Source: Anaerolineae bacterium (lineage in GTDB: Bacteria > Chloroflexota > Anaerolineae > S140-20). From it: a stretch of DNA of 41,791 nt. The stretch spans positions 1-41,791 of the forward strand of contig JALUTT010000076.1 in the NCBI GenBank assembly GCA_027021705.1. The letters run 5' to 3'. Under the pieces are notes generated by a model. The model saw only the letters and a program-made list of their open reading frames with translations. It was not told the DNA's origin and did not search any database. Numbering within the stretch: position 1 is the stretch's first letter; each line of letters starts with the position of its first letter. The position numbers and the translations under genes are program-made. Positions 1 to 41,791 of the stretch are shown here, piece after piece.

Positions 1-455
1 AGCCAGGCCAGCGTGTAGTTGCCCAGGAAGAAGAAGCCGATGACGAAGAGGATCGGTCCCAGCCAGGAGCCCAGGTTCACCACGGGCACCAGGCTGCCCC
101 GCAGCCGTAGTAGAGCGTATCCCTCCTTGTCCTGGAGCGCGTGGCCCACCTCGTGGGCGACGATGGCCAAGGAGGCCACCGAGGGAACACGCGCCACACC
201 ATCGGAAAGGCGCAGCGACTTAGATCGAGGGTCATAGTGGTCGGTCAGGTGGCCCGGCGTGCGATCGAGCTGGACGTGATAGAGGCCGCCGGAGCGCAGG
301 AGGCGCTGGGCTGCCTCCCAGCCTGTGATGCCCAGGCTGTTGGCCACACGGGTATACCGGTTGTAGGCGCTCTGCACCTTGTACTGAGCGTAGAAGGCGA
401 AGAGCAGCGCCGGCAGGGCAAAGACCAGGTAAAGTGGGTCGAAGTACCAGAACAT
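1..455 (-). CDS. Zinc metallopeptidase, YugP/Zn_peptidase_2 family (3' end runs off the window)
   Basis: Not in the ORF track. Manual translation from ATG at 455 gives MFWYFDPLYLVFALPALLFAFYAQYKVQSAY...LTDHYDPRSKSLRLS...AIVAHEVGHALQD, with HEXXH and the family DHYDP motif. GGAGG-type RBS upstream. Confidence 0.9.
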   Translation of the reverse strand, partial: MFWYFDPLYLVFALPALLFAFYAQYKVQSAYNRYTRVANSLGITGWEAAQRLLRSGGLYHVQLDRTPGHLTDHYDPRSKSLRLSDGVARVPSVASLAIVAHEVGHALQDKEGYALLRLRGSLVPVVNLGSWLGPILFVIGFFFLGNYTLAW

Positions 456-474
456 CCTCCCTCACCTCTTGGCG

Positions 475-523
475 AAATTGCAAATTGCAGATTGCAAGTT
501 GCGAGTTGCGGATTGCAGGTTGC
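475..523. repeat. Degenerate 7-bp tandem repeat (RRRTTGC) x7
   Basis: aaattgc aaattgc agattgc aagttgc gagttgc ggattgc aggttgc. Confidence 0.9.
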
Positions 524-558
524 AGCGGAGAGAAGACCGCCGGATTTCTCGGCCTCTG

Positions 559-567
559 ATTATACCA
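559..567 (-). promoter_or_regulatory. Extended -10 (TGgTATAAT) for the yugP-like gene
   Basis: Reverse complement of attatacca, about 100 bp upstream of the ATG at 455. Confidence 0.6.
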
Positions 568-678
568 CAAAAGGCGTTAGAGGAACATTAGATGTTTCTA
601 AGAGCGTCGCAAGAAATCGCCATCGTGCTTCCCGGCAAAGGAGTGCTCGACGGATATTTGGTGGTATCTATTCGGCCT

Positions 679-775
679 ACCCTCCCGCAGGTCACCGGTC
701 GAGAGCGCTTTCAGCCCCGATGGGCTATTTGAAGCACGGTCTCGCGTCGGAAACGCGCCTAACCTGCGGGAGGGT
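679..775. repeat. 14-bp perfect inverted repeat of a dispersed CCCTCCCGCAGG family
   Basis: accctcccgcaggt (679-692) and acctgcgggagggt (762-775). The same core recurs at about 7029 and 12893-13064. Confidence 0.75.
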
Positions 776-992
776 GGACAGTTTTGGTGTACCTATTCCC
801 CATATGGCTATACCGCTATCGAAAAGCGGTGATTGCCCATATCTTTGGAGATAGGGAGACCAGCCGTCCACGAGGAGCACGAATACACGAATTAAGGACC
901 GCCTCATCCGTGCATTTGTGAGAAATTCGTGGACGGCCCGCTACGGACCACTCTCTCGCTCCCTTGTGGGTAATCACCAGCATCGAAAAAGG

Positions 993-1021
993 TTGCCCTT
1001 TATGTCCGATTGCGGTATACT
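993..1021 (+). promoter_or_regulatory. Sigma70-type promoter TTGCCC-N17-TATACT
   Basis: -35 at 993-998, -10 at 1016-1021, 17-bp spacer. Confidence 0.6.
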
Positions 1022-1052
1022 TGCTCCCCAAAGTAAGCCACAGGAAGGCCAA

Positions 1053-1172
1053 ATGCATACGGCGAAAGTCTCAACCGAGGTATACGTGCCGGACAGCTTC
1101 GCGGTCCTGGCGCTGCTAGAGGGGGAGGGAAGCGGGAAAGCCGTGCTGGAGTTGCTACGACGCAGGGGGTAA
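1053..1172 (+). pseudogene. Truncated PIN-domain (VapC-like) toxin remnant
   Basis: MHTAKVSTEVYVPDSFAVLALLEGEGSGKAVLELLRRRG* resembles the VapC N-terminus (YVLDSxAxLAxLxxE...V..LL) but stops after 39 aa. Confidence 0.55.
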
Positions 1173-1192
1173 GCTGCTTGCCGGAGGCACCG

Positions 1193-3214
1193 ATGCGACT
1201 GCACCTCCCCAACGACCGGCGAACCCCCCTGCTACTCCTGCTCGTCACGGCCCTGGCCCTGCTCCTGCGGATGGGCTGGCCGACGCTGGCCGAGTTCAAG
1301 CTGGATGAGGCGATGGTCGTCCGCCGTGCTCTGGCCATTGCCTACGAAGGCGACCGGCCGGCCGTGGGGGCCATCGCCTCCGTAGGCACCTTCCATCCGC
1401 CCCTCCACCTCTACCTGATGGCCCTCCCCCTCCGCCTCTGGCCCGATCCTTTGTCCGCCGTCCTCTTCGTCGGCCTGCTCAACGGGTTGGCCGTGCTCGC
1501 CTGCTACGCCCTGGGGCGGGCCTACCTGGGGCGGGACGTGGGGCTGGTGGCCGCCTACCTCTTCGCCGTCAGCCCCTGGGCCGTCGTCTACGGGCGGAAG
1601 GTCTGGAGCCAGAACCTGCCCCTCGTCACCCTGGCCTTCTTCGCCGCCCTCCTCGCCGCCCTCGTCCGGGGCCGGCCCTGGGCGCTGACCGCTGCCTTCG
1701 TCGCCCTGGCCGCCCTCATCGGCCTCCACCTGGGCGGCCTGGCCTTCCTGCTCCTGCTCCTGATCGCCCTGCTCCTCTACCGCAGGCAGGTAGCCCGTCG
1801 CCCGCTGCTGGTCGGCCTCCTGCTCTTCCTGCTGGCCCTCTCCCCCTACCTGATCCACGACGGCCTCCACGGCTGGCCCAAGGTGCGGGGCTTCCTCCGC
1901 TACACGGGCGGAACCGCCCACTTCTCCGCCGACGCCCTGCGTTACGCCTTTCTCCTCACCGGCGGCGAGGGCATCCCCGCCCTGGCCGGCAGCCGCTTCT
2001 TGGCCTACCGAGCCGGCCTGCCCAACCTCTGGTGGCTCAACGGGCTCCTGATGGGCCTGCTGGCCCTCGCCCTCCCTTACACCCTCTTCCAGGCCCTCCG
2101 GGGAACGAAACCGCGCCGCCGGACCCTCGTGCTGCTCCTCCTATGGTTCGCCCTCCCCATCCTCTTGCAAAGCCGCCCCTCCACACCCGTCTATCCCCAC
2201 TACTTCATCCTGCTCTACCCGGTCCAGTTCCTGCTCGTCGCCTTCCTGCTGGTGGACGGTGGAGGCCGCCTGCCCGACCTCTCGCTGCCGCTGGGCGCTC
2301 GTCGCCTCCCCCTCAAGGGGCTGCTCCTGGTGGCCGGCCTGCTCCTGTGGGGCGGCTGGCAGATCGCCGTCCTGGGGCGGCTCTTCGTCTTTATGGACCG
2401 CTATCCCACGACCGGCGGCTACGGCATCCCCCTCAAGTACCCCCGACAGGCAGCCCAAGAGGCCCGACGCCTGGCCAGCCCCGCCGAGATCATCGTCCTG
2501 AGCCCGGGGATGACGCCCACGGTGGATGAGACACCGACGGTCTTCGAGGCTCTTCTCTTCGGACACCCCCACCGCTTTGCCGACGGGCGCCAAGCGCTGC
2601 CGGTGCCGGACGCCACCAGCACCGTCTATCTCGTGGGTCCGGTGGAGCCGGGCGAAGGGGACCTGGCCCCCCTGCTGAGGCGGCTGGAGGCGATGGGCTA
2701 CGGCCACGTCGGCCCCACCATCCCCCTGCCCGACGGCTGGAGCTACCGGCTCTTCTACCGGGACGGGCCGGATCGGGAGGACGTCCTGGCCGAGATGGTC
2801 CGCTTCCCCGCCCCCATCCCCTTCGCCAACGGCGTCGCCTTCTTGGGCTACGCCCTGGACGGGCAGGCGGTGGCCGGAGAGGTGCTGGAGGTCTGGCTGG
2901 CCTGGTGGGTCCGCTCCCCTCCGCCCCCGGGGACCGACTACCACTTCTTCACCCACCTGCTGGACGAAGCAGGGCAACGATGGGCCCAACACGACGGGAT
3001 CGGCTTCCCCACGTCCTCCTGGCGGGCCGGCGACCTGGTCCTCAGCCGCTTCACCCTCCCGCTCCCCCAGGACCTCCCTTCGGGACGTTACCGGATCTGG
3101 GCCGGCCTCTACACCTACCCCGACATCGTCAACGTCCCCGTCCTGGACGAGGCCGGCAATCCGGCCGGCGATGGCGCGGTGCTGGGGGAGATCACCGTGG
3201 GAGAGGGAGGGTAG
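1193..3214 (+). CDS. GT-C fold (ArnT/PMT_2, GT39-like) membrane glycosyltransferase with extracytoplasmic C-terminal domain
   Basis: Multi-TM protein; DE motif after TM1 (FKLDEA), HPPL, AAxLxAVSPW. GGAGG precedes ATG 1193. Confidence 0.8.
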   Translation: MRLHLPNDRRTPLLLLLVTALALLLRMGWPTLAEFKLDEAMVVRRALAIAYEGDRPAVGAIASVGTFHPPLHLYLMALPLRLWPDPLSAVLFVGLLNGLAVLACYALGRAYLGRDVGLVAAYLFAVSPWAVVYGRKVWSQNLPLVTLAFFAALLAALVRGRPWALTAAFVALAALIGLHLGGLAFLLLLLIALLLYRRQVARRPLLVGLLLFLLALSPYLIHDGLHGWPKVRGFLRYTGGTAHFSADALRYAFLLTGGEGIPALAGSRFLAYRAGLPNLWWLNGLLMGLLALALPYTLFQALRGTKPRRRTLVLLLLWFALPILLQSRPSTPVYPHYFILLYPVQFLLVAFLLVDGGGRLPDLSLPLGARRLPLKGLLLVAGLLLWGGWQIAVLGRLFVFMDRYPTTGGYGIPLKYPRQAAQEARRLASPAEIIVLSPGMTPTVDETPTVFEALLFGHPHRFADGRQALPVPDATSTVYLVGPVEPGEGDLAPLLRRLEAMGYGHVGPTIPLPDGWSYRLFYRDGPDREDVLAEMVRFPAPIPFANGVAFLGYALDGQAVAGEVLEVWLAWWVRSPPPPGTDYHFFTHLLDEAGQRWAQHDGIGFPTSSWRAGDLVLSRFTLPLPQDLPSGRYRIWAGLYTYPDIVNVPVLDEAGNPAGDGAVLGEITVGEGG

Positions 3215-3217
3215 GCG

Positions 3218-5593
3218 GTGAGGCGACGAGACTGGGGGGTGGTGAGGCGATGGGCCCATAGGGTGGCAAGGCGGGACGGCATCATCGCATCACTGCTGCT
3301 GGCCCTCGCTGTCTTGATCTTCTACTGGCCCATCACTTTGGCCGGCCACTGGATGCCCAGCGGAGGGGGTGACCTCGTCTCTTTCCTGTGGCCCACCTAC
3401 CGTTTCGCCGCTCGCAGCCTGCGCCAGGGGGTCATCCCCCTTTGGAACCCTTACCTCTACAGCGGTGTTCCTTTCGTCGCCGACAACCAGGCCGGCCTTT
3501 TCTACCCGGTCAACTTGGCACTCTTCCTGCTTCTGGGCGACCCCAGCTATCGGATGATGGAAGCCCTGGTTATGGCTCACGTCTGGTGGGCCGGCCTGGG
3601 CTTCTACCGGCTGGCCCGACCGGAGGGGGGACGCTGGGGGGCGCTGGTTGGTGCGGTGGCCTTCGCTTTTTCCGATCTCTTCATCGTCCACTTCGGCAAC
3701 TTGAACCTGGTTGCCGTCGCTGCCTGGCTGCCCTGGCTCTTCCTGGGACTGCGCCGGGCGCTGCCGTGGGGAAGGCCCTGGCGAGAACGAATCTCAGCCG
3801 CCCTCAGCAGCGGCCTCGTCCTCGGCCTGGCAACGCTGGCCGGCCACGCCCAGATGAGCCTCTACCTGGCCCTGGCCGCCGGCCTCTACGCCCTCTACAT
3901 GGCCGGGGAACGGCTCCGGCATCGGGATGGGCGGGAGGCGCTGGCCGTGCTCGCCCTGCTGGCCGCCACGGGCCTCGTCGGAGCAGGGGTGGCCGCCGTG
4001 GCCCTGCTCCCCACCTTGGAGATGCTGACCTTCACCGGACGGGCAGCACTCCCCTACGAGGAAGCGGCCCGCTATGCCCTCCCCTGGCCGGCCCTGACCG
4101 GGTTCCTGGCCCCGGGCCTCTTCGGGCGGGGGCCGGCCCGCTTCTGGGGACCATGGGACCGCGTCGAGACGGGCTACCTGGGCGTCCTCCCCCTGCTCTT
4201 GGCCCTCTGGGGCGCGATGCCCGACTGGCGTCCGGGTCGGCGACGGCCCTCCCCTTCCCTTACATCTCTCCCCACCGGCTTCCTGCTCCTCCTCCTCAGC
4301 CTCGCGCTATTGCTGGGGCTGGGCCCCCACACGCCGGTGCATCGCTGGGCCTACGACCTCCTGCCGGGCTTCCGCTCGGTGCGAGCACCGGCCCGCCTTG
4401 TGCTCCTGGCCGACTTCGCTCTGGCCCTGCTCGCCGTCCGGGGGCTGGGCCGGCTGCTCTCCCCCCTCTCCCGCCGGGAGCGCCGACGGCTCACCTCCTG
4501 GCTGATAGGGGCCGGTGGGCTCGGCGTCGTGGGGCTGCTTCTGCTGGCTCGGACCTACCAGGCCGTGGTGGCCGCCCGTCCGGAGACGAGGACCCCAGAC
4601 CACCTGATGGGAGCCTGGTGGGCTGGCATGACCTTCGCCCTTCTCTGGGGGGCCGGCATGGAACTCCTCATCCTCCGTCGGCAAGGGCTCCTCTCCCCAC
4701 GCCGTCTCGGCCCCATCGCCCTGATCCTCACCTTCACCGACCTGACCATCCTGGGCTCCGCTGTGGACGTGGAGGTCAACGATCCGACGGTCGGCTTCCA
4801 GCATCCGGCGGTCGTCGCCTTCCTGCGCCAGGACCCAGCCCTCTTCCGCATCGAGGGGGACGCCGGAGCTTGGCAGCCGGATGCCGCCCTCGTCCACGGC
4901 CTCTACGACATTGGGGGGGTCTACAACCCGCTAGAACTGGGCCACTACAGCGCTTACCGCTGGTCCGTAGGGTACCGGGGATCTCCCCAGTACAACTTCC
5001 TGGGCGTCAAGTACGTCTTGGCGGACAAGGGAAGGCCGCCGGGAGACGCCACCTTCATTCCCGTCTTCGACGAGGATCCTCAGATAGATGTCTACCTGAA
5101 CACCAGAGCACTGCCCCGTGCCCTCCTGGTCCGCCGGGCCATCGTCGTGCCCGATGGCGATGCCGCCTTCGCCGCCATCCATGCACCGGGCTTCGACCCG
5201 GCCACGATGGTAGTGGTGGAGCGGGGGCCTCCGCTGTCCCCTCCGGCTGGGGAGGAGGAGAGAGGGCCTCCCCCGACGATCTCCTTCCTGCGCTATGGGC
5301 TGAACGACCTGGCGCTGGAGGTGGTAACACCCACGCCGGCCTATCTGGTCCTCGCCGAGGTGGACTATCCGGGCTGGCGGGCCTGGGTAGATGGCCGGCC
5401 GGCGCCCATCTGGCGGGCCAACTATGCCTTCCGGGCCGTTTACCTGGAAGCGGGCCAACACCAGGTCGAGATGCGCTTCCAGCCGGCCTCCTGGCGCTGG
5501 GGGATGCTCCTGACGGGCCTCACCCTCATCGGGCTGGTCGGCTGGCGGCTCTGCAGCGTTCGTTGTTTGCCTTTTACCTGGAATGGGTTATAA
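3218..5593 (+). CDS. YfhO-family membrane protein (GT-C)
   Basis: G.IPLWNPY..SGVPF.AD.QAGLFYP at the N-terminus, R.PAR, and C-terminal DYPGWRAWVDG...ANYAFRAVYLEAGQH. Confidence 0.85.
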   Translation: MRRRDWGVVRRWAHRVARRDGIIASLLLALAVLIFYWPITLAGHWMPSGGGDLVSFLWPTYRFAARSLRQGVIPLWNPYLYSGVPFVADNQAGLFYPVNLALFLLLGDPSYRMMEALVMAHVWWAGLGFYRLARPEGGRWGALVGAVAFAFSDLFIVHFGNLNLVAVAAWLPWLFLGLRRALPWGRPWRERISAALSSGLVLGLATLAGHAQMSLYLALAAGLYALYMAGERLRHRDGREALAVLALLAATGLVGAGVAAVALLPTLEMLTFTGRAALPYEEAARYALPWPALTGFLAPGLFGRGPARFWGPWDRVETGYLGVLPLLLALWGAMPDWRPGRRRPSPSLTSLPTGFLLLLLSLALLLGLGPHTPVHRWAYDLLPGFRSVRAPARLVLLADFALALLAVRGLGRLLSPLSRRERRRLTSWLIGAGGLGVVGLLLLARTYQAVVAARPETRTPDHLMGAWWAGMTFALLWGAGMELLILRRQGLLSPRRLGPIALILTFTDLTILGSAVDVEVNDPTVGFQHPAVVAFLRQDPALFRIEGDAGAWQPDAALVHGLYDIGGVYNPLELGHYSAYRWSVGYRGSPQYNFLGVKYVLADKGRPPGDATFIPVFDEDPQIDVYLNTRALPRALLVRRAIVVPDGDAAFAAIHAPGFDPATMVVVERGPPLSPPAGEEERGPPPTISFLRYGLNDLALEVVTPTPAYLVLAEVDYPGWRAWVDGRPAPIWRANYAFRAVYLEAGQHQVEMRFQPASWRWGMLLTGLTLIGLVGWRLCSVRCLPFTWNGL

Positions 5594-5594
5594 T
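5567..5594 (+). promoter_or_regulatory. rpsA promoter, TTGCCT-N16-TATAAT, overlapping the upstream stop codon
   Basis: Consensus TATAAT at 5589-5594, about 37 bp before the rpsA ATG. Confidence 0.65.
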
Positions 5595-5630
5595 ATCTCC
5601 GTACAAAACTAATCCAAGAGGGAAGGTCGC

Positions 5631-6914
5631 ATGAACGAATCTATGGGGGGCACCGACGGCGGTATCGTCGTTGGCTCACCGCAGGCTTCCCATCCGATGA
5701 TGGGGCTGCTGGAATCGCCGGAGTACGGGTATCAACCCCTCCGGCAAGGAGAAATCCGTAAAGGGGTCATCGTCCAGATCACACCCAACGAGATCCTGGT
5801 GGATCTGGGCCTGAAATCGGAAGGAATCGTCACCAGCCGTGACCTGGAACGGGTGCCGGCCGACTTCCTCGCCTCGCTCCAAGTGGGCGACGAGGTTCCG
5901 GTCTACGTCGTCAACCCGGAAGACCGCTACGGCAACGTCATCCTCTCCCTCTCTCGGGCGCAGTTGGCCAAAGATTGGGAGAGGGCTCGGGAGCTCTACG
6001 AGAGCCAGGAGATCTTTCCCGGGCTGGTCTCCAGCTACAACAAGGGCGGGGTCATCGTCCACATCGGGAGTGTGCGTGGCTTCGTGCCCGCCTCTCAGCT
6101 AGACCCGGCCCGTTACCGGTTCAACCGGGACACTCGGGAGACGCCCTGGGCCGAACTGGTGGGCCAGACCCTCCAACTCAAGGTGATCGAGATTGACCCG
6201 GAGCGCAACCGCCTTATCCTGTCGGAGCGGGCTGCCATCCGTGAGTGGCGCAAGGCCCAGAAAGAACGCTTGTTGAATGAGCTTCAGGAAGGCGAGGTGC
6301 GCACAGGGCAGGTGATCAGCCTGGCCGACTTCGGAGCCTTTGTAGACCTGGGCGGGGCCGACGGGCTGATCCACCTCTCCGAGCTCTCCTGGAAGCGGGT
6401 GAACCACCCCCGGGAGGTGCTGGAGCTAGGGCAGGAGGTCGAGGTCTACGTCCTCAACGTGGATCGGGAGAACAAGCGCATTGGGCTCAGCCTCAAACGC
6501 CTCCAGCCCGATCCCTGGACGCTGATCGCGGAGCAGTATCAGGTCGGCCAGTTGGTAGAAGGCGTCATCACCAAGTTGGTGAAGTTCGGGGCTTTCGCCC
6601 GTATCAAGGGCGAAGAGGAGATCGAAGGGCTGATCCACATCTCTGAGCTCTCAGACGACCACGTGACCCACCCCCAGGAGGTCGTCCACGAGGGCCAGGA
6701 GGTGATCATGCGCATCATCCGCATTGACACAGAGCGCCGCAGGATGGGCTTGAGCCTGAAGCGGGTTGCCGATCCCCGATACGCCGACCAGGATTGGCAG
6801 GCCGAATTAGAGGCTGCCCGGCAAGAGGCCACCCAAGAGGTCGAAGAGGAGACAAGCGGATCCGAGGAAGAGCAAACAGACGAAAGTGGATCGGAGCAGA
6901 CGCTCGAGGTGTAG
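5631..6914 (+). CDS. rpsA: 30S ribosomal protein S1 (four S1 domains)
   Basis: Repeated S1 motifs ([45 protein letters not shown]...[10 protein letters not shown]) and an acidic tail. Confidence 0.93.
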
Positions 6915-6920
6915 CAAGTT

Positions 6921-6955
6921 GGGCTCCCACGCCCGATCGAGGGGTGTGGGAGCCT
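6921..6955 (+). terminator. GC-rich hairpin after rpsA, no clear U tract
   Basis: ggctcccacgccc ... gggtgtgggagcc. Confidence 0.45.
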
Positions 6956-7077
6956 GCTGAATTCCAGAGACGCACAGGAACGCGCTGGCAAACGTCGAGG
7001 AAGGCAAGGTTGACGGTTGTTGAAAGACACCTGCGGGAGTCCCTGGAGGCTCTCAGAAGGTGTGGGAGGGATGAACG

Positions 7078-9570
7078 GTGGCTAACAATCTGGAACGGTT
7101 CACACAGCGGGCAAGACGGGTCCTGACCCTGGCCCAGGAGGAGGCAGAGCGACTTCGACACAGCTACATCGGGACCGAGCACCTTCTGTTGGGCTTGATC
7201 CGAGAGGAGAGCGGCGTCGCCGGCCGCGTACTGCGGAAGCTGGGGCTCGACGTCCGCCGGGTCCAGCAGATGGTGGAACGGATGACAGGGACAGGTCGTC
7301 GCACTCCCTTTGGCCGGATGGACCTGACGCCACGCACCAAGCGGGTGATCGAGCTGGCCGTGGATGAGGCCCGTCGAATGGGCCATCACTACATCGGCAC
7401 CGAGCACCTGCTGTTGGGCCTGGTCCGCCAGGGCGATGGCGTGGCCATTGACATCCTGCGTCAACTGGGAATCAGCCCTGAACAGGTTCGCCGGGAGACC
7501 CAACGGGCCATCCAGCAGAGTCCCGTCTACGCCGAACAGACCCGGCGCAAGAAACAGGTCAAGACCCCGCTGGTGGACCAACTGGCCACAGACCTGACGG
7601 CGCTGGCCGCCGAGGGGAAGCTGGACCCGGTCATCGGTCGGCAGACGGAGATCGAACGGGTGATCCAGATCCTCTCCCGCCGGACGAAGAACAACCCGGT
7701 GCTCATCGGCGAGCCGGGTGTGGGGAAGACGGCCATCGTCGAGGGGCTGGCCCAGCGCATCGTCGAGGGCCAGGTGCCAGAACCCCTGCTGGACAAACGG
7801 GTACTCCAGCTCGACGTGGGCTCTCTGGTCGCAGGCACGATGTACCGAGGGCAGTTCGAGGAACGCCTGAAGAAGGTGATCGAGGAACTGAAGTCGAGCG
7901 AGAGCATTCTCTTCATTGACGAGGTCCACATGCTGGTCGGCGCAGGGGCTGCTGGCAGTTCGGTGGACGCGGCCAACATCCTGAAGCCGGCCCTGGCCCG
8001 GGGCGAACTGCAGTGCATCGGCGCGACGACACTGGATGAGTACCGCCGCTACATCGAATCGGACGCGGCTCTGGAGCGCCGCTTCCAGCCCATCCTCGTG
8101 GAGGAGCCCAGCATCGAGGACACCATCGAGATCCTCCAGGGGATCAAGAAGCCCTACGAGGAGCACCACCGGCTGCGCATCTCCGACGAGGCCATCTACG
8201 CCGCCGCCCACCTCTCGGCCCGCTACGTGCCCGACCGCTACCTGCCCGACAAGGCGATAGACCTGATAGACGAGACCGCCTCGCGGGTGCGGATGTACAA
8301 GCTTCCCCAGGCCCAGGGGCTGCAGCAGACCTTCAGCGACCTGAAGCGCATCCAGCGAGAGCGCCAGCTCGCTATGGAAGAGGCCCGCTACGAGGACGCC
8401 GCCGACCTGCGGGAGCGGGAGCGGGAGCTCCAGGAGAAGATCGAGCAGCTCCGTATGGGCTGGAACGACCTCTCCTCGGCCCCCGAGGTCACCGCTGAGG
8501 ACATCGCCGAAGTCGTCTCGATGTGGACGGGCATCCCGGTGATGCGCATTGCCGCCGAGGAGTCGGAACGGCTCCTCCACATGGAAGAGGCGCTGAGGGC
8601 CCGCATCGTGGGCCAGGATGAGGCAATCACGGCCATCGCCAAGGCCGTCCGTCGCGCCCGGGCCGGGCTAAAGGACCCCCGACGCCCCATCGGCTCCTTC
8701 ATCTTCCTGGGGCCCACCGGCGTGGGCAAGACGGAGCTGACCAAGGCGCTGGCCGAGTTCATGTTCGGCAGCGAGGAGGCTCTCATCCAACTGGATATGA
8801 GCGAGTTCATGGAGCGGCACACGGTCGCCCGGCTGGTCGGTGCCCCGCCCGGCTACATCGGCTACGAGGACGCCGGACAGCTCACCGAGGCGATCCGCCG
8901 CCGCCCCTACTCCATCGTCGTCTTCGACGAGATCGAGAAGGCCCACCCCGAGGTCTTCAACATGCTCCTCCAAATCATGGAAGAAGGTCATCTCTCCGAT
9001 GCCCGGGGGCGAAAGGTGGACTTCCGCAACACCATCATCATTATGACCTCCAACGTGGGGGCGGAGATGATCAAGCGGAGCACCAGCCTGGGCTTCGTCG
9101 TCCAGCGGGATGAGGAGCGGGAGGCCGAGGACGCCTACCAGGAGATGCGGGAGAAGCTGCTGAGCCAGCTCAAGCGGGTCTTCCGCCCGGAGTTCCTCAA
9201 CCGCCTGGATGGGGTGATCGTCTTCCGCGCCCTGGGTAAGGAGGAGATCAAGCGGATCGTGGACCTGGAGCTGGGGAAGGTGAGGGAACGGCTCCAGGAG
9301 CACCAGGTGGAGATGGAAGTTACAGAGGCGGCCAAGGAACTGCTGGCCCGTGAGGGCTACGATCCCGACTACGGAGCCCGACCGCTGCGCCGGGTGATCC
9401 AGAACAGAGTGGAAGATGCCCTCTCCGACGCCCTGCTGGCCGGCCGCTTCCACGAGGGGGACACTATCATCGTGGATGCCGTGGACGACGAGATCGTCCT
9501 CCGGGGCGAGACCATCCCAGAGGGAGAACCCGACCGGCCTGAAGCGATGGAAGCCCCGATGGCGGCCTGA
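7078..9570 (+). CDS. clpC: ATP-dependent Clp protease ATP-binding subunit ClpC
   Basis: Two Clp-N repeats, Walker A motifs GEPGVGKT and GPTGVGKT, short UVR/M domain, LGF ClpP-docking loop, [15 protein letters not shown]. Confidence 0.95.
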
Positions 9571-9614
9571 TCCGGTAGGTGGGAGCAGGCCGAAACCTGC
9601 GAGACGAGTTGAAG

Positions 9615-9654
9615 AGACCAGCCGGTCACCTGACCCGGGGACCGGCTGGTTTGT
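9615..9654 (+). terminator. Intrinsic terminator-like hairpin after clpC
   Basis: accagccggtc (9617-9627) pairs with gaccggctggt (9640-9650), followed by ttgt. Confidence 0.6.
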
Positions 9655-9675
9655 GTGAAGACTGGAGGGCTATCA

Positions 9676-11304
9676 ATGCGCTTCTCCCAGCTCTTTGGAC
9701 ACACCCTGCGTGAGGCCCCGGCCGAGGCTCGGTCGGCGAGCTACCGGCTGGCCCTGCGGGCCGGCCTCCTCCGTCCGCTGGCCCCCGGCCTCTACGCCTA
9801 CCTTCCCTTGGGGTGGCGCGTGGTACGCCACCTGGAGGACCGGCTGCGCGAGACGGTGGAGGCGCTGGGCTTCCAAGAGGTCCACCTCCCCTGCTCGGGA
9901 GCGAAGGCCGACGAGAGCCCTACAGCCCCTTCGTTGCCCGCCCTGGTCGCGCTGGCCCGCCGGGAGGTCCGCTCCTACCGAGACCTCCCCCGCGCCCTCT
10001 ACCAGGTCCGCCCCCACCTCCAGGCCCAGGCCCGGCCTGGAGAGGGGTTGCTCCGCCCTCGGGAGGCTCTGCGCTGGGAGGGTTGGAGCCTGCACGCCAC
10101 GGAGGCCGACCTGGACGCCCTCTACGCCCGGCTTCTGGAAGCCCTCCAGCAGCGCCTCCAGCGGTGGGAGTTGGACCCCCTCGTGGCCGAGGGAGATGAA
10201 GGTCACGCCCTCCTGCTCCCCCACCCCGATGGGGGGACCGGCTTCATCGGTTGCCCTGCCTGCGGCTACCGGGCCCTGAGCCATCACGCCCGCCTGGACA
10301 AGGGGGCAGGGATTTCCCAGGAAGCGTTGCAGCCGGTGCGGAAGGTGGCGACCCCCGACTGCCCCACCATCGCCGCCGTCGCCGACTACCTGGGCGTCCC
10401 CACCCGCCAAACTCTGAAGGCGGTCTTCTACGCCGACGCCGAGACGGGGGATCTGGTCTTCGTCGTCATCCGGGGCGATCTGGAGGTGGACGAGGTGAAG
10501 CTGCACCGCGCCTTGGGAGGGCGGTCCCTCCGCCCGGCCCAGCCCGAGGAGGTTGCGCAGGCCGGCGCGGCCCCCGGCTACGCCTCGCCGGTCGGGCTGC
10601 CCGTTCGCCCCTCCCTGGAGGCCAGCGAGGGCATCATCGTCGTCGCCGACGACTCCATCACCCAGGGCAGCAACTTCGTCGCCGGGGCCAACGAGGCTGG
10701 CTACCACCTGACCGGCGTCAACTACCCCCGCGACTTCTCCGTCACCCTGCTGACGGAGATCGCCTTGGTGCAGGAAGGGCACCCCTGTCCCCGCTGTGGC
10801 CGGTCCATGGAGGAAGGGCAGGGCATCCTCCTGGGCGAAGCCCGGCGGCTGGGAAGCCATCCCGGCGGGGCGGCAGAAGCCACCTACCTGGATGCCGACG
10901 GTCGGGAGCGGCCCATCCTGATGGGCCACTACCACCTGGTGGTCAGCGCCCTGATGGCGGCGCTCCTCGAGGCGCACCACGACGATCTGGGCGTCCGCTG
11001 GCCCCCTGACGTGGCCCCCTACCAGGTCCACCTGATCGGGCTGGGGCCGAAGGAGGAGGTGCTGGCCCGGGCGGAACAGCTCTACGAGCGGCTGCGGGCG
11101 GCGGGCTACACCGTCCTCTACGACGACCGGGATGAGCGGGCCGGCGTCAAGTTCGCCGACGCGGACCTGATCGGCTGCCCCATCCGACTGACGGTGAGCC
11201 GGCGGAGCCTCCAGGCCGGCGGCGTCGAGGTGAAGCGCCGCCACGCCGACGAGCGGGAGGTCATCCCCTTCGACACCGTGGAGACCTTTCTGAGGGGCCT
11301 ATAA
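9676..11304 (+). CDS. Prolyl-tRNA synthetase-like protein with degenerate catalytic motifs and intact INS editing and anticodon-binding domains
   Basis: ProRS N-terminus MRFSQLFGHTLREAP, SYRDLP, INS domain (TLKAV, GYASPVG), anticodon domain (YDDRDERAGVKFADADLIG). The PTHEE, FRDE and GIGxxR motifs are absent. Confidence 0.85.
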   Translation: MRFSQLFGHTLREAPAEARSASYRLALRAGLLRPLAPGLYAYLPLGWRVVRHLEDRLRETVEALGFQEVHLPCSGAKADESPTAPSLPALVALARREVRSYRDLPRALYQVRPHLQAQARPGEGLLRPREALRWEGWSLHATEADLDALYARLLEALQQRLQRWELDPLVAEGDEGHALLLPHPDGGTGFIGCPACGYRALSHHARLDKGAGISQEALQPVRKVATPDCPTIAAVADYLGVPTRQTLKAVFYADAETGDLVFVVIRGDLEVDEVKLHRALGGRSLRPAQPEEVAQAGAAPGYASPVGLPVRPSLEASEGIIVVADDSITQGSNFVAGANEAGYHLTGVNYPRDFSVTLLTEIALVQEGHPCPRCGRSMEEGQGILLGEARRLGSHPGGAAEATYLDADGRERPILMGHYHLVVSALMAALLEAHHDDLGVRWPPDVAPYQVHLIGLGPKEEVLARAEQLYERLRAAGYTVLYDDRDERAGVKFADADLIGCPIRLTVSRRSLQAGGVEVKRRHADEREVIPFDTVETFLRGL

Positions 11305-11324
11305 AGAAGGGGGAAGGGCTACCC

Positions 11325-12881
11325 GTGACAGCTCTCCTCAACCGAAGAACTCTCATCGGGATCGTTGGGCTGGCTTTCCTCCTGCGCGCCCTCTCCCTGG
11401 ACGCCCAGAGCATGTGGCGCGACGAGGTAGATGCCCTCCGCTTCGCCCTGACCTTCTGGGAGCGCCTGCAGGCCGCCCGGCAGCCCCTCCAGCTCTGGGC
11501 CGAGGTCAAGGCGCTCCTCACCCAACCCGGCTGGAACGGCCCCCTCTTCTTCCTGTTGCTCCGCCCCTGGATCGGCCTGGTCGGCTCCCGGGCCTACGCG
11601 CTCCGCTTCTTCTCCCTGCTCTTTGGCGTCCTGATGGTCCCCCTGAGCGCGATGCTGGGCCGCCGCCTCCTCGACCGCACCACCGGGCTCCTGGCCGCCC
11701 TCTTCGTCGCCACCTCTCCCTACCTGGTCTGGTACAGCCAGGAACTGAAGATGTACAGCCTGGTCCCCTTCCTGGCGCTGCTGGCCCTCTACGCCCTCCA
11801 CCGAGCTGTCACCGAAGGGGGAAAGAGGTGGTGGGGCCTCGTCATCGTGACCACCACCCTGGCCTTCTACACCCACATCCTGGCCGCCCTCCTCATCCCT
11901 CTGGAAGGGGTGCTCTTCCTGCTCTGGTGGCCCTGCTCCCGTGCCCGCTGGCGAGGGGGCCTGATCGCCCTGCTCAGCCTGACCCTGCCCTACCTGCCCT
12001 TGCTGCGCTGGCAACTCCCCCTCGTCCTGCAGCCGGGGGAGACCGGTTTCACCCGCTACTCCCTGGAGGCGATGGCTTCCATCCTGCTCCAGTACTGGTC
12101 GCTGGGCTTTATGGGCGGTGGCTGGCCCTGGGCCGCGTTTCTCGCCCTGGCCCTGGCGCTGATCGGGCTGACCTGGCGAGCAGCGGCCTCTCCCAGCCCG
12201 GCCTTCCGGCCTGCGAGGGCCGGCGGTCTCTGCCCGTTGTCGCCCTGGCGGCGGACCCTGGCCCTGGCCCTCTGGCCTCTCCTCCCCCTCCTCACCCTCT
12301 GGGCCATCTCCCTGCGCCGGCCCCTCTTCACCGACCGTTACCTGGCCTGGACGGCGGCCGCCTTCTACCTGCTGATGGCCGCCGGGCTCACCCGACTGGC
12401 TCGGCGCTGGCGCATCCCCGCCCTCCTGCTTCTGGCCCTCCTGCTCCTTCTGAACATCCAGTCCCTCTGGACCCAGGCGGTCACCCCGTTCAAGGCGGAC
12501 TTCCGGGGGGCAGCGGCCTACCTGAAGGCCCGCTACCGGCCCGGCGAGCCCATCCTCTTCCACCTCAGCTACATGCGCTACAACTTCGACTACTACTGGT
12601 GCGATGAGCGCTGGCCCTGCACCCCAGAACCCGCCTATCCGGCGGCCGGCGCTCCCGCCCCAGGCCCCTGGATGAGCCCCCAGGAGGTGGATCGGCAGAT
12701 GCGAGCCCTCCTCCAGGGCCATACCACCTTCTGGCTGGTGGCCTCCGAGACGGAGATGTGGGACCCCCGTGGGCTGGTCTGGGACTGGCTGGAGCGCCAC
12801 GCCGAGGAGGTAGAGCGGCGGGATTTCACCCGCGTCATCGTCGTCCACTACCGGCTCTTGCCGGTCGGCGGGCCGGGGTAG
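11325..12881 (+). CDS. GT-C fold (PMT_2/GT39-like) membrane glycosyltransferase
   Basis: QSMWRDE, PLFFLLL, ALRFFSLLFG, SPYLVWYSQELKMYSL, YTH, DRYL; multi-TM; GTG start. Confidence 0.82.
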   Translation: MTALLNRRTLIGIVGLAFLLRALSLDAQSMWRDEVDALRFALTFWERLQAARQPLQLWAEVKALLTQPGWNGPLFFLLLRPWIGLVGSRAYALRFFSLLFGVLMVPLSAMLGRRLLDRTTGLLAALFVATSPYLVWYSQELKMYSLVPFLALLALYALHRAVTEGGKRWWGLVIVTTTLAFYTHILAALLIPLEGVLFLLWWPCSRARWRGGLIALLSLTLPYLPLLRWQLPLVLQPGETGFTRYSLEAMASILLQYWSLGFMGGGWPWAAFLALALALIGLTWRAAASPSPAFRPARAGGLCPLSPWRRTLALALWPLLPLLTLWAISLRRPLFTDRYLAWTAAAFYLLMAAGLTRLARRWRIPALLLLALLLLLNIQSLWTQAVTPFKADFRGAAAYLKARYRPGEPILFHLSYMRYNFDYYWCDERWPCTPEPAYPAAGAPAPGPWMSPQEVDRQMRALLQGHTTFWLVASETEMWDPRGLVWDWLERHAEEVERRDFTRVIVVHYRLLPVGGPG

Positions 12882-12892
12882 GAGTTCCGGGT

Positions 12893-13064
12893 CCTCCCGC
12901 AGGCCTCGCGAGCCTTTCCCTCCCGCAGGCCCTGCGATGACCAACGACCAAGACGGCGGGTAAAGGCTGCCTCCATCGCACTTCAGGCCGGGAAGGGGCC
13001 TGCGGGAGGGCCCCTCGAGGCTGCCTCCATCGCACTTCAAGCCGAGAGGGGGCCTGCGGGAGGG
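12893..13064. repeat. Cluster of REP-like CCTCCCGCAGGCC repeats, including a 47-bp direct repeat with 54-bp period
   Basis: Two forward cores (about 12893 and 12918) and two reverse cores inside the near-identical units at 12964-13010 and 13018-13064. Lies between convergent genes. Confidence 0.8.
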
Positions 13065-13091
13065 TTCCTCTCCGGCGGGAGCGGGTGAAGT

Positions 13092-14762
13092 CTACCGCCA
13101 GGCCCGGGTGAGGGCGACCTGGGCTTCGTAGTCACGGAGCTGACGGGCCTTCTCCGCCTCATCCCAGCCCAGCAGGGCGGCCATCCGGTCGGCGACCTGA
13201 GGAGCCACCGCCAGCCCGCCGTCTCGATCTTCGTAGATGACGTGGGTGCGGCGGATGAGGAAGTCGCTCAGCGTCTGGGCCATCTCGTGCTTGACGGCGT
13301 AGGGGATCTCGGCCAGCAGGTAGGGACGGTGGGGGAGCAGAGGCTGCCCCAAGGCGGGGTTCTCCTCGACGTAGGCCAGGATGCGGGCAGCCTCGGGGCC
13401 GTAGGTGCGGGTGAGGTGGCGCAGGCTCTTTTCGGGGACGGGGACGTCCACCGGGCGGAAGGCGGTCAGCACCGGCCAGTTCAGGGGCGAGCGGATGGGC
13501 GTCCCATCCAGCCGCAGGCGGGCCGTCATGCAAGGGTGGGCGGCCTGGATGCCGAACTGCTCGTCCAGCAGCCGGGCCGCCCGGTCCACCAACTCCTCGG
13601 CCATCAGGCGGTGGGTGGTCAGCTTCCCGCCGGCGATGGTGAGCAGGCCGGGGGCCGTCTCCTCGATGTGGTGCTCGCGGGAGATGGCGTAGGTGCTGGC
13701 CGCCTCCTGGGCGATGAGGGGCCGCAGTCCGGCGTAGGTGCTGACGATGTCCGCCTCGCTCAGCCGGGCCGTGGGAAAGGCCCGATGGGCGGCCTCCAGC
13801 AGGTAGGCCACGTCCCAGGCGTCGGCGGCCACCGCCTCGGGGTCCCCGGAGTAGTCGGTGTCCGTCGTCCCCAGGATGGCGAACTCCCCCCAGGGGATGA
13901 GGAAGAGATGCCGCCCATCGCGGGGGGAGTCAAAGACGATGGCGTGCTGGGTGGGCACCCGCTCCCAGGGGACGATGAGGTGTGCCCCCTTGGTCGGGCG
14001 GAGCATCGCCGGAGGGTTGTCGCTCATCCGGCGGATGGCGTCCGCCCAGGGACCGGCTGCGTTGACCACCAGCCGGGCCTGGACCTCGATCTCCTGCCCG
14101 GTCCGGGCGTCCCGCACGACCGCCCCGACGACGCGCAGGCCGGAGCGGAGGAGGGCAATGACCGGGGCGTGGTTGACGACGACGGCGCCGGCGTAGTGGG
14201 CAGCCTTGGCCGTCAGCAGGGTGAGCCGGGCATCGTCCACAGCAGCGTCGTAGTAGCGGACCGCCCCCTTCAGCCCCCGGCGGGCCAGGAAAGGCTCTCG
14301 GCGGGCGACCCGATGGGCCCCCAGCGTCCGGTGGCGCTGGACGTTGCGGAAGAGCCCCAGGATGTCGTAGAGCCAGAGGCCGAGGGCCAGCTTCAGGAGG
14401 CCGGTGCCGGTGCCGTAGACGGGGTAGAGGAAGGGGAGGGGGGAGATCAGCCGGGGAGCGATCCGACGCAGGCGATAGCGCTCGGTGCTGGCCTCGTAGA
14501 CCAGGCCGAACCGGTAGAACTCCAGGTAGCGCACGCCCCCATGGATCAGGCGCGAGGAACGGCTGCTCGTCCCGCTGGCGAAGTCCGCCTTTTCCACCAG
14601 AGCGGTGCGGAAGCCTCGCAGGGCGGCGTCCCGGGCGATGGCCGTTCCGGTGATGCCGCCCCCGATGACCAGCAGGTCGAAGGTCTCGTGATGCAGTCGT
14701 TCCAGGTTTTCTTGGCGGGCGATGTGGGAGAAGGGACGGGTATCGGCAAAAGGTCCCGTCAT
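13092..14762 (-). CDS. glpD: FAD-dependent glycerol-3-phosphate dehydrogenase/oxidase
   Basis: IGGGITG, DFASGTSSRSSRLIHGGVRYLE, VDDARL, GTTDT, AGLRPL, GGKLTT. Confidence 0.9.
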   Translation of the reverse strand: MTGPFADTRPFSHIARQENLERLHHETFDLLVIGGGITGTAIARDAALRGFRTALVEKADFASGTSSRSSRLIHGGVRYLEFYRFGLVYEASTERYRLRRIAPRLISPLPFLYPVYGTGTGLLKLALGLWLYDILGLFRNVQRHRTLGAHRVARREPFLARRGLKGAVRYYDAAVDDARLTLLTAKAAHYAGAVVVNHAPVIALLRSGLRVVGAVVRDARTGQEIEVQARLVVNAAGPWADAIRRMSDNPPAMLRPTKGAHLIVPWERVPTQHAIVFDSPRDGRHLFLIPWGEFAILGTTDTDYSGDPEAVAADAWDVAYLLEAAHRAFPTARLSEADIVSTYAGLRPLIAQEAASTYAISREHHIEETAPGLLTIAGGKLTTHRLMAEELVDRAARLLDEQFGIQAAHPCMTARLRLDGTPIRSPLNWPVLTAFRPVDVPVPEKSLRHLTRTYGPEAARILAYVEENPALGQPLLPHRPYLLAEIPYAVKHEMAQTLSDFLIRRTHVIYEDRDGGLAVAPQVADRMAALLGWDEAEKARQLRDYEAQVALTRAWR

Positions 14763-15352
14763 TTCAAGGGTCCCCAGACCTCGGGGGGCCAGTAGGAGAA
14801 CCAGGCCCGCCCCACCACGTTCTCAATGGGGACGGGGCCGAAACTGCGGGAGTCCCGCGAGAAGCTGCGGTTGTCCCCCAGCACGAAGATGTGCAGCGGC
14901 GGCACCTCCACGGGACCGTAGTCCTGGCCTCCGGTCAGGGCAGACAGATAGGGCTCCTGGATCCGCCGGCCGTTGATGTAGAGGTGGCCCTCCTTGATCA
15001 GCACCGTCTCGCCGGGCAGGCCGACGACCCGCTTGATGAGCATCTCGGGGCCGGCCTGGGGGACACGCAGGACGACGATGTCGCCTCGCCGGGGGCCGTG
15101 GAAGCGGTAGGTGATCTTCTCCACGACCAGCCGCTGCTGAGAGTGGAGGGTCGGTTCCATGCTCTGCCCTTGCACCTGGGTGGCCTGGGCGAGGAAGAGG
15201 TTGATCACCAGGGCGATGACCAGGGCGGGGACGATGGTCTCCAGCAGGGAGCGGAAGAAGGTCAGGAGAGACCGCCAAGGGCTGACGGTCTCTCCCAGGG
15301 TCTCTTCCGGGGGAGAGGAGGTTACATCGAAGGGATCCGTGCTCTCCGTCAT
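14759..15352 (-). CDS. lepB: Signal peptidase I
   Basis: GQSMEPTL (catalytic Ser), LIKRVVGLPG (catalytic Lys), GDNR..SRDSR.FG; one N-terminal TM helix. Confidence 0.93.
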   Translation of the reverse strand: MTESTDPFDVTSSPPEETLGETVSPWRSLLTFFRSLLETIVPALVIALVINLFLAQATQVQGQSMEPTLHSQQRLVVEKITYRFHGPRRGDIVVLRVPQAGPEMLIKRVVGLPGETVLIKEGHLYINGRRIQEPYLSALTGGQDYGPVEVPPLHIFVLGDNRSFSRDSRSFGPVPIENVVGRAWFSYWPPEVWGPLK

Positions 15353-15410
15353 TGGAACCTCCCCTTAGGGAGCAGGTTGCAGACCTGCCGGGGCCTGCGG
15401 CCCCGTCGTG

Positions 15411-17585
15411 CTACCGGCGGCGCGGACCGCGCTTACCCCGTGAGCCTCCGCCCCGGCTGGGCTTGCGGTCCCGGGCCCGCGCTTCCTCGGGCGTCCAGCC
15501 CTCCAGCACGGCCTGGCGGGAGAGGCGAACCTTCCCGTCGGCGTCAATGTCGGTCACCATCACCATGATCTCGTCGCCCACCTGGACCACATCCTCCACG
15601 CGGGAGGCGCGGAAGTCGGCCAACTGGGAGATGTGGACCATGCCGTCCTGGCCAGGCAGGAACTCGACGAAGGCCCCGAAGTCGGTGGTGCGGACCACCT
15701 TGCCCACGTAGACCTTGCCGATCTCCGGCTCCTCGGTCAGGGCCTCGATCATCTCCTGGGCACGTCGGGCGCTATCGCCGTTGGTGGCGGCGATGTAGAC
15801 GGTCCCATCATCCTCGATCTCGATGCGGACGCCGGTCTCCTCCTGGATGTGGCGGACCATCTTGCCCCCAGGGCCGATGATGGCCCCGATCTTGTCCGGA
15901 TCCACGTGGAGGATGGTCATCCGTGGCGCGTAGGGGGAGAGGTCCGGTCGAGGCTCGGGGATCACCTCCAGCATCTTGTCCAGGATGAAGAGCCGGGCTT
16001 CGCGGGCCTGCTCCAGGGCCTCGGCCATGATCTGGTAGCTGATGCCCTTGATCTTGATGTCCATCTGAAGGGCGGTGATCCCTTCCGTGGTGCCGGCCAC
16101 CTTGAAGTCCATATCGCCCAGGTGGTCCTCCATCCCCTGGATGTCGGTGAGGATGGCGTAGCGGTCGCCTTCCTTGATGAGCCCCATAGCGATGCCGGCC
16201 ACCGGGCGCTTGATGGGGACGCCGGCGTCCATCAGGGCGAGGGTGCTGCCGCAGACGCTGGCCATCGAGGTGCTGCCGTTGGAGGAGAGGACCTCGGAGA
16301 CGACGCGGATGGTGTAGGGGAACTCGTCCTCAGGCGGGATCATCGGGCGCAGGGCCGTCTCCGCCAGGGCTCCATGGCCGATCTCCCGGCGCTTGGGGCC
16401 GGTCAGGAAGCGGGTCTCCCCGGTGGAGTAGGGCGGGAAGTTGTAGTGGTGGATGTACCGCTTCGACTCGACCGGGTAGAGGCCATCCAGCGGCTGTTCG
16501 TCGCGAGGGGTCCCCAGGGTGACGATGCTCAACACCTGGGTCTCCCCTCGGGTGAAGAGCCCGGAGCCGTGAGCACGGGGGGCGATCCCCACCTCGACGG
16601 AGATGGGACGAATATCCCGCAGGCCACGCCCGTCGGGGCGGATGCCCTCGTTCAGGATGCGCTCTCGCACCTCCCGCTTCAGCACCTCGGTGAAGACCTG
16701 GCTGACGTCGCGGGGGGCGATCTCGTCCTCGTCGAAGGCGGCCATCACCTCGTTCTCGATGGCGTCGAGGATAGCCGCCCGCTCCGCTTTGTCGCGGGAC
16801 TCCAGTTCCGGCATCACCTGCTCCAGCCGGTCCCCGATCTCGTCGGCGATCCGCTCGCTCAGGTCCTTGGGGACGGCGAAGGAGGTGTACTCCCGCTTCG
16901 GCTTGCCCACGGCCTCCCGCATCTCCTCCTGGAGGTCAATGAGGGGCTGGATGGCCTCGTGGGCCAGCTTCAGGGCCTCGACGACGATCTCCTCGGGGAC
17001 TTCGTTGGCCCCCGCCTCGACCATCAGAATGGCCTCCCGGGTGCCGGCGACCCGCAGGTCCAACCGGCTGTTGACCATCTCGGGGATCGTCGGGTTGACC
17101 ACCAGTTCGTCGTCAATGAGCCCGATCCGCACGGCTCCCACCGGCCCATCCCAGGGGATGTCGGAGATGGTCAGCGCGGCCGAGGCGCCGATGATGCCCA
17201 GGATGTCTATGTCGTTGACCTGGTCGTGGGAGAGGGCGGTGAGGATGACCTGGACATCGTTGCGCAGGTCCTTGGGGAAGAGGGGGCGGATGGGGCGGTC
17301 GGTGAGGCGGCAGATGAGGATGGCCGCTTCGGCGGGCCGCCCTTCCCGGCGGAAGAAGCTGCCCGGGATACGCCCCACGGCGTAAAGCCGTTCCTCGTAG
17401 TCCACGCTCAGGGGGAAGAAATCAATCCCCTCGCGGGGCGTTTTGGACATCGTGGCCGTGGCCAGGAGCATCGTGTCGCCCCAGCGCACGGTAACGGCAC
17501 CGCCGGCCTGCATGGCCAGCTTGCCGGTTTCGATGGTGATCTCCTTCCCGGCGATCACCGTTTTGAATTGTCTTGCTTCGTTCAT
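15411..17585 (-). CDS. pnp: Polyribonucleotide nucleotidyltransferase (PNPase)
   Basis: [51 protein letters not shown] and S1 domains; downstream of rpsO. Confidence 0.97.
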
Positions 17586-17603
17586 CGTTTACACCTCCGT
17601 GCC

Positions 17604-17691
17604 GGCAGGGCGCGGAGGTCAGGGACTGGAGAGTAAGCTGGACCGCACCGCTTCCAGCCCACTCTCCAATTCCTGGACCCCGCTCCCTGCC
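17604..17691 (-). promoter_or_regulatory. Long imperfect stem-loop in the pnp leader (possible RNase III site)
   Basis: Nested complementary segments ggcaggg/ccctgcc, ggtc/gacc, tggagagt/actctcca, gctgga/tccagc. Confidence 0.55.
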
Positions 17692-17740
17692 TGGACACTA
17701 TCATTGGCTTGACTACGTTGGCCGTTCTCCGGCCTGACAG

Positions 17741-17776
17741 CAAACGAGTAGATGGGAAGCCTCCGCATCTACTCGC
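17741..17776 (-). terminator. Terminator-like hairpin after rpsO
   Basis: cgagtagatg/catctactcg 10-bp stem followed by TTTG on the minus strand. Confidence 0.6.
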
Positions 17777-17796
17777 CTGGACCGTCCATCGCTGAT

Positions 17797-18066
17797 TTAC
17801 TTGCGCAAACCTAGCTTTTCGATGACCTCCCGATACCGTTGCGGGTCTTTACGACTCAGGTAATTCAGGAGGCGTCGGCGTCGCCCGACCATCTTGAGCA
17901 ACCCGCGCCGGGAGTGCTCATCGTGCTTGTGCACCTTGAGATGTTCCGTCAACTGGTTGATCCGGGTGGTCAACAAGGCGATCTGGACTTCAGGAGAGCC
18001 CGTGTCGGAAGGATGCCGGTGGAACTCTCGGATGACGGCTTCCTTTTCTTCCTTACTCAGCGGCAC
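17797..18066 (-). CDS. rpsO: 30S ribosomal protein S15
   Basis: [46 protein letters not shown]; 89 aa. Confidence 0.98.
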
Positions 18067-18112
18067 AGATCATCCCTCCTACAGCGTGGTTTCTGATCTC
18101 GAATCCGCTCCA

Positions 18113-18141
18113 ATTGTACCACATCTGGACCGAAGTGACAA
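18113..18141 (-). promoter_or_regulatory. rpsO promoter TTGTCA-N17-TACAAT with extended TG
   Basis: -35 at 18136-18141, -10 at 18113-18118. Confidence 0.7.
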
Positions 18142-18172
18142 CTGGGGCTGGATGAGAGTCTTTCCCTGCTCA

Positions 18173-18412
18173 CTACCCTAATCCTTCTGCTTCCATCAAC
18201 TCAGCGATCCGATCAGCCAGCAAGGGCACCACAGGCCGCTTTGGGGTCAAGAGCAACATTGAACCCACCTGAACGAGGGTCAGCACATCACCCTCACGGA
18301 TGTTCAAACGATCACGTACCTCCCTTGGCACGGTGATCTGCCCTCGCCGGCGCAGGCGAATGTCGTAGGTCTTTAGAAGGCCCGCTTCATCAGGCACCCA
18401 TGTTGTGGTCAT
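18173..18412 (-). CDS. AbrB/MazE/SpoVT-family DNA-binding protein (orphan antitoxin-like, possibly truncated)
   Basis: RRRGQITVPREVRDRLNIREGDVL swapped-hairpin motif; GGAGG RBS; no toxin gene downstream. Confidence 0.8.
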   Translation of the reverse strand: MTTTWVPDEAGLLKTYDIRLRRRGQITVPREVRDRLNIREGDVLTLVQVGSMLLLTPKRPVVPLLADRIAELMEAEGLG

Positions 18413-18452
18413 TTCCCAGTCCTCCCATCCAACTTCCCGATTGCCTGACGAA

Positions 18453-18481
18453 AGTATACCATCTCACTTGTTCTGTGTCAA
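18453..18481 (-). promoter_or_regulatory. Near-consensus promoter TTGACA-N17-TATACT for the AbrB-like gene
   Basis: -35 at 18476-18481, -10 at 18453-18458, extended TG. Confidence 0.75.
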
Positions 18482-18489
18482 TGGATGTC

Positions 18490-18521
18490 AAAAAGGCCGG
18501 AGACCTGCAGGCCCCCGGCCT
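18490..18521 (-). terminator. Rho-independent terminator of the S8 peptidase gene
   Basis: AGGCCGGGGGCCTGCAGGTCTCCGGCCTTTTT on the minus strand. Confidence 0.8.
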
Positions 18522-18543
18522 ATCCCCCGTGAGACGGGACGGT

Positions 18544-21500
18544 CTACTCCTCCACGGTGATCTCCACCGGCACCTCCAACAGCCCAGGAGCTGTGATCGG
18601 CCCCATCAGGACCAGCCCGTAGTAGGTGCCCGGAGCCTTGCCGGTGGTGTCCCAGTTCACCGTGAGGGTGGCCGTTCCTCCGGCCGGGATCTCTGAAGGC
18701 AGGTCGGTGACCGTCACGTCGTAGCCCTGCACAGCGTTGATGGTCAGGTCGAACTGGTCCTCCCCCGTCGGGACGCTCCACCCGTGGACGGCGATGGTGT
18801 AGGTGCCATCTTCAGGGAAGAGGATGGAGACGCTCTCCTCGTCCGTCGGCGTGGTGGAGGCACCCAGCAGCGTACCGTCAGGTCCGTAGACGTAGAGGTC
18901 AATGTCCGAACCGCTGTCCGTGCAGCAGGTGCTCACATCCAGACGAGCCCCGTGCTCAATATCCACCGTGGTCACGAAGGAGGCGGTGGAGGGATCAGCC
19001 GGGTCGTCCTGGTAGACGGTCTCGCGGGTGGTGACGGGCGTCCCCAGCCCGAAGCCCTCGGCCGTGAAGTAGGACAGGTCCAGTTCGCTGCTGATGGTGA
19101 TCTCCATCGAGCCGGTGCCGGCGGGACCGCTGGCCTTCACGATGCCCGGATCCAGCGTCACCAGGCCCACCGAGCCGCCGAACCACTCCTCCAGCTTCCG
19201 ACCGTCCACCTTCACCTGGTGGAAGAGGATGGCGTGCAGACCCTCCTGGGCCGGGGCCGACACCATCTCGACGTTGATGCCCGAGGAGGTCTGGTAGAGC
19301 CACCGCCCGCTGCCGATGTAGGTGTAGACGCTCCGTCCAACCTCTTCCAGGGTGTACGGGCCGTAGAGGGCGGGATCGCCGGGGAAGCCACCGAAGGGGT
19401 AGCCGCAGCCCACGCCATTGCTGAAGCAGTCCTGGGTTGGGCCAAGGATGATGGTGTCTATGTCGGTCCCGATCCGCTGCCACAGGTTCTCCACCACCAG
19501 GAACGGCGTCCCCGAGGCCGGCAGGTCTTCGGCCTGGATGTCGGTCCAGAAGAACCGCCAGTCACCCGACTCGGCCCGCCAGTGGTAGTCGGTGTAGCCA
19601 AAGACCTTGCTGTTGTTGTAGAGGGTGAGGGTGGGCAAGGCCCTGTCGCGCATCCCGAAGTCGAAGCGGGTTCCTCGGGCGGCCACCGCCGCCGTCACCG
19701 GGATCACGACCTCCTCGTCGCCGTAGCTCACCAGGATCGAGCCCTCGTACATCCCGTAGGGGGCGAACTTCGGCACTTTGAAGATGGCCTTGAAGGTGGC
19801 GCTGCCGTGGGGCGGGATGGTGAGTCGCCACCGGTTCAGCCGGATCCAGGGCCACGGGGTACGCTTCCAGTAGGAGACCTCGACGGTCAGGTCGGTGGTG
19901 GGCACCTCAGGCACCTGATCCCGATGGCGGAAGGTCAGCAGGATGCCATCGGCCATCCGCTCCAGCGGGTTGGAGATACGGACCTGCTGGGAGGGGCCAT
20001 AGCTGTAGCCGTAGGAGAAGCGGATGTGTTCGTTCTCGTCCATCTCCCCCAGGTCCACCTTGCCGTTGCCGTTGGCATCCACCCAGAACTCCCCGTCACC
20101 GTCCAGGTCGGTCCAGTTCTGGAGGTGGACCCGCCAGTTGTTGTAGGGCGGTGCCAGGTCGTTGTTGGGGTCGAACTGCTCGTAGGGCTTGGTCACCCGC
20201 ACCATCAGCAGGTCGGTCCCGCGCGGGATGTCTTGGTCAATGCGGAAGACGTAGTCGGGCGTGGTGAAGGCCCCGTGGTCCAGCGACTGGTCCAGGGAGG
20301 TGAAGGAGTAGTCCCGCTTCCCGATCCGCCGGAACCAGTTGGTCTTGAGCTTCACCCGGAGGGGTTTGTCGGCGGGGTTGTAGAGGGTGAAGGTCTGGAC
20401 GTCCCGCTCACCGGGGTGGATGATGTGGGCGAAAGCCTCGTACTCGACCCCCCGGTAGTCCCCGACGGACCACTGGACCGGCAGGACGTAGGTGCCATCC
20501 AGGCCGGCGGCCACATCGGTGCCGGTGTCGGCGTTGACCAACCCGGCCCCCTGAGTCCAGACGTCGTGGTTTGTGTTCCGCGCCGAGCTCATCAGCAGGG
20601 CACGGGCCTCCTCGAAGGTCGGCCACGAGCCGGTGCGCTCACGCCAAGCCTGGTAGATCAGGGCCAGGTTACCGGCGGCCACCGGTGAGGCCATCGAAGT
20701 GCCCCCGAAGCTGGCGGTGGCCACAGCGCCCCACAGGATGCTGTTGAGGGAGAGGTCGCCGGTGCCAAAGGCTCCCGTCGCCACGACGTCCGCCCCCACC
20801 ACGTTGCGCACGCCGGGCCCCCGGTTGGACCACGACATCGGGTCGCCGCCGACGATCTGGTCCGCCGAGGCGATGGACTCGAAGATGCCGATGCTGCCGT
20901 AGAGGGTGGAGGCCCCCACCCCGATGCTGCTGGGCGGGCTGGGCGGCGCGACGGTGCCGTAGCCGGGAGCGCCGTTCCCCGTCGAGAAGAGGATGGCGGT
21001 GTGGGGGGCGTAGGCCCGGTTGATGGCGTCAATGAGGCGTGAGTAGTAGTCGAAGCCGTCGTTGTCGGTGCCGCTGAAGCCCCAGGAGTTGCTGACGATC
21101 TGGATGTCGTCACCGGTCCCCGGGATGGCGTCGTAGCCGAGGCCGGCGTAGATGTAGGGGTCCTCGATGAAAGGCGAGGCGTAGAAGTTGCCGTTCTGGA
21201 CAGAAGCGACCTCCTTGCCGGGTCCGACGACCAGCCCCTTCCCCTCGGCCTGGGGCGGTCCGCTCGGCCCCCAGTAGACGGAGCCTCGCACGACGCCCTG
21301 GCCGACCGCCACGGAGGTGACGCCCTGGCCGTGGTCACCACCGGGCTCGGTGAAGTCCTGGACGTGGAAGGCGACCAGGTCACCGTTGCCATAGGCGGTG
21401 CCGGGAATGCCCCAGAACCAGTCGAGGGTCGGGACTGGGGTCGTGCCGTCCGAGATGAAGTAGACGAGCCCGCCCGAGACGTCGTTCAGGCCATCGCCGT

Positions 21501-22641
21501 CGTAGTCGAGGCAGGCCACTTCCTGGTAGGTGAAGTCCCGGGTCAGGCGGGCCGGCGTGTCGTCGGTGAAGTCGTAGTTGTAGTTGAGGTCCACGTAGAC
21601 GGTGTCGTAGACGCCAGCGGTCCCTTCATCCACCACCAGCACGGCAGCCCGCTCGCCTGCCACCGCCGTCCCATCGCCGAAGGCACCGCTCAGGATGTCG
21701 GCCACGCTGGCCAGGGCCTTGTCGGGATGGGAGCCGATGTGGTACTCGCCGCTCTTGGAGGTGCCGGGCAGCGTGTAGGTGTGGGCTTCCTCCGCCCCGA
21801 TGGGCTTGTAGGTGGCCGTGGGACCGCTGACCACCGTCGAGGTGTCGGCGTAGTCGGCGAAGCCGTTGGCGATGTAGTCGGTCCCCAGATAGTAGTCCAC
21901 AGCGGCCACGTAGGAGGAGTAGGAGTCGAACATCTCCGGCAGGCCGTAGTAGGGCGAGGTGGGGTCCTCGATGTAGGCCCAGGTACCGAAGAGGTCGGGG
22001 TGGCAGTAATCGGCCCCGGAGTCGTTGGCCATATAGCGCACCCCCGCGCCGGTGTACCCCTTGGCCCAGGCCTCCTGAGAGCCGTGGATGGCGGCGGTGG
22101 TGTGGTACCAGCCTTCAGGGGCCGGACCCGGGCTGGCGTCGGGATCAGTACGGATGCGCGGTTCGATGGCCGCATTCAGCATCTCCTCCAGATCGGGTTC
22201 AACGGGGGGTGGCGGTTCGGCCAGGGACTCAGGCCGCTGCATAAAGATGACCCCGGGCAGCGTAGCCATCTTCAGCAGCGCGTTGGGCCTGGCGAAGCCG
22301 ATGGCCACGGTGGTGCCCAGGGGGCCGACGAAGGGGCGGACAAACCAGCGATCGGCATAGGCCCCCAGGTCCGTCCCGGCGACAATGTGGGCTACGAAGG
22401 GAAGCCCTTCCTCACCCACGGTCGGCGTGATCTCCCGCCCGGCCAGGACCCTCGTGACCGGCTTTCCGCTCAAGGCTGCCTCGATGTCTGCGAGGAGGTT
22501 GGGGTGGATCTTGGCCCGGGCGGCCTGGGGATCGGTCCTGATAGGCCCCTGGGCAAAGGCGACGGGATAGGTCGAGAGCACCAGGGCCAGGACCAGCAGG
22601 GCGTAGAGAATCCGTTGGTGGACCTTCCTGTTCCTAAGCAT
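18544..22641 (-). CDS. Large secreted S8 (subtilisin/pyrolysin-like) serine peptidase with C-terminal PPC-like domain
   Basis: Signal peptide (..VAFA-Q); triad NDSG / DHGQGV / GTSMASP; SNSWG; STGNG; C-terminal SDIDLYVYGPDG...GTYTIAVHGW. Confidence 0.88.
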   Translation of the reverse strand: MLRNRKVHQRILYALLVLALVLSTYPVAFAQGPIRTDPQAARAKIHPNLLADIEAALSGKPVTRVLAGREITPTVGEEGLPFVAHIVAGTDLGAYADRWFVRPFVGPLGTTVAIGFARPNALLKMATLPGVIFMQRPESLAEPPPPVEPDLEEMLNAAIEPRIRTDPDASPGPAPEGWYHTTAAIHGSQEAWAKGYTGAGVRYMANDSGADYCHPDLFGTWAYIEDPTSPYYGLPEMFDSYSSYVAAVDYYLGTDYIANGFADYADTSTVVSGPTATYKPIGAEEAHTYTLPGTSKSGEYHIGSHPDKALASVADILSGAFGDGTAVAGERAAVLVVDEGTAGVYDTVYVDLNYNYDFTDDTPARLTRDFTYQEVACLDYDGDGLNDVSGGLVYFISDGTTPVPTLDWFWGIPGTAYGNGDLVAFHVQDFTEPGGDHGQGVTSVAVGQGVVRGSVYWGPSGPPQAEGKGLVVGPGKEVASVQNGNFYASPFIEDPYIYAGLGYDAIPGTGDDIQIVSNSWGFSGTDNDGFDYYSRLIDAINRAYAPHTAILFSTGNGAPGYGTVAPPSPPSSIGVGASTLYGSIGIFESIASADQIVGGDPMSWSNRGPGVRNVVGADVVATGAFGTGDLSLNSILWGAVATASFGGTSMASPVAAGNLALIYQAWRERTGSWPTFEEARALLMSSARNTNHDVWTQGAGLVNADTGTDVAAGLDGTYVLPVQWSVGDYRGVEYEAFAHIIHPGERDVQTFTLYNPADKPLRVKLKTNWFRRIGKRDYSFTSLDQSLDHGAFTTPDYVFRIDQDIPRGTDLLMVRVTKPYEQFDPNNDLAPPYNNWRVHLQNWTDLDGDGEFWVDANGNGKVDLGEMDENEHIRFSYGYSYGPSQQVRISNPLERMADGILLTFRHRDQVPEVPTTDLTVEVSYWKRTPWPWIRLNRWRLTIPPHGSATFKAIFKVPKFAPYGMYEGSILVSYGDEEVVIPVTAAVAARGTRFDFGMRDRALPTLTLYNNSKVFGYTDYHWRAESGDWRFFWTDIQAEDLPASGTPFLVVENLWQRIGTDIDTIILGPTQDCFSNGVGCGYPFGGFPGDPALYGPYTLEEVGRSVYTYIGSGRWLYQTSSGINVEMVSAPAQEGLHAILFHQVKVDGRKLEEWFGGSVGLVTLDPGIVKASGPAGTGSMEITISSELDLSYFTAEGFGLGTPVTTRETVYQDDPADPSTASFVTTVDIEHGARLDVSTCCTDSGSDIDLYVYGPDGTLLGASTTPTDEESVSILFPEDGTYTIAVHGWSVPTGEDQFDLTINAVQGYDVTVTDLPSEIPAGGTATLTVNWDTTGKAPGTYYGLVLMGPITAPGLLEVPVEITVEE

Positions 22642-22841
22642 ACTCCCCTCCTGGTAAAACTGTTGTCGCAGGTGCGGAGACCTGGCTTGAGATCGGTCGC
22701 GCCATTTACAGCGGAGGTAGACGAGAGGTCATAGGACAAACGCAGTCCACCACCAAGAGACCCTCAACGGAATACGACCCGTCGAGGGCGGCAGCCAACG
22801 CCCAATGAAACCCATCACACCATTGGGACCAACTCCCAGGG

Positions 22842-22870
22842 GTAGGGACGCACCACGATGCACCCACTAC
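22842..22870. repeat. Degenerate GTAG-type REP palindrome
   Basis: gtagggacgcaccacgatgcacccactac, similar to the perfect copy at 38877. Confidence 0.5.
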
Positions 22871-23054
22871 CCGAGGGTGCTCAAAAGCGTTATCTTATTG
22901 GGCAAAGGGTTCAAGATAGTCCTCGGTGGTCTGGAGGGATCACTGGTCAGGACCGCCGATTGTCGTATTGCGCGTGCTGAGGAGGATGGATTGGGCTGCG
23001 CTGGAGAGGTACGACGAAGGGGGTATCGTGATGGCGGTGACCAATGACAGTCAC

Positions 23055-23084
23055 ATTATACCAGGAAAAACCATCCCAGGTCAA
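23055..23084 (-). promoter_or_regulatory. Promoter TTGACC-N18-TATAAT facing the S8 peptidase gene
   Basis: -35 at 23079-23084, -10 at 23055-23060, extended TG. Confidence 0.6.
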
Positions 23085-23167
23085 GAGGGTAACAGCCTTT
23101 TCCCAGGAATTTTAAAGCAGGGAGCAGGAGGCCAGGAAATCTTTCCCCTAGCCTAATGGCCTCTTTA

Positions 23168-23176
23168 TGGTACAAT
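23168..23176 (+). promoter_or_regulatory. Extended -10 (TGgTACAAT) for the S9 peptidase gene
   Basis: tggtacaat about 100 bp upstream of ATG 23277. Confidence 0.55.
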
Positions 23177-23276
23177 AGGACGCACACCGGAAGAGCATCT
23201 TCGACCAGGAGCCGGCTCCGCGCCCGGGCCGGAGTCCTGGCGAAGGCGCTCCAGGAGTACGGAGGAAGGAGAGACA

Positions 23277-25190
23277 ATGCCAGACCAATTTCGGATCGAG
23301 TCCCTGCTATCGGCCCGGCTCTTCCTGAGCCCGCAACTGGTGGAGGACCGCATCTTCTTCCTGAGCGACATGTCAGGACGCATCAGCCTCTACGCGATGG
23401 ACCGAGGCGGGAGCGTGCCAGAGCCCCTGCTGCCGCCCCACATCGCTCTGCAAAACCCGGCCCTCATCCACGGGGGCTACCCCTTCTACGTCTTCCCCCG
23501 CCTGGGCAAGGTCCTGGTGATGATTGACCGAGATGGGGACGAGAACTACCAGCCGACCTTCATCCCCCTGGAGGGCGGGCTGCCGGAACCCCTCTTCAAC
23601 GACCGATTCCGGAGCCAGCAGGTGATCTGTTCCCGCTGCGATCGAGAGCGCAATCTGGCCGTCTTCCAGGTGGACCCGAGGACCGATCCCCACCACCGCA
23701 CCTACCTGGTGGACCTGGAGAGGCTGGAGCTGACGGACCTGGGGACCAGCCTCTACGGCAACTGGGTGATGGGAGCCAACGCCGACTACTCCCGGATCGT
23801 GCTGGGGGACAGCTACACGGCCGGCGATCACGTCCTCTACCTCTGGGAGCGAGGGGGTGGTGCACGCCGGCTCCTGTACGGCACGCCGTTGGAGGAGCGG
23901 GAGAAAAGGGAAAGGGTGCCCCTGAACAGCATCCACTCCTGCCATTTTACCCCGGACGACCGGGGGTTGCTCTTCGTAACCTCCCTCTTCGACGACCGGT
24001 ACGGGCTGGGCTACTTCCCCCTGGACACGCCGGAGCAGATCCGTCCCGTCCAGGTCATCGGCACGGTGCACGAGGGGGTGGGGGAGTTGGAGCATCTGGA
24101 GCACCTGCAGGGTGACCGCTACCTCCTTCTCTACAACATTGACGGTTGCTCTTACGCCTACGAAGGCCGCTTTGACGAGGCAGCGTTGCGGTTTGAGGTA
24201 GACCGGGTCCTCTGTGGAACGGGGGAGCTGAGGGATGGCGTGCTTCAGTCCCTCTACTACGAGAAGGCCAGTGGGGATTACGTGCTCGCCTTCTCCACGG
24301 CGACTTCGCCGGCCCAGATCTACACCATCGAGGGCGGCGCCGAGCGCGTCGTCCAGCACACCCGGGAGCGAATCCTGGGCATCCCCCAGCACCTGCTCTC
24401 ACCGGGCGAGGATGCTTCCTTCACCAGCCACGATGGACTGCGGGTCTCGGCCCGGCTCTACCTACCCTCGGAGGCGCTGGGGTTCCAGGGGCCGCGTCCT
24501 GTCATCTTCTACATCCACGGCGGTCCTCAGAGCCAGGAACGGCCCGACTTCACCTGGTTCTCGATGCCCCTCATCCAGTTCTTCACCCTCAACGGCTTCG
24601 CCGTCTTCGTGCCCAACGTGCGGGGCAGCACCGGCTACGGCCTGGACTACATGAAGCGGGTGGACCACGACTGGGGCGGTCAGGACCGGCTGGACCACGT
24701 GGCGGCCTTCGAGCACCTGCGCCGGGACCCCCGGCTGGATATGGAGCGGGTGGGCGTGATGGGCCGCTCCTACGGCGGCTACATGACGCTGATGCTGGTC
24801 AGCATGCACCCAGAGCTCTGGAAGGCGGCCTGCGACATGTTCGGCCCCTACAACATGTTCACCTTCTTAGAGCGGATCCCCGAGACCTGGAAGACCTACT
24901 TCTACTTGGCCATCGGGGACCCGGAGAAGGATCGGGACCTCCTCGTCGAGCGCTCTCCCAGCACCCACCTCCACCGACTGGCCTGCCCCCTGCTGGTCAT
25001 CCAGGGGCGGAACGACCCCCGGGTGCGAGAGGGAGAGTCACGGGACCTGGTGGAGGCGCTGCGGGCTCAGGGCAAGGAGGTGGAGTACATCGTGCTGGAG
25101 AACGAGGGGCACGACGTGATCAAGTTCGAGAACAAGGTGCGCATCTACAACGAGATCGTGCGCTTCTTCGCCCGTCATCTGGAGCCTTGA
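23277..25190 (+). CDS. S9-family peptidase (acylaminoacyl/dipeptidyl peptidase-like)
   Basis: IHGGP, PNVRGSTGYG, nucleophile GRSYGG, NDPRV (Asp), EGH (His). Confidence 0.92.
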   Translation: MPDQFRIESLLSARLFLSPQLVEDRIFFLSDMSGRISLYAMDRGGSVPEPLLPPHIALQNPALIHGGYPFYVFPRLGKVLVMIDRDGDENYQPTFIPLEGGLPEPLFNDRFRSQQVICSRCDRERNLAVFQVDPRTDPHHRTYLVDLERLELTDLGTSLYGNWVMGANADYSRIVLGDSYTAGDHVLYLWERGGGARRLLYGTPLEEREKRERVPLNSIHSCHFTPDDRGLLFVTSLFDDRYGLGYFPLDTPEQIRPVQVIGTVHEGVGELEHLEHLQGDRYLLLYNIDGCSYAYEGRFDEAALRFEVDRVLCGTGELRDGVLQSLYYEKASGDYVLAFSTATSPAQIYTIEGGAERVVQHTRERILGIPQHLLSPGEDASFTSHDGLRVSARLYLPSEALGFQGPRPVIFYIHGGPQSQERPDFTWFSMPLIQFFTLNGFAVFVPNVRGSTGYGLDYMKRVDHDWGGQDRLDHVAAFEHLRRDPRLDMERVGVMGRSYGGYMTLMLVSMHPELWKAACDMFGPYNMFTFLERIPETWKTYFYLAIGDPEKDRDLLVERSPSTHLHRLACPLLVIQGRNDPRVREGESRDLVEALRAQGKEVEYIVLENEGHDVIKFENKVRIYNEIVRFFARHLEP

Positions 25191-25203
25191 GACGCATAGA
25201 AGC

Positions 25204-25232
25204 AAAAGGCGAGCCACTGCGGGCTCGCCCTT
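25204..25232. terminator. Hairpin between convergent genes, possibly a bidirectional terminator
   Basis: aaaa-ggcgagcc/ggctcgcc-ctt. Confidence 0.55.
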
Positions 25233-25260
25233 ACTACAAATCGGCGTCTAACGAACGCGC

Positions 25261-26376
25261 TCAGCCGCCGTGCGAAGCGAGGGGCTTCAAGAGCCGATAG
25301 CCGGCCAGAAAGATGAGCGCGGCCAACGAGACCACCCACACCATCAGCAGCCACTCGGTGAGCGTGGGGAAGTAGTCGAAGGTTAGGCCCAGGCCGGTGA
25401 AGGCGGTCTTCAGCCCCTCGAATTCGGGTACCACCAGGGCAGGAATGACCAGGTTCAGCTTGGTGCTGATGGCCGCCAGCGCGATCAGTCCACCGGCGGT
25501 GGCCAGGCCGGCCCGGCTGCGTCCGGCAAAGATGAGCAGGAGCAGCGGGATGAGCAGGCCCAGGCCCACGTGAACGAACCAGAAGACCCACCAGAAAGGC
25601 CCGAACAGGATCACCCGCAGGCTCTCCGACCGGGCGGGGATGCCGGCGTAGAGCGCGGTGGAGAACTCGGCCCACTCCAGCACCACCAGGCCCAACAGTA
25701 GGCCCAGAACCAGCCAGCGCAGCAGTTGACCGGCGTCCGCCTCCAGCCGGCCCAGCAGCACAGCCAGGAAGAGCACCAATGCCGCGCCGCTGAGCGCACC
25801 CTCCACCAGGAAGAGGATCGGCGTCAGCCCCGATTCCCACAGGGCCTGCGCACCCACCACGCCGAACAGTGAGCCCTCGGCCCCACCGAAGATGACCACC
25901 AGAATCAACCCCAGCAGGCTTAGGGTGCGCACCACCCCGGTCTCAACCTCTCTCTGCGTCAGATAAATGAGCACCAGCAGCAACACGCCGTAGATGACGT
26001 ACAGCCAGGCCATCACTCCCATCACCGAGGTGACGTTGGTGGAGAAGAAAAGTTTGAAAAAGCGGGCCGGATGGCCCAGGTCCAGCCAGATGGCCAGCAG
26101 ACCGCCGGCCAGGGCCGACAATGCCGTCAGCAAGGCGACGCGCCCCAGCGGCTGCAAAGCCTTCAAGCGGAAACCATAAGCCAGGGCCACGATCAGGTAA
26201 GCACCCACGGAGACGCCGATGAGCATGGCGTAGGCCGCTACCCACAGGCCCCAGGGCACATACGTGTTGTATGCCGCAACTGTGTGGCCGCCGGTGATGC
26301 GCTGCACCAGCCCCACCAGGCCGATGAGGAAGCCCACCACGGCCACAACCCAGAGGATTTTCTCAGCGGGTTTCAT
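25261..26376 (-). CDS. NrfD/PsrC-family membrane anchor, quinol-interacting subunit (C)
   Basis: [23 protein letters not shown]-terminal YFPTLTEW; many TM helices. Confidence 0.9.
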
Positions 26377-27056
26377 TTGGCTCGTCCTCCATCTCGCTGC
26401 AATGAGGCAATGCCGGCTGCCTCGGTTGTGTTTTCAGCAAGCACCGTCATCAGCCACTCCAGGTCGGCCTCGACGGCCGCCCGGGTAAAGTCGGCCAGCC
26501 CGGTGAAGAACGGATCGGCGCTGGCGCCTCCCAGCGCGGCGCAGAAGCGTGGCAGCCACGGCAAGAGGTGTTGCTGGATGAAATCGTGGCTGGCCTGGAG
26601 CGCCTTCTCCGTCTCCGCACTGCCTCCCGCAGCCCGCGCCGCCAGGTAGGCCAGGAAGCCCAATTCCAGGGCGATGTGATCGTCGGGCAGATGCACGTCG
26701 CTGGCGGGCACGGCCTGCCAGTCCAGGTAGACGCGGCGGACAGCTACCGCGGCCGGTCCCATCAACCGGCCGTCGTGCAGATAGTACGAGGCATAGGGCG
26801 GGGCCGGGGTCAGGCCGGGACCCTCCAGCAGCCGCGTCATCTCCGTGTTCAGCACCTCCAGGGCCGCCCGCCGGAAGCCATGGCCCTGCAAGCGGGTCTG
26901 CATCCGGCTCAGTCCTGGGGCCAGCGGCGAGGCCGGCGCGATCTCCAGACTCACCACCGCCTCCAGCACCGGCTCCCGCAGCGGATAGCTGTACAGCGCA
27001 CGCAGCAGGCTGTACAGCCCGACCCGTTCCTGCAACCTCTGCCGATCCATCATCAT
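26373..27056 (-). CDS. TorD/DmsD-family molybdoenzyme maturation chaperone (D)
   Basis: PPYASYY, PDDHIALELGFL, FIQQHLLPWLPRF; ATGA overlaps with both neighbours. Confidence 0.9.
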   Translation of the reverse strand: MMMDRQRLQERVGLYSLLRALYSYPLREPVLEAVVSLEIAPASPLAPGLSRMQTRLQGHGFRRAALEVLNTEMTRLLEGPGLTPAPPYASYYLHDGRLMGPAAVAVRRVYLDWQAVPASDVHLPDDHIALELGFLAYLAARAAGGSAETEKALQASHDFIQQHLLPWLPRFCAALGGASADPFFTGLADFTRAAVEADLEWLMTVLAENTTEAAGIASLQRDGGRAK

Positions 27057-29875
27057 ACCTTCTTCACCTTGACGATCATGTCGCCGTACAGCGACATGCC
27101 CATAATGGGTGAGTGGTGATCCGGATCCACCAGCGCGTTGGCATTGGGTGTCACATCGCGGAAGTCGTAGGTCTTGCCCAGGCCGGGGCTGAAGCGACCA
27201 CCGCCGCCGAAAGGCAGGCGCAGCACGCCTGGCCGAATGGTCTCCACCAGATAGACCTTGCCGCGCGTCGTGTGGCCCAGGGGGGTCTCCAGCTCCACCA
27301 GGTCGCCCGTCTTCAGGCCCAGCTTCTCGCCGTCGGCGCGGTTCATCTGGATGACGCCGATGGACCAGGTGCCCTTGGGGATGCGCACCTTGCGGCCCGT
27401 GGGCTGCGGCCCGTTCTCGCCGATGACTATCTCATCCACCACCCGCTCGTCGTTTAGGGGCACCCACAGGTCCTCCGTGGGGATGCGGCCTAGCCAGTCC
27501 ACCATCTGCGTGCCGGACATAGCGTGATGCACCCGGCCGGAGATGACCTGGAAGGGGTACTCCTCGCGGTACTTGGCGTAGTCCGGGTTGGTGTACGGGT
27601 TCCACAGCGTCTCGAACCAGTAGAAGGTCTTGGGATACTTCTCCCACCCCAGTTCCTGGATGCCGGGCGGAGCCTCGCCGGCCTCCTCGATGAGCTTGTT
27701 GTACTTGGCGTAGCGGCCCTTGCGCTTGCCGTCTAGGTCGTAGTCCCAGGTGAAGTCGACCTTCTTGCTGTCGGTCTTGAGCACACCGCCGTTCTTGAAG
27801 CGGTGCCAGCTCATAGGCCACACCGCCACGCCGTGGTGCTCGCGCAGCCACTGCACGGTGACGTATTCGCCGATGACCTTCTTGCCCTCATCGTCTATGG
27901 TGACGTTGCCGGCCTCCAGCGAATCGGGCGTGCCGTACAGCTTGTAGTTAACCGGCAGGTGCGGATAGGGCAGCGGCTCGCCAGTATGGGCCCGCCCCGG
28001 CGCCTTCTTCAGGGCTTCGTTCCAGAAGTCCTCCTCGGTGGGATACTTCTCCCAGAAGTCCTCCGGCTTGATGTCCGGGTCGCCCTTCTCGTACAGCTTA
28101 CGGGCCAGCGCCCAGGCGATGTCGTACTGCGTCTTCGACTCGTACAGCTTATCAATGACGAAGTCGCGCAGGTAGAGCAGTTGATGGCTGGGGTAGATGT
28201 CCGACAGGCTCATGCGCTCCAGGTAACTGGCTTCGGGCAGCACCACATCGGCGTACAAGCCCGTCTCTAGGAAGGGCGTATCAATGTAAACCACCAACTC
28301 CACCCGGTAGTCCTCGCCATCTTTGGCCGTCAGGGCCTCGATCCACTTGTCGGTGTTGGAGCCGGTGATGACCGGATTGCCGGTGCGGATGAAGAAGGCC
28401 TTAATGGGGTACTTGTGCCCGCGGAAGGGGCCGTACTTCAGCTCCACACCCTCCAGGAAGCGGCTGGGGTAATCGCCTACCACGTCGTCCCAGGCGGCGG
28501 TCCACTTGCCGAAGAGGTCCATATGCAGTTCCTCGACCTTGCCGGTGACCTCCTGGCCGTTGATGACGCGCGTCACCTCTCGCTTGAGGAAGTGACCGCC
28601 CTTGGCTCTGCCGCCCTTGTCCGACTTGACCAGCTCGGTATCAATGGCGCCGCCGGGTACCTCCATGTTGCCGGTGATGACGTTGAGCGCGGTGCCGATG
28701 ATGGAAGCCACGTAGCCGTTGTAGTGGTGGCCGATGCCGTTCATGCCCCACACCCAGGCCGCCGGCTTGGTGATGCCGAAAGTGTGGGCCAACTCGGCGA
28801 TGGTCTCGGCCTCGATGCCGGTGCGCTCGGCGGCCCACTCCAGGCTGAAGTAGTTCAGGCCGTTGATGGGATCCGTCTTGTCCCACCAGCTCTTGAAGGC
28901 GGCCTCGAACTCCTCCCAACCCCGGCTGTACTCCAGGAAGGACCAGTCAATGTAGCGCCGGAAGGGGTCGTCATCGCTGTGGTTCTCCAGGATGTAGCGC
29001 AGCACCGCCGCGAACAGGTCGGGGTCGGTGCCGGGGCGGATGGGGATCCACTGATCGGCCTTGGTGGCCGTGTTGGAGAAGGCCGGATCAATGACGATGA
29101 TCTTGGCGCCAGCCAGCTTGGCCTCCACTGTGCCCCGCGATTCGTAGACGATGCGGGTAGCGGTGAAGGGGTTCCAGCCGGCGTAGACGATGAGCCGCGT
29201 GCGATACTTGTAGTCGTTCTTCAGGCTGCCGTCAGGCTGGCGCACCAGCACCGGCCGCATGATGTCCGGCTCCACCCGCTTGCCGCCAAACATGAGCTTG
29301 GGGCCGTGGCGGCGCGGGGTGTCGCAGATGGCGCCGTGCTCCACCGTATGAGGCGTGCCAAAGGCACGGAAGAGGTAATAGTACGGGTCGCGATCGGTGA
29401 CGTCACCGCAATCCATGATCACCGCTTCGGCACCGTACTTTCGCTTGATCTCCAGCAGCCTGTCGGCGATGAAGTTCAGCGCCTCCTCCCAAGAGACGCG
29501 CCTGAACTTGCCCTCGCCCCGCTCGCCGACGCGGATCATAGGATATTTGATGCGGTTGGCGTTGTAAACCATTTGTAAGCCCGAAGCGCCTTTGGCGCAC
29601 AGCACGCCGGAATTGAGGGGCGCGTAGGGATTGCCGTAGATGGCCGATGCCACGCCGTTTTCCACCCGCACCGCGATGCCACACTCGGCGGGGCACATCA
29701 CGCAGGCGCTGTAGACGGTCTTGACTTCGGCCTGCTGCAACCGGCGGGCCTCGGCCCGGTCGATCTGCTTGAAGCCGCTCCCCAGCGCGGCCAACGCGGC
29801 CAGCCCGCCCGCCGCAGCACCGCCGGCCTTCAGGAAATCACGGCGCGAGAGTTGTTTGTCCTTCCAGTCAATCAT
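27053..29875 (-). CDS. Tat-exported Mo/W-bisPGD oxidoreductase catalytic subunit (A), Psr/Arr-like clade; candidate AnrA-like
   Basis: Tat motif SRRDFLK; FS0 motif C-x2-C-x3-C-x27-C-x-K; RIKYPMIRVGERGEGKF; FGTPH...HGAIC (putative Cys Mo ligand); ADVVLPEASYLER; C-terminal molybdopterin-binding domain. Alternative start GTG 29878. Confidence 0.9.
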   Translation of the reverse strand: MIDWKDKQLSRRDFLKAGGAAAGGLAALAALGSGFKQIDRAEARRLQQAEVKTVYSACVMCPAECGIAVRVENGVASAIYGNPYAPLNSGVLCAKGASGLQMVYNANRIKYPMIRVGERGEGKFRRVSWEEALNFIADRLLEIKRKYGAEAVIMDCGDVTDRDPYYYLFRAFGTPHTVEHGAICDTPRRHGPKLMFGGKRVEPDIMRPVLVRQPDGSLKNDYKYRTRLIVYAGWNPFTATRIVYESRGTVEAKLAGAKIIVIDPAFSNTATKADQWIPIRPGTDPDLFAAVLRYILENHSDDDPFRRYIDWSFLEYSRGWEEFEAAFKSWWDKTDPINGLNYFSLEWAAERTGIEAETIAELAHTFGITKPAAWVWGMNGIGHHYNGYVASIIGTALNVITGNMEVPGGAIDTELVKSDKGGRAKGGHFLKREVTRVINGQEVTGKVEELHMDLFGKWTAAWDDVVGDYPSRFLEGVELKYGPFRGHKYPIKAFFIRTGNPVITGSNTDKWIEALTAKDGEDYRVELVVYIDTPFLETGLYADVVLPEASYLERMSLSDIYPSHQLLYLRDFVIDKLYESKTQYDIAWALARKLYEKGDPDIKPEDFWEKYPTEEDFWNEALKKAPGRAHTGEPLPYPHLPVNYKLYGTPDSLEAGNVTIDDEGKKVIGEYVTVQWLREHHGVAVWPMSWHRFKNGGVLKTDSKKVDFTWDYDLDGKRKGRYAKYNKLIEEAGEAPPGIQELGWEKYPKTFYWFETLWNPYTNPDYAKYREEYPFQVISGRVHHAMSGTQMVDWLGRIPTEDLWVPLNDERVVDEIVIGENGPQPTGRKVRIPKGTWSIGVIQMNRADGEKLGLKTGDLVELETPLGHTTRGKVYLVETIRPGVLRLPFGGGGRFSPGLGKTYDFRDVTPNANALVDPDHHSPIMGMSLYGDMIVKVKKV

Positions 29876-29886
29876 CACCCACCTCC

Positions 29887-30792
29887 CTAAACCAGGTAGA
29901 AGACTTTGGGATCAGTGCCCATGTCTTCCTTCAGCCGCATCACGTTGGGCTGGCCGATGAGCTCAGAGACCAGGCTCTTGGGGTCGTTCATATCGCCGAA
30001 GTAGGTAGCGCGGCCCATGCAACTGAGGGTGCAGGCCGGCAACTCCCCACGCTCGATGCGGTGGAGACAGAAGTGGCACTTGCGGGCGTTGCCAATGGGC
30101 GATCCGCCGTCGGCCCGCGTGCGATTCTCACCATACTCGGGCGATGGCAGCAGTTCATAGGGCTGGCGCTCGCCCCCCTCGAAGTCGCCGTAGAAGTAGC
30201 CCGAATCGAAGGAGCGGGCTGAGTAGGGGCAGGCTGTGATGCAGTAGCGGCAGCCGATGCACTGGTCGTAGTCAATGACCACGATGCCATCGGCACGCTT
30301 CCAGGTGGCGTGTACCGGGCACACAGGCACGCAGGGCGGATCCTCGCATTGCATGCAGGGCCGGGGCACGAAGCGCCGAGCCACGTTGGGATAGGTGCCG
30401 TGGGTCTCAGTCATCACCGGCCGGTAGGTGACGCCCGGCGGCAATTTGTTCTCGGTGATACAGGCCACGTTGCAGCCGTTGCAGCCGGTGCACTTGCGCA
30501 GATCAATGACCATAGCCCATTTGCGCTGCTCCACCGGCTTCTGCAGGGCGCGCTGCAGGTCCTCCATCATGCGCTGGACGGGATGTTCGCCCTCCACCGG
30601 CTCCGGCAGTTCCACCACAGGGACCAGCCCCTCGGCCTGGGCGGCCGGTCCAGCACGCACCGGCTCGGTGTCGCCCAGCACAGCCGGCGCCACCAGGCCG
30701 GCGAAGACCACGCTGGCGAACTTGCCCAGGAAGGACCGGCGCGACTCCTCGCTGGCGAGAGGGCCGACCTCCGAGCCTCTGTCCAGAGACAT
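29887..30792 (-). CDS. Four-cluster Fe-S electron transfer subunit (B; NrfC/TtrB/PsrB-like) with its own Tat signal
   Basis: [48 protein letters not shown]...PACTLSC. Confidence 0.92.
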
Positions 30793-30797
30793 AGCGA

Positions 30798-30914
30798 CGC
30801 CTCCTTTCTGCTATTGGGTCCAGGGATGACCTCCCAATCAACATTGTAGCAGAAAGGAGGCGGGCATACAACTAGGGAAGCAACGGGTTCGAACCTGGGG
30901 AAAATCCTAGTTTC
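30798..30914 (-). promoter_or_regulatory. Internal promoter of the BADC genes (TTGTAT-N17-TACAAT) with 16-bp inverted repeat and putative response-regulator sites
   Basis: -10 at 30843-30848, -35 at 30866-30871; repeat arms 30798-30813 and 30847-30862; CTAGG/CCTAG-like motifs upstream of the -35. Confidence 0.6.
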
Positions 30915-31556
30915 CTACGTCACTATCCCCCGCTCGATGGCAAAGCGCACCAGTTCAGCCCGGTTGGAGAGGCCCAGCTTGCGCATCAGGTTGGCGCGGT
31001 GGAAGTCCACCGTCTTGACGCTGATGAACAGGGTCTCGGCCACCTCCTGGTAGGTCTTGCCCTGGGCCAGCAGCACCAGCACCTCCCGCTCCCGCTCTGT
31101 CAGTGTGTCGTAGGGGTCGGCCGGCACGCCGCCGGCCTGCCTCCGCACATCGTCCACCAGCACGCCGCTCACACGTGGGTCCAGGTAGGTGCCGCCAGCG
31201 TATACCTCGCGGATGGCGCGCACCAGGCTGTCGTCCGGCGCCCGCTTGAGCACATAGCCGGCCGCGCCAGCCTTCAAAGCGGGCAGCACATACTCCTTGT
31301 TCTCGTGTTGAGTCAAGATGAGAACGCGCGTTGCTGGATAGGTGCTGACGATCTCGTGGGTGGCCGCCAGCCCGTCCATGCCCGGCATACCGATGTCCAT
31401 CAACACCACGTCGGGCTTGAGGGTCTGCACCTGAACCAACGTCTCGTGGCCGTCGGCCGCCTCGCCGACTACCTCGAAATCCGAATGTAGCTGCAGCAGC
31501 GCCCGGATGCCGGCCCGCAGGATAGCGTGATCGTCGGCGATCAGGATACGAATCAT
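30915..31556 (-). CDS. NarL/LuxR-family response regulator (R)
   Basis: [53 protein letters not shown]. Real start is ATG 31556, overlapping the kinase stop. Confidence 0.93.
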
Positions 31557-33898
31557 ATGTTCCCCTCCTTCAATGGCAGCGTGACGCACAACCGGGTGCC
31601 GCGGCCGGGTTCGCTCTCGATGACGAATTGACCACCCAGCAATGCCGCCCGTTCCTGCATGCCCAGCAGCCCCCAGCCACGCCGGCTGTTGTCCTCGGCC
31701 AAAGCCTTGCCTGGGTTGAAGCCGACGCCATCGTCCTGGATCTCCATGCACGCCTGCCGCCCCTCAACCCGCAGGCGGATGTGCACTTCATGCGCCTGAG
31801 CGTGCTTGCCGATGTTGGTGATGGCCTCCTGCCCGATGCGGAACAGGGCCGTCTCCACCTCGGAAGACAAACGCCGGGTCTCCTCCGGCACGTCCAGGAC
31901 GACCTCGATGCCGCGCTTCTGCAAGCGCTCCTCAGCGTACCAGCGCAGGGCCCGGCACAACCCCAGATCATCCAGCAGGCTTGGGCGCAGGTCGTAGATG
32001 ACCTCCTGCAGCTCCTTCACCGTATCGCTGGTTGAAACGCGCAGCCGGTCCAGCAGCTCAGGAGCCATATCCGGAGCCTGGCTCAAGGCAGTGCTGACCG
32101 CGTTCAGGCCAAAGACGAGGGCATTCAGGGACTGGCCGATGCCATCGTGCAGCTCACGGGCGATGCGTTGGCGCTCTTCTTCCTGAGCGCGAATCACCTG
32201 TGCCAGCAGTTCGCTGCGCACCCGTTCCTTCTGGCGCAGCTCCTCCCACAGACGGGCGTTCTCCAGCGCGATGCCGATCTGCTGGCCCACTGCCGCCAGC
32301 AGGTTCATCTCCGCCGCGTCGAAGGCTCGCAGGCTGATCGCGGCCACGCTCAACACGCCCAGCGTGCGTCCTCGTGCCTGCACAGGCACTGTGGCGTGGC
32401 ACATAAGGGGCTGCCCGCTGGTGTCCAGCGCATGTTGGGCCAGACACCCTTCCCCTGCCGTCGCGTCCACAATGCGCGGCTTGTTCTCCCGCAGCACCTG
32501 GCCACACGGGCACTCGGGAAAAGCGAAAGCCTCGGACCTTGCTGCCAGTCCCTGAGAAGCCGCCAGATGGGGCTGCCCGTTCTCCGTGAGCACAAAGATC
32601 CAGCCGGCGGTCAGGTCCAGCGCACTCAAGATCTGATGCAAGGCACGCTTGAGGATCTCGTCGGCTGGCAAGGGTTCTCCAACGGCTGAGGCCACAGCGT
32701 TGAGGGCCGTCAACTCCCGATTGCGCCGACGTAGCTCCTCCTCGCGTGCCTTGCGCTGGGTAACGTCGCGCGTAAACCAGGCCAAAGCGCGTCGGCCCTG
32801 GTACTCAACCAGGGTGCCGGTCGTCTCCAGAATGCGCGTCCGACCGTGGCGATCTACCATGGTGAATTCACCGGGCATCTCAGCGCGATCGCCTGAGCGG
32901 ATCGCTTGCCACGCGGCCCGCGCCGCGGCCAACGAGTCGGGGTGCAGGATACTGGCAGCATTGGCCCCCAACAGTTCCGCCGGTTCAAAGCCGGCCAGGC
33001 GAGCGAAGGCCCTGTTGACGAACAGGAACGTGCCCTCATCGGGACCTTCATCGCAAATCAGCGCAATTCCCTCGCCCACTGTGCCAGCGGCCGTCAACAG
33101 GTCCCGATAGCCGGCCTCGGACACCTGCAACTGCTGGATAGCCGTCTGGATGTCGCTGGCCATCTGGTTGAAAGCCGCGGCCAGGTCCCCTACCTCGTCG
33201 CCAGGCGGCAGATCAATGCGCTCGTCCAGATGGCCCCGGCCCAACCGCTGTACGCGCCGCGTCAGCTCGACCAGCGGGTAGGTGGCCAACCGGCTGAAGC
33301 CGTAGGCCACCGCTGCCGCCAGCAGGCAGCCGACCGCGGTCAGCGCCAACACGAAGCCCGTTACCTGGCGTTGCACGGCAACAATGCGCGCCTGGCTGAT
33401 CCCCAGGTGGACCTCAGCCGGCAGTCCATTCAACGGCCGATAGCCGAAGTCGCGAACCAGACCGTATTCAGTGCGGAGCAGGAGCCCCTCGCCGGGCTGC
33501 TCACGGTCGGCCGGCAGGACCTGCAGCAAGTCGGCCGGAAAGCCGTCGGGAAAGGTGTGGATGATGGGAGTATCAGGGCCAAAGGCGAAGGCGTACACCA
33601 CGCCCTGATTGCGGCGCACGGCTGCGTTGACCGCCTCTTGCACCGCGGCCAGGTCCCCCTCCACCAGAGCGTTGGCCAGGCTCTCGCCCAGGGCCAGGGT
33701 CAGCGTCTGCCCGGAGGTAATTGATTCAGCGCGCAGGTTTTGCAACAGGACCTGGTTGATGGCTCCGGTGGTGATGAAGCCGGCCGCCACCACAATGACC
33801 ATCACAGCCAGCGTCACGCGAGTGGTCAGCCGCCGCGGCAGCCAGCGCTCCATACGCCGCAGTATCTTCCCGGCCCAGCTCAGCCCAAGTCCAACCAT
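31553..33898 (-). CDS. Membrane sensor histidine kinase (S): 2 TM, HAMP, PAS, GAF, HisKA_3, HATPase
   Basis: [62 protein letters not shown]. Start inferred at ATG 33898 just after the X stop. Confidence 0.9.
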
Positions 33899-33899
33899 C

Positions 33900-34823
33900 T
33901 CACGGCTCCAGCAGACCGACATCGCGCGCAATACGGCGCAGGTCTTCGTAGTCGGCGTCGCGGGCGAGGACAAACCCACGAGGCATCTCGGAACGCTCCC
34001 AGTGGTAGAGGGCCGCGGCATCGGTGCCAGTGGGGTCCAGAGCCAGCAGTGCCTGCTGCACGATGGCCACCGTCTTGGCCGGCGCCGCCGGCCCGGCCAC
34101 AATCCCGCTGGACGGATAGGGTTCCGACAGAGCCAGGATGCGCACCAACCCGCGGGCAGCCAGGTCGCTCGCCAGCGTATCCTGGAGGCCGCCGGCATCG
34201 AAGCGGCCGCTGGTCACCGCGTTAGCGGTTGCCGCGTGGGAGCCGGTGTAGGTGTAGGCACGGAGGTCCGCGAGGGTGAGGCCCGCCTGCTGCAGCATCA
34301 GGCGGGGAATGAGATGTCCCTGGGTGGAGTTGGGTGCGCCAAAGGCGAAGGTGCGGCCTCGCAGGTCGGCAATCGTGCGCAACTCGCTGGCCGGCGGCAC
34401 GACGATAGCGGCCCGATAGGTATCTTCCCCTTCAGCGTTAAGCCCGCGAACCAGGATGCGAGCGCCGCAGCGGTGATACGCCTGGAGATAGGAGACGGTG
34501 CCCACAATGGCAAAGTGGACCCTGCCGCTGCACAGGTCGTCCACCACATTGCCATCGCGCGGCGTGACATACAGGCGGTAGGTGAGCCCGGTGCGCGCCT
34601 CCAGCCAATTGAGGAGCGAGGCGTTCATGCGCACGTCCTCTTTGGGCTCCAGCCGGCGGTCGAAGCCAAAGGCCCACACGCCGTCCTCCCGTACCGGCGG
34701 CCACACCACCTCGGTCAACAAATTCTCCGAGAGATGGACCGAGGTGGTCGGCTCGCGAGCACAGGCTCCCAGCGGGGAAAGCAACGCCAGTATGGACAGA
34801 AGCAACCACAATCTACGGATCAC
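33900..34823 (-). CDS. PhnD-like phosphate/phosphonate/oxyanion-binding lipoprotein (X), sensory accessory
   Basis: C-terminal 307 aa of the 700-aa ORF; lipobox [48 protein letters not shown]; no ABC permease or ATPase nearby. Confidence 0.85.
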
Positions 34824-34872
34824 GTGGTGGATTTTACTATGCTTTGTATGCTCCGTCCAGTGAAGAAATCCG

Positions 34873-35160
34873 ATGTCGGAGCGGGTGGGACGCTGGTTCG
34901 TCAGCGTCCGGGTGCGCGAGAAGGTGGAGGTCAGGCCAGCCACCGGCGAGCCTCCCGGCGTTGACCTGGGCGTCCGGGCGATGACCCTGTTGAGCGCCGG
35001 TCGGTGCCTTGAGGCCCCCCGTCCCCTGGGAACAGGCCCGGAGAAAGCTGCGCCGACTCCAACGCCAACCGGCTTGGCGCAAGCGCGGCGGCAGGAACTA
35101 CGAGAAGACCTGCCGGCGACTTGCCCATTTGTACTATCGCATATATAATATCCAACAGGT
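34873..35160 (+). pseudogene. tnpB: Frameshifted internal fragment of IS200/IS605/IS607-type tnpB
   Basis: Frame 1: [11 protein letters not shown]...[14 protein letters not shown]...PRPL (RuvC-I). After a frameshift: [33 protein letters not shown]. No N- or C-terminal parts. Confidence 0.8.
35121..35149 (+). promoter_or_regulatory. Probable rnpB promoter TTGCCC-N17-TATAAT
   Basis: -35 at 35121-35126, -10 at 35144-35149, about 50 nt before the RNase P P1 helix. Confidence 0.65.
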
Positions 35161-35199
35161 AACATCCAACGGGACGCCCTCCACGGAGAACAGATTGAG

Positions 35200-35615
35200 G
35201 AAAGCCCAGGCCGGCCGGGCGGTCGCGCCCTGCCTCGGGCAGGGTGAGGAAAGTCCGGACTCCACAGGGCACGGTGCTGGGTAACACCCAGGCGGGGTAA
35301 CCCGCGGACAGGGCCACAGAAACAGACCGCCAACGGGAGGGGCTTCCGGCCCCTCTGCGGGCAAGGGTGAAAAGGTGGTGTAAGAGACCACCGGCGCGCC
35401 GGGTGACCGGCGCGGCCAGGCAACCCCCACCGGGAGCAAGGCCAAGCAGGGGGGAAGCGCAGTCGGCTCCGCCGGCCGCGCGGGAGGCGGCCCGTCTCCC
35501 TCGACCCCCGGGTGGGCCGCATGAGGCGGCGGGCAACCGCCGTCCCAGAGAGATGACCGCCACCCCGACCTCGTCGGGGGACAGAATCCGGCTTACAGGC
35601 CGACCTGGGCTTTTC
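35200..35615 (+). ncRNA. rnpB: RNase P RNA, bacterial type A
   Basis: GAGGAAAGTCCGGACTC, GCCACAGAAA, GGGTGAAAAGGTGGTGTAAGAGACCACC, GGAGCAAGGCCAA, ACAGAATCCGGCTTA; terminal helix aaagcccagg/cctgggcttt. Confidence 0.97.
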
Positions 35616-35626
35616 TGGGGGGGTAC

Positions 35627-35780
35627 CAAGGGGCAAGGGGCAAGGGGCAAGGGGCAAGGGGCAGGGGGCAGGGGGCAAGGGGCAAGGGGCAGGGGGCAAG
35701 AGGCAAGGCGCAAGGGACAAGGGGCAAGGGGCAGGGGGCAAGAGGCAAGGCGCAAGGGACAAGGGGCAAGGGGCAGGGGA
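35627..35780. repeat. G-rich 7-bp tandem repeat (CAAGGGG and variants) x22
   Basis: 154 bp; contains an exact 42-bp higher-order duplication at 35676-35717 and 35718-35759. Confidence 0.95.
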
Positions 35781-35827
35781 TAAGGACCGAGGACTACCTG
35801 ACCAAGCGACCAGCCGAGGAGCGGGCG

Positions 35828-37108
35828 ATGAGCGACCAAGCGACCACCCGACCAAGCGACCACCCGACCACCCGACCACCCGACATTGACGAGCAGCTGG
35901 CGGTCCTGATGCGGGGGGTGGAATACGGCGACCCCCAGATTCGGGAGCATATGGAGCGGGAGTTACGGGAACGGCTGGAGGAGTCGGCCAGGACCGGCAC
36001 ACCTCTTCGGGTCTACTGCGGCTACGATCCCACTGCTCCCGACCTGCACCTGGGTCACACGGTAACGATGCGCAAGCTCCGCCAGTTTCAAGAGTTGGGC
36101 CACCAGGCCATCTTCGTCATCGGCTCCTTCACTGCCCTGATCGGTGACCCCTCCGACAAGGACAAAGCCCGCCCCCGCCTCTCCTTCGAAGAGGTGATGG
36201 CCAACGCCAAGACCTACGTGGACCAGGCCTTCCGCATCCTGGACCCCGAGAAGACGGAAGTGCGCTACAACCACGAATGGCTTTCCCGAGTCACCTTGGA
36301 GCAGTTCATCGAGATGGCCGCCAACTTCACCGTGCAGCAGTTTCTGGCTCGGGACAACTTCGCCAAACGGTACGCCAAAGGCGACCCCATCTGGCTCCAC
36401 GAACTCTTCTACGCCCTGATGCAGGGGTACGACGCGGTGATGCTGCGGGCCGACGTGCAGTTGGGCGCGACGGAGCAGCTCTTCAACCTGCTGGCAGGCC
36501 GCAAGCTCCAGGAGTACTTCGGCCAGCGCCCCCAGGTCGCCCTAACGCTCCCCATCCTGGTGGGAACCGATGGCCGGCTGCGGATGTCCAAGAGCACCGG
36601 CAACTACATCGGCATCACCGAGCCGCCCGAGGAGATGTACGGCAAGGTGATGAGCATTCCTGACGAAGCGATGATGAACTACTACAACCTAGTAACCCGC
36701 TTCACCCCCAACGAGATCGCCCAGATCGAAGCGGCGCTGAAGTCGGGCCGGCTGCATCCCCGGGATGCCAAGATGAAGCTGGCCCGCGAGATCGTGGAGA
36801 TCTTCTACGGCCCCGAGGCCGCCCAGGCTGCCGAGGAGCACTTCCGCACCGTCTTCCAGGCGCGGGAACTCCCCCCTGATATGCCCAAGGTCTACCTCAG
36901 CGAGCCAGTCAACATCGTGGACCTGTTGGCCCGGCTGGAGTTGGCCCGGAGCAAGAGCGAGGCTCGCCGGCTGATCCAGCAGGGCGGGGTGCGCCTAAAC
37001 GGCAGGCGGGTCAAGGACATCGAGCAGATTGTGGAGATCAAAGAGGAGACGGTCCTGCAGGTGGGGAAGCGGCGCTTCATCCGGTTGCTGCCGGCCTTGC
37101 CCTCCTGA
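35828..37108 (+). CDS. tyrS: Tyrosine--tRNA ligase
   Basis: [32 protein letters not shown]-terminal S4 domain ([14 protein letters not shown]...QVGKRRF). Confidence 0.96.
35833..35884 (+). repeat. 8-bp tandem repeat (CGACCAAG/CGACCACC) x6.5 within the 5' end of tyrS
   Basis: Six full units (48 bp) directly after ATG 35828. Confidence 0.9.
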
Positions 37109-37162
37109 CAGCCGACACTGTAGACCAACCGGAAGCGACCGACGGAGGAGAAAGCGAAACCG

Positions 37163-38188
37163 ATGCCTGTCCGTTCGATGAGCAAGCGAGCACGGCTGGA
37201 GGCCACCATCGCCGGCCAGCCGACAGACCGCCTGGCCATCGCCCTGTGGCGACACTGGCCCGGCGACGACCAGCGGGCCGAGGACTTCGTCCGCGCCACC
37301 CTCGACTTCCAACGCACCTTCGATTTCGACTTCATCAAGGTTACCCCGGCCAGCAGCTACTGCATTGCTGATTGGGGCGCGGAGTCCTACTGGCGAGGGA
37401 ACCAAGAGGGCACTCGCGACTGGGGAGCCCGCGTTATCCAGCGTTCCGAGGACTGGACCCGCCTGCGTCCCCTGGACCCCCGTCGGGGGATGCTGGGCGA
37501 GATCCACCAGGCCCTGACCCTCATCGGCCGCGAGGTCGGGGAGGAGGTCCCCTTCATCCAGACCATCTTCAGCCCCCTGGCTCAGGCCAAGAACCTGGCC
37601 GGCCCCCGGCTGATCCCCGACCTGCGGCAGCACCCCGACGCGGTCAAGGCGGCGCTGGAGACGATCACCGAGACGACCATCCGCTTCATCGAGGCAGCCC
37701 GCGAGACGGGCATCGCCGGTATCTTCCTGGCCCTCCAACACGCCACCTATGACTTGCTGAGCGAGGCAGAGTATCGGGAGTTCGGCCGCCCCTACGACCT
37801 GCGCATCCTGGAGGCGACCGACGGGCTCTGGTTCAACGTGCTGCACCTGCACGGTCGCCACGTCATGTTCGACCTGGTGGCCGACTATCCGGTCCAGGCC
37901 ATCAACTGGCACGACCAGGAGACATTTCCCCCCCTTGCCGAGGCGCTGGATCGCTTCCCCGGTGCGCTAATCGGGGGGCTGCACCGCTGGGAGACGATGG
38001 TGTGGGGGACGCCGGACCAGGTGCGGGCGGCGGTGCGGGCCGCCGTCGAAGCGACCGGAGGGCGGCGCTACATCGTCGGCACCGGCTGCGTGACCCCTCT
38101 CACCGCCCCCTTGGGCAACATCCGGGCAGCGCGGGAGGCCGCCGAGCAGTTCGCGGGATCACCTGACCAAGACCTACGGACAGGATAA
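37163..38188 (+). CDS. Uroporphyrinogen decarboxylase (URO-D) family protein, probably not canonical HemE
   Basis: FIQTIFSPL, EYREFGRPYD..IL, LHLHG, GTPDQVRA, YIVGTGC; lacks the HemE RQAGR motif. Confidence 0.75.
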   Translation: MPVRSMSKRARLEATIAGQPTDRLAIALWRHWPGDDQRAEDFVRATLDFQRTFDFDFIKVTPASSYCIADWGAESYWRGNQEGTRDWGARVIQRSEDWTRLRPLDPRRGMLGEIHQALTLIGREVGEEVPFIQTIFSPLAQAKNLAGPRLIPDLRQHPDAVKAALETITETTIRFIEAARETGIAGIFLALQHATYDLLSEAEYREFGRPYDLRILEATDGLWFNVLHLHGRHVMFDLVADYPVQAINWHDQETFPPLAEALDRFPGALIGGLHRWETMVWGTPDQVRAAVRAAVEATGGRRYIVGTGCVTPLTAPLGNIRAAREAAEQFAGSPDQDLRTG

Positions 38189-38229
38189 CCGAGGCGGAAG
38201 ATGCGCACCTCACCGCCACCCGATCTGGC

Positions 38230-38470
38230 CCTACCCACGGTCGCCCGGAAGCTGTTAGACCGCTACCTCCAGCAGCGCCAGGCCCCGCCCCTCACCAGCG
38301 CTCAGAGCTACGAAGCCCTCTCCGAGCGGGAGCGGGAAGTGATGTTTCTGCTGCTCCAGGGGCTCAGCAACAAGGAGATCGCCGAGAAGCCGGTCATCAG
38401 CCCCAGCACGGTCCAGACCCACCGTGCCCGCATCCTGCAGAAGCTGGGTCTGGAGAACACCATCGAGTTG
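38230..38470 (+). pseudogene. C-terminal HTH fragment of a NarL/LuxR response regulator
   Basis: LPTVARKLLDRY...YEALSEREREVMFLLLQGLSNKEIAEKPVISPSTVQTHRARILQKLGLENTIEL; no receiver domain; homology ends abruptly. Confidence 0.75.
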
Positions 38471-38472
38471 AG

Positions 38473-38871
38473 GTGGAAAAGGCCGTTGCCCTCTACACTC
38501 AGAAGGGGTGCTTCGCCTGCCACGGCAGCAACCACGAGGGCAACCAGGGTCCCATCCTGGCCGGCCTGGACGCCGAGCACATCAAGCAGGCGGTCCGCGC
38601 GGGCTCGGAGGATGGCGTGATGCCGCCCTTCGACGAGGAGGCCATCAGCGATGCCGACTTGGACCTCCTGGCCGCCTTCCTCAGCAGCCTCACCCTGGAG
38701 GACACAGGGGTCGAGCTGTCGTCGGCCATCGTCGAGCACTTGGAGAAGGCGTGGGACGCGCTGCAGGCCGGTGACAAGGCCGGGATGGAGACCCACCTGA
38801 AGAAGGCCCAAGAAGCCGCCGCCCCTCCCGCTCCCCCTTGGATGAACGCCCGTCACAATGAGCCGTTTTGA
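38473..38871 (+). pseudogene. Monoheme cytochrome c fragment lacking a signal peptide
   Basis: LYTQKGCFACHG (CxxCH), GPIL, GVMPPF (axial Met), ISDADLDLLAAFLSSL; no export signal. Confidence 0.65.
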
Positions 38872-38876
38872 AAGCC

Positions 38877-38902
38877 GTAGGGCGCACTGAGGTGCGCCCT
38901 AC
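38877..38902. repeat. Perfect GTAG-type REP palindrome
   Basis: GTAGGGCGCAC-tgag-GTGCGCCCTAC. Confidence 0.75.
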
Positions 38903-38960
38903 GTCGTTGTCAGGATGGGCCGTTCGGCGGTCCCGGCCCCAGAAGGGTCGGGCTGCCGTC

Positions 38961-40493
38961 CTACTTGGCGTAGTCCACCGCCCGGGTCTGGCGGATCACC
39001 GTCACCTTGACCTGGCCGGGGTACTGCATGCTCTCCTCCACTTTGCGGGCGATCTCTTTGGAGAGCTGGATGGTGGCCAGGTCGTCAATCTCGTCGGGTT
39101 TGACGATGATGCGGATCTCCCGACCGGCCTGAAGGGCGTAGGCTTCCTCCACCCCCTTGAAGGAGTAGGCCAGTTCCTCCAGCGTCTGAATCCGCTTCAG
39201 GTAGGCCTCCAGGCTCTCGCGGCGGGCACCGGGCCGTGCGCCGGAGATGGCGTCGGCCGCCTCCACGATCACCGCCTCGATGGTCTGCGGCTCCACCTCG
39301 TGGTGGTGAGCCTCGATGCAGTGGACAACCGGCTCTGGCACGCCGTAGCGCCGACAGATCTCCGCGCCGATGAGGGCGTGGGTGCCCTCCATATTGCGGT
39401 CCACCGCCTTGCCGATGTCGTGGAGAAGCCCGCCGGCCTTGGCGACCTCTACGTTGGCCCCCAACTCGGCGGCCAGGATGCCCGCCAGGCGGGCCGTCTC
39501 GATGGCGTGCTGGTGCTGGTTCTGCCCATAGCTGGTGCGGAACTTGAGCCGCCCCAGCAGCTTGATGATCTCCCGGTGCAGTCCCGGCACGCCCGCCTCG
39601 TAGGCCGCCTGCTCCCCCGCCTCGCGGATGATCGCCTCCACCTCCCGCCGGGCGTCGGCCAGCACCTTCTCGATGCGGGCCGGGTGGATGCGGCCATCGG
39701 TCACCAGCCGCGTCATCGCCAGCCGGGCGATCTCCCGACGCACAGGGTCGAAGCTGGAGATGACCACCGCTTCCGGCGTGTCGTCCACCACCACGTCCAC
39801 GCCGGCCGCCTGCTCAAAGGCCCGGATGTTTCTCCCTCCGCGTCCGATGATGCGTCCCTTCATCTCATCGTTGGGCAGAGGGACGGTGGAGACGGCGACC
39901 TCGGCCACCTGGTCGCTGGCCACCCGCTGGATCGCCTCGGTGATCAGCTTGCGGGCGCGGGCGTCCGCTTCCTCCTTGATCTCAGCTTCCACTTCACGGA
40001 TCACCCGGGCCATCTCCCGCCGGGACTCCTGCTCCACCCGCTTGAGGAGGGCTTCCTGAGCCTCCTGGCGGGTCATCTGAGCCACCCGTTCCAGCTCCGT
40101 CAGTTGCTTTTGGCGCAGCGCCTCGATCTCGTTCTGGAGCTTGTCCAGCCGGCTCTGGCGCTTGTTCTGACGGCGCTCTCGCTCCTCCAGCCGCTCCGCC
40201 CGCCGCTCCAGCTCCTCCCGGCGAGCCTGAAGGCGCTCCTCCTCCCGCTTGAGGCTTCGCCGACGCCTCTCCAGCTCGGCCTCCACCTCGGTGCGGATCT
40301 TCAGCGCTTCGTCCCGAGCCGCCAGAACGATCTCGCGGGCCCGCGCCTGGGCCTGTTGGATCAACGTTTCCGCCTCCGCCATCGCCCGTCCCCGCCGCGT
40401 CTTCTGAACGAAGACGTGGAGCAGGTAGCCTGCCAGCGCGCCAACCACCAGGGCGACGGCGCCGATGGCGATACTCATCATTCCCTGATTCAT
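38961..40493 (-). CDS. rny: Ribonuclease Y
   Basis: N-terminal TM, coiled coil, KH (MKGRIIGRGGRNIRAFE), RTSYGQN, HD motif LLHDIGKA, ADAISGARPGAR. Confidence 0.96.
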   Translation of the reverse strand: MNQGMMSIAIGAVALVVGALAGYLLHVFVQKTRRGRAMAEAETLIQQAQARAREIVLAARDEALKIRTEVEAELERRRRSLKREEERLQARREELERRAERLEERERRQNKRQSRLDKLQNEIEALRQKQLTELERVAQMTRQEAQEALLKRVEQESRREMARVIREVEAEIKEEADARARKLITEAIQRVASDQVAEVAVSTVPLPNDEMKGRIIGRGGRNIRAFEQAAGVDVVVDDTPEAVVISSFDPVRREIARLAMTRLVTDGRIHPARIEKVLADARREVEAIIREAGEQAAYEAGVPGLHREIIKLLGRLKFRTSYGQNQHQHAIETARLAGILAAELGANVEVAKAGGLLHDIGKAVDRNMEGTHALIGAEICRRYGVPEPVVHCIEAHHHEVEPQTIEAVIVEAADAISGARPGARRESLEAYLKRIQTLEELAYSFKGVEEAYALQAGREIRIIVKPDEIDDLATIQLSKEIARKVEESMQYPGQVKVTVIRQTRAVDYAK

Positions 40494-40496
40494 CGT

Positions 40497-41153
40497 TCAC
40501 TCCTCGTGTCCTCGGCGTGTGGGGATTGTCTCATCGGCCAGTTCCGCCTCTACTCGGGTCACGACGGTCTGGATAACCTCGTAATCGAACCCTCGTCGAG
40601 CCAAGTAGTCGTACAACCGCTTGCGGAAAACCCGAGCATCATCCTTGGGCAGCCGACGAGCGCGAGCAAGCGCGACCCGGTAAGCGGCCGCCTCCTCGTC
40701 GTAATCGGTCAGGATCTCTTCAATGATGGCAGGAGCTATGCCCTTCTGGCGAAGCTCGTAACGCAAGCCACGCTTCCCCCGAGGCCGGAAAGTCTCCCGG
40801 TTTTCCAGCCAGAACCGGGCGAAGGCCACATCGTCAATCAACCCGACCCGCTCCAGGCGAGCAATGACCTCTTCAATGGCCTCGGGAGGAGTACCCTTCC
40901 TCTGCAGATAGGTGCGCACCTCGGCTGTGCTTCGGGGGCGGTAGGAGAGAAAATGGAGGGCACGCTGGTAGGCTCGTTCCACCAGGTCTCGGGCTCGCAA
41001 GCGGGCGATCTCCTCCTCGGAGAGCTCCTGGCCCACCTGGAGGTGCATTGCTTCTAGGGCAGTGAGGCCAAAGGCGAACTCTCCATCCAGGTAGACGTTT
41101 ACCCGCTCCTTGTTTCGCTTCTGTACCCGCAACGCGGTGATCTTGCCTCCCAT
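40497..41153 (-). CDS. recX: Regulatory protein RecX
   Basis: KITAL..QKRNKERVNVYLDG, ALHFLSYRPRS..EVR..L, GLIDD.AFA, LRYELRQKGI, YLARRGF; located between recA and rny. Confidence 0.9.
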   Translation of the reverse strand: MGGKITALRVQKRNKERVNVYLDGEFAFGLTALEAMHLQVGQELSEEEIARLRARDLVERAYQRALHFLSYRPRSTAEVRTYLQRKGTPPEAIEEVIARLERVGLIDDVAFARFWLENRETFRPRGKRGLRYELRQKGIAPAIIEEILTDYDEEAAAYRVALARARRLPKDDARVFRKRLYDYLARRGFDYEVIQTVVTRVEAELADETIPTRRGHEE

Positions 41154-41162
41154 CACCCCTCC

Positions 41163-41206
41163 AAAAAGGGAGCAGCGGCCTGTCCCTTCCAGGTCACGGC
41201 CGCTGC
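41163..41206 (-). terminator. Terminator/attenuator hairpin directly before the recX RBS
   Basis: GCAGCGGCC...GGCCGCTGC-TCCC-TTTTT followed by GGAGGGGTGATG. Confidence 0.65.
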
Positions 41207-41208
41207 AA

Positions 41209-41426
41209 GGATTGCAGATAACAAACCAATTCCCGAATCTGGACCCTGGAGCAGGTCCTGCAGGCTACTTCAGGGCGAGCGTACTCTCCGTCGTAAGGCA
41301 GAGCGGGTGTCCGCTCTCGTCGTTACGGATGTCTGGGAAGAAATGCGATAGGTCTCTCTCCCTTTGACCCGTTACCCCTCTCTGGCGGTATAGGGCAGTG
41401 CCCTATCCCCCCTTTGTCTGCAATCC
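41209..41426. other. Unclassified structured element (candidate ncRNA, leader RNA or MITE) between recA and recX
   Basis: Terminal inverted repeat ggattgcagataa/ttgtctgcaatcc enclosing several internal hairpins. Confidence 0.45.
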
Positions 41427-41576
41427 AGAGAGTCCCGGCAATCGCTCGCGACAAACTGCCCTGCCCGACGGGACCCTGCTCTCCCTTCACCGGGAGAGGG
41501 CTCCTCACGTGCGGACAAGACAGCCTCTTTTTTCAGCCTGAGAGAAAGGGTTTGTCCAATGCAGCCGACCGTGATG

Positions 41577-41791
41577 TCACCCAGGGAGATCCAGAAGCTC
41601 CCGCAGGCTCGTCTCTAGACGGTCTGCCAGCTCGGGAGTCTGTCTCAGGGCAGTTTTGGCATTTTCCCGTCCCTGGCCCAGCAGTTCGCCCTCGTACCGG
41701 TAGAAGGAGCCCCGCTTCTCAATCAACCCCAACTCCACCCCCAGGTCCAGCAGGTCCCCCTCCCGGCTGATCCCTTCGTCGTACATAATGT
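41577..41791 (-). CDS. recA: Recombinase A, 3' end only
   Basis: [45 protein letters not shown] matches the RecA C-terminal domain; synteny with recX and rny. Confidence 0.93.

Follow-up and report, generated by a model that had tools for sequence, protein, structure and literature searches.

Bacterial-type (P-type) ProRS enzymes, among them those of E. faecalis (2J3L), S. aureus (5ZNJ) and E. coli (ProS), carry an INS editing domain in cis. The K279A variant of the E. coli enzyme is described as editing-deficient, and its H369 as preventing the deacylation of Pro-tRNAPro. According to PMC3973320 the E. coli INS domain has no tRNA specificity of its own and relies on the anticodon-binding domain, which reads G35/G36, and not on the acceptor stem. 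The same source describes ProXp-ala, a free-standing Ala-tRNAPro deacylase of the INS superfamily that serves ProRS enzymes without INS, as a one-domain protein that recognises its tRNA by the acceptor stem (G72/A73). Lys, His and GXXXP are given as the signature residues that define ProXp-ala.

The closest precedent for the protein described here is the crenarchaeal ThrRS-ed/ThrRS-cat pair, in which a paralogue without a catalytic site carries an editing domain beside an active paralogue that lacks editing. ThrRS-ed also retains an anticodon domain. It derives from a different synthetase, has an unrelated editing fold and is archaeal, and it is described as editing in trans what ThrRS-cat mischarges (PMC3592468, PMC9976931). 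The Anabaena ThrRS paralogues T1 and T2 are similar in that one lends proofreading in trans (PMC4787780), but both are active synthetases and the editing is delivered within heterodimers. HisZ is likewise a class IIa synthetase paralogue that was retained after the loss of aminoacylation (PMC5388404, PMC7373986); unlike our protein it has no tRNA role and regulates a biosynthetic enzyme as one of its subunits. Streptomyces and Kitasatospora carry a divergent bacterial-type ProRS isoform, ProRSx, alongside the housekeeping ProRS, but ProRSx is described as an active synthetase that adjoins a non-canonical tRNAProX (PMC10404621). In the passages of PMC5388404 and PMC7373986 that treat them, only YbaK, ProX and ProXp are given as ProRS-derived paralogues, and a literature search whose scope did not extend to the INS-homologue survey PMC3656294 turned up no account of a catalytically dead ProRS of full length.

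The DNA analysed here (the window) is a 41.8-kb stretch from a metagenome bin that is 94.9% complete, with 4.5% contamination and 183 contigs. It encodes a P-type ProRS paralogue that we believe is probably a bacterial-type ProRS devoid of activation or charging, selected as a stand-alone tRNAPro-specific proofreading enzyme. Its features are listed below, where dead copies are homologues that lack a PF00587 match at the gathering score.

9676..11304, + strand: whole ORF of the dead P-type ProRS paralogue, 542 codons plus stop, identified by homology and domain scores
9664..9668, + strand: GGAGG Shine-Dalgarno-like site, 7 nt upstream of the ATG, read from the sequence
9676..10290, + strand: N-terminal class II core, degenerate (aa 1-205), keeping 46 of 83 columns that are at least 90% conserved in intact relatives
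9892..9945, + strand: aa 73-90, CSGAKADESPTAPSLPAL, short substitute for WxxSGR...THEE, 24 aa shorter, where model confidence is lowest in the protein
9994..10068, + strand: motif 2 remnant (aa 107-131), in which Q116 and A117 stand in for the Arg and Asp of FRDE and A131 for the Phe of REF
10252..10263, + strand: first CxxC (C193, C196), kept in 16/16 dead copies and 29-30 of 30 intact relatives
10351..10719, + strand: INS editing domain (aa 226-348), PF04073 89.4 bits, 32 of 33 conserved columns kept
10417..10419, + strand: K248, the conserved Lys of editing, matched by motif position to E. coli K279
10576..10590, + strand: GXXXP loop, G301-Y-A-S-P305, from the alignment of homologues
10705..10707, + strand: H344 in GANEAGYH, aligned with the gatekeeper His described for INS and ProXp-ala
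10786..10797, + strand: second CxxC (C371, C374), invariant
10822..10845, + strand: GILLGEAR replacing GIE(V/L)GHxF (aa 383-390), from the alignment
10921..10950, + strand: motif 3 remnant MGHYHLVVSA (aa 416-425), with Gly residues and Arg replaced
11023..11295, + strand: anticodon-binding domain (aa 450-540), PF03129 70.5 bits, 24 of 24 conserved columns kept

The frame is open over 542 codons, as a first-pass annotation made from the sequence alone had read it, and its N-terminus, MRxSQLFG, is the same as in homologues. An open frame by itself is weak evidence in this DNA, because the G+C content is 66-70% and an ORF of 523 aa runs antisense at 9673-11244. The coding strand is settled by the homology to E. 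faecalis ProRS 2j3l (E 1.4e-85). This homology to P-type ProRS is full-length, with the domain order core, INS, core, anticodon domain. The AlphaFold2 model (pLDDT 92.8, pTM 0.87) finds its best PDB match by Foldseek in the same enzyme (2j3l_A, E 1e-58, TM 0.83), and in this prediction the full ProRS fold is retained. Overall the protein is like the cis-editing P-type enzymes in its length, domain order, predicted fold, editing signature residues and anticodon domain; it is unlike them in having no proline-binding segment and in the destruction of motifs 2 and 3.

The class II core domain PF00587 reaches only 15.1 bits (E 0.024) against a gathering score of 29.3, whereas intact P-type relatives score 75.6-128.4 bits. 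The protein also falls below the cut-off of NF006625 (400.6 vs 558) and passes that of TIGR00409 barely (307.9 vs 306.7). Its proline-binding loop region comprises 23 residues against 47 in intact relatives; residues 74-90 align where chain residues 74-114 of 2j3l sit, and the THEE of the WxxSGR...THEE proline-binding segment is absent. Motif 2, with the functional form fRDExRPRxGllRxREF, reads RPHLQAQARPGEGLLRPREA, in which three columns that are invariant in 30 intact enzymes have changed (R to Q116, D to A117 and F to A131). GIEVGH is replaced by GILLGE, and motif 3 (functional form GxYGIGxxR) reads MGHYHLVVSA with its Arg changed to A425 and its Gly residues replaced. The first-pass annotation had put the loop at roughly 20 aa shorter, which alignment refines to 24 aa, and its readings of motif 2, GIEVGHIF and motif 3 all hold. 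Loss of the proline-binding segment and destruction of motifs 2 and 3 should make proline activation impossible. The sequence confirms a class II core that scores below the synthetase threshold, from which both amino-acid activation and tRNA charging are predicted to have been lost. With proline activation lost, the protein would have to act on tRNA charged by another enzyme.

The narrow pass of the TIGR00409 cut-off would fit a synthetase that is still active through an unorthodox active site, be it for proline or another substrate, in the manner of Streptomyces ProRSx. We consider such an enzyme extremely improbable given that motif 2 has lost its Arg, its Asp and the Phe that stacks on adenine, that motif 3 has lost its Gly residues and Arg, and that no THEE segment is left, with PF00587 under its cut-off. 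In addition, the 41.8-kb window contains no tRNA gene, whereas ProRSx is described as adjoining tRNAProX (PMC10404621); identity with ProRSx was rejected on this ground together with the destroyed active site.

The editing and anticodon-binding domains are far better conserved than the catalytic core. PF04073 (tRNA_edit, the INS domain) matches with 89.4 bits against a cut-off of 25.5, and PF03129 (HGTP_anticodon) with 70.5 bits. Across 60 aligned dead and intact homologues K248 (in TLKAV), G301-P305 (GYASP), H344, C193/C196 and C371/C374 are invariant except for C196, Y302 and P305, which are at least 90% conserved, and both CxxC pairs are kept in all 16 dead copies. The first-pass annotation had described the INS domain, the two CxxC motifs and the anticodon domain as intact, and these scores and columns bear it out for each. 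One INS residue departs from this pattern, as the Asn after LEV, invariant in intact enzymes, is Asp here and is kept in just 12% of dead copies, which could reflect an alteration in INS. This change in most dead copies, combined with reports that specificity in the INS family can be shifted through a small number of residues in the pocket (L266 and H369 in E. coli), gives some ground for a trans-editor of shifted specificity, which might for example clear tRNAPro of Ser, Thr, Cys or a non-protein amino acid and not of Ala. Such a shift seems quite unlikely to us, as 32 of the 33 conserved INS columns, the gatekeeper His included, are as in intact cis-editing enzymes, and for Cys a YbaK-like protein is encoded separately in the genome.

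The retention of the anticodon domain alongside loss of the motif 2 loop can be understood from the dependence of cis INS editing on the reading of G35/G36. Like the cis INS domains, and because it has an anticodon-binding domain, the protein should select tRNAPro by G35/G36. It shares with ProXp-ala the Lys/His/GXXXP signature and the proposed reaction, but ProXp-ala is a single domain of about 160-200 aa whereas the 542 aa here also include an anticodon domain and what is left of the core.

An enzyme that should be able to charge tRNAPro is present in the same genome. The first-pass annotation had raised the prospect of a second proS lacking INS, and an intact E-type (archaeal/eukaryote-type) ProRS is encoded at 4257-5669 of contig C176 (TIGR00408 587.8 bits vs a cut-off of 437), with ProRS-C_1 present, tRNA-synt_2b at 67 bits and no PF04073/INS domain on it. 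The window's gene is thus not the only proS of this 94.9% complete bin. The two ProRS genes lie on separate contigs, each with the G+C content and tetranucleotide usage that characterise the bin. PF04073 occurs only twice in the genome, in the dead ProRS and in a 162-aa YbaK-like protein. With C1-G72, A73 and the anticodons GGG, CGG and UGG, the tRNAPro genes conform to the usual bacterial type.

Based on the conserved editing signature residues and on a gene content that includes an editing-less E-type enzyme, we infer that the dead ProRS is an Ala-tRNAPro deacylase, specific for Ala and acting in trans. In the mechanism that we propose, the E-type ProRS would charge tRNAPro and occasionally form Ala-tRNAPro. 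The dead P-type protein would then grip tRNAPro via its anticodon-binding domain reading G35/G36, and its INS domain would hydrolyse the alanyl ester while the conserved His would protect Pro-tRNAPro. The catalytic-core remnant would be a scaffold only, fixing the geometry of the INS and anticodon domains, and Cys-tRNAPro would be cleared by the separate YbaK-like protein.

In 61 related genomes, 16 of the 51 scanned P-type homologues have no PF00587 match at the gathering score, and an E-type ProRS is present in all 16 genomes with such a dead copy. Where a genome has no E-type match, 11 of 12 scanned P-type genes are intact, and these make up 11 of the 30 intact genes. The lone exception (G033, 88% complete, 940 contigs) has an eroded P-type gene with PF00587 at 40.5 bits and changes in motifs 2 and 3. 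The presence of an E-type enzyme alone does not force decay of the P-type gene, since 19 genomes keep both with a P-type gene that is seemingly intact. In four genomes (G006, G014, G047 and G060) the dead ProRS is the sole PF04073 domain. A 494-aa frame in G026 with a C-terminal PF04073 and no anticodon domain was rejected as a dead ProRS.

P-type and E-type genes adjoin in three related genomes (G021 on C814, G028 on C30 and G042 on C427), which would fit a non-catalytic partner or regulator that does not work as a free enzyme but attaches to tRNAPro, to the E-type ProRS or to the YbaK-like protein and serves there as subunit or scaffold, the models being HisZ for HisG or the T1 subunits that lend editing to T2 ThrRS in Anabaena heterodimers. 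Such a role would also be in keeping with the retained fold, with surface residues away from the active site, of which T10, R12 and R28 are kept in 16/16 dead copies and S100, P105 and P72 in 81-94%, with the CxxC pairs kept throughout, with the described trans-oligomerisation of duplicated ThrRS (PMC4787780) and with the reported need of YbaK for ProRS to gain specificity (PMC3973320). However, the editing Lys, GXXXP and His are invariant and would be unneeded in a mere scaffold, P-type and E-type ProRS architectures differ, and the bin analysed here has its two genes on separate contigs. We regard such a partner or regulator as unlikely.

The dead state is not confined to this genome. Close orthologues, which the first-pass annotation had allowed might be intact, carry the same dead motifs at 97% (P0002) and 90% (P0003) identity, and the dead state is found again at about 54% identity. 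In a whole-length tree, which came with a warning of long branches, all 16 dead copies fall to the same side of one branch (SH-aLRT 89), and the single origin that it suggests was rejected. When the tree is built from INS and anticodon-domain columns, leaving the catalytic ones out, the dead group requires 8 changes, and the AU test against monophyly gives p 4.5e-5. Since this tree rejects a single origin, the catalytic loss is recurrent.

To compare domains we used columns that are at least 90% conserved in the 30 intact enzymes (INS 33, anticodon 24, N-terminal core 83, C-terminal core 38). Retention of these columns in the 16 dead copies is 0.89 for INS and 0.93 for the anticodon domain, against 0.43 for the N-terminal and 0.55 for the C-terminal core; the corresponding values in the dead ProRS itself are 32/33, 24/24, 46/83 and 26/38. 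In the dead pair G014/G060, pN is 0.171 vs a pS of 0.709, and dN is lowest in INS (0.082, vs 0.276 in the N-terminal core). Similarly, P0003 differs from the dead ProRS at 3.3% of INS sites and at 8.8-17.8% of core sites. Among the variants listed in near-identical metagenome contigs (runs X3, X4, X5 and X7), 9 of 11 in the ORF are synonymous. Whole-gene dN/dS may be only moderately low, because P0002 differs by 15 residues and the run X3 contigs by ~57 bases over 9033-12674. An NG86 comparison of G000 with G018 was discarded as uninformative (pS 0.53, 55% aa identity, strong G+C bias), and a metagenome-contig scan, from which records close to the window's genome may be excluded, returned nothing nearer than 52% identity. 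Taken together, the far better conservation of the INS and anticodon domains supports the selected pseudo-synthetase that the first-pass annotation had proposed, and unlike in HisZ it is the tRNA-handling parts that are conserved.

These data also bear on whether the gene is a decaying pseudogene still open by chance in G+C-rich DNA, where long chance ORFs such as the antisense frame are common at 66-70% G+C; no RNA run was found to contain the locus. This is very improbable in view of the absence of internal stops from all 53 matched stretches of related genomes, the retention of 89-93% of key INS and anticodon columns by 16 dead copies that belong to different families, the pN far below pS in the dead pair, the recurrence of the same dead state down to about 54% identity and the Shine-Dalgarno site ahead of the ATG.

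A wider and more tentative reading, which we think is possible but rather doubtful, is that dead P-type ProRS proteins form a widespread unrecognised class of trans-editors that arose independently many times, whenever an editing-less E-type enzyme took over charging. Under such a reading the same end state would be reached each time, in which the proline loop and motifs 2 and 3 are gone and the INS and anticodon domains frozen, and the dead ProRS may act bound to the E-type enzyme, the two genes together supplying one ProRS holoenzyme. These proteins would then be the sole known INS-family trans-editors that pick their tRNA by the anticodon, and would offer a stepwise view of a cis-editing synthetase becoming a free editing factor.

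Because the TIGR00409 cut-off is just passed, annotation pipelines can call this gene proline--tRNA ligase, and such misnaming would give genomes two apparent ProRS enzymes of which only one is able to charge tRNA. If the protein is indeed an anticodon-directed trans-editor, it would represent a third mode of tRNA selection in the INS family, the other two being recognition of the acceptor stem by ProXp-ala and the dependence of YbaK on ProRS, and would be a bacterial ProRS counterpart of the archaeal ThrRS-ed. Its repeated independent origin would then show, as a natural experiment, how charging and proofreading are shared out between duplicated synthetases.

The bacterial-type (P-type) ProRS paralogue at window positions 9676–11304 (forward strand) comprises 542 codons plus a stop in an open frame, as the first-pass annotation had claimed. 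A GGAGG site lies 7 nt upstream of its ATG, and its N-terminus, MRxSQLFG, is common to its homologues, the nearest named of which are labelled Anaerolineae or Chloroflexota. The open frame alone is little proof because the DNA is 66–70% G+C and its antisense strand carries a chance ORF of 523 aa; the coding nature of the gene is instead settled by homology to E. faecalis ProRS (2j3l, E 1.4e-85). Its surroundings are as follows:

7078–9570, forward strand: ClpC-type AAA+ chaperone
9676–11304, forward strand: the ProRS paralogue
11325–12881, forward strand: membrane glycosyltransferase of the PMT_2 family; its start lies 20 nt past the paralogue's stop
13092–14762, reverse strand: GlpD-like FAD oxidoreductase

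No proline or hydroxyproline gene cluster was seen around the gene. The intergenic stretch that separates the clpC stop (9570) from the paralogue contains a perfect 10-bp inverted repeat (arms 9618–9627 and 9640–9649, 12-nt loop) followed by TTTGTGTG, the whole (9618–9657) looking like an intrinsic terminator for clpC; a consensus terminator scan did not call it, probably because of the scan's 8-nt loop limit. Runs that carry the label hydrothermal vent metagenome, and come from a different study than the possible source, contain DNA nearly identical to window positions 7000–13000 (contigs 98–99% alike); a run with the label hot springs metagenome contains a more distantly related sequence.

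All motif readings of the first-pass annotation were borne out by the sequence and the alignment. Residues 74–90 replace residues 74–114 of 2j3l, leaving a proline-loop region of 23 residues versus 47 in intact relatives; motif 2 reads RPHLQAQARPGEGLLRPREA, the E.GH motif GILLGE and motif 3 MGHYHLVVSA. The Pfam class II core model (PF00587) reaches only 15.1 bits against a cut-off of 29.3. The editing domain (INS; tRNA_edit, PF04073) and the anticodon-binding domain (HGTP_anticodon) are kept, as had been proposed, at 89.4 and 70.5 bits. Of the NCBIfam models, TIGR00409 is barely passed (307.9 versus a cut-off of 306.7) and NF006625 is not (400.6 versus 558). An AlphaFold2 model built on a 60-row alignment (pLDDT 92.8, pTM 0.87) loses confidence at residues 71–90, the replaced loop, and 111–130, the motif 2 loop. 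The top PDB match of this model is E. faecalis ProRS (E 1e-58, TM 0.83), and in the predicted structure the core persists as a fold without its active site. One CxxC pair lies at each core/INS junction (window 10252–10263 and 10786–10797); both are conserved in all dead and nearly all intact P-type ProRS of the class, a pattern suggestive of a structural zinc site.

The survey covered the genome of the window plus 60 others from its class. Of these 61 genomes, which are kin so that the counts are not independent, 52 have a P-type homologue and 46 an archaeal/eukaryote-type (E-type) ProRS. All 51 P-type proteins scanned with Pfam (the G002 copy, partial with a masked run, was excluded) keep tRNA_edit (61–104 bits) and HGTP_anticodon (38–85 bits), while PF00587 varies.

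State of the class II core (PF00587) in P-type ProRS and presence of an E-type match
Dead (absent or below cut-off): 16 genomes; 16 with E-type, 0 without
Intermediate (40–62 bits): 5 genomes; 4 with, 1 without (G033)
Intact (75.6–128.4 bits): 30 genomes; 19 with, 11 without

The eroded copy of G033 (C199:2110–3654, L020) scores 40.5 bits and has a 19-residue loop and a shortened motif 2. No E-type match was found in this genome (88% complete, 940 contigs), which reflects a gap in the assembly or else a true exception to the association of dead copies with E-type ProRS. Nine genomes have no P-type match, seven of them with an E-type ProRS; G003 (64% complete) and G032 (93%) gave neither match. 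The same-family relatives with a P-type match, G001 and G002, gave no E-type match; the G001 copy is intact, and the G002 copy reads intact as far as it is visible. The dead ProRS holds the sole PF04073 domain of the genome in G006, G014, G047 and G060. About 10 of 80 metagenome loci look dead by motif, and all five of these checked with Pfam lack PF00587 and have the other two domains. The P-type and E-type genes adjoin in G021 (C814:7989–11306), G028 (C30:7462–10527) and G042 (C427:2981–7407); these P-type copies still pass PF00587, with first signs of erosion in two (G021, AIKVGH; G028, GVTLGK and GHYSIAISRL).

The claim of a selected pseudo-synthetase is supported by the domain-wise pattern of conservation. 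Conserved columns were those at least 90% conserved in the 30 intact enzymes, and retention is the mean fraction kept by the 16 dead copies.

Conservation by domain (conserved columns; dead retention; kept in the window's copy; mean pairwise identity of dead copies; of intact copies; dN of G014/G060)
N-terminal core: 83; 0.43; 46/83; 0.31; 0.62; 0.276
INS: 33; 0.89; 32/33; 0.51; 0.55; 0.082
C-terminal core: 38; 0.55; 26/38; 0.37; 0.60; 0.185
Anticodon domain: 24; 0.93; 24/24; 0.45; 0.52; 0.194

In G014/G060, the only same-genus dead pair, pN is 0.171 versus a pS of 0.709, with dS saturated and the ratios consequently rough. Of the three intact same-genus pairs, two have their lowest dN in the N-terminal core (0.015–0.021), and in the third, G004/G052, INS is lower (0.029 versus 0.050 in that core). 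Close orthologues P0002 (97% identical) and P0003 (90%) have the same dead motifs, and P0003 differs from the window's copy at 3.3% of INS sites versus 8.8% and 17.8% of core sites. In contigs of two metagenome runs that are 98–99% alike to the window, 9 of the 11 variants listed inside the ORF are synonymous. The paralogue is real and under selection. All 30 intact enzymes share the Asn of RGDLEVNE (aa 272, window 10489–10491), which is kept in only 12% of dead copies and is Asp here; as it is the sole INS position changing with loss of charging, it may contact the aminoacylation site.

A single origin of the 16 dead copies is what a whole-length tree depicts, grouping them at SH-aLRT 89 with long-branch warnings. 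A second tree confined to 235 INS and anticodon-domain columns, with catalytic columns excluded (both trees being quick searches), scatters them, with eight changes needed and at least two forced by well-supported branches; the nearest rows to the window's copy are intact enzymes, those of its own family included. The AU test rejects one group (lnL difference 140.8, p 4.5e-5), which argues against the single origin. We read charging as having been lost repeatedly and convergently, apparently with repeated shortening of the proline loop; the five copies with intermediate scores, which fall within the intact clade, agree with this.

The window (contig C76) belongs to a bin of 5.19 Mb in 183 contigs (94.9% complete, 4.5% contamination) in which the paralogue is not the only proS, the possibility that the first-pass annotation had set most strongly against its own reading. 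The second proS that it had suggested seeking is present:

C176:4257–5669: E-type ProRS (TIGR00408 587.8 bits, cut-off 437)
C93:26019–26369 (L063:1465–1950, minus strand): YbaK-like protein of 162 aa

In G+C content and tetranucleotide usage, neither C76 nor C176 stands out from the rest of the bin. The E-type enzyme has ProRS-C_1, tRNA-synt_2b (67 bits) and HGTP_anticodon, and a domain scan found no editing domain on it. Only two PF04073 domains occur in the genome, the INS of the paralogue and the YbaK-like protein, its only free-standing member of the family. The nearest solved relative of the latter is T. thermophilus TTHA1699, a "putative trans-editing enzyme" (E 5e-26), with APE2540 and YbaK next in rank, and YbaK_EbsC gives 65.5 bits, under the model cut-off; it probably clears Cys-tRNAPro, its subfamily assignment being putative. 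The bacterial C1-G72/A73 end is found on the tRNAPro genes with anticodons GGG, CGG and UGG. A fourth tRNA-Pro(GGG) of 71 nt called by ARAGORN (C71:4086–4156) has an acceptor end unlike the other three; it could be an unusual tRNA or a miscall.

During charging the motif 2 loop reads the acceptor stem. The paralogue has lost this loop while keeping the Lys, His and GXXXP of the editing signature and the anticodon domain, and the best-supported reading is consequently that it is probably a stand-alone, anticodon-directed Ala-tRNAPro deacylase. According to PMC3973320, INS by itself is not tRNA-specific and depends on the anticodon-binding domain reading G35/G36, whereas ProXp-ala reads G72/A73 and YbaK depends on ProRS. 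A preprint (bioRxiv 10.1101/2020.09.11.293571) reports that E. coli ProRS K279A is editing-deficient, that H369 protects Pro-tRNAPro from hydrolysis and that Lys, His and GXXXP serve to recognise ProXp-ala.

Conceptually, crenarchaeal ThrRS-ed with ThrRS-cat comes closest (PMC3592468, PMC9976931), and next comes Anabaena, whose duplicated ThrRS engage in trans-editing with one another (PMC4787780). B. thuringiensis has both ProRS types, each of them active (PMC11229370), and ProRSx, also active, is an isoform coupled to special tRNAs. None of the papers searched, two reviews included, describes a ProRS that is full-length yet dead, and such a protein is apparently undescribed in print. The paralogue probably belongs with the known class of trans-editing pseudo-synthetases as a new form; it would work for the E-type ProRS, which lacks editing, by deacylating Ala-tRNAPro in trans, and the YbaK-like protein would cover Cys-tRNAPro.

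What the first reader, a model, noticed from the sequence alone, without database searches (positions are those of the whole stretch)
25261..34823. Complete X-S-R-B-A-D-C respiratory molybdoenzyme locus: candidate antimonate (Anr-like) or novel oxyanion reductase in a probable Chloroflexota genome
Seen: seven tightly coupled co-directional genes encoding a PhnD-like lipoprotein with no transporter, a HisKA_3 kinase, a NarL regulator, an Fe-S subunit, a 940-aa Tat molybdoenzyme, TorD and NrfD. Known: X-S-R three-component sensors accompany arsenic and antimony oxidoreductases (aioXSR, arxXSR), and the order XSRBAD is, as I recall, that of the anr antimonate reductase of Geobacter sp. SVR. Seen: the catalytic subunit has DCGDVTDRD where ArrA has (R/K)GRY and ArxA has GRGWG, and HGAICDTPRRHG around the putative Cys ligand. 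Inference: it is neither Arr nor Arx and may support Sb(V) or another oxyanion respiration in a lineage usually considered fermentative.
Basis: partly seen in the sequence, partly recalled or inferred. Interest (0 to 1): 0.8.

Follow-up and report, generated by a model that had tools for sequence, protein, structure and literature searches.

The report
Antimonate-reductase-type respiratory operon in Chloroflexota
This seven-gene cluster encodes a membrane-bound molybdenum enzyme with its own three-protein sensor, and its catalytic subunit belongs to the same tight protein family as enzymes in the two bacteria known to breathe antimonate, so it is most likely a further member of that recently described family.

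Summary
Seven co-directional, tightly coupled minus-strand genes (25261-34823) encode a PhnD-like binding protein (X), a HAMP-PAS-GAF-HisKA_3 kinase (S), a NarL-type regulator (R), a four-cluster Fe-S subunit (B), a 941-aa Tat-exported molybdoenzyme (A), a TorD chaperone (D) and an NrfD anchor (C).

A reaches no curated cut-off for ArrA, PhsA or TtrA. It lacks ArrA's RGRY motif. It belongs to a sharply isolated clade of ~940-aa proteins (100/100 support). That clade includes a Geobacter sp. SVR protein (58% identical) and a Desulfuribacillus stibiiarsenatis protein (57%). These are the two organisms for which the antimonate reductase AnrA is reported. I could not read the AnrA papers, so equating those proteins with AnrA is an inference.

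X-S-R linkage recurs across phyla, including one archaeon. A conserved 16-bp palindrome lies upstream of B wherever the NarL-type R is present.

Verdict: a new member of the Anr kind. Its variant features are an NrfD quinol anchor and a NarL-type regulator with a candidate operator. The substrate is untested, and no Acr3/ArsB pump was found in the genome.

The parts
33900..34823 (-). X: PhnD/PtxB-like periplasmic oxyanion-binding protein with an N-terminal signal and Cys21 (probable lipoprotein); proposed ligand sensor
   Evidence: Pfam Phosphonate-bd 1.3e-52. Nearest solved relatives are PtxB 2.7e-20, ArrX 4.4e-10 and AioX 1e-4. No transporter gene is adjacent.
31553..33898 (-). S: sensor histidine kinase (781 aa) with two TM segments around a ~130-aa outer loop, then HAMP, PAS, GAF, HisKA_3 and HATPase_c
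   Evidence: Pfam. Start ATG 33898 lies one base after the X stop. Hydrophobic segments at residues 29-47 and 179-197.
30915..31556 (-). R: NarL/LuxR-type response regulator (213 aa); its ATG overlaps the S stop codon by 4 bp
   Evidence: Response_reg 7e-30 and GerE 1.9e-21. Coordinates.
30895..30910 (-). 16-bp palindrome CTAGGATTTTCCCCAG in the R-B gap: candidate operator of R
   Evidence: The motif CTRGGR-N5-CCYAG was found upstream of B in 15 of 20 Chloroflexota-type loci. That includes 7 of the 12 loci not used to derive it. The own genome (5.19 Mb) holds 43 sites. No motif was found in L015 and L020, which show no XSR.
30843..30877 (-). Half-site-like CCCTAGTT (30870-30877) and -10-like TACAAT (30843-30848): candidate internal promoter of BADC
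   Evidence: Read from the sequence and from similar arrangements in relatives. Consensus resemblance only.
29887..30792 (-). B: electron-transfer subunit with four [4Fe-4S] motifs (16 Cys) and its own twin-arginine N-terminus (SRRSFLG)
   Evidence: Pfam Fer4_11. NCBIfam DsrO/TtrB/ArrB-like, all below cut-off. Nearest solved relatives are ArrB 1.3e-44 and PsrB 7.2e-44. Cys motifs counted.
27053..29878 (-). A: 941-aa Tat-exported Mo/W-bisPGD catalytic subunit of the Anr-type clade. FS0 motif C59-x2-C62-x3-C66...C94, Mo-ligand Cys185, signature GDVTDRD and EHGAICDTPRRHGP
26373..27056 (-). D: TorD/DmsD-family Tat-proofreading and cofactor-insertion chaperone (cytoplasmic)
   Evidence: Nitrate_red_del 9.2e-29. 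TorD 67.9 bits, below cut-off.
25261..26376 (-). C: NrfD/PsrC-type integral membrane subunit (~10 hydrophobic segments); proposed quinol dehydrogenase and anchor
   Evidence: Pfam NrfD 1.7e-24. Hydropathy. No solved relative by sequence at E<=0.01.
25199..25229 (-). GC-rich hairpin GGCGAGCC-CGCAGT-GGCTCGCC followed by TTTTGCTTC: likely terminator of the operon
   Evidence: Read from the sequence. The consensus scan did not list it.
34831..34859 (-). Promoter-like site TGGACG-17-TAAAAT just upstream of the X start
   Evidence: Consensus scan: 4 sites found in the region against 1.1 expected. Not evidence of function.

Best explanation
This is an Anr-type respiratory oxyanion reductase operon, here in the form anrXSRBADC.

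Proposed enzyme mechanism (inferred from homology):
- A and B each carry a twin-arginine signal.
- The TorD-like D loads A with its cofactor and proofreads it.
- The A-B complex is exported to the outer face of the membrane.
- There A-B docks on the NrfD-type C.
- C oxidises menaquinol.
- Electrons pass through the four Fe-S clusters of B and FS0 of A to the Mo-bisPGD centre, which is ligated by Cys185.
- The centre reduces an oxyanion, most probably antimonate Sb(OH)6- to Sb(III).

Proposed regulation (inferred): the PhnD-like X binds the oxyanion outside the cell. X signals through the outer loop of kinase S to the NarL-type R. R binds the palindrome at 30895-30910 and activates a BADC promoter in the R-B gap.

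Shown here: the gene content, the domain make-up, the clade membership, the conserved motifs, the conserved X-S-R linkage and the conserved palindrome.

Inferred: the substrate, the direction of electron flow, X-S signalling and R binding.
For: 1. Clade membership. A search of 1.84 billion 50%-identity representatives shows a steep score drop: one full-length family representative (P0154, 59%, 1269 bits), then a 47% sister (813 bits), then 37% (402 bits).

2. Geobacter sp. SVR. P0154's 90% cluster contains the 948-aa Geobacter sp. SVR protein BCS51964.1/WP_173201954.1, on a 4,717,360-bp contig. That length equals the published SVR genome length (PMC8032467, whole text). This protein is 58% identical and 74% similar to A over its full length.

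3. D. stibiiarsenatis. A 942-aa protein from this organism is in the same family and is 57% identical to A.

4. Trees. All 37 family rows form one clade, with SH-aLRT 100 and 100/100.

5. Literature, read as passages. [quoted passage not shown] SVR. SVR reduces Sb(V) without known As(V) respiration (PMC13284237). D. stibiiarsenatis 'employed AnrA' (PMC12183865).

6. Active-site motifs. G158, D159 and D162 of GDVTDRD, and nearly all of EHG(A/S)ICDTPRRHGP, are invariant across 29 aligned members from bacteria and archaea; V160, T161 and R163 are conserved in at least 90% of them.

7. X-S-R linkage. X, S and R lie next to B-A-D in 13 of 20 close loci. X lies there in 4 of 9 distant loci, one of them archaeal. 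The regulator is of three different classes across these loci.

8. Cognate promoter elements. The palindrome is present in 15 of 20 loci. A -24/-12-like element is present in 3 of 3 loci that have a sigma-54 regulator.

9. Fold and relatives. The model of A (pLDDT 84.5) is closest to ArrA and PsrA. B is closest to ArrB and PsrB. X is related to the sensors ArrX and AioX.

10. Habitat. The DNA is held by runs labelled hydrothermal vent metagenome in a study other than the possible source.
Against: - I could not read the two primary AnrA papers. That the SVR and D. stibiiarsenatis proteins compared here are the published AnrA is therefore inferred, as is the published gene order.
- 57-58% identity does not fix the substrate.
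- The own genome (94.9% complete) shows no Acr3 and only a 32-bit ArsB-like match. The usual Sb(III)/As(III) efflux pumps were not found.
- The clade is spread over many phyla and habitats where antimony is not known to be abundant. That may point to a commoner natural substrate.
- The gene is rare in the phylum: 4 of 301 genomes sampled, including this one.
- C has no solved relative by sequence.
- The SVR-like loci I could inspect (L022, L024, L030) lack an NrfD gene. The electron input may therefore differ from the described system.
Confidence: 0.6

Rival explanations
1. The protein family is the same, but the physiological substrate in this organism is another oxyanion, such as an arsenic, selenium, tellurium or sulfur species. 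Sb(V) reduction would then be one activity of a broader-specificity clade, or one special to the two isolates.
For: The clade is very widespread. It occurs in Chloroflexota, Nitrospirota, Thermodesulfobacteriota, Bacillota, Pseudomonadota, Bacteroidota, Verrucomicrobiota and three archaeal MAGs. A is more conserved than PNPase between the same genomes (62-81% vs 50-67%). No Acr3/ArsB pump was found in the own genome. One locus (L025) has a phosphate-selective porin next to the operon. X is closest to phosphite/phosphonate binders and to the arsenate sensor ArrX.
Against: The only organisms with functional information that hold clade members are two Sb(V) respirers. The pocket motifs are invariant across the clade, which argues for one shared substrate. 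ArrA's arsenate-binding RGRY is replaced by CGDV.
Confidence: 0.3
2. It is a polysulfide/thiosulfate reductase (Psr/Phs type), as some automatic annotations of relatives state.
For: PhsA is the best NCBIfam match (257 bits). PsrA is the best solved match by sequence (3.4e-40). The architecture is A-B-NrfD. JGI names some relatives 'thiosulfate reductase/polysulfide reductase chain A'.
Against: The PhsA score is far below the 694-bit cut-off and covers only residues 9-595. The genome has a much better PhsA-like protein (621 bits, also below the cut-off). The clade is separated from Psr/Phs-like representatives by long, fully supported branches. A dedicated oxyanion-binding X sensor is conserved with it.
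Confidence: 0.04
3. It is a divergent respiratory arsenate reductase (Arr) or an anaerobic arsenite oxidase (Arx).
For: ArrA is the best structural match (Foldseek E 1.8e-43, TM 0.74 on the target). ArrB is the best match of B. X is related to ArrX. The His-x3-Cys spacing around the Mo ligand is as in ArrA.
Against: The ArrA equivalog score is 163 against a 1600 cut-off. RGRY is replaced by CGDV. SVR is reported not to respire As(V) (PMC13284237, passage). No Arx reference sequence was available to me.
Confidence: 0.04

Closest known systems
AnrXSRBAD antimonate respiratory reductase of Geobacter sp. SVR (Kambara et al. 2024; paper not readable here, operon name recalled and given in earlier AI note e1-1405561)
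   Same: The catalytic subunit is 58% identical and 74% similar over its full length to the SVR clade member. Both carry GDVTDRD and EHG(A/S)ICDTPRRHGP. The order X-S-R-B-A-D, the Tat signal and the TorD chaperone match. Loci whose A is ~80% identical to P0154, the representative of the SVR protein's 90% cluster (L024), show X + kinase + regulator + B + A + D.
   Different: Here an NrfD-type gene C follows D. R is NarL/GerE-type with a palindromic operator, whereas the SVR-like loci I could inspect have a sigma-54 activator. S carries PAS-GAF-HisKA_3. B has its own twin-arginine leader. The first FS0 ligand is Cys here and Asp in the SVR protein.
Sb(V)-induced DMSO-reductase-family candidate of Desulfuribacillus stibiiarsenatis MLFW-2 (Abin & Hollibaugh 2019; not readable here)
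   Same: A 942-aa member of the same clade, 57% identical to A.
   Different: I could not confirm that this protein is the published locus BHU72_07145. Its gene context was not seen.
ArrAB(C) respiratory arsenate reductase (Shewanella sp. ANA-3, PDB 6CZ7)
   Same: Closest solved fold for A and closest solved relative of B. Both are periplasmic Tat-exported Mo-bisPGD enzymes with a Cys ligand.
   Different: 18% identity in the structural alignment. RGRY is replaced by CGDV. A is about 130 residues longer. The ArrA model score is a tenth of its cut-off.
PsrABC polysulfide reductase (Thermus thermophilus, PDB 2VPW)
   Same: The same three-subunit plan: a catalytic subunit, a four-cluster Fe-S subunit and an NrfD quinol-oxidising anchor.
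   Different: A is 941 aa against 765 aa. It sits in a separate clade and has a dedicated X-S-R sensor.
AioXSR / ArrXSR three-component oxyanion sensors
   Same: A PhnD/PtxB-like binding protein without a transporter, next to a kinase and a regulator that control a molybdoenzyme operon. X matches ArrX (4.4e-10) and AioX (1e-4).
   Different: X is closer to PtxB (2.7e-20) than to ArrX or AioX. The regulator class here is NarL-type.

Membership tests
Anr (antimonate respiratory reductase) | The catalytic subunit falls in the same clade as the enzymes of the Sb(V) respirers Geobacter sp. SVR and D. stibiiarsenatis | tested here: met
   58% and 57% identity over full length. One clade of 37 rows with 100/100 support. 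A single 50%-identity representative covers the family.
Anr (antimonate respiratory reductase) | The SVR and D. stibiiarsenatis proteins compared here are the published AnrA and BHU72_07145 | not testable with these tools
   The primary papers are not held. No accession was found in the supplements I searched. Accession and name searches found nothing.
Anr (antimonate respiratory reductase) | Gene order X-S-R-B-A-D with a PhnD-like X, a kinase, a regulator, an Fe-S subunit, the catalytic subunit and a TorD chaperone | tested here: met
   The order is present in the window. The published order itself is recalled and given by an earlier AI note. The extra C gene and the NarL-type R are differences.
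Anr (antimonate respiratory reductase) | Sb(V)-dependent induction and Sb(V) reductase activity | not testable with these tools
   No RNA run holds the locus.
ArrA (respiratory arsenate reductase) | Reaches the NCBIfam equivalog NF041714 cut-off | tested here: not met
   163.3 bits against a cut-off of 1600.
ArrA (respiratory arsenate reductase) | (R/K)GRY arsenate-binding motif (the motif definition is recalled; the ANA-3 sequence was seen in the alignment) | tested here: not met
   ArrA LLRGRYSHIN aligns with MDCGDVTDRD.
ArxA (anaerobic arsenite oxidase) | XGRGWG motif at the same position (recalled) | tested here: not met
   The aligned segment reads DCGDVT. No Arx reference sequence or model was available, so clade placement relative to Arx was not tested.
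PhsA/PsrA (thiosulfate/polysulfide reductase) | Reaches the NCBIfam equivalog NF012032 cut-off | tested here: not met
   256.8 bits against 694, covering residues 9-595 only. Another protein of the genome scores 620.8.
TtrA (tetrathionate reductase) | Reaches the NCBIfam equivalog NF011567 cut-off | tested here: not met
   91.6 bits against 1750. The genome's TtrA-like protein (536.5 bits) is only 27-28% identical to A in local segments.
NaoABC (nitrate-dependent Sb(III) oxidase) | A NapA-like catalytic subunit with a Rieske subunit | tested here: not met
   No Rieske gene is in the cluster. The description of Nao comes from PMC11521347, sections 16-17.

The most novel reading that the evidence does not exclude
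The clade may be an ancient, unusually conserved, cross-domain metalloid-oxyanion reductase whose natural substrate range goes beyond antimonate. The Chloroflexota form would then be a distinct quinol-coupled, energy-conserving ABC complex. It would be governed by a previously undescribed NarL-type regulon marked by the CTRGGR-N5-CCYAG palindrome. That would extend metalloid respiration to hydrothermal-vent Chloroflexota and to archaea.
Probability: 0.2. Interest if true: 0.6.

Novelty: new member of a known kind. Interest (0 to 1): 0.42.

Why it matters
Antimonate respiration has been tied to a specific enzyme in only two isolates. This locus would extend that genetic potential to Chloroflexota from hydrothermal-vent samples.

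The comparative data also show three further points:
- The same enzyme clade, with invariant pocket motifs, occurs in many bacterial phyla and in archaeal MAGs.
- The clade travels with a dedicated binding-protein sensor.
- It has been wired to at least three regulator classes and to optional NrfD anchors.

This yields concrete, testable handles: signature motifs for annotation, a candidate operator, and a candidate ligand sensor. These could be used to map antimony cycling in metagenomes. They could also be used to ask whether Sb(V) is really the natural substrate.

Tried and rejected
- Reading the primary AnrA papers failed. Kambara 2024 by PMC id and DOI, and Abin & Hollibaugh 2019 by DOI, are not held.
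- One paper search failed on term syntax.
- Searches for accessions and names (DSY4615, ACL19266, BCS51964, anrXSRBAD and others) found nothing relevant.
- The supplements of PMC11521347 could not be read. Those of PMC13284237 and PMC12183865 hold no AnrA accession.
- NaoABC was considered because a Symbiobacteriaceae protein is in the clade. It was rejected because Nao is NapA-like and has a Rieske subunit.
- The D. hafniense DCB-2 paper describes an outlier 'phsABC plus chaperone' operon, Dhaf_1206-1209, next to arsC and an arsenite pump (PMC3306737, passages). The DCB-2 clade member is ACL19266.1. I could not map that accession to a locus tag, so this stays an unverified lead.
- L032 (45% identity, a delta-proteobacterial MAG) is full of frame breaks and was not used.
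- Homologue searches with A and with the L024 protein did not list the SVR protein among the best 120. It was found only through cluster membership.
- No RNA holder was listed for the locus.
- The own-genome paralogue check found that the 929-aa and TtrA-like proteins are only 26-28% identical to A.
- C has no solved relative by sequence.
- My first sigma-54 pattern had a wrong spacer and found nothing. It was corrected.
- The quick tree placed the archaeal rows outside a bacterial clade. The careful tree leaves the base of the family unresolved, so I make no claim about the root or about the direction of transfer.
- The last paper search (antimonate with Chloroflexi terms) listed 12 of 152 papers. 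None of the 12 holds 'antimonate'. This is no proof that Anr in Chloroflexota is unpublished.
Full report
**Observation.** The window is contig C76 of a 5.19-Mb, 66% G+C genome in 183 contigs. Seven minus-strand ORFs fill 25261-34823. Pfam assigns them as follows:
- X (33900-34823): Phosphonate-bd.
- S: HAMP, PAS, GAF, HisKA_3 and HATPase_c.
- R (30915-31556): Response_reg plus GerE.
- B (29887-30792): 4Fe-4S dicluster families.
- A (27053-29878, 941 aa): Molybdop_Fe4S4, Molybdopterin and Molydop_binding, with an SRRDFLK twin-arginine leader.
- D (26373-27056): the TorD/NarJ family.
- C (25261-26376): NrfD.

S most likely starts at ATG 33898 (781 aa), one base after the X stop. S/R, A/D and D/C overlap by 4 bp. 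B-A are 8 bp apart. Only R-B has a real gap, of 122 bp. B has 16 Cys in four cluster motifs and its own SRRSFLG leader. C has about ten hydrophobic segments. S has two, flanking a ~130-residue outer loop. The neighbours are housekeeping genes (an S9 peptidase, TyrRS, PNPase, ClpB and others). There is no ABC transporter.

**What A is not.** No NCBIfam equivalog is reached: PhsA 257 bits (cut-off 694, N-terminal 595 residues only), ArrA 163 (1600), TtrA 92 (1750). By sequence, the nearest solved structures are PsrA (3.4e-40) and ArrA (5.7e-37). In the HMMER alignment, ArrA's LLRGRYSHIN lies opposite MDCGDVTDRD. Cys185 of VEHGAICDTPRRHGP lies opposite the Mo-ligand Cys of ArrA and PsrA. An AlphaFold model built on a 29-sequence alignment (pLDDT 84.5, pTM 0.86) is closest to ArrA (E 1.8e-43) and PsrA (5.2e-41).

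**What A is.**
- The homologue search listed its best 120 proteins (750-977 aa, mostly ~940). All are at least 59% identical to A. They come from Chloroflexota, Aquificales, Rokubacteria, Sulfuricella, Symbiobacteriaceae, Moorella, Desulfitobacterium hafniense and Thermodesulfovibrionales.
- The genome scan added three archaeal MAGs at 55-60% identity.
- Against 1.84 billion 50%-identity representatives, the family collapses to one full-length representative (P0154, 59%, 1269 bits). Next come a 47% sister of 1096 aa (813 bits) and then 37% (402 bits).
- P0154's 90% cluster contains a 948-aa Geobacter sp. SVR protein (BCS51964.1/WP_173201954.1) on a 4,717,360-bp contig. That is the published length of the SVR chromosome (PMC8032467, whole text).
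- A is 58% identical and 74% similar to this protein, end to end.
- A search seeded with the D. hafniense member listed a 942-aa Desulfuribacillus stibiiarsenatis protein. It is 57% identical to A.

**Trees.**
- The quick tree had 49 rows, with outgroups that included three Mo enzymes of the own genome. It gives the 37 family rows SH-aLRT 100.
- The careful tree had 40 rows. I dropped nine long or outgroup rows: own_929, own_TtrA-like, own_PhsA-like, P0233, P0228, P0225, P0217, P0220 and P0226. It gives the family 100/100.
- In the careful tree, A sits in a 17-row subclade (99/99) and the SVR protein in a 10-row subclade (100/99). The D. stibiiarsenatis protein is unresolved at the base. I therefore claim clade membership only, not a root.

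**Link to antimonate.**
- Passages in PMC13284237 call AnrA an Sb-specific respiratory reductase. They cite Kambara et al. 2024 on Geobacter sp. SVR and say that SVR reduces Sb(V) without known As(V) respiration.
- Passages in PMC12183865 say that D. stibiiarsenatis uses AnrA. [quoted passage not shown]
- I could not read the two primary papers. That the two proteins above are the published AnrA is therefore an inference.
It also appears in an earlier, unchecked AI note on another genome (e1-1405561). The catalytic subunit in that note shares short words with the L024 and L022 members of this clade.

**Conservation.** In the 29-sequence alignment (57-91% identity to A, mean column identity 67%), G158, D159, D162 and E180-H181-G182-x-I184-C185-D186-T187-P188-R189-R190-x-G192-P193 are invariant. 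Between the same pairs of genomes, A is more conserved than PNPase (62-81% against 50-67%). That fits strong constraint and lateral spread. In a sample of the phylum, 4 of 301 genomes (this one included) hold A at E<=1e-150.

**Synteny.**
- Among the 20 close loci (L001-L020), X, S and R lie next to B-A-D in 13. Ten are co-directional and three are divergent or downstream. An NrfD gene follows D in 17.
- Among nine more distant loci, X is present in four (L021, L022, L024, L030).
- The regulator is a sigma-54 activator in L022, L024 and L030. In the Nitrososphaerales MAG L021 it is a receiver fused to an ArsR-type HTH.
- NrfD is present in three of the nine, in the order B-C-A-D.
- The X-kinase sensor is therefore the constant partner of the enzyme. 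The regulator class and the membrane anchor are exchangeable.

**Regulation.**
- The R-B gap holds a 16-bp palindrome, CTAGGATTTTCCCCAG (30895-30910). It also holds a half-site-like CCCTAGTT (30870-30877) and TACAAT (30843-30848).
- The pattern CTRGGR-N5-CCYAG occurs upstream of B in 15 of the 20 close loci. That includes 7 of the 12 loci not used to derive it.
- It is missing in L015 and L020 (no XSR nearby), in L009 (no XSR in view), and in L006 and L018 (truncated).
- The own genome has 43 such sites in 5.19 Mb, so about 0.004 would be expected per 450 bp.
- In the three loci with a sigma-54 regulator, a TGGYA-N6-TTGC element lies upstream of B (3 of 3). It is absent in L025, L027 and L029 (0 of 3).
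- These are sequence patterns, not binding data.

**Other parts.**
- X is nearest to PtxB (2.7e-20), a phosphonate binder, ArrX (4.4e-10) and AioX (1e-4).
- B is nearest to ArrB and PsrB.
- C has no solved relative by sequence.
- A GC-rich hairpin followed by a T-run lies just after C (25199-25229).

**Organism and habitat.**
- PNPase from the window is closest to that of a Thermoflexus MAG (67%) and two other Chloroflexota MAGs (61% and 60%).
- The genome also encodes NuoG/F/H, a selenocysteine FDH-N, a PhsA-like enzyme next to an ExtP-like cytochrome b, a QrcB-like protein, a TtrA-like enzyme and a 929-aa unassigned Mo enzyme. It is a respirer, not a plain fermenter.
- No Acr3 was found, and only a 32-bit ArsB-like match. 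ArsA-family ATPases are present.
- The DNA is held by runs labelled hydrothermal vent metagenome. Besides the possible source run, two runs of another study hold 0.96 and 0.91 of the sampled words. No RNA holder was listed.

**Verdict.**
- The locus is best read as an Anr-type respiratory reductase operon with an added NrfD quinol anchor and a NarL-type regulator, and with antimonate as the most probable substrate (about 0.6).
- The main rival (about 0.3) is that this clade, or this member, serves another oxyanion.
- The Psr/Phs and Arr/Arx readings fail their membership tests.
- It is a new member of a known, recently described kind. What this analysis adds is the breadth and tightness of the clade, its signature motifs, the modular sensor-regulator wiring and a candidate operator.

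Noticed in passing
window 35627-35779: A perfect-period heptamer array, (CAAGGGG) x 22, lies in the ~1-kb non-coding stretch between the X start and tyrS. On the minus strand it produces the long spurious Pro/Leu/Cys-rich ORFs seen.
   Followed up: no
window 35831-35884: Short tandem repeats (periods 8, 16 and 24) lie inside the 5' end of tyrS. They encode the [15 protein letters not shown]-terminal extension.
   Followed up: no
window 30800-30813 and 30847-30860: A perfect 14-bp inverted repeat, CCTCCTTTCTGCTA / TAGCAGAAAGGAGG. Its second arm covers the Shine-Dalgarno sequence of B. In read-through transcripts from R it could mask the ribosome site. It was not seen in the relatives I looked at.
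   Followed up: partly
A residue 59 (window ~29702-29704) and alignment A1: The first ligand position of the N-terminal Fe-S motif is Cys in 12 and Asp in 17 of the 29 clade members. The two forms are scattered over the tree. It is Cys here and Asp in the Geobacter sp. SVR and D. stibiiarsenatis proteins.
   Followed up: partly
L002 6277-6983, L003 6299-7064, L005 3767-4458: In three Anaerolineales/Chloroflexota loci, a ~0.7-kb insert with its own ORF sits between R and B. It is flanked by hairpin-like repeats (CAACTCAnTGAGTTG) and looks like a small mobile element. The palindrome upstream of B is retained. The ORF was not annotated.
   Followed up: no
G000:C2 (L076 3826-8811): The own genome has a PhsA-like molybdoenzyme (620.8 bits, cut-off 694). 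It lies next to an 812-aa protein whose C-terminal part matches the ExtP b-type cytochrome of selenite/tellurite reduction operons.
   Followed up: no
G000:C82 (L081 6325-9516) and G000:C99 (L080 5959-8748): The genome holds a 1063-aa TtrA-like enzyme (536.5 bits, cut-off 1750) and a 929-aa unassigned Mo enzyme. Both are only 26-28% identical to A.
   Followed up: partly
P0212 (1096 aa, metagenome): The sister group of the clade (47% identity) carries an extra ~220 N-terminal residues. Their nature was not examined.
   Followed up: no
L025 1251-2456: In a Lentimicrobiaceae MAG, a phosphate-selective porin (Porin_O_P) and a Crp-type regulator precede B-C-A-D instead of X-S-R.
   Followed up: no
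L021 327-9178: A Nitrososphaerales MAG carries X, a HisKA kinase, a receiver fused to an ArsR-type HTH, and then B-C-A-D. This is an archaeal version of the whole module.
   Followed up: partly
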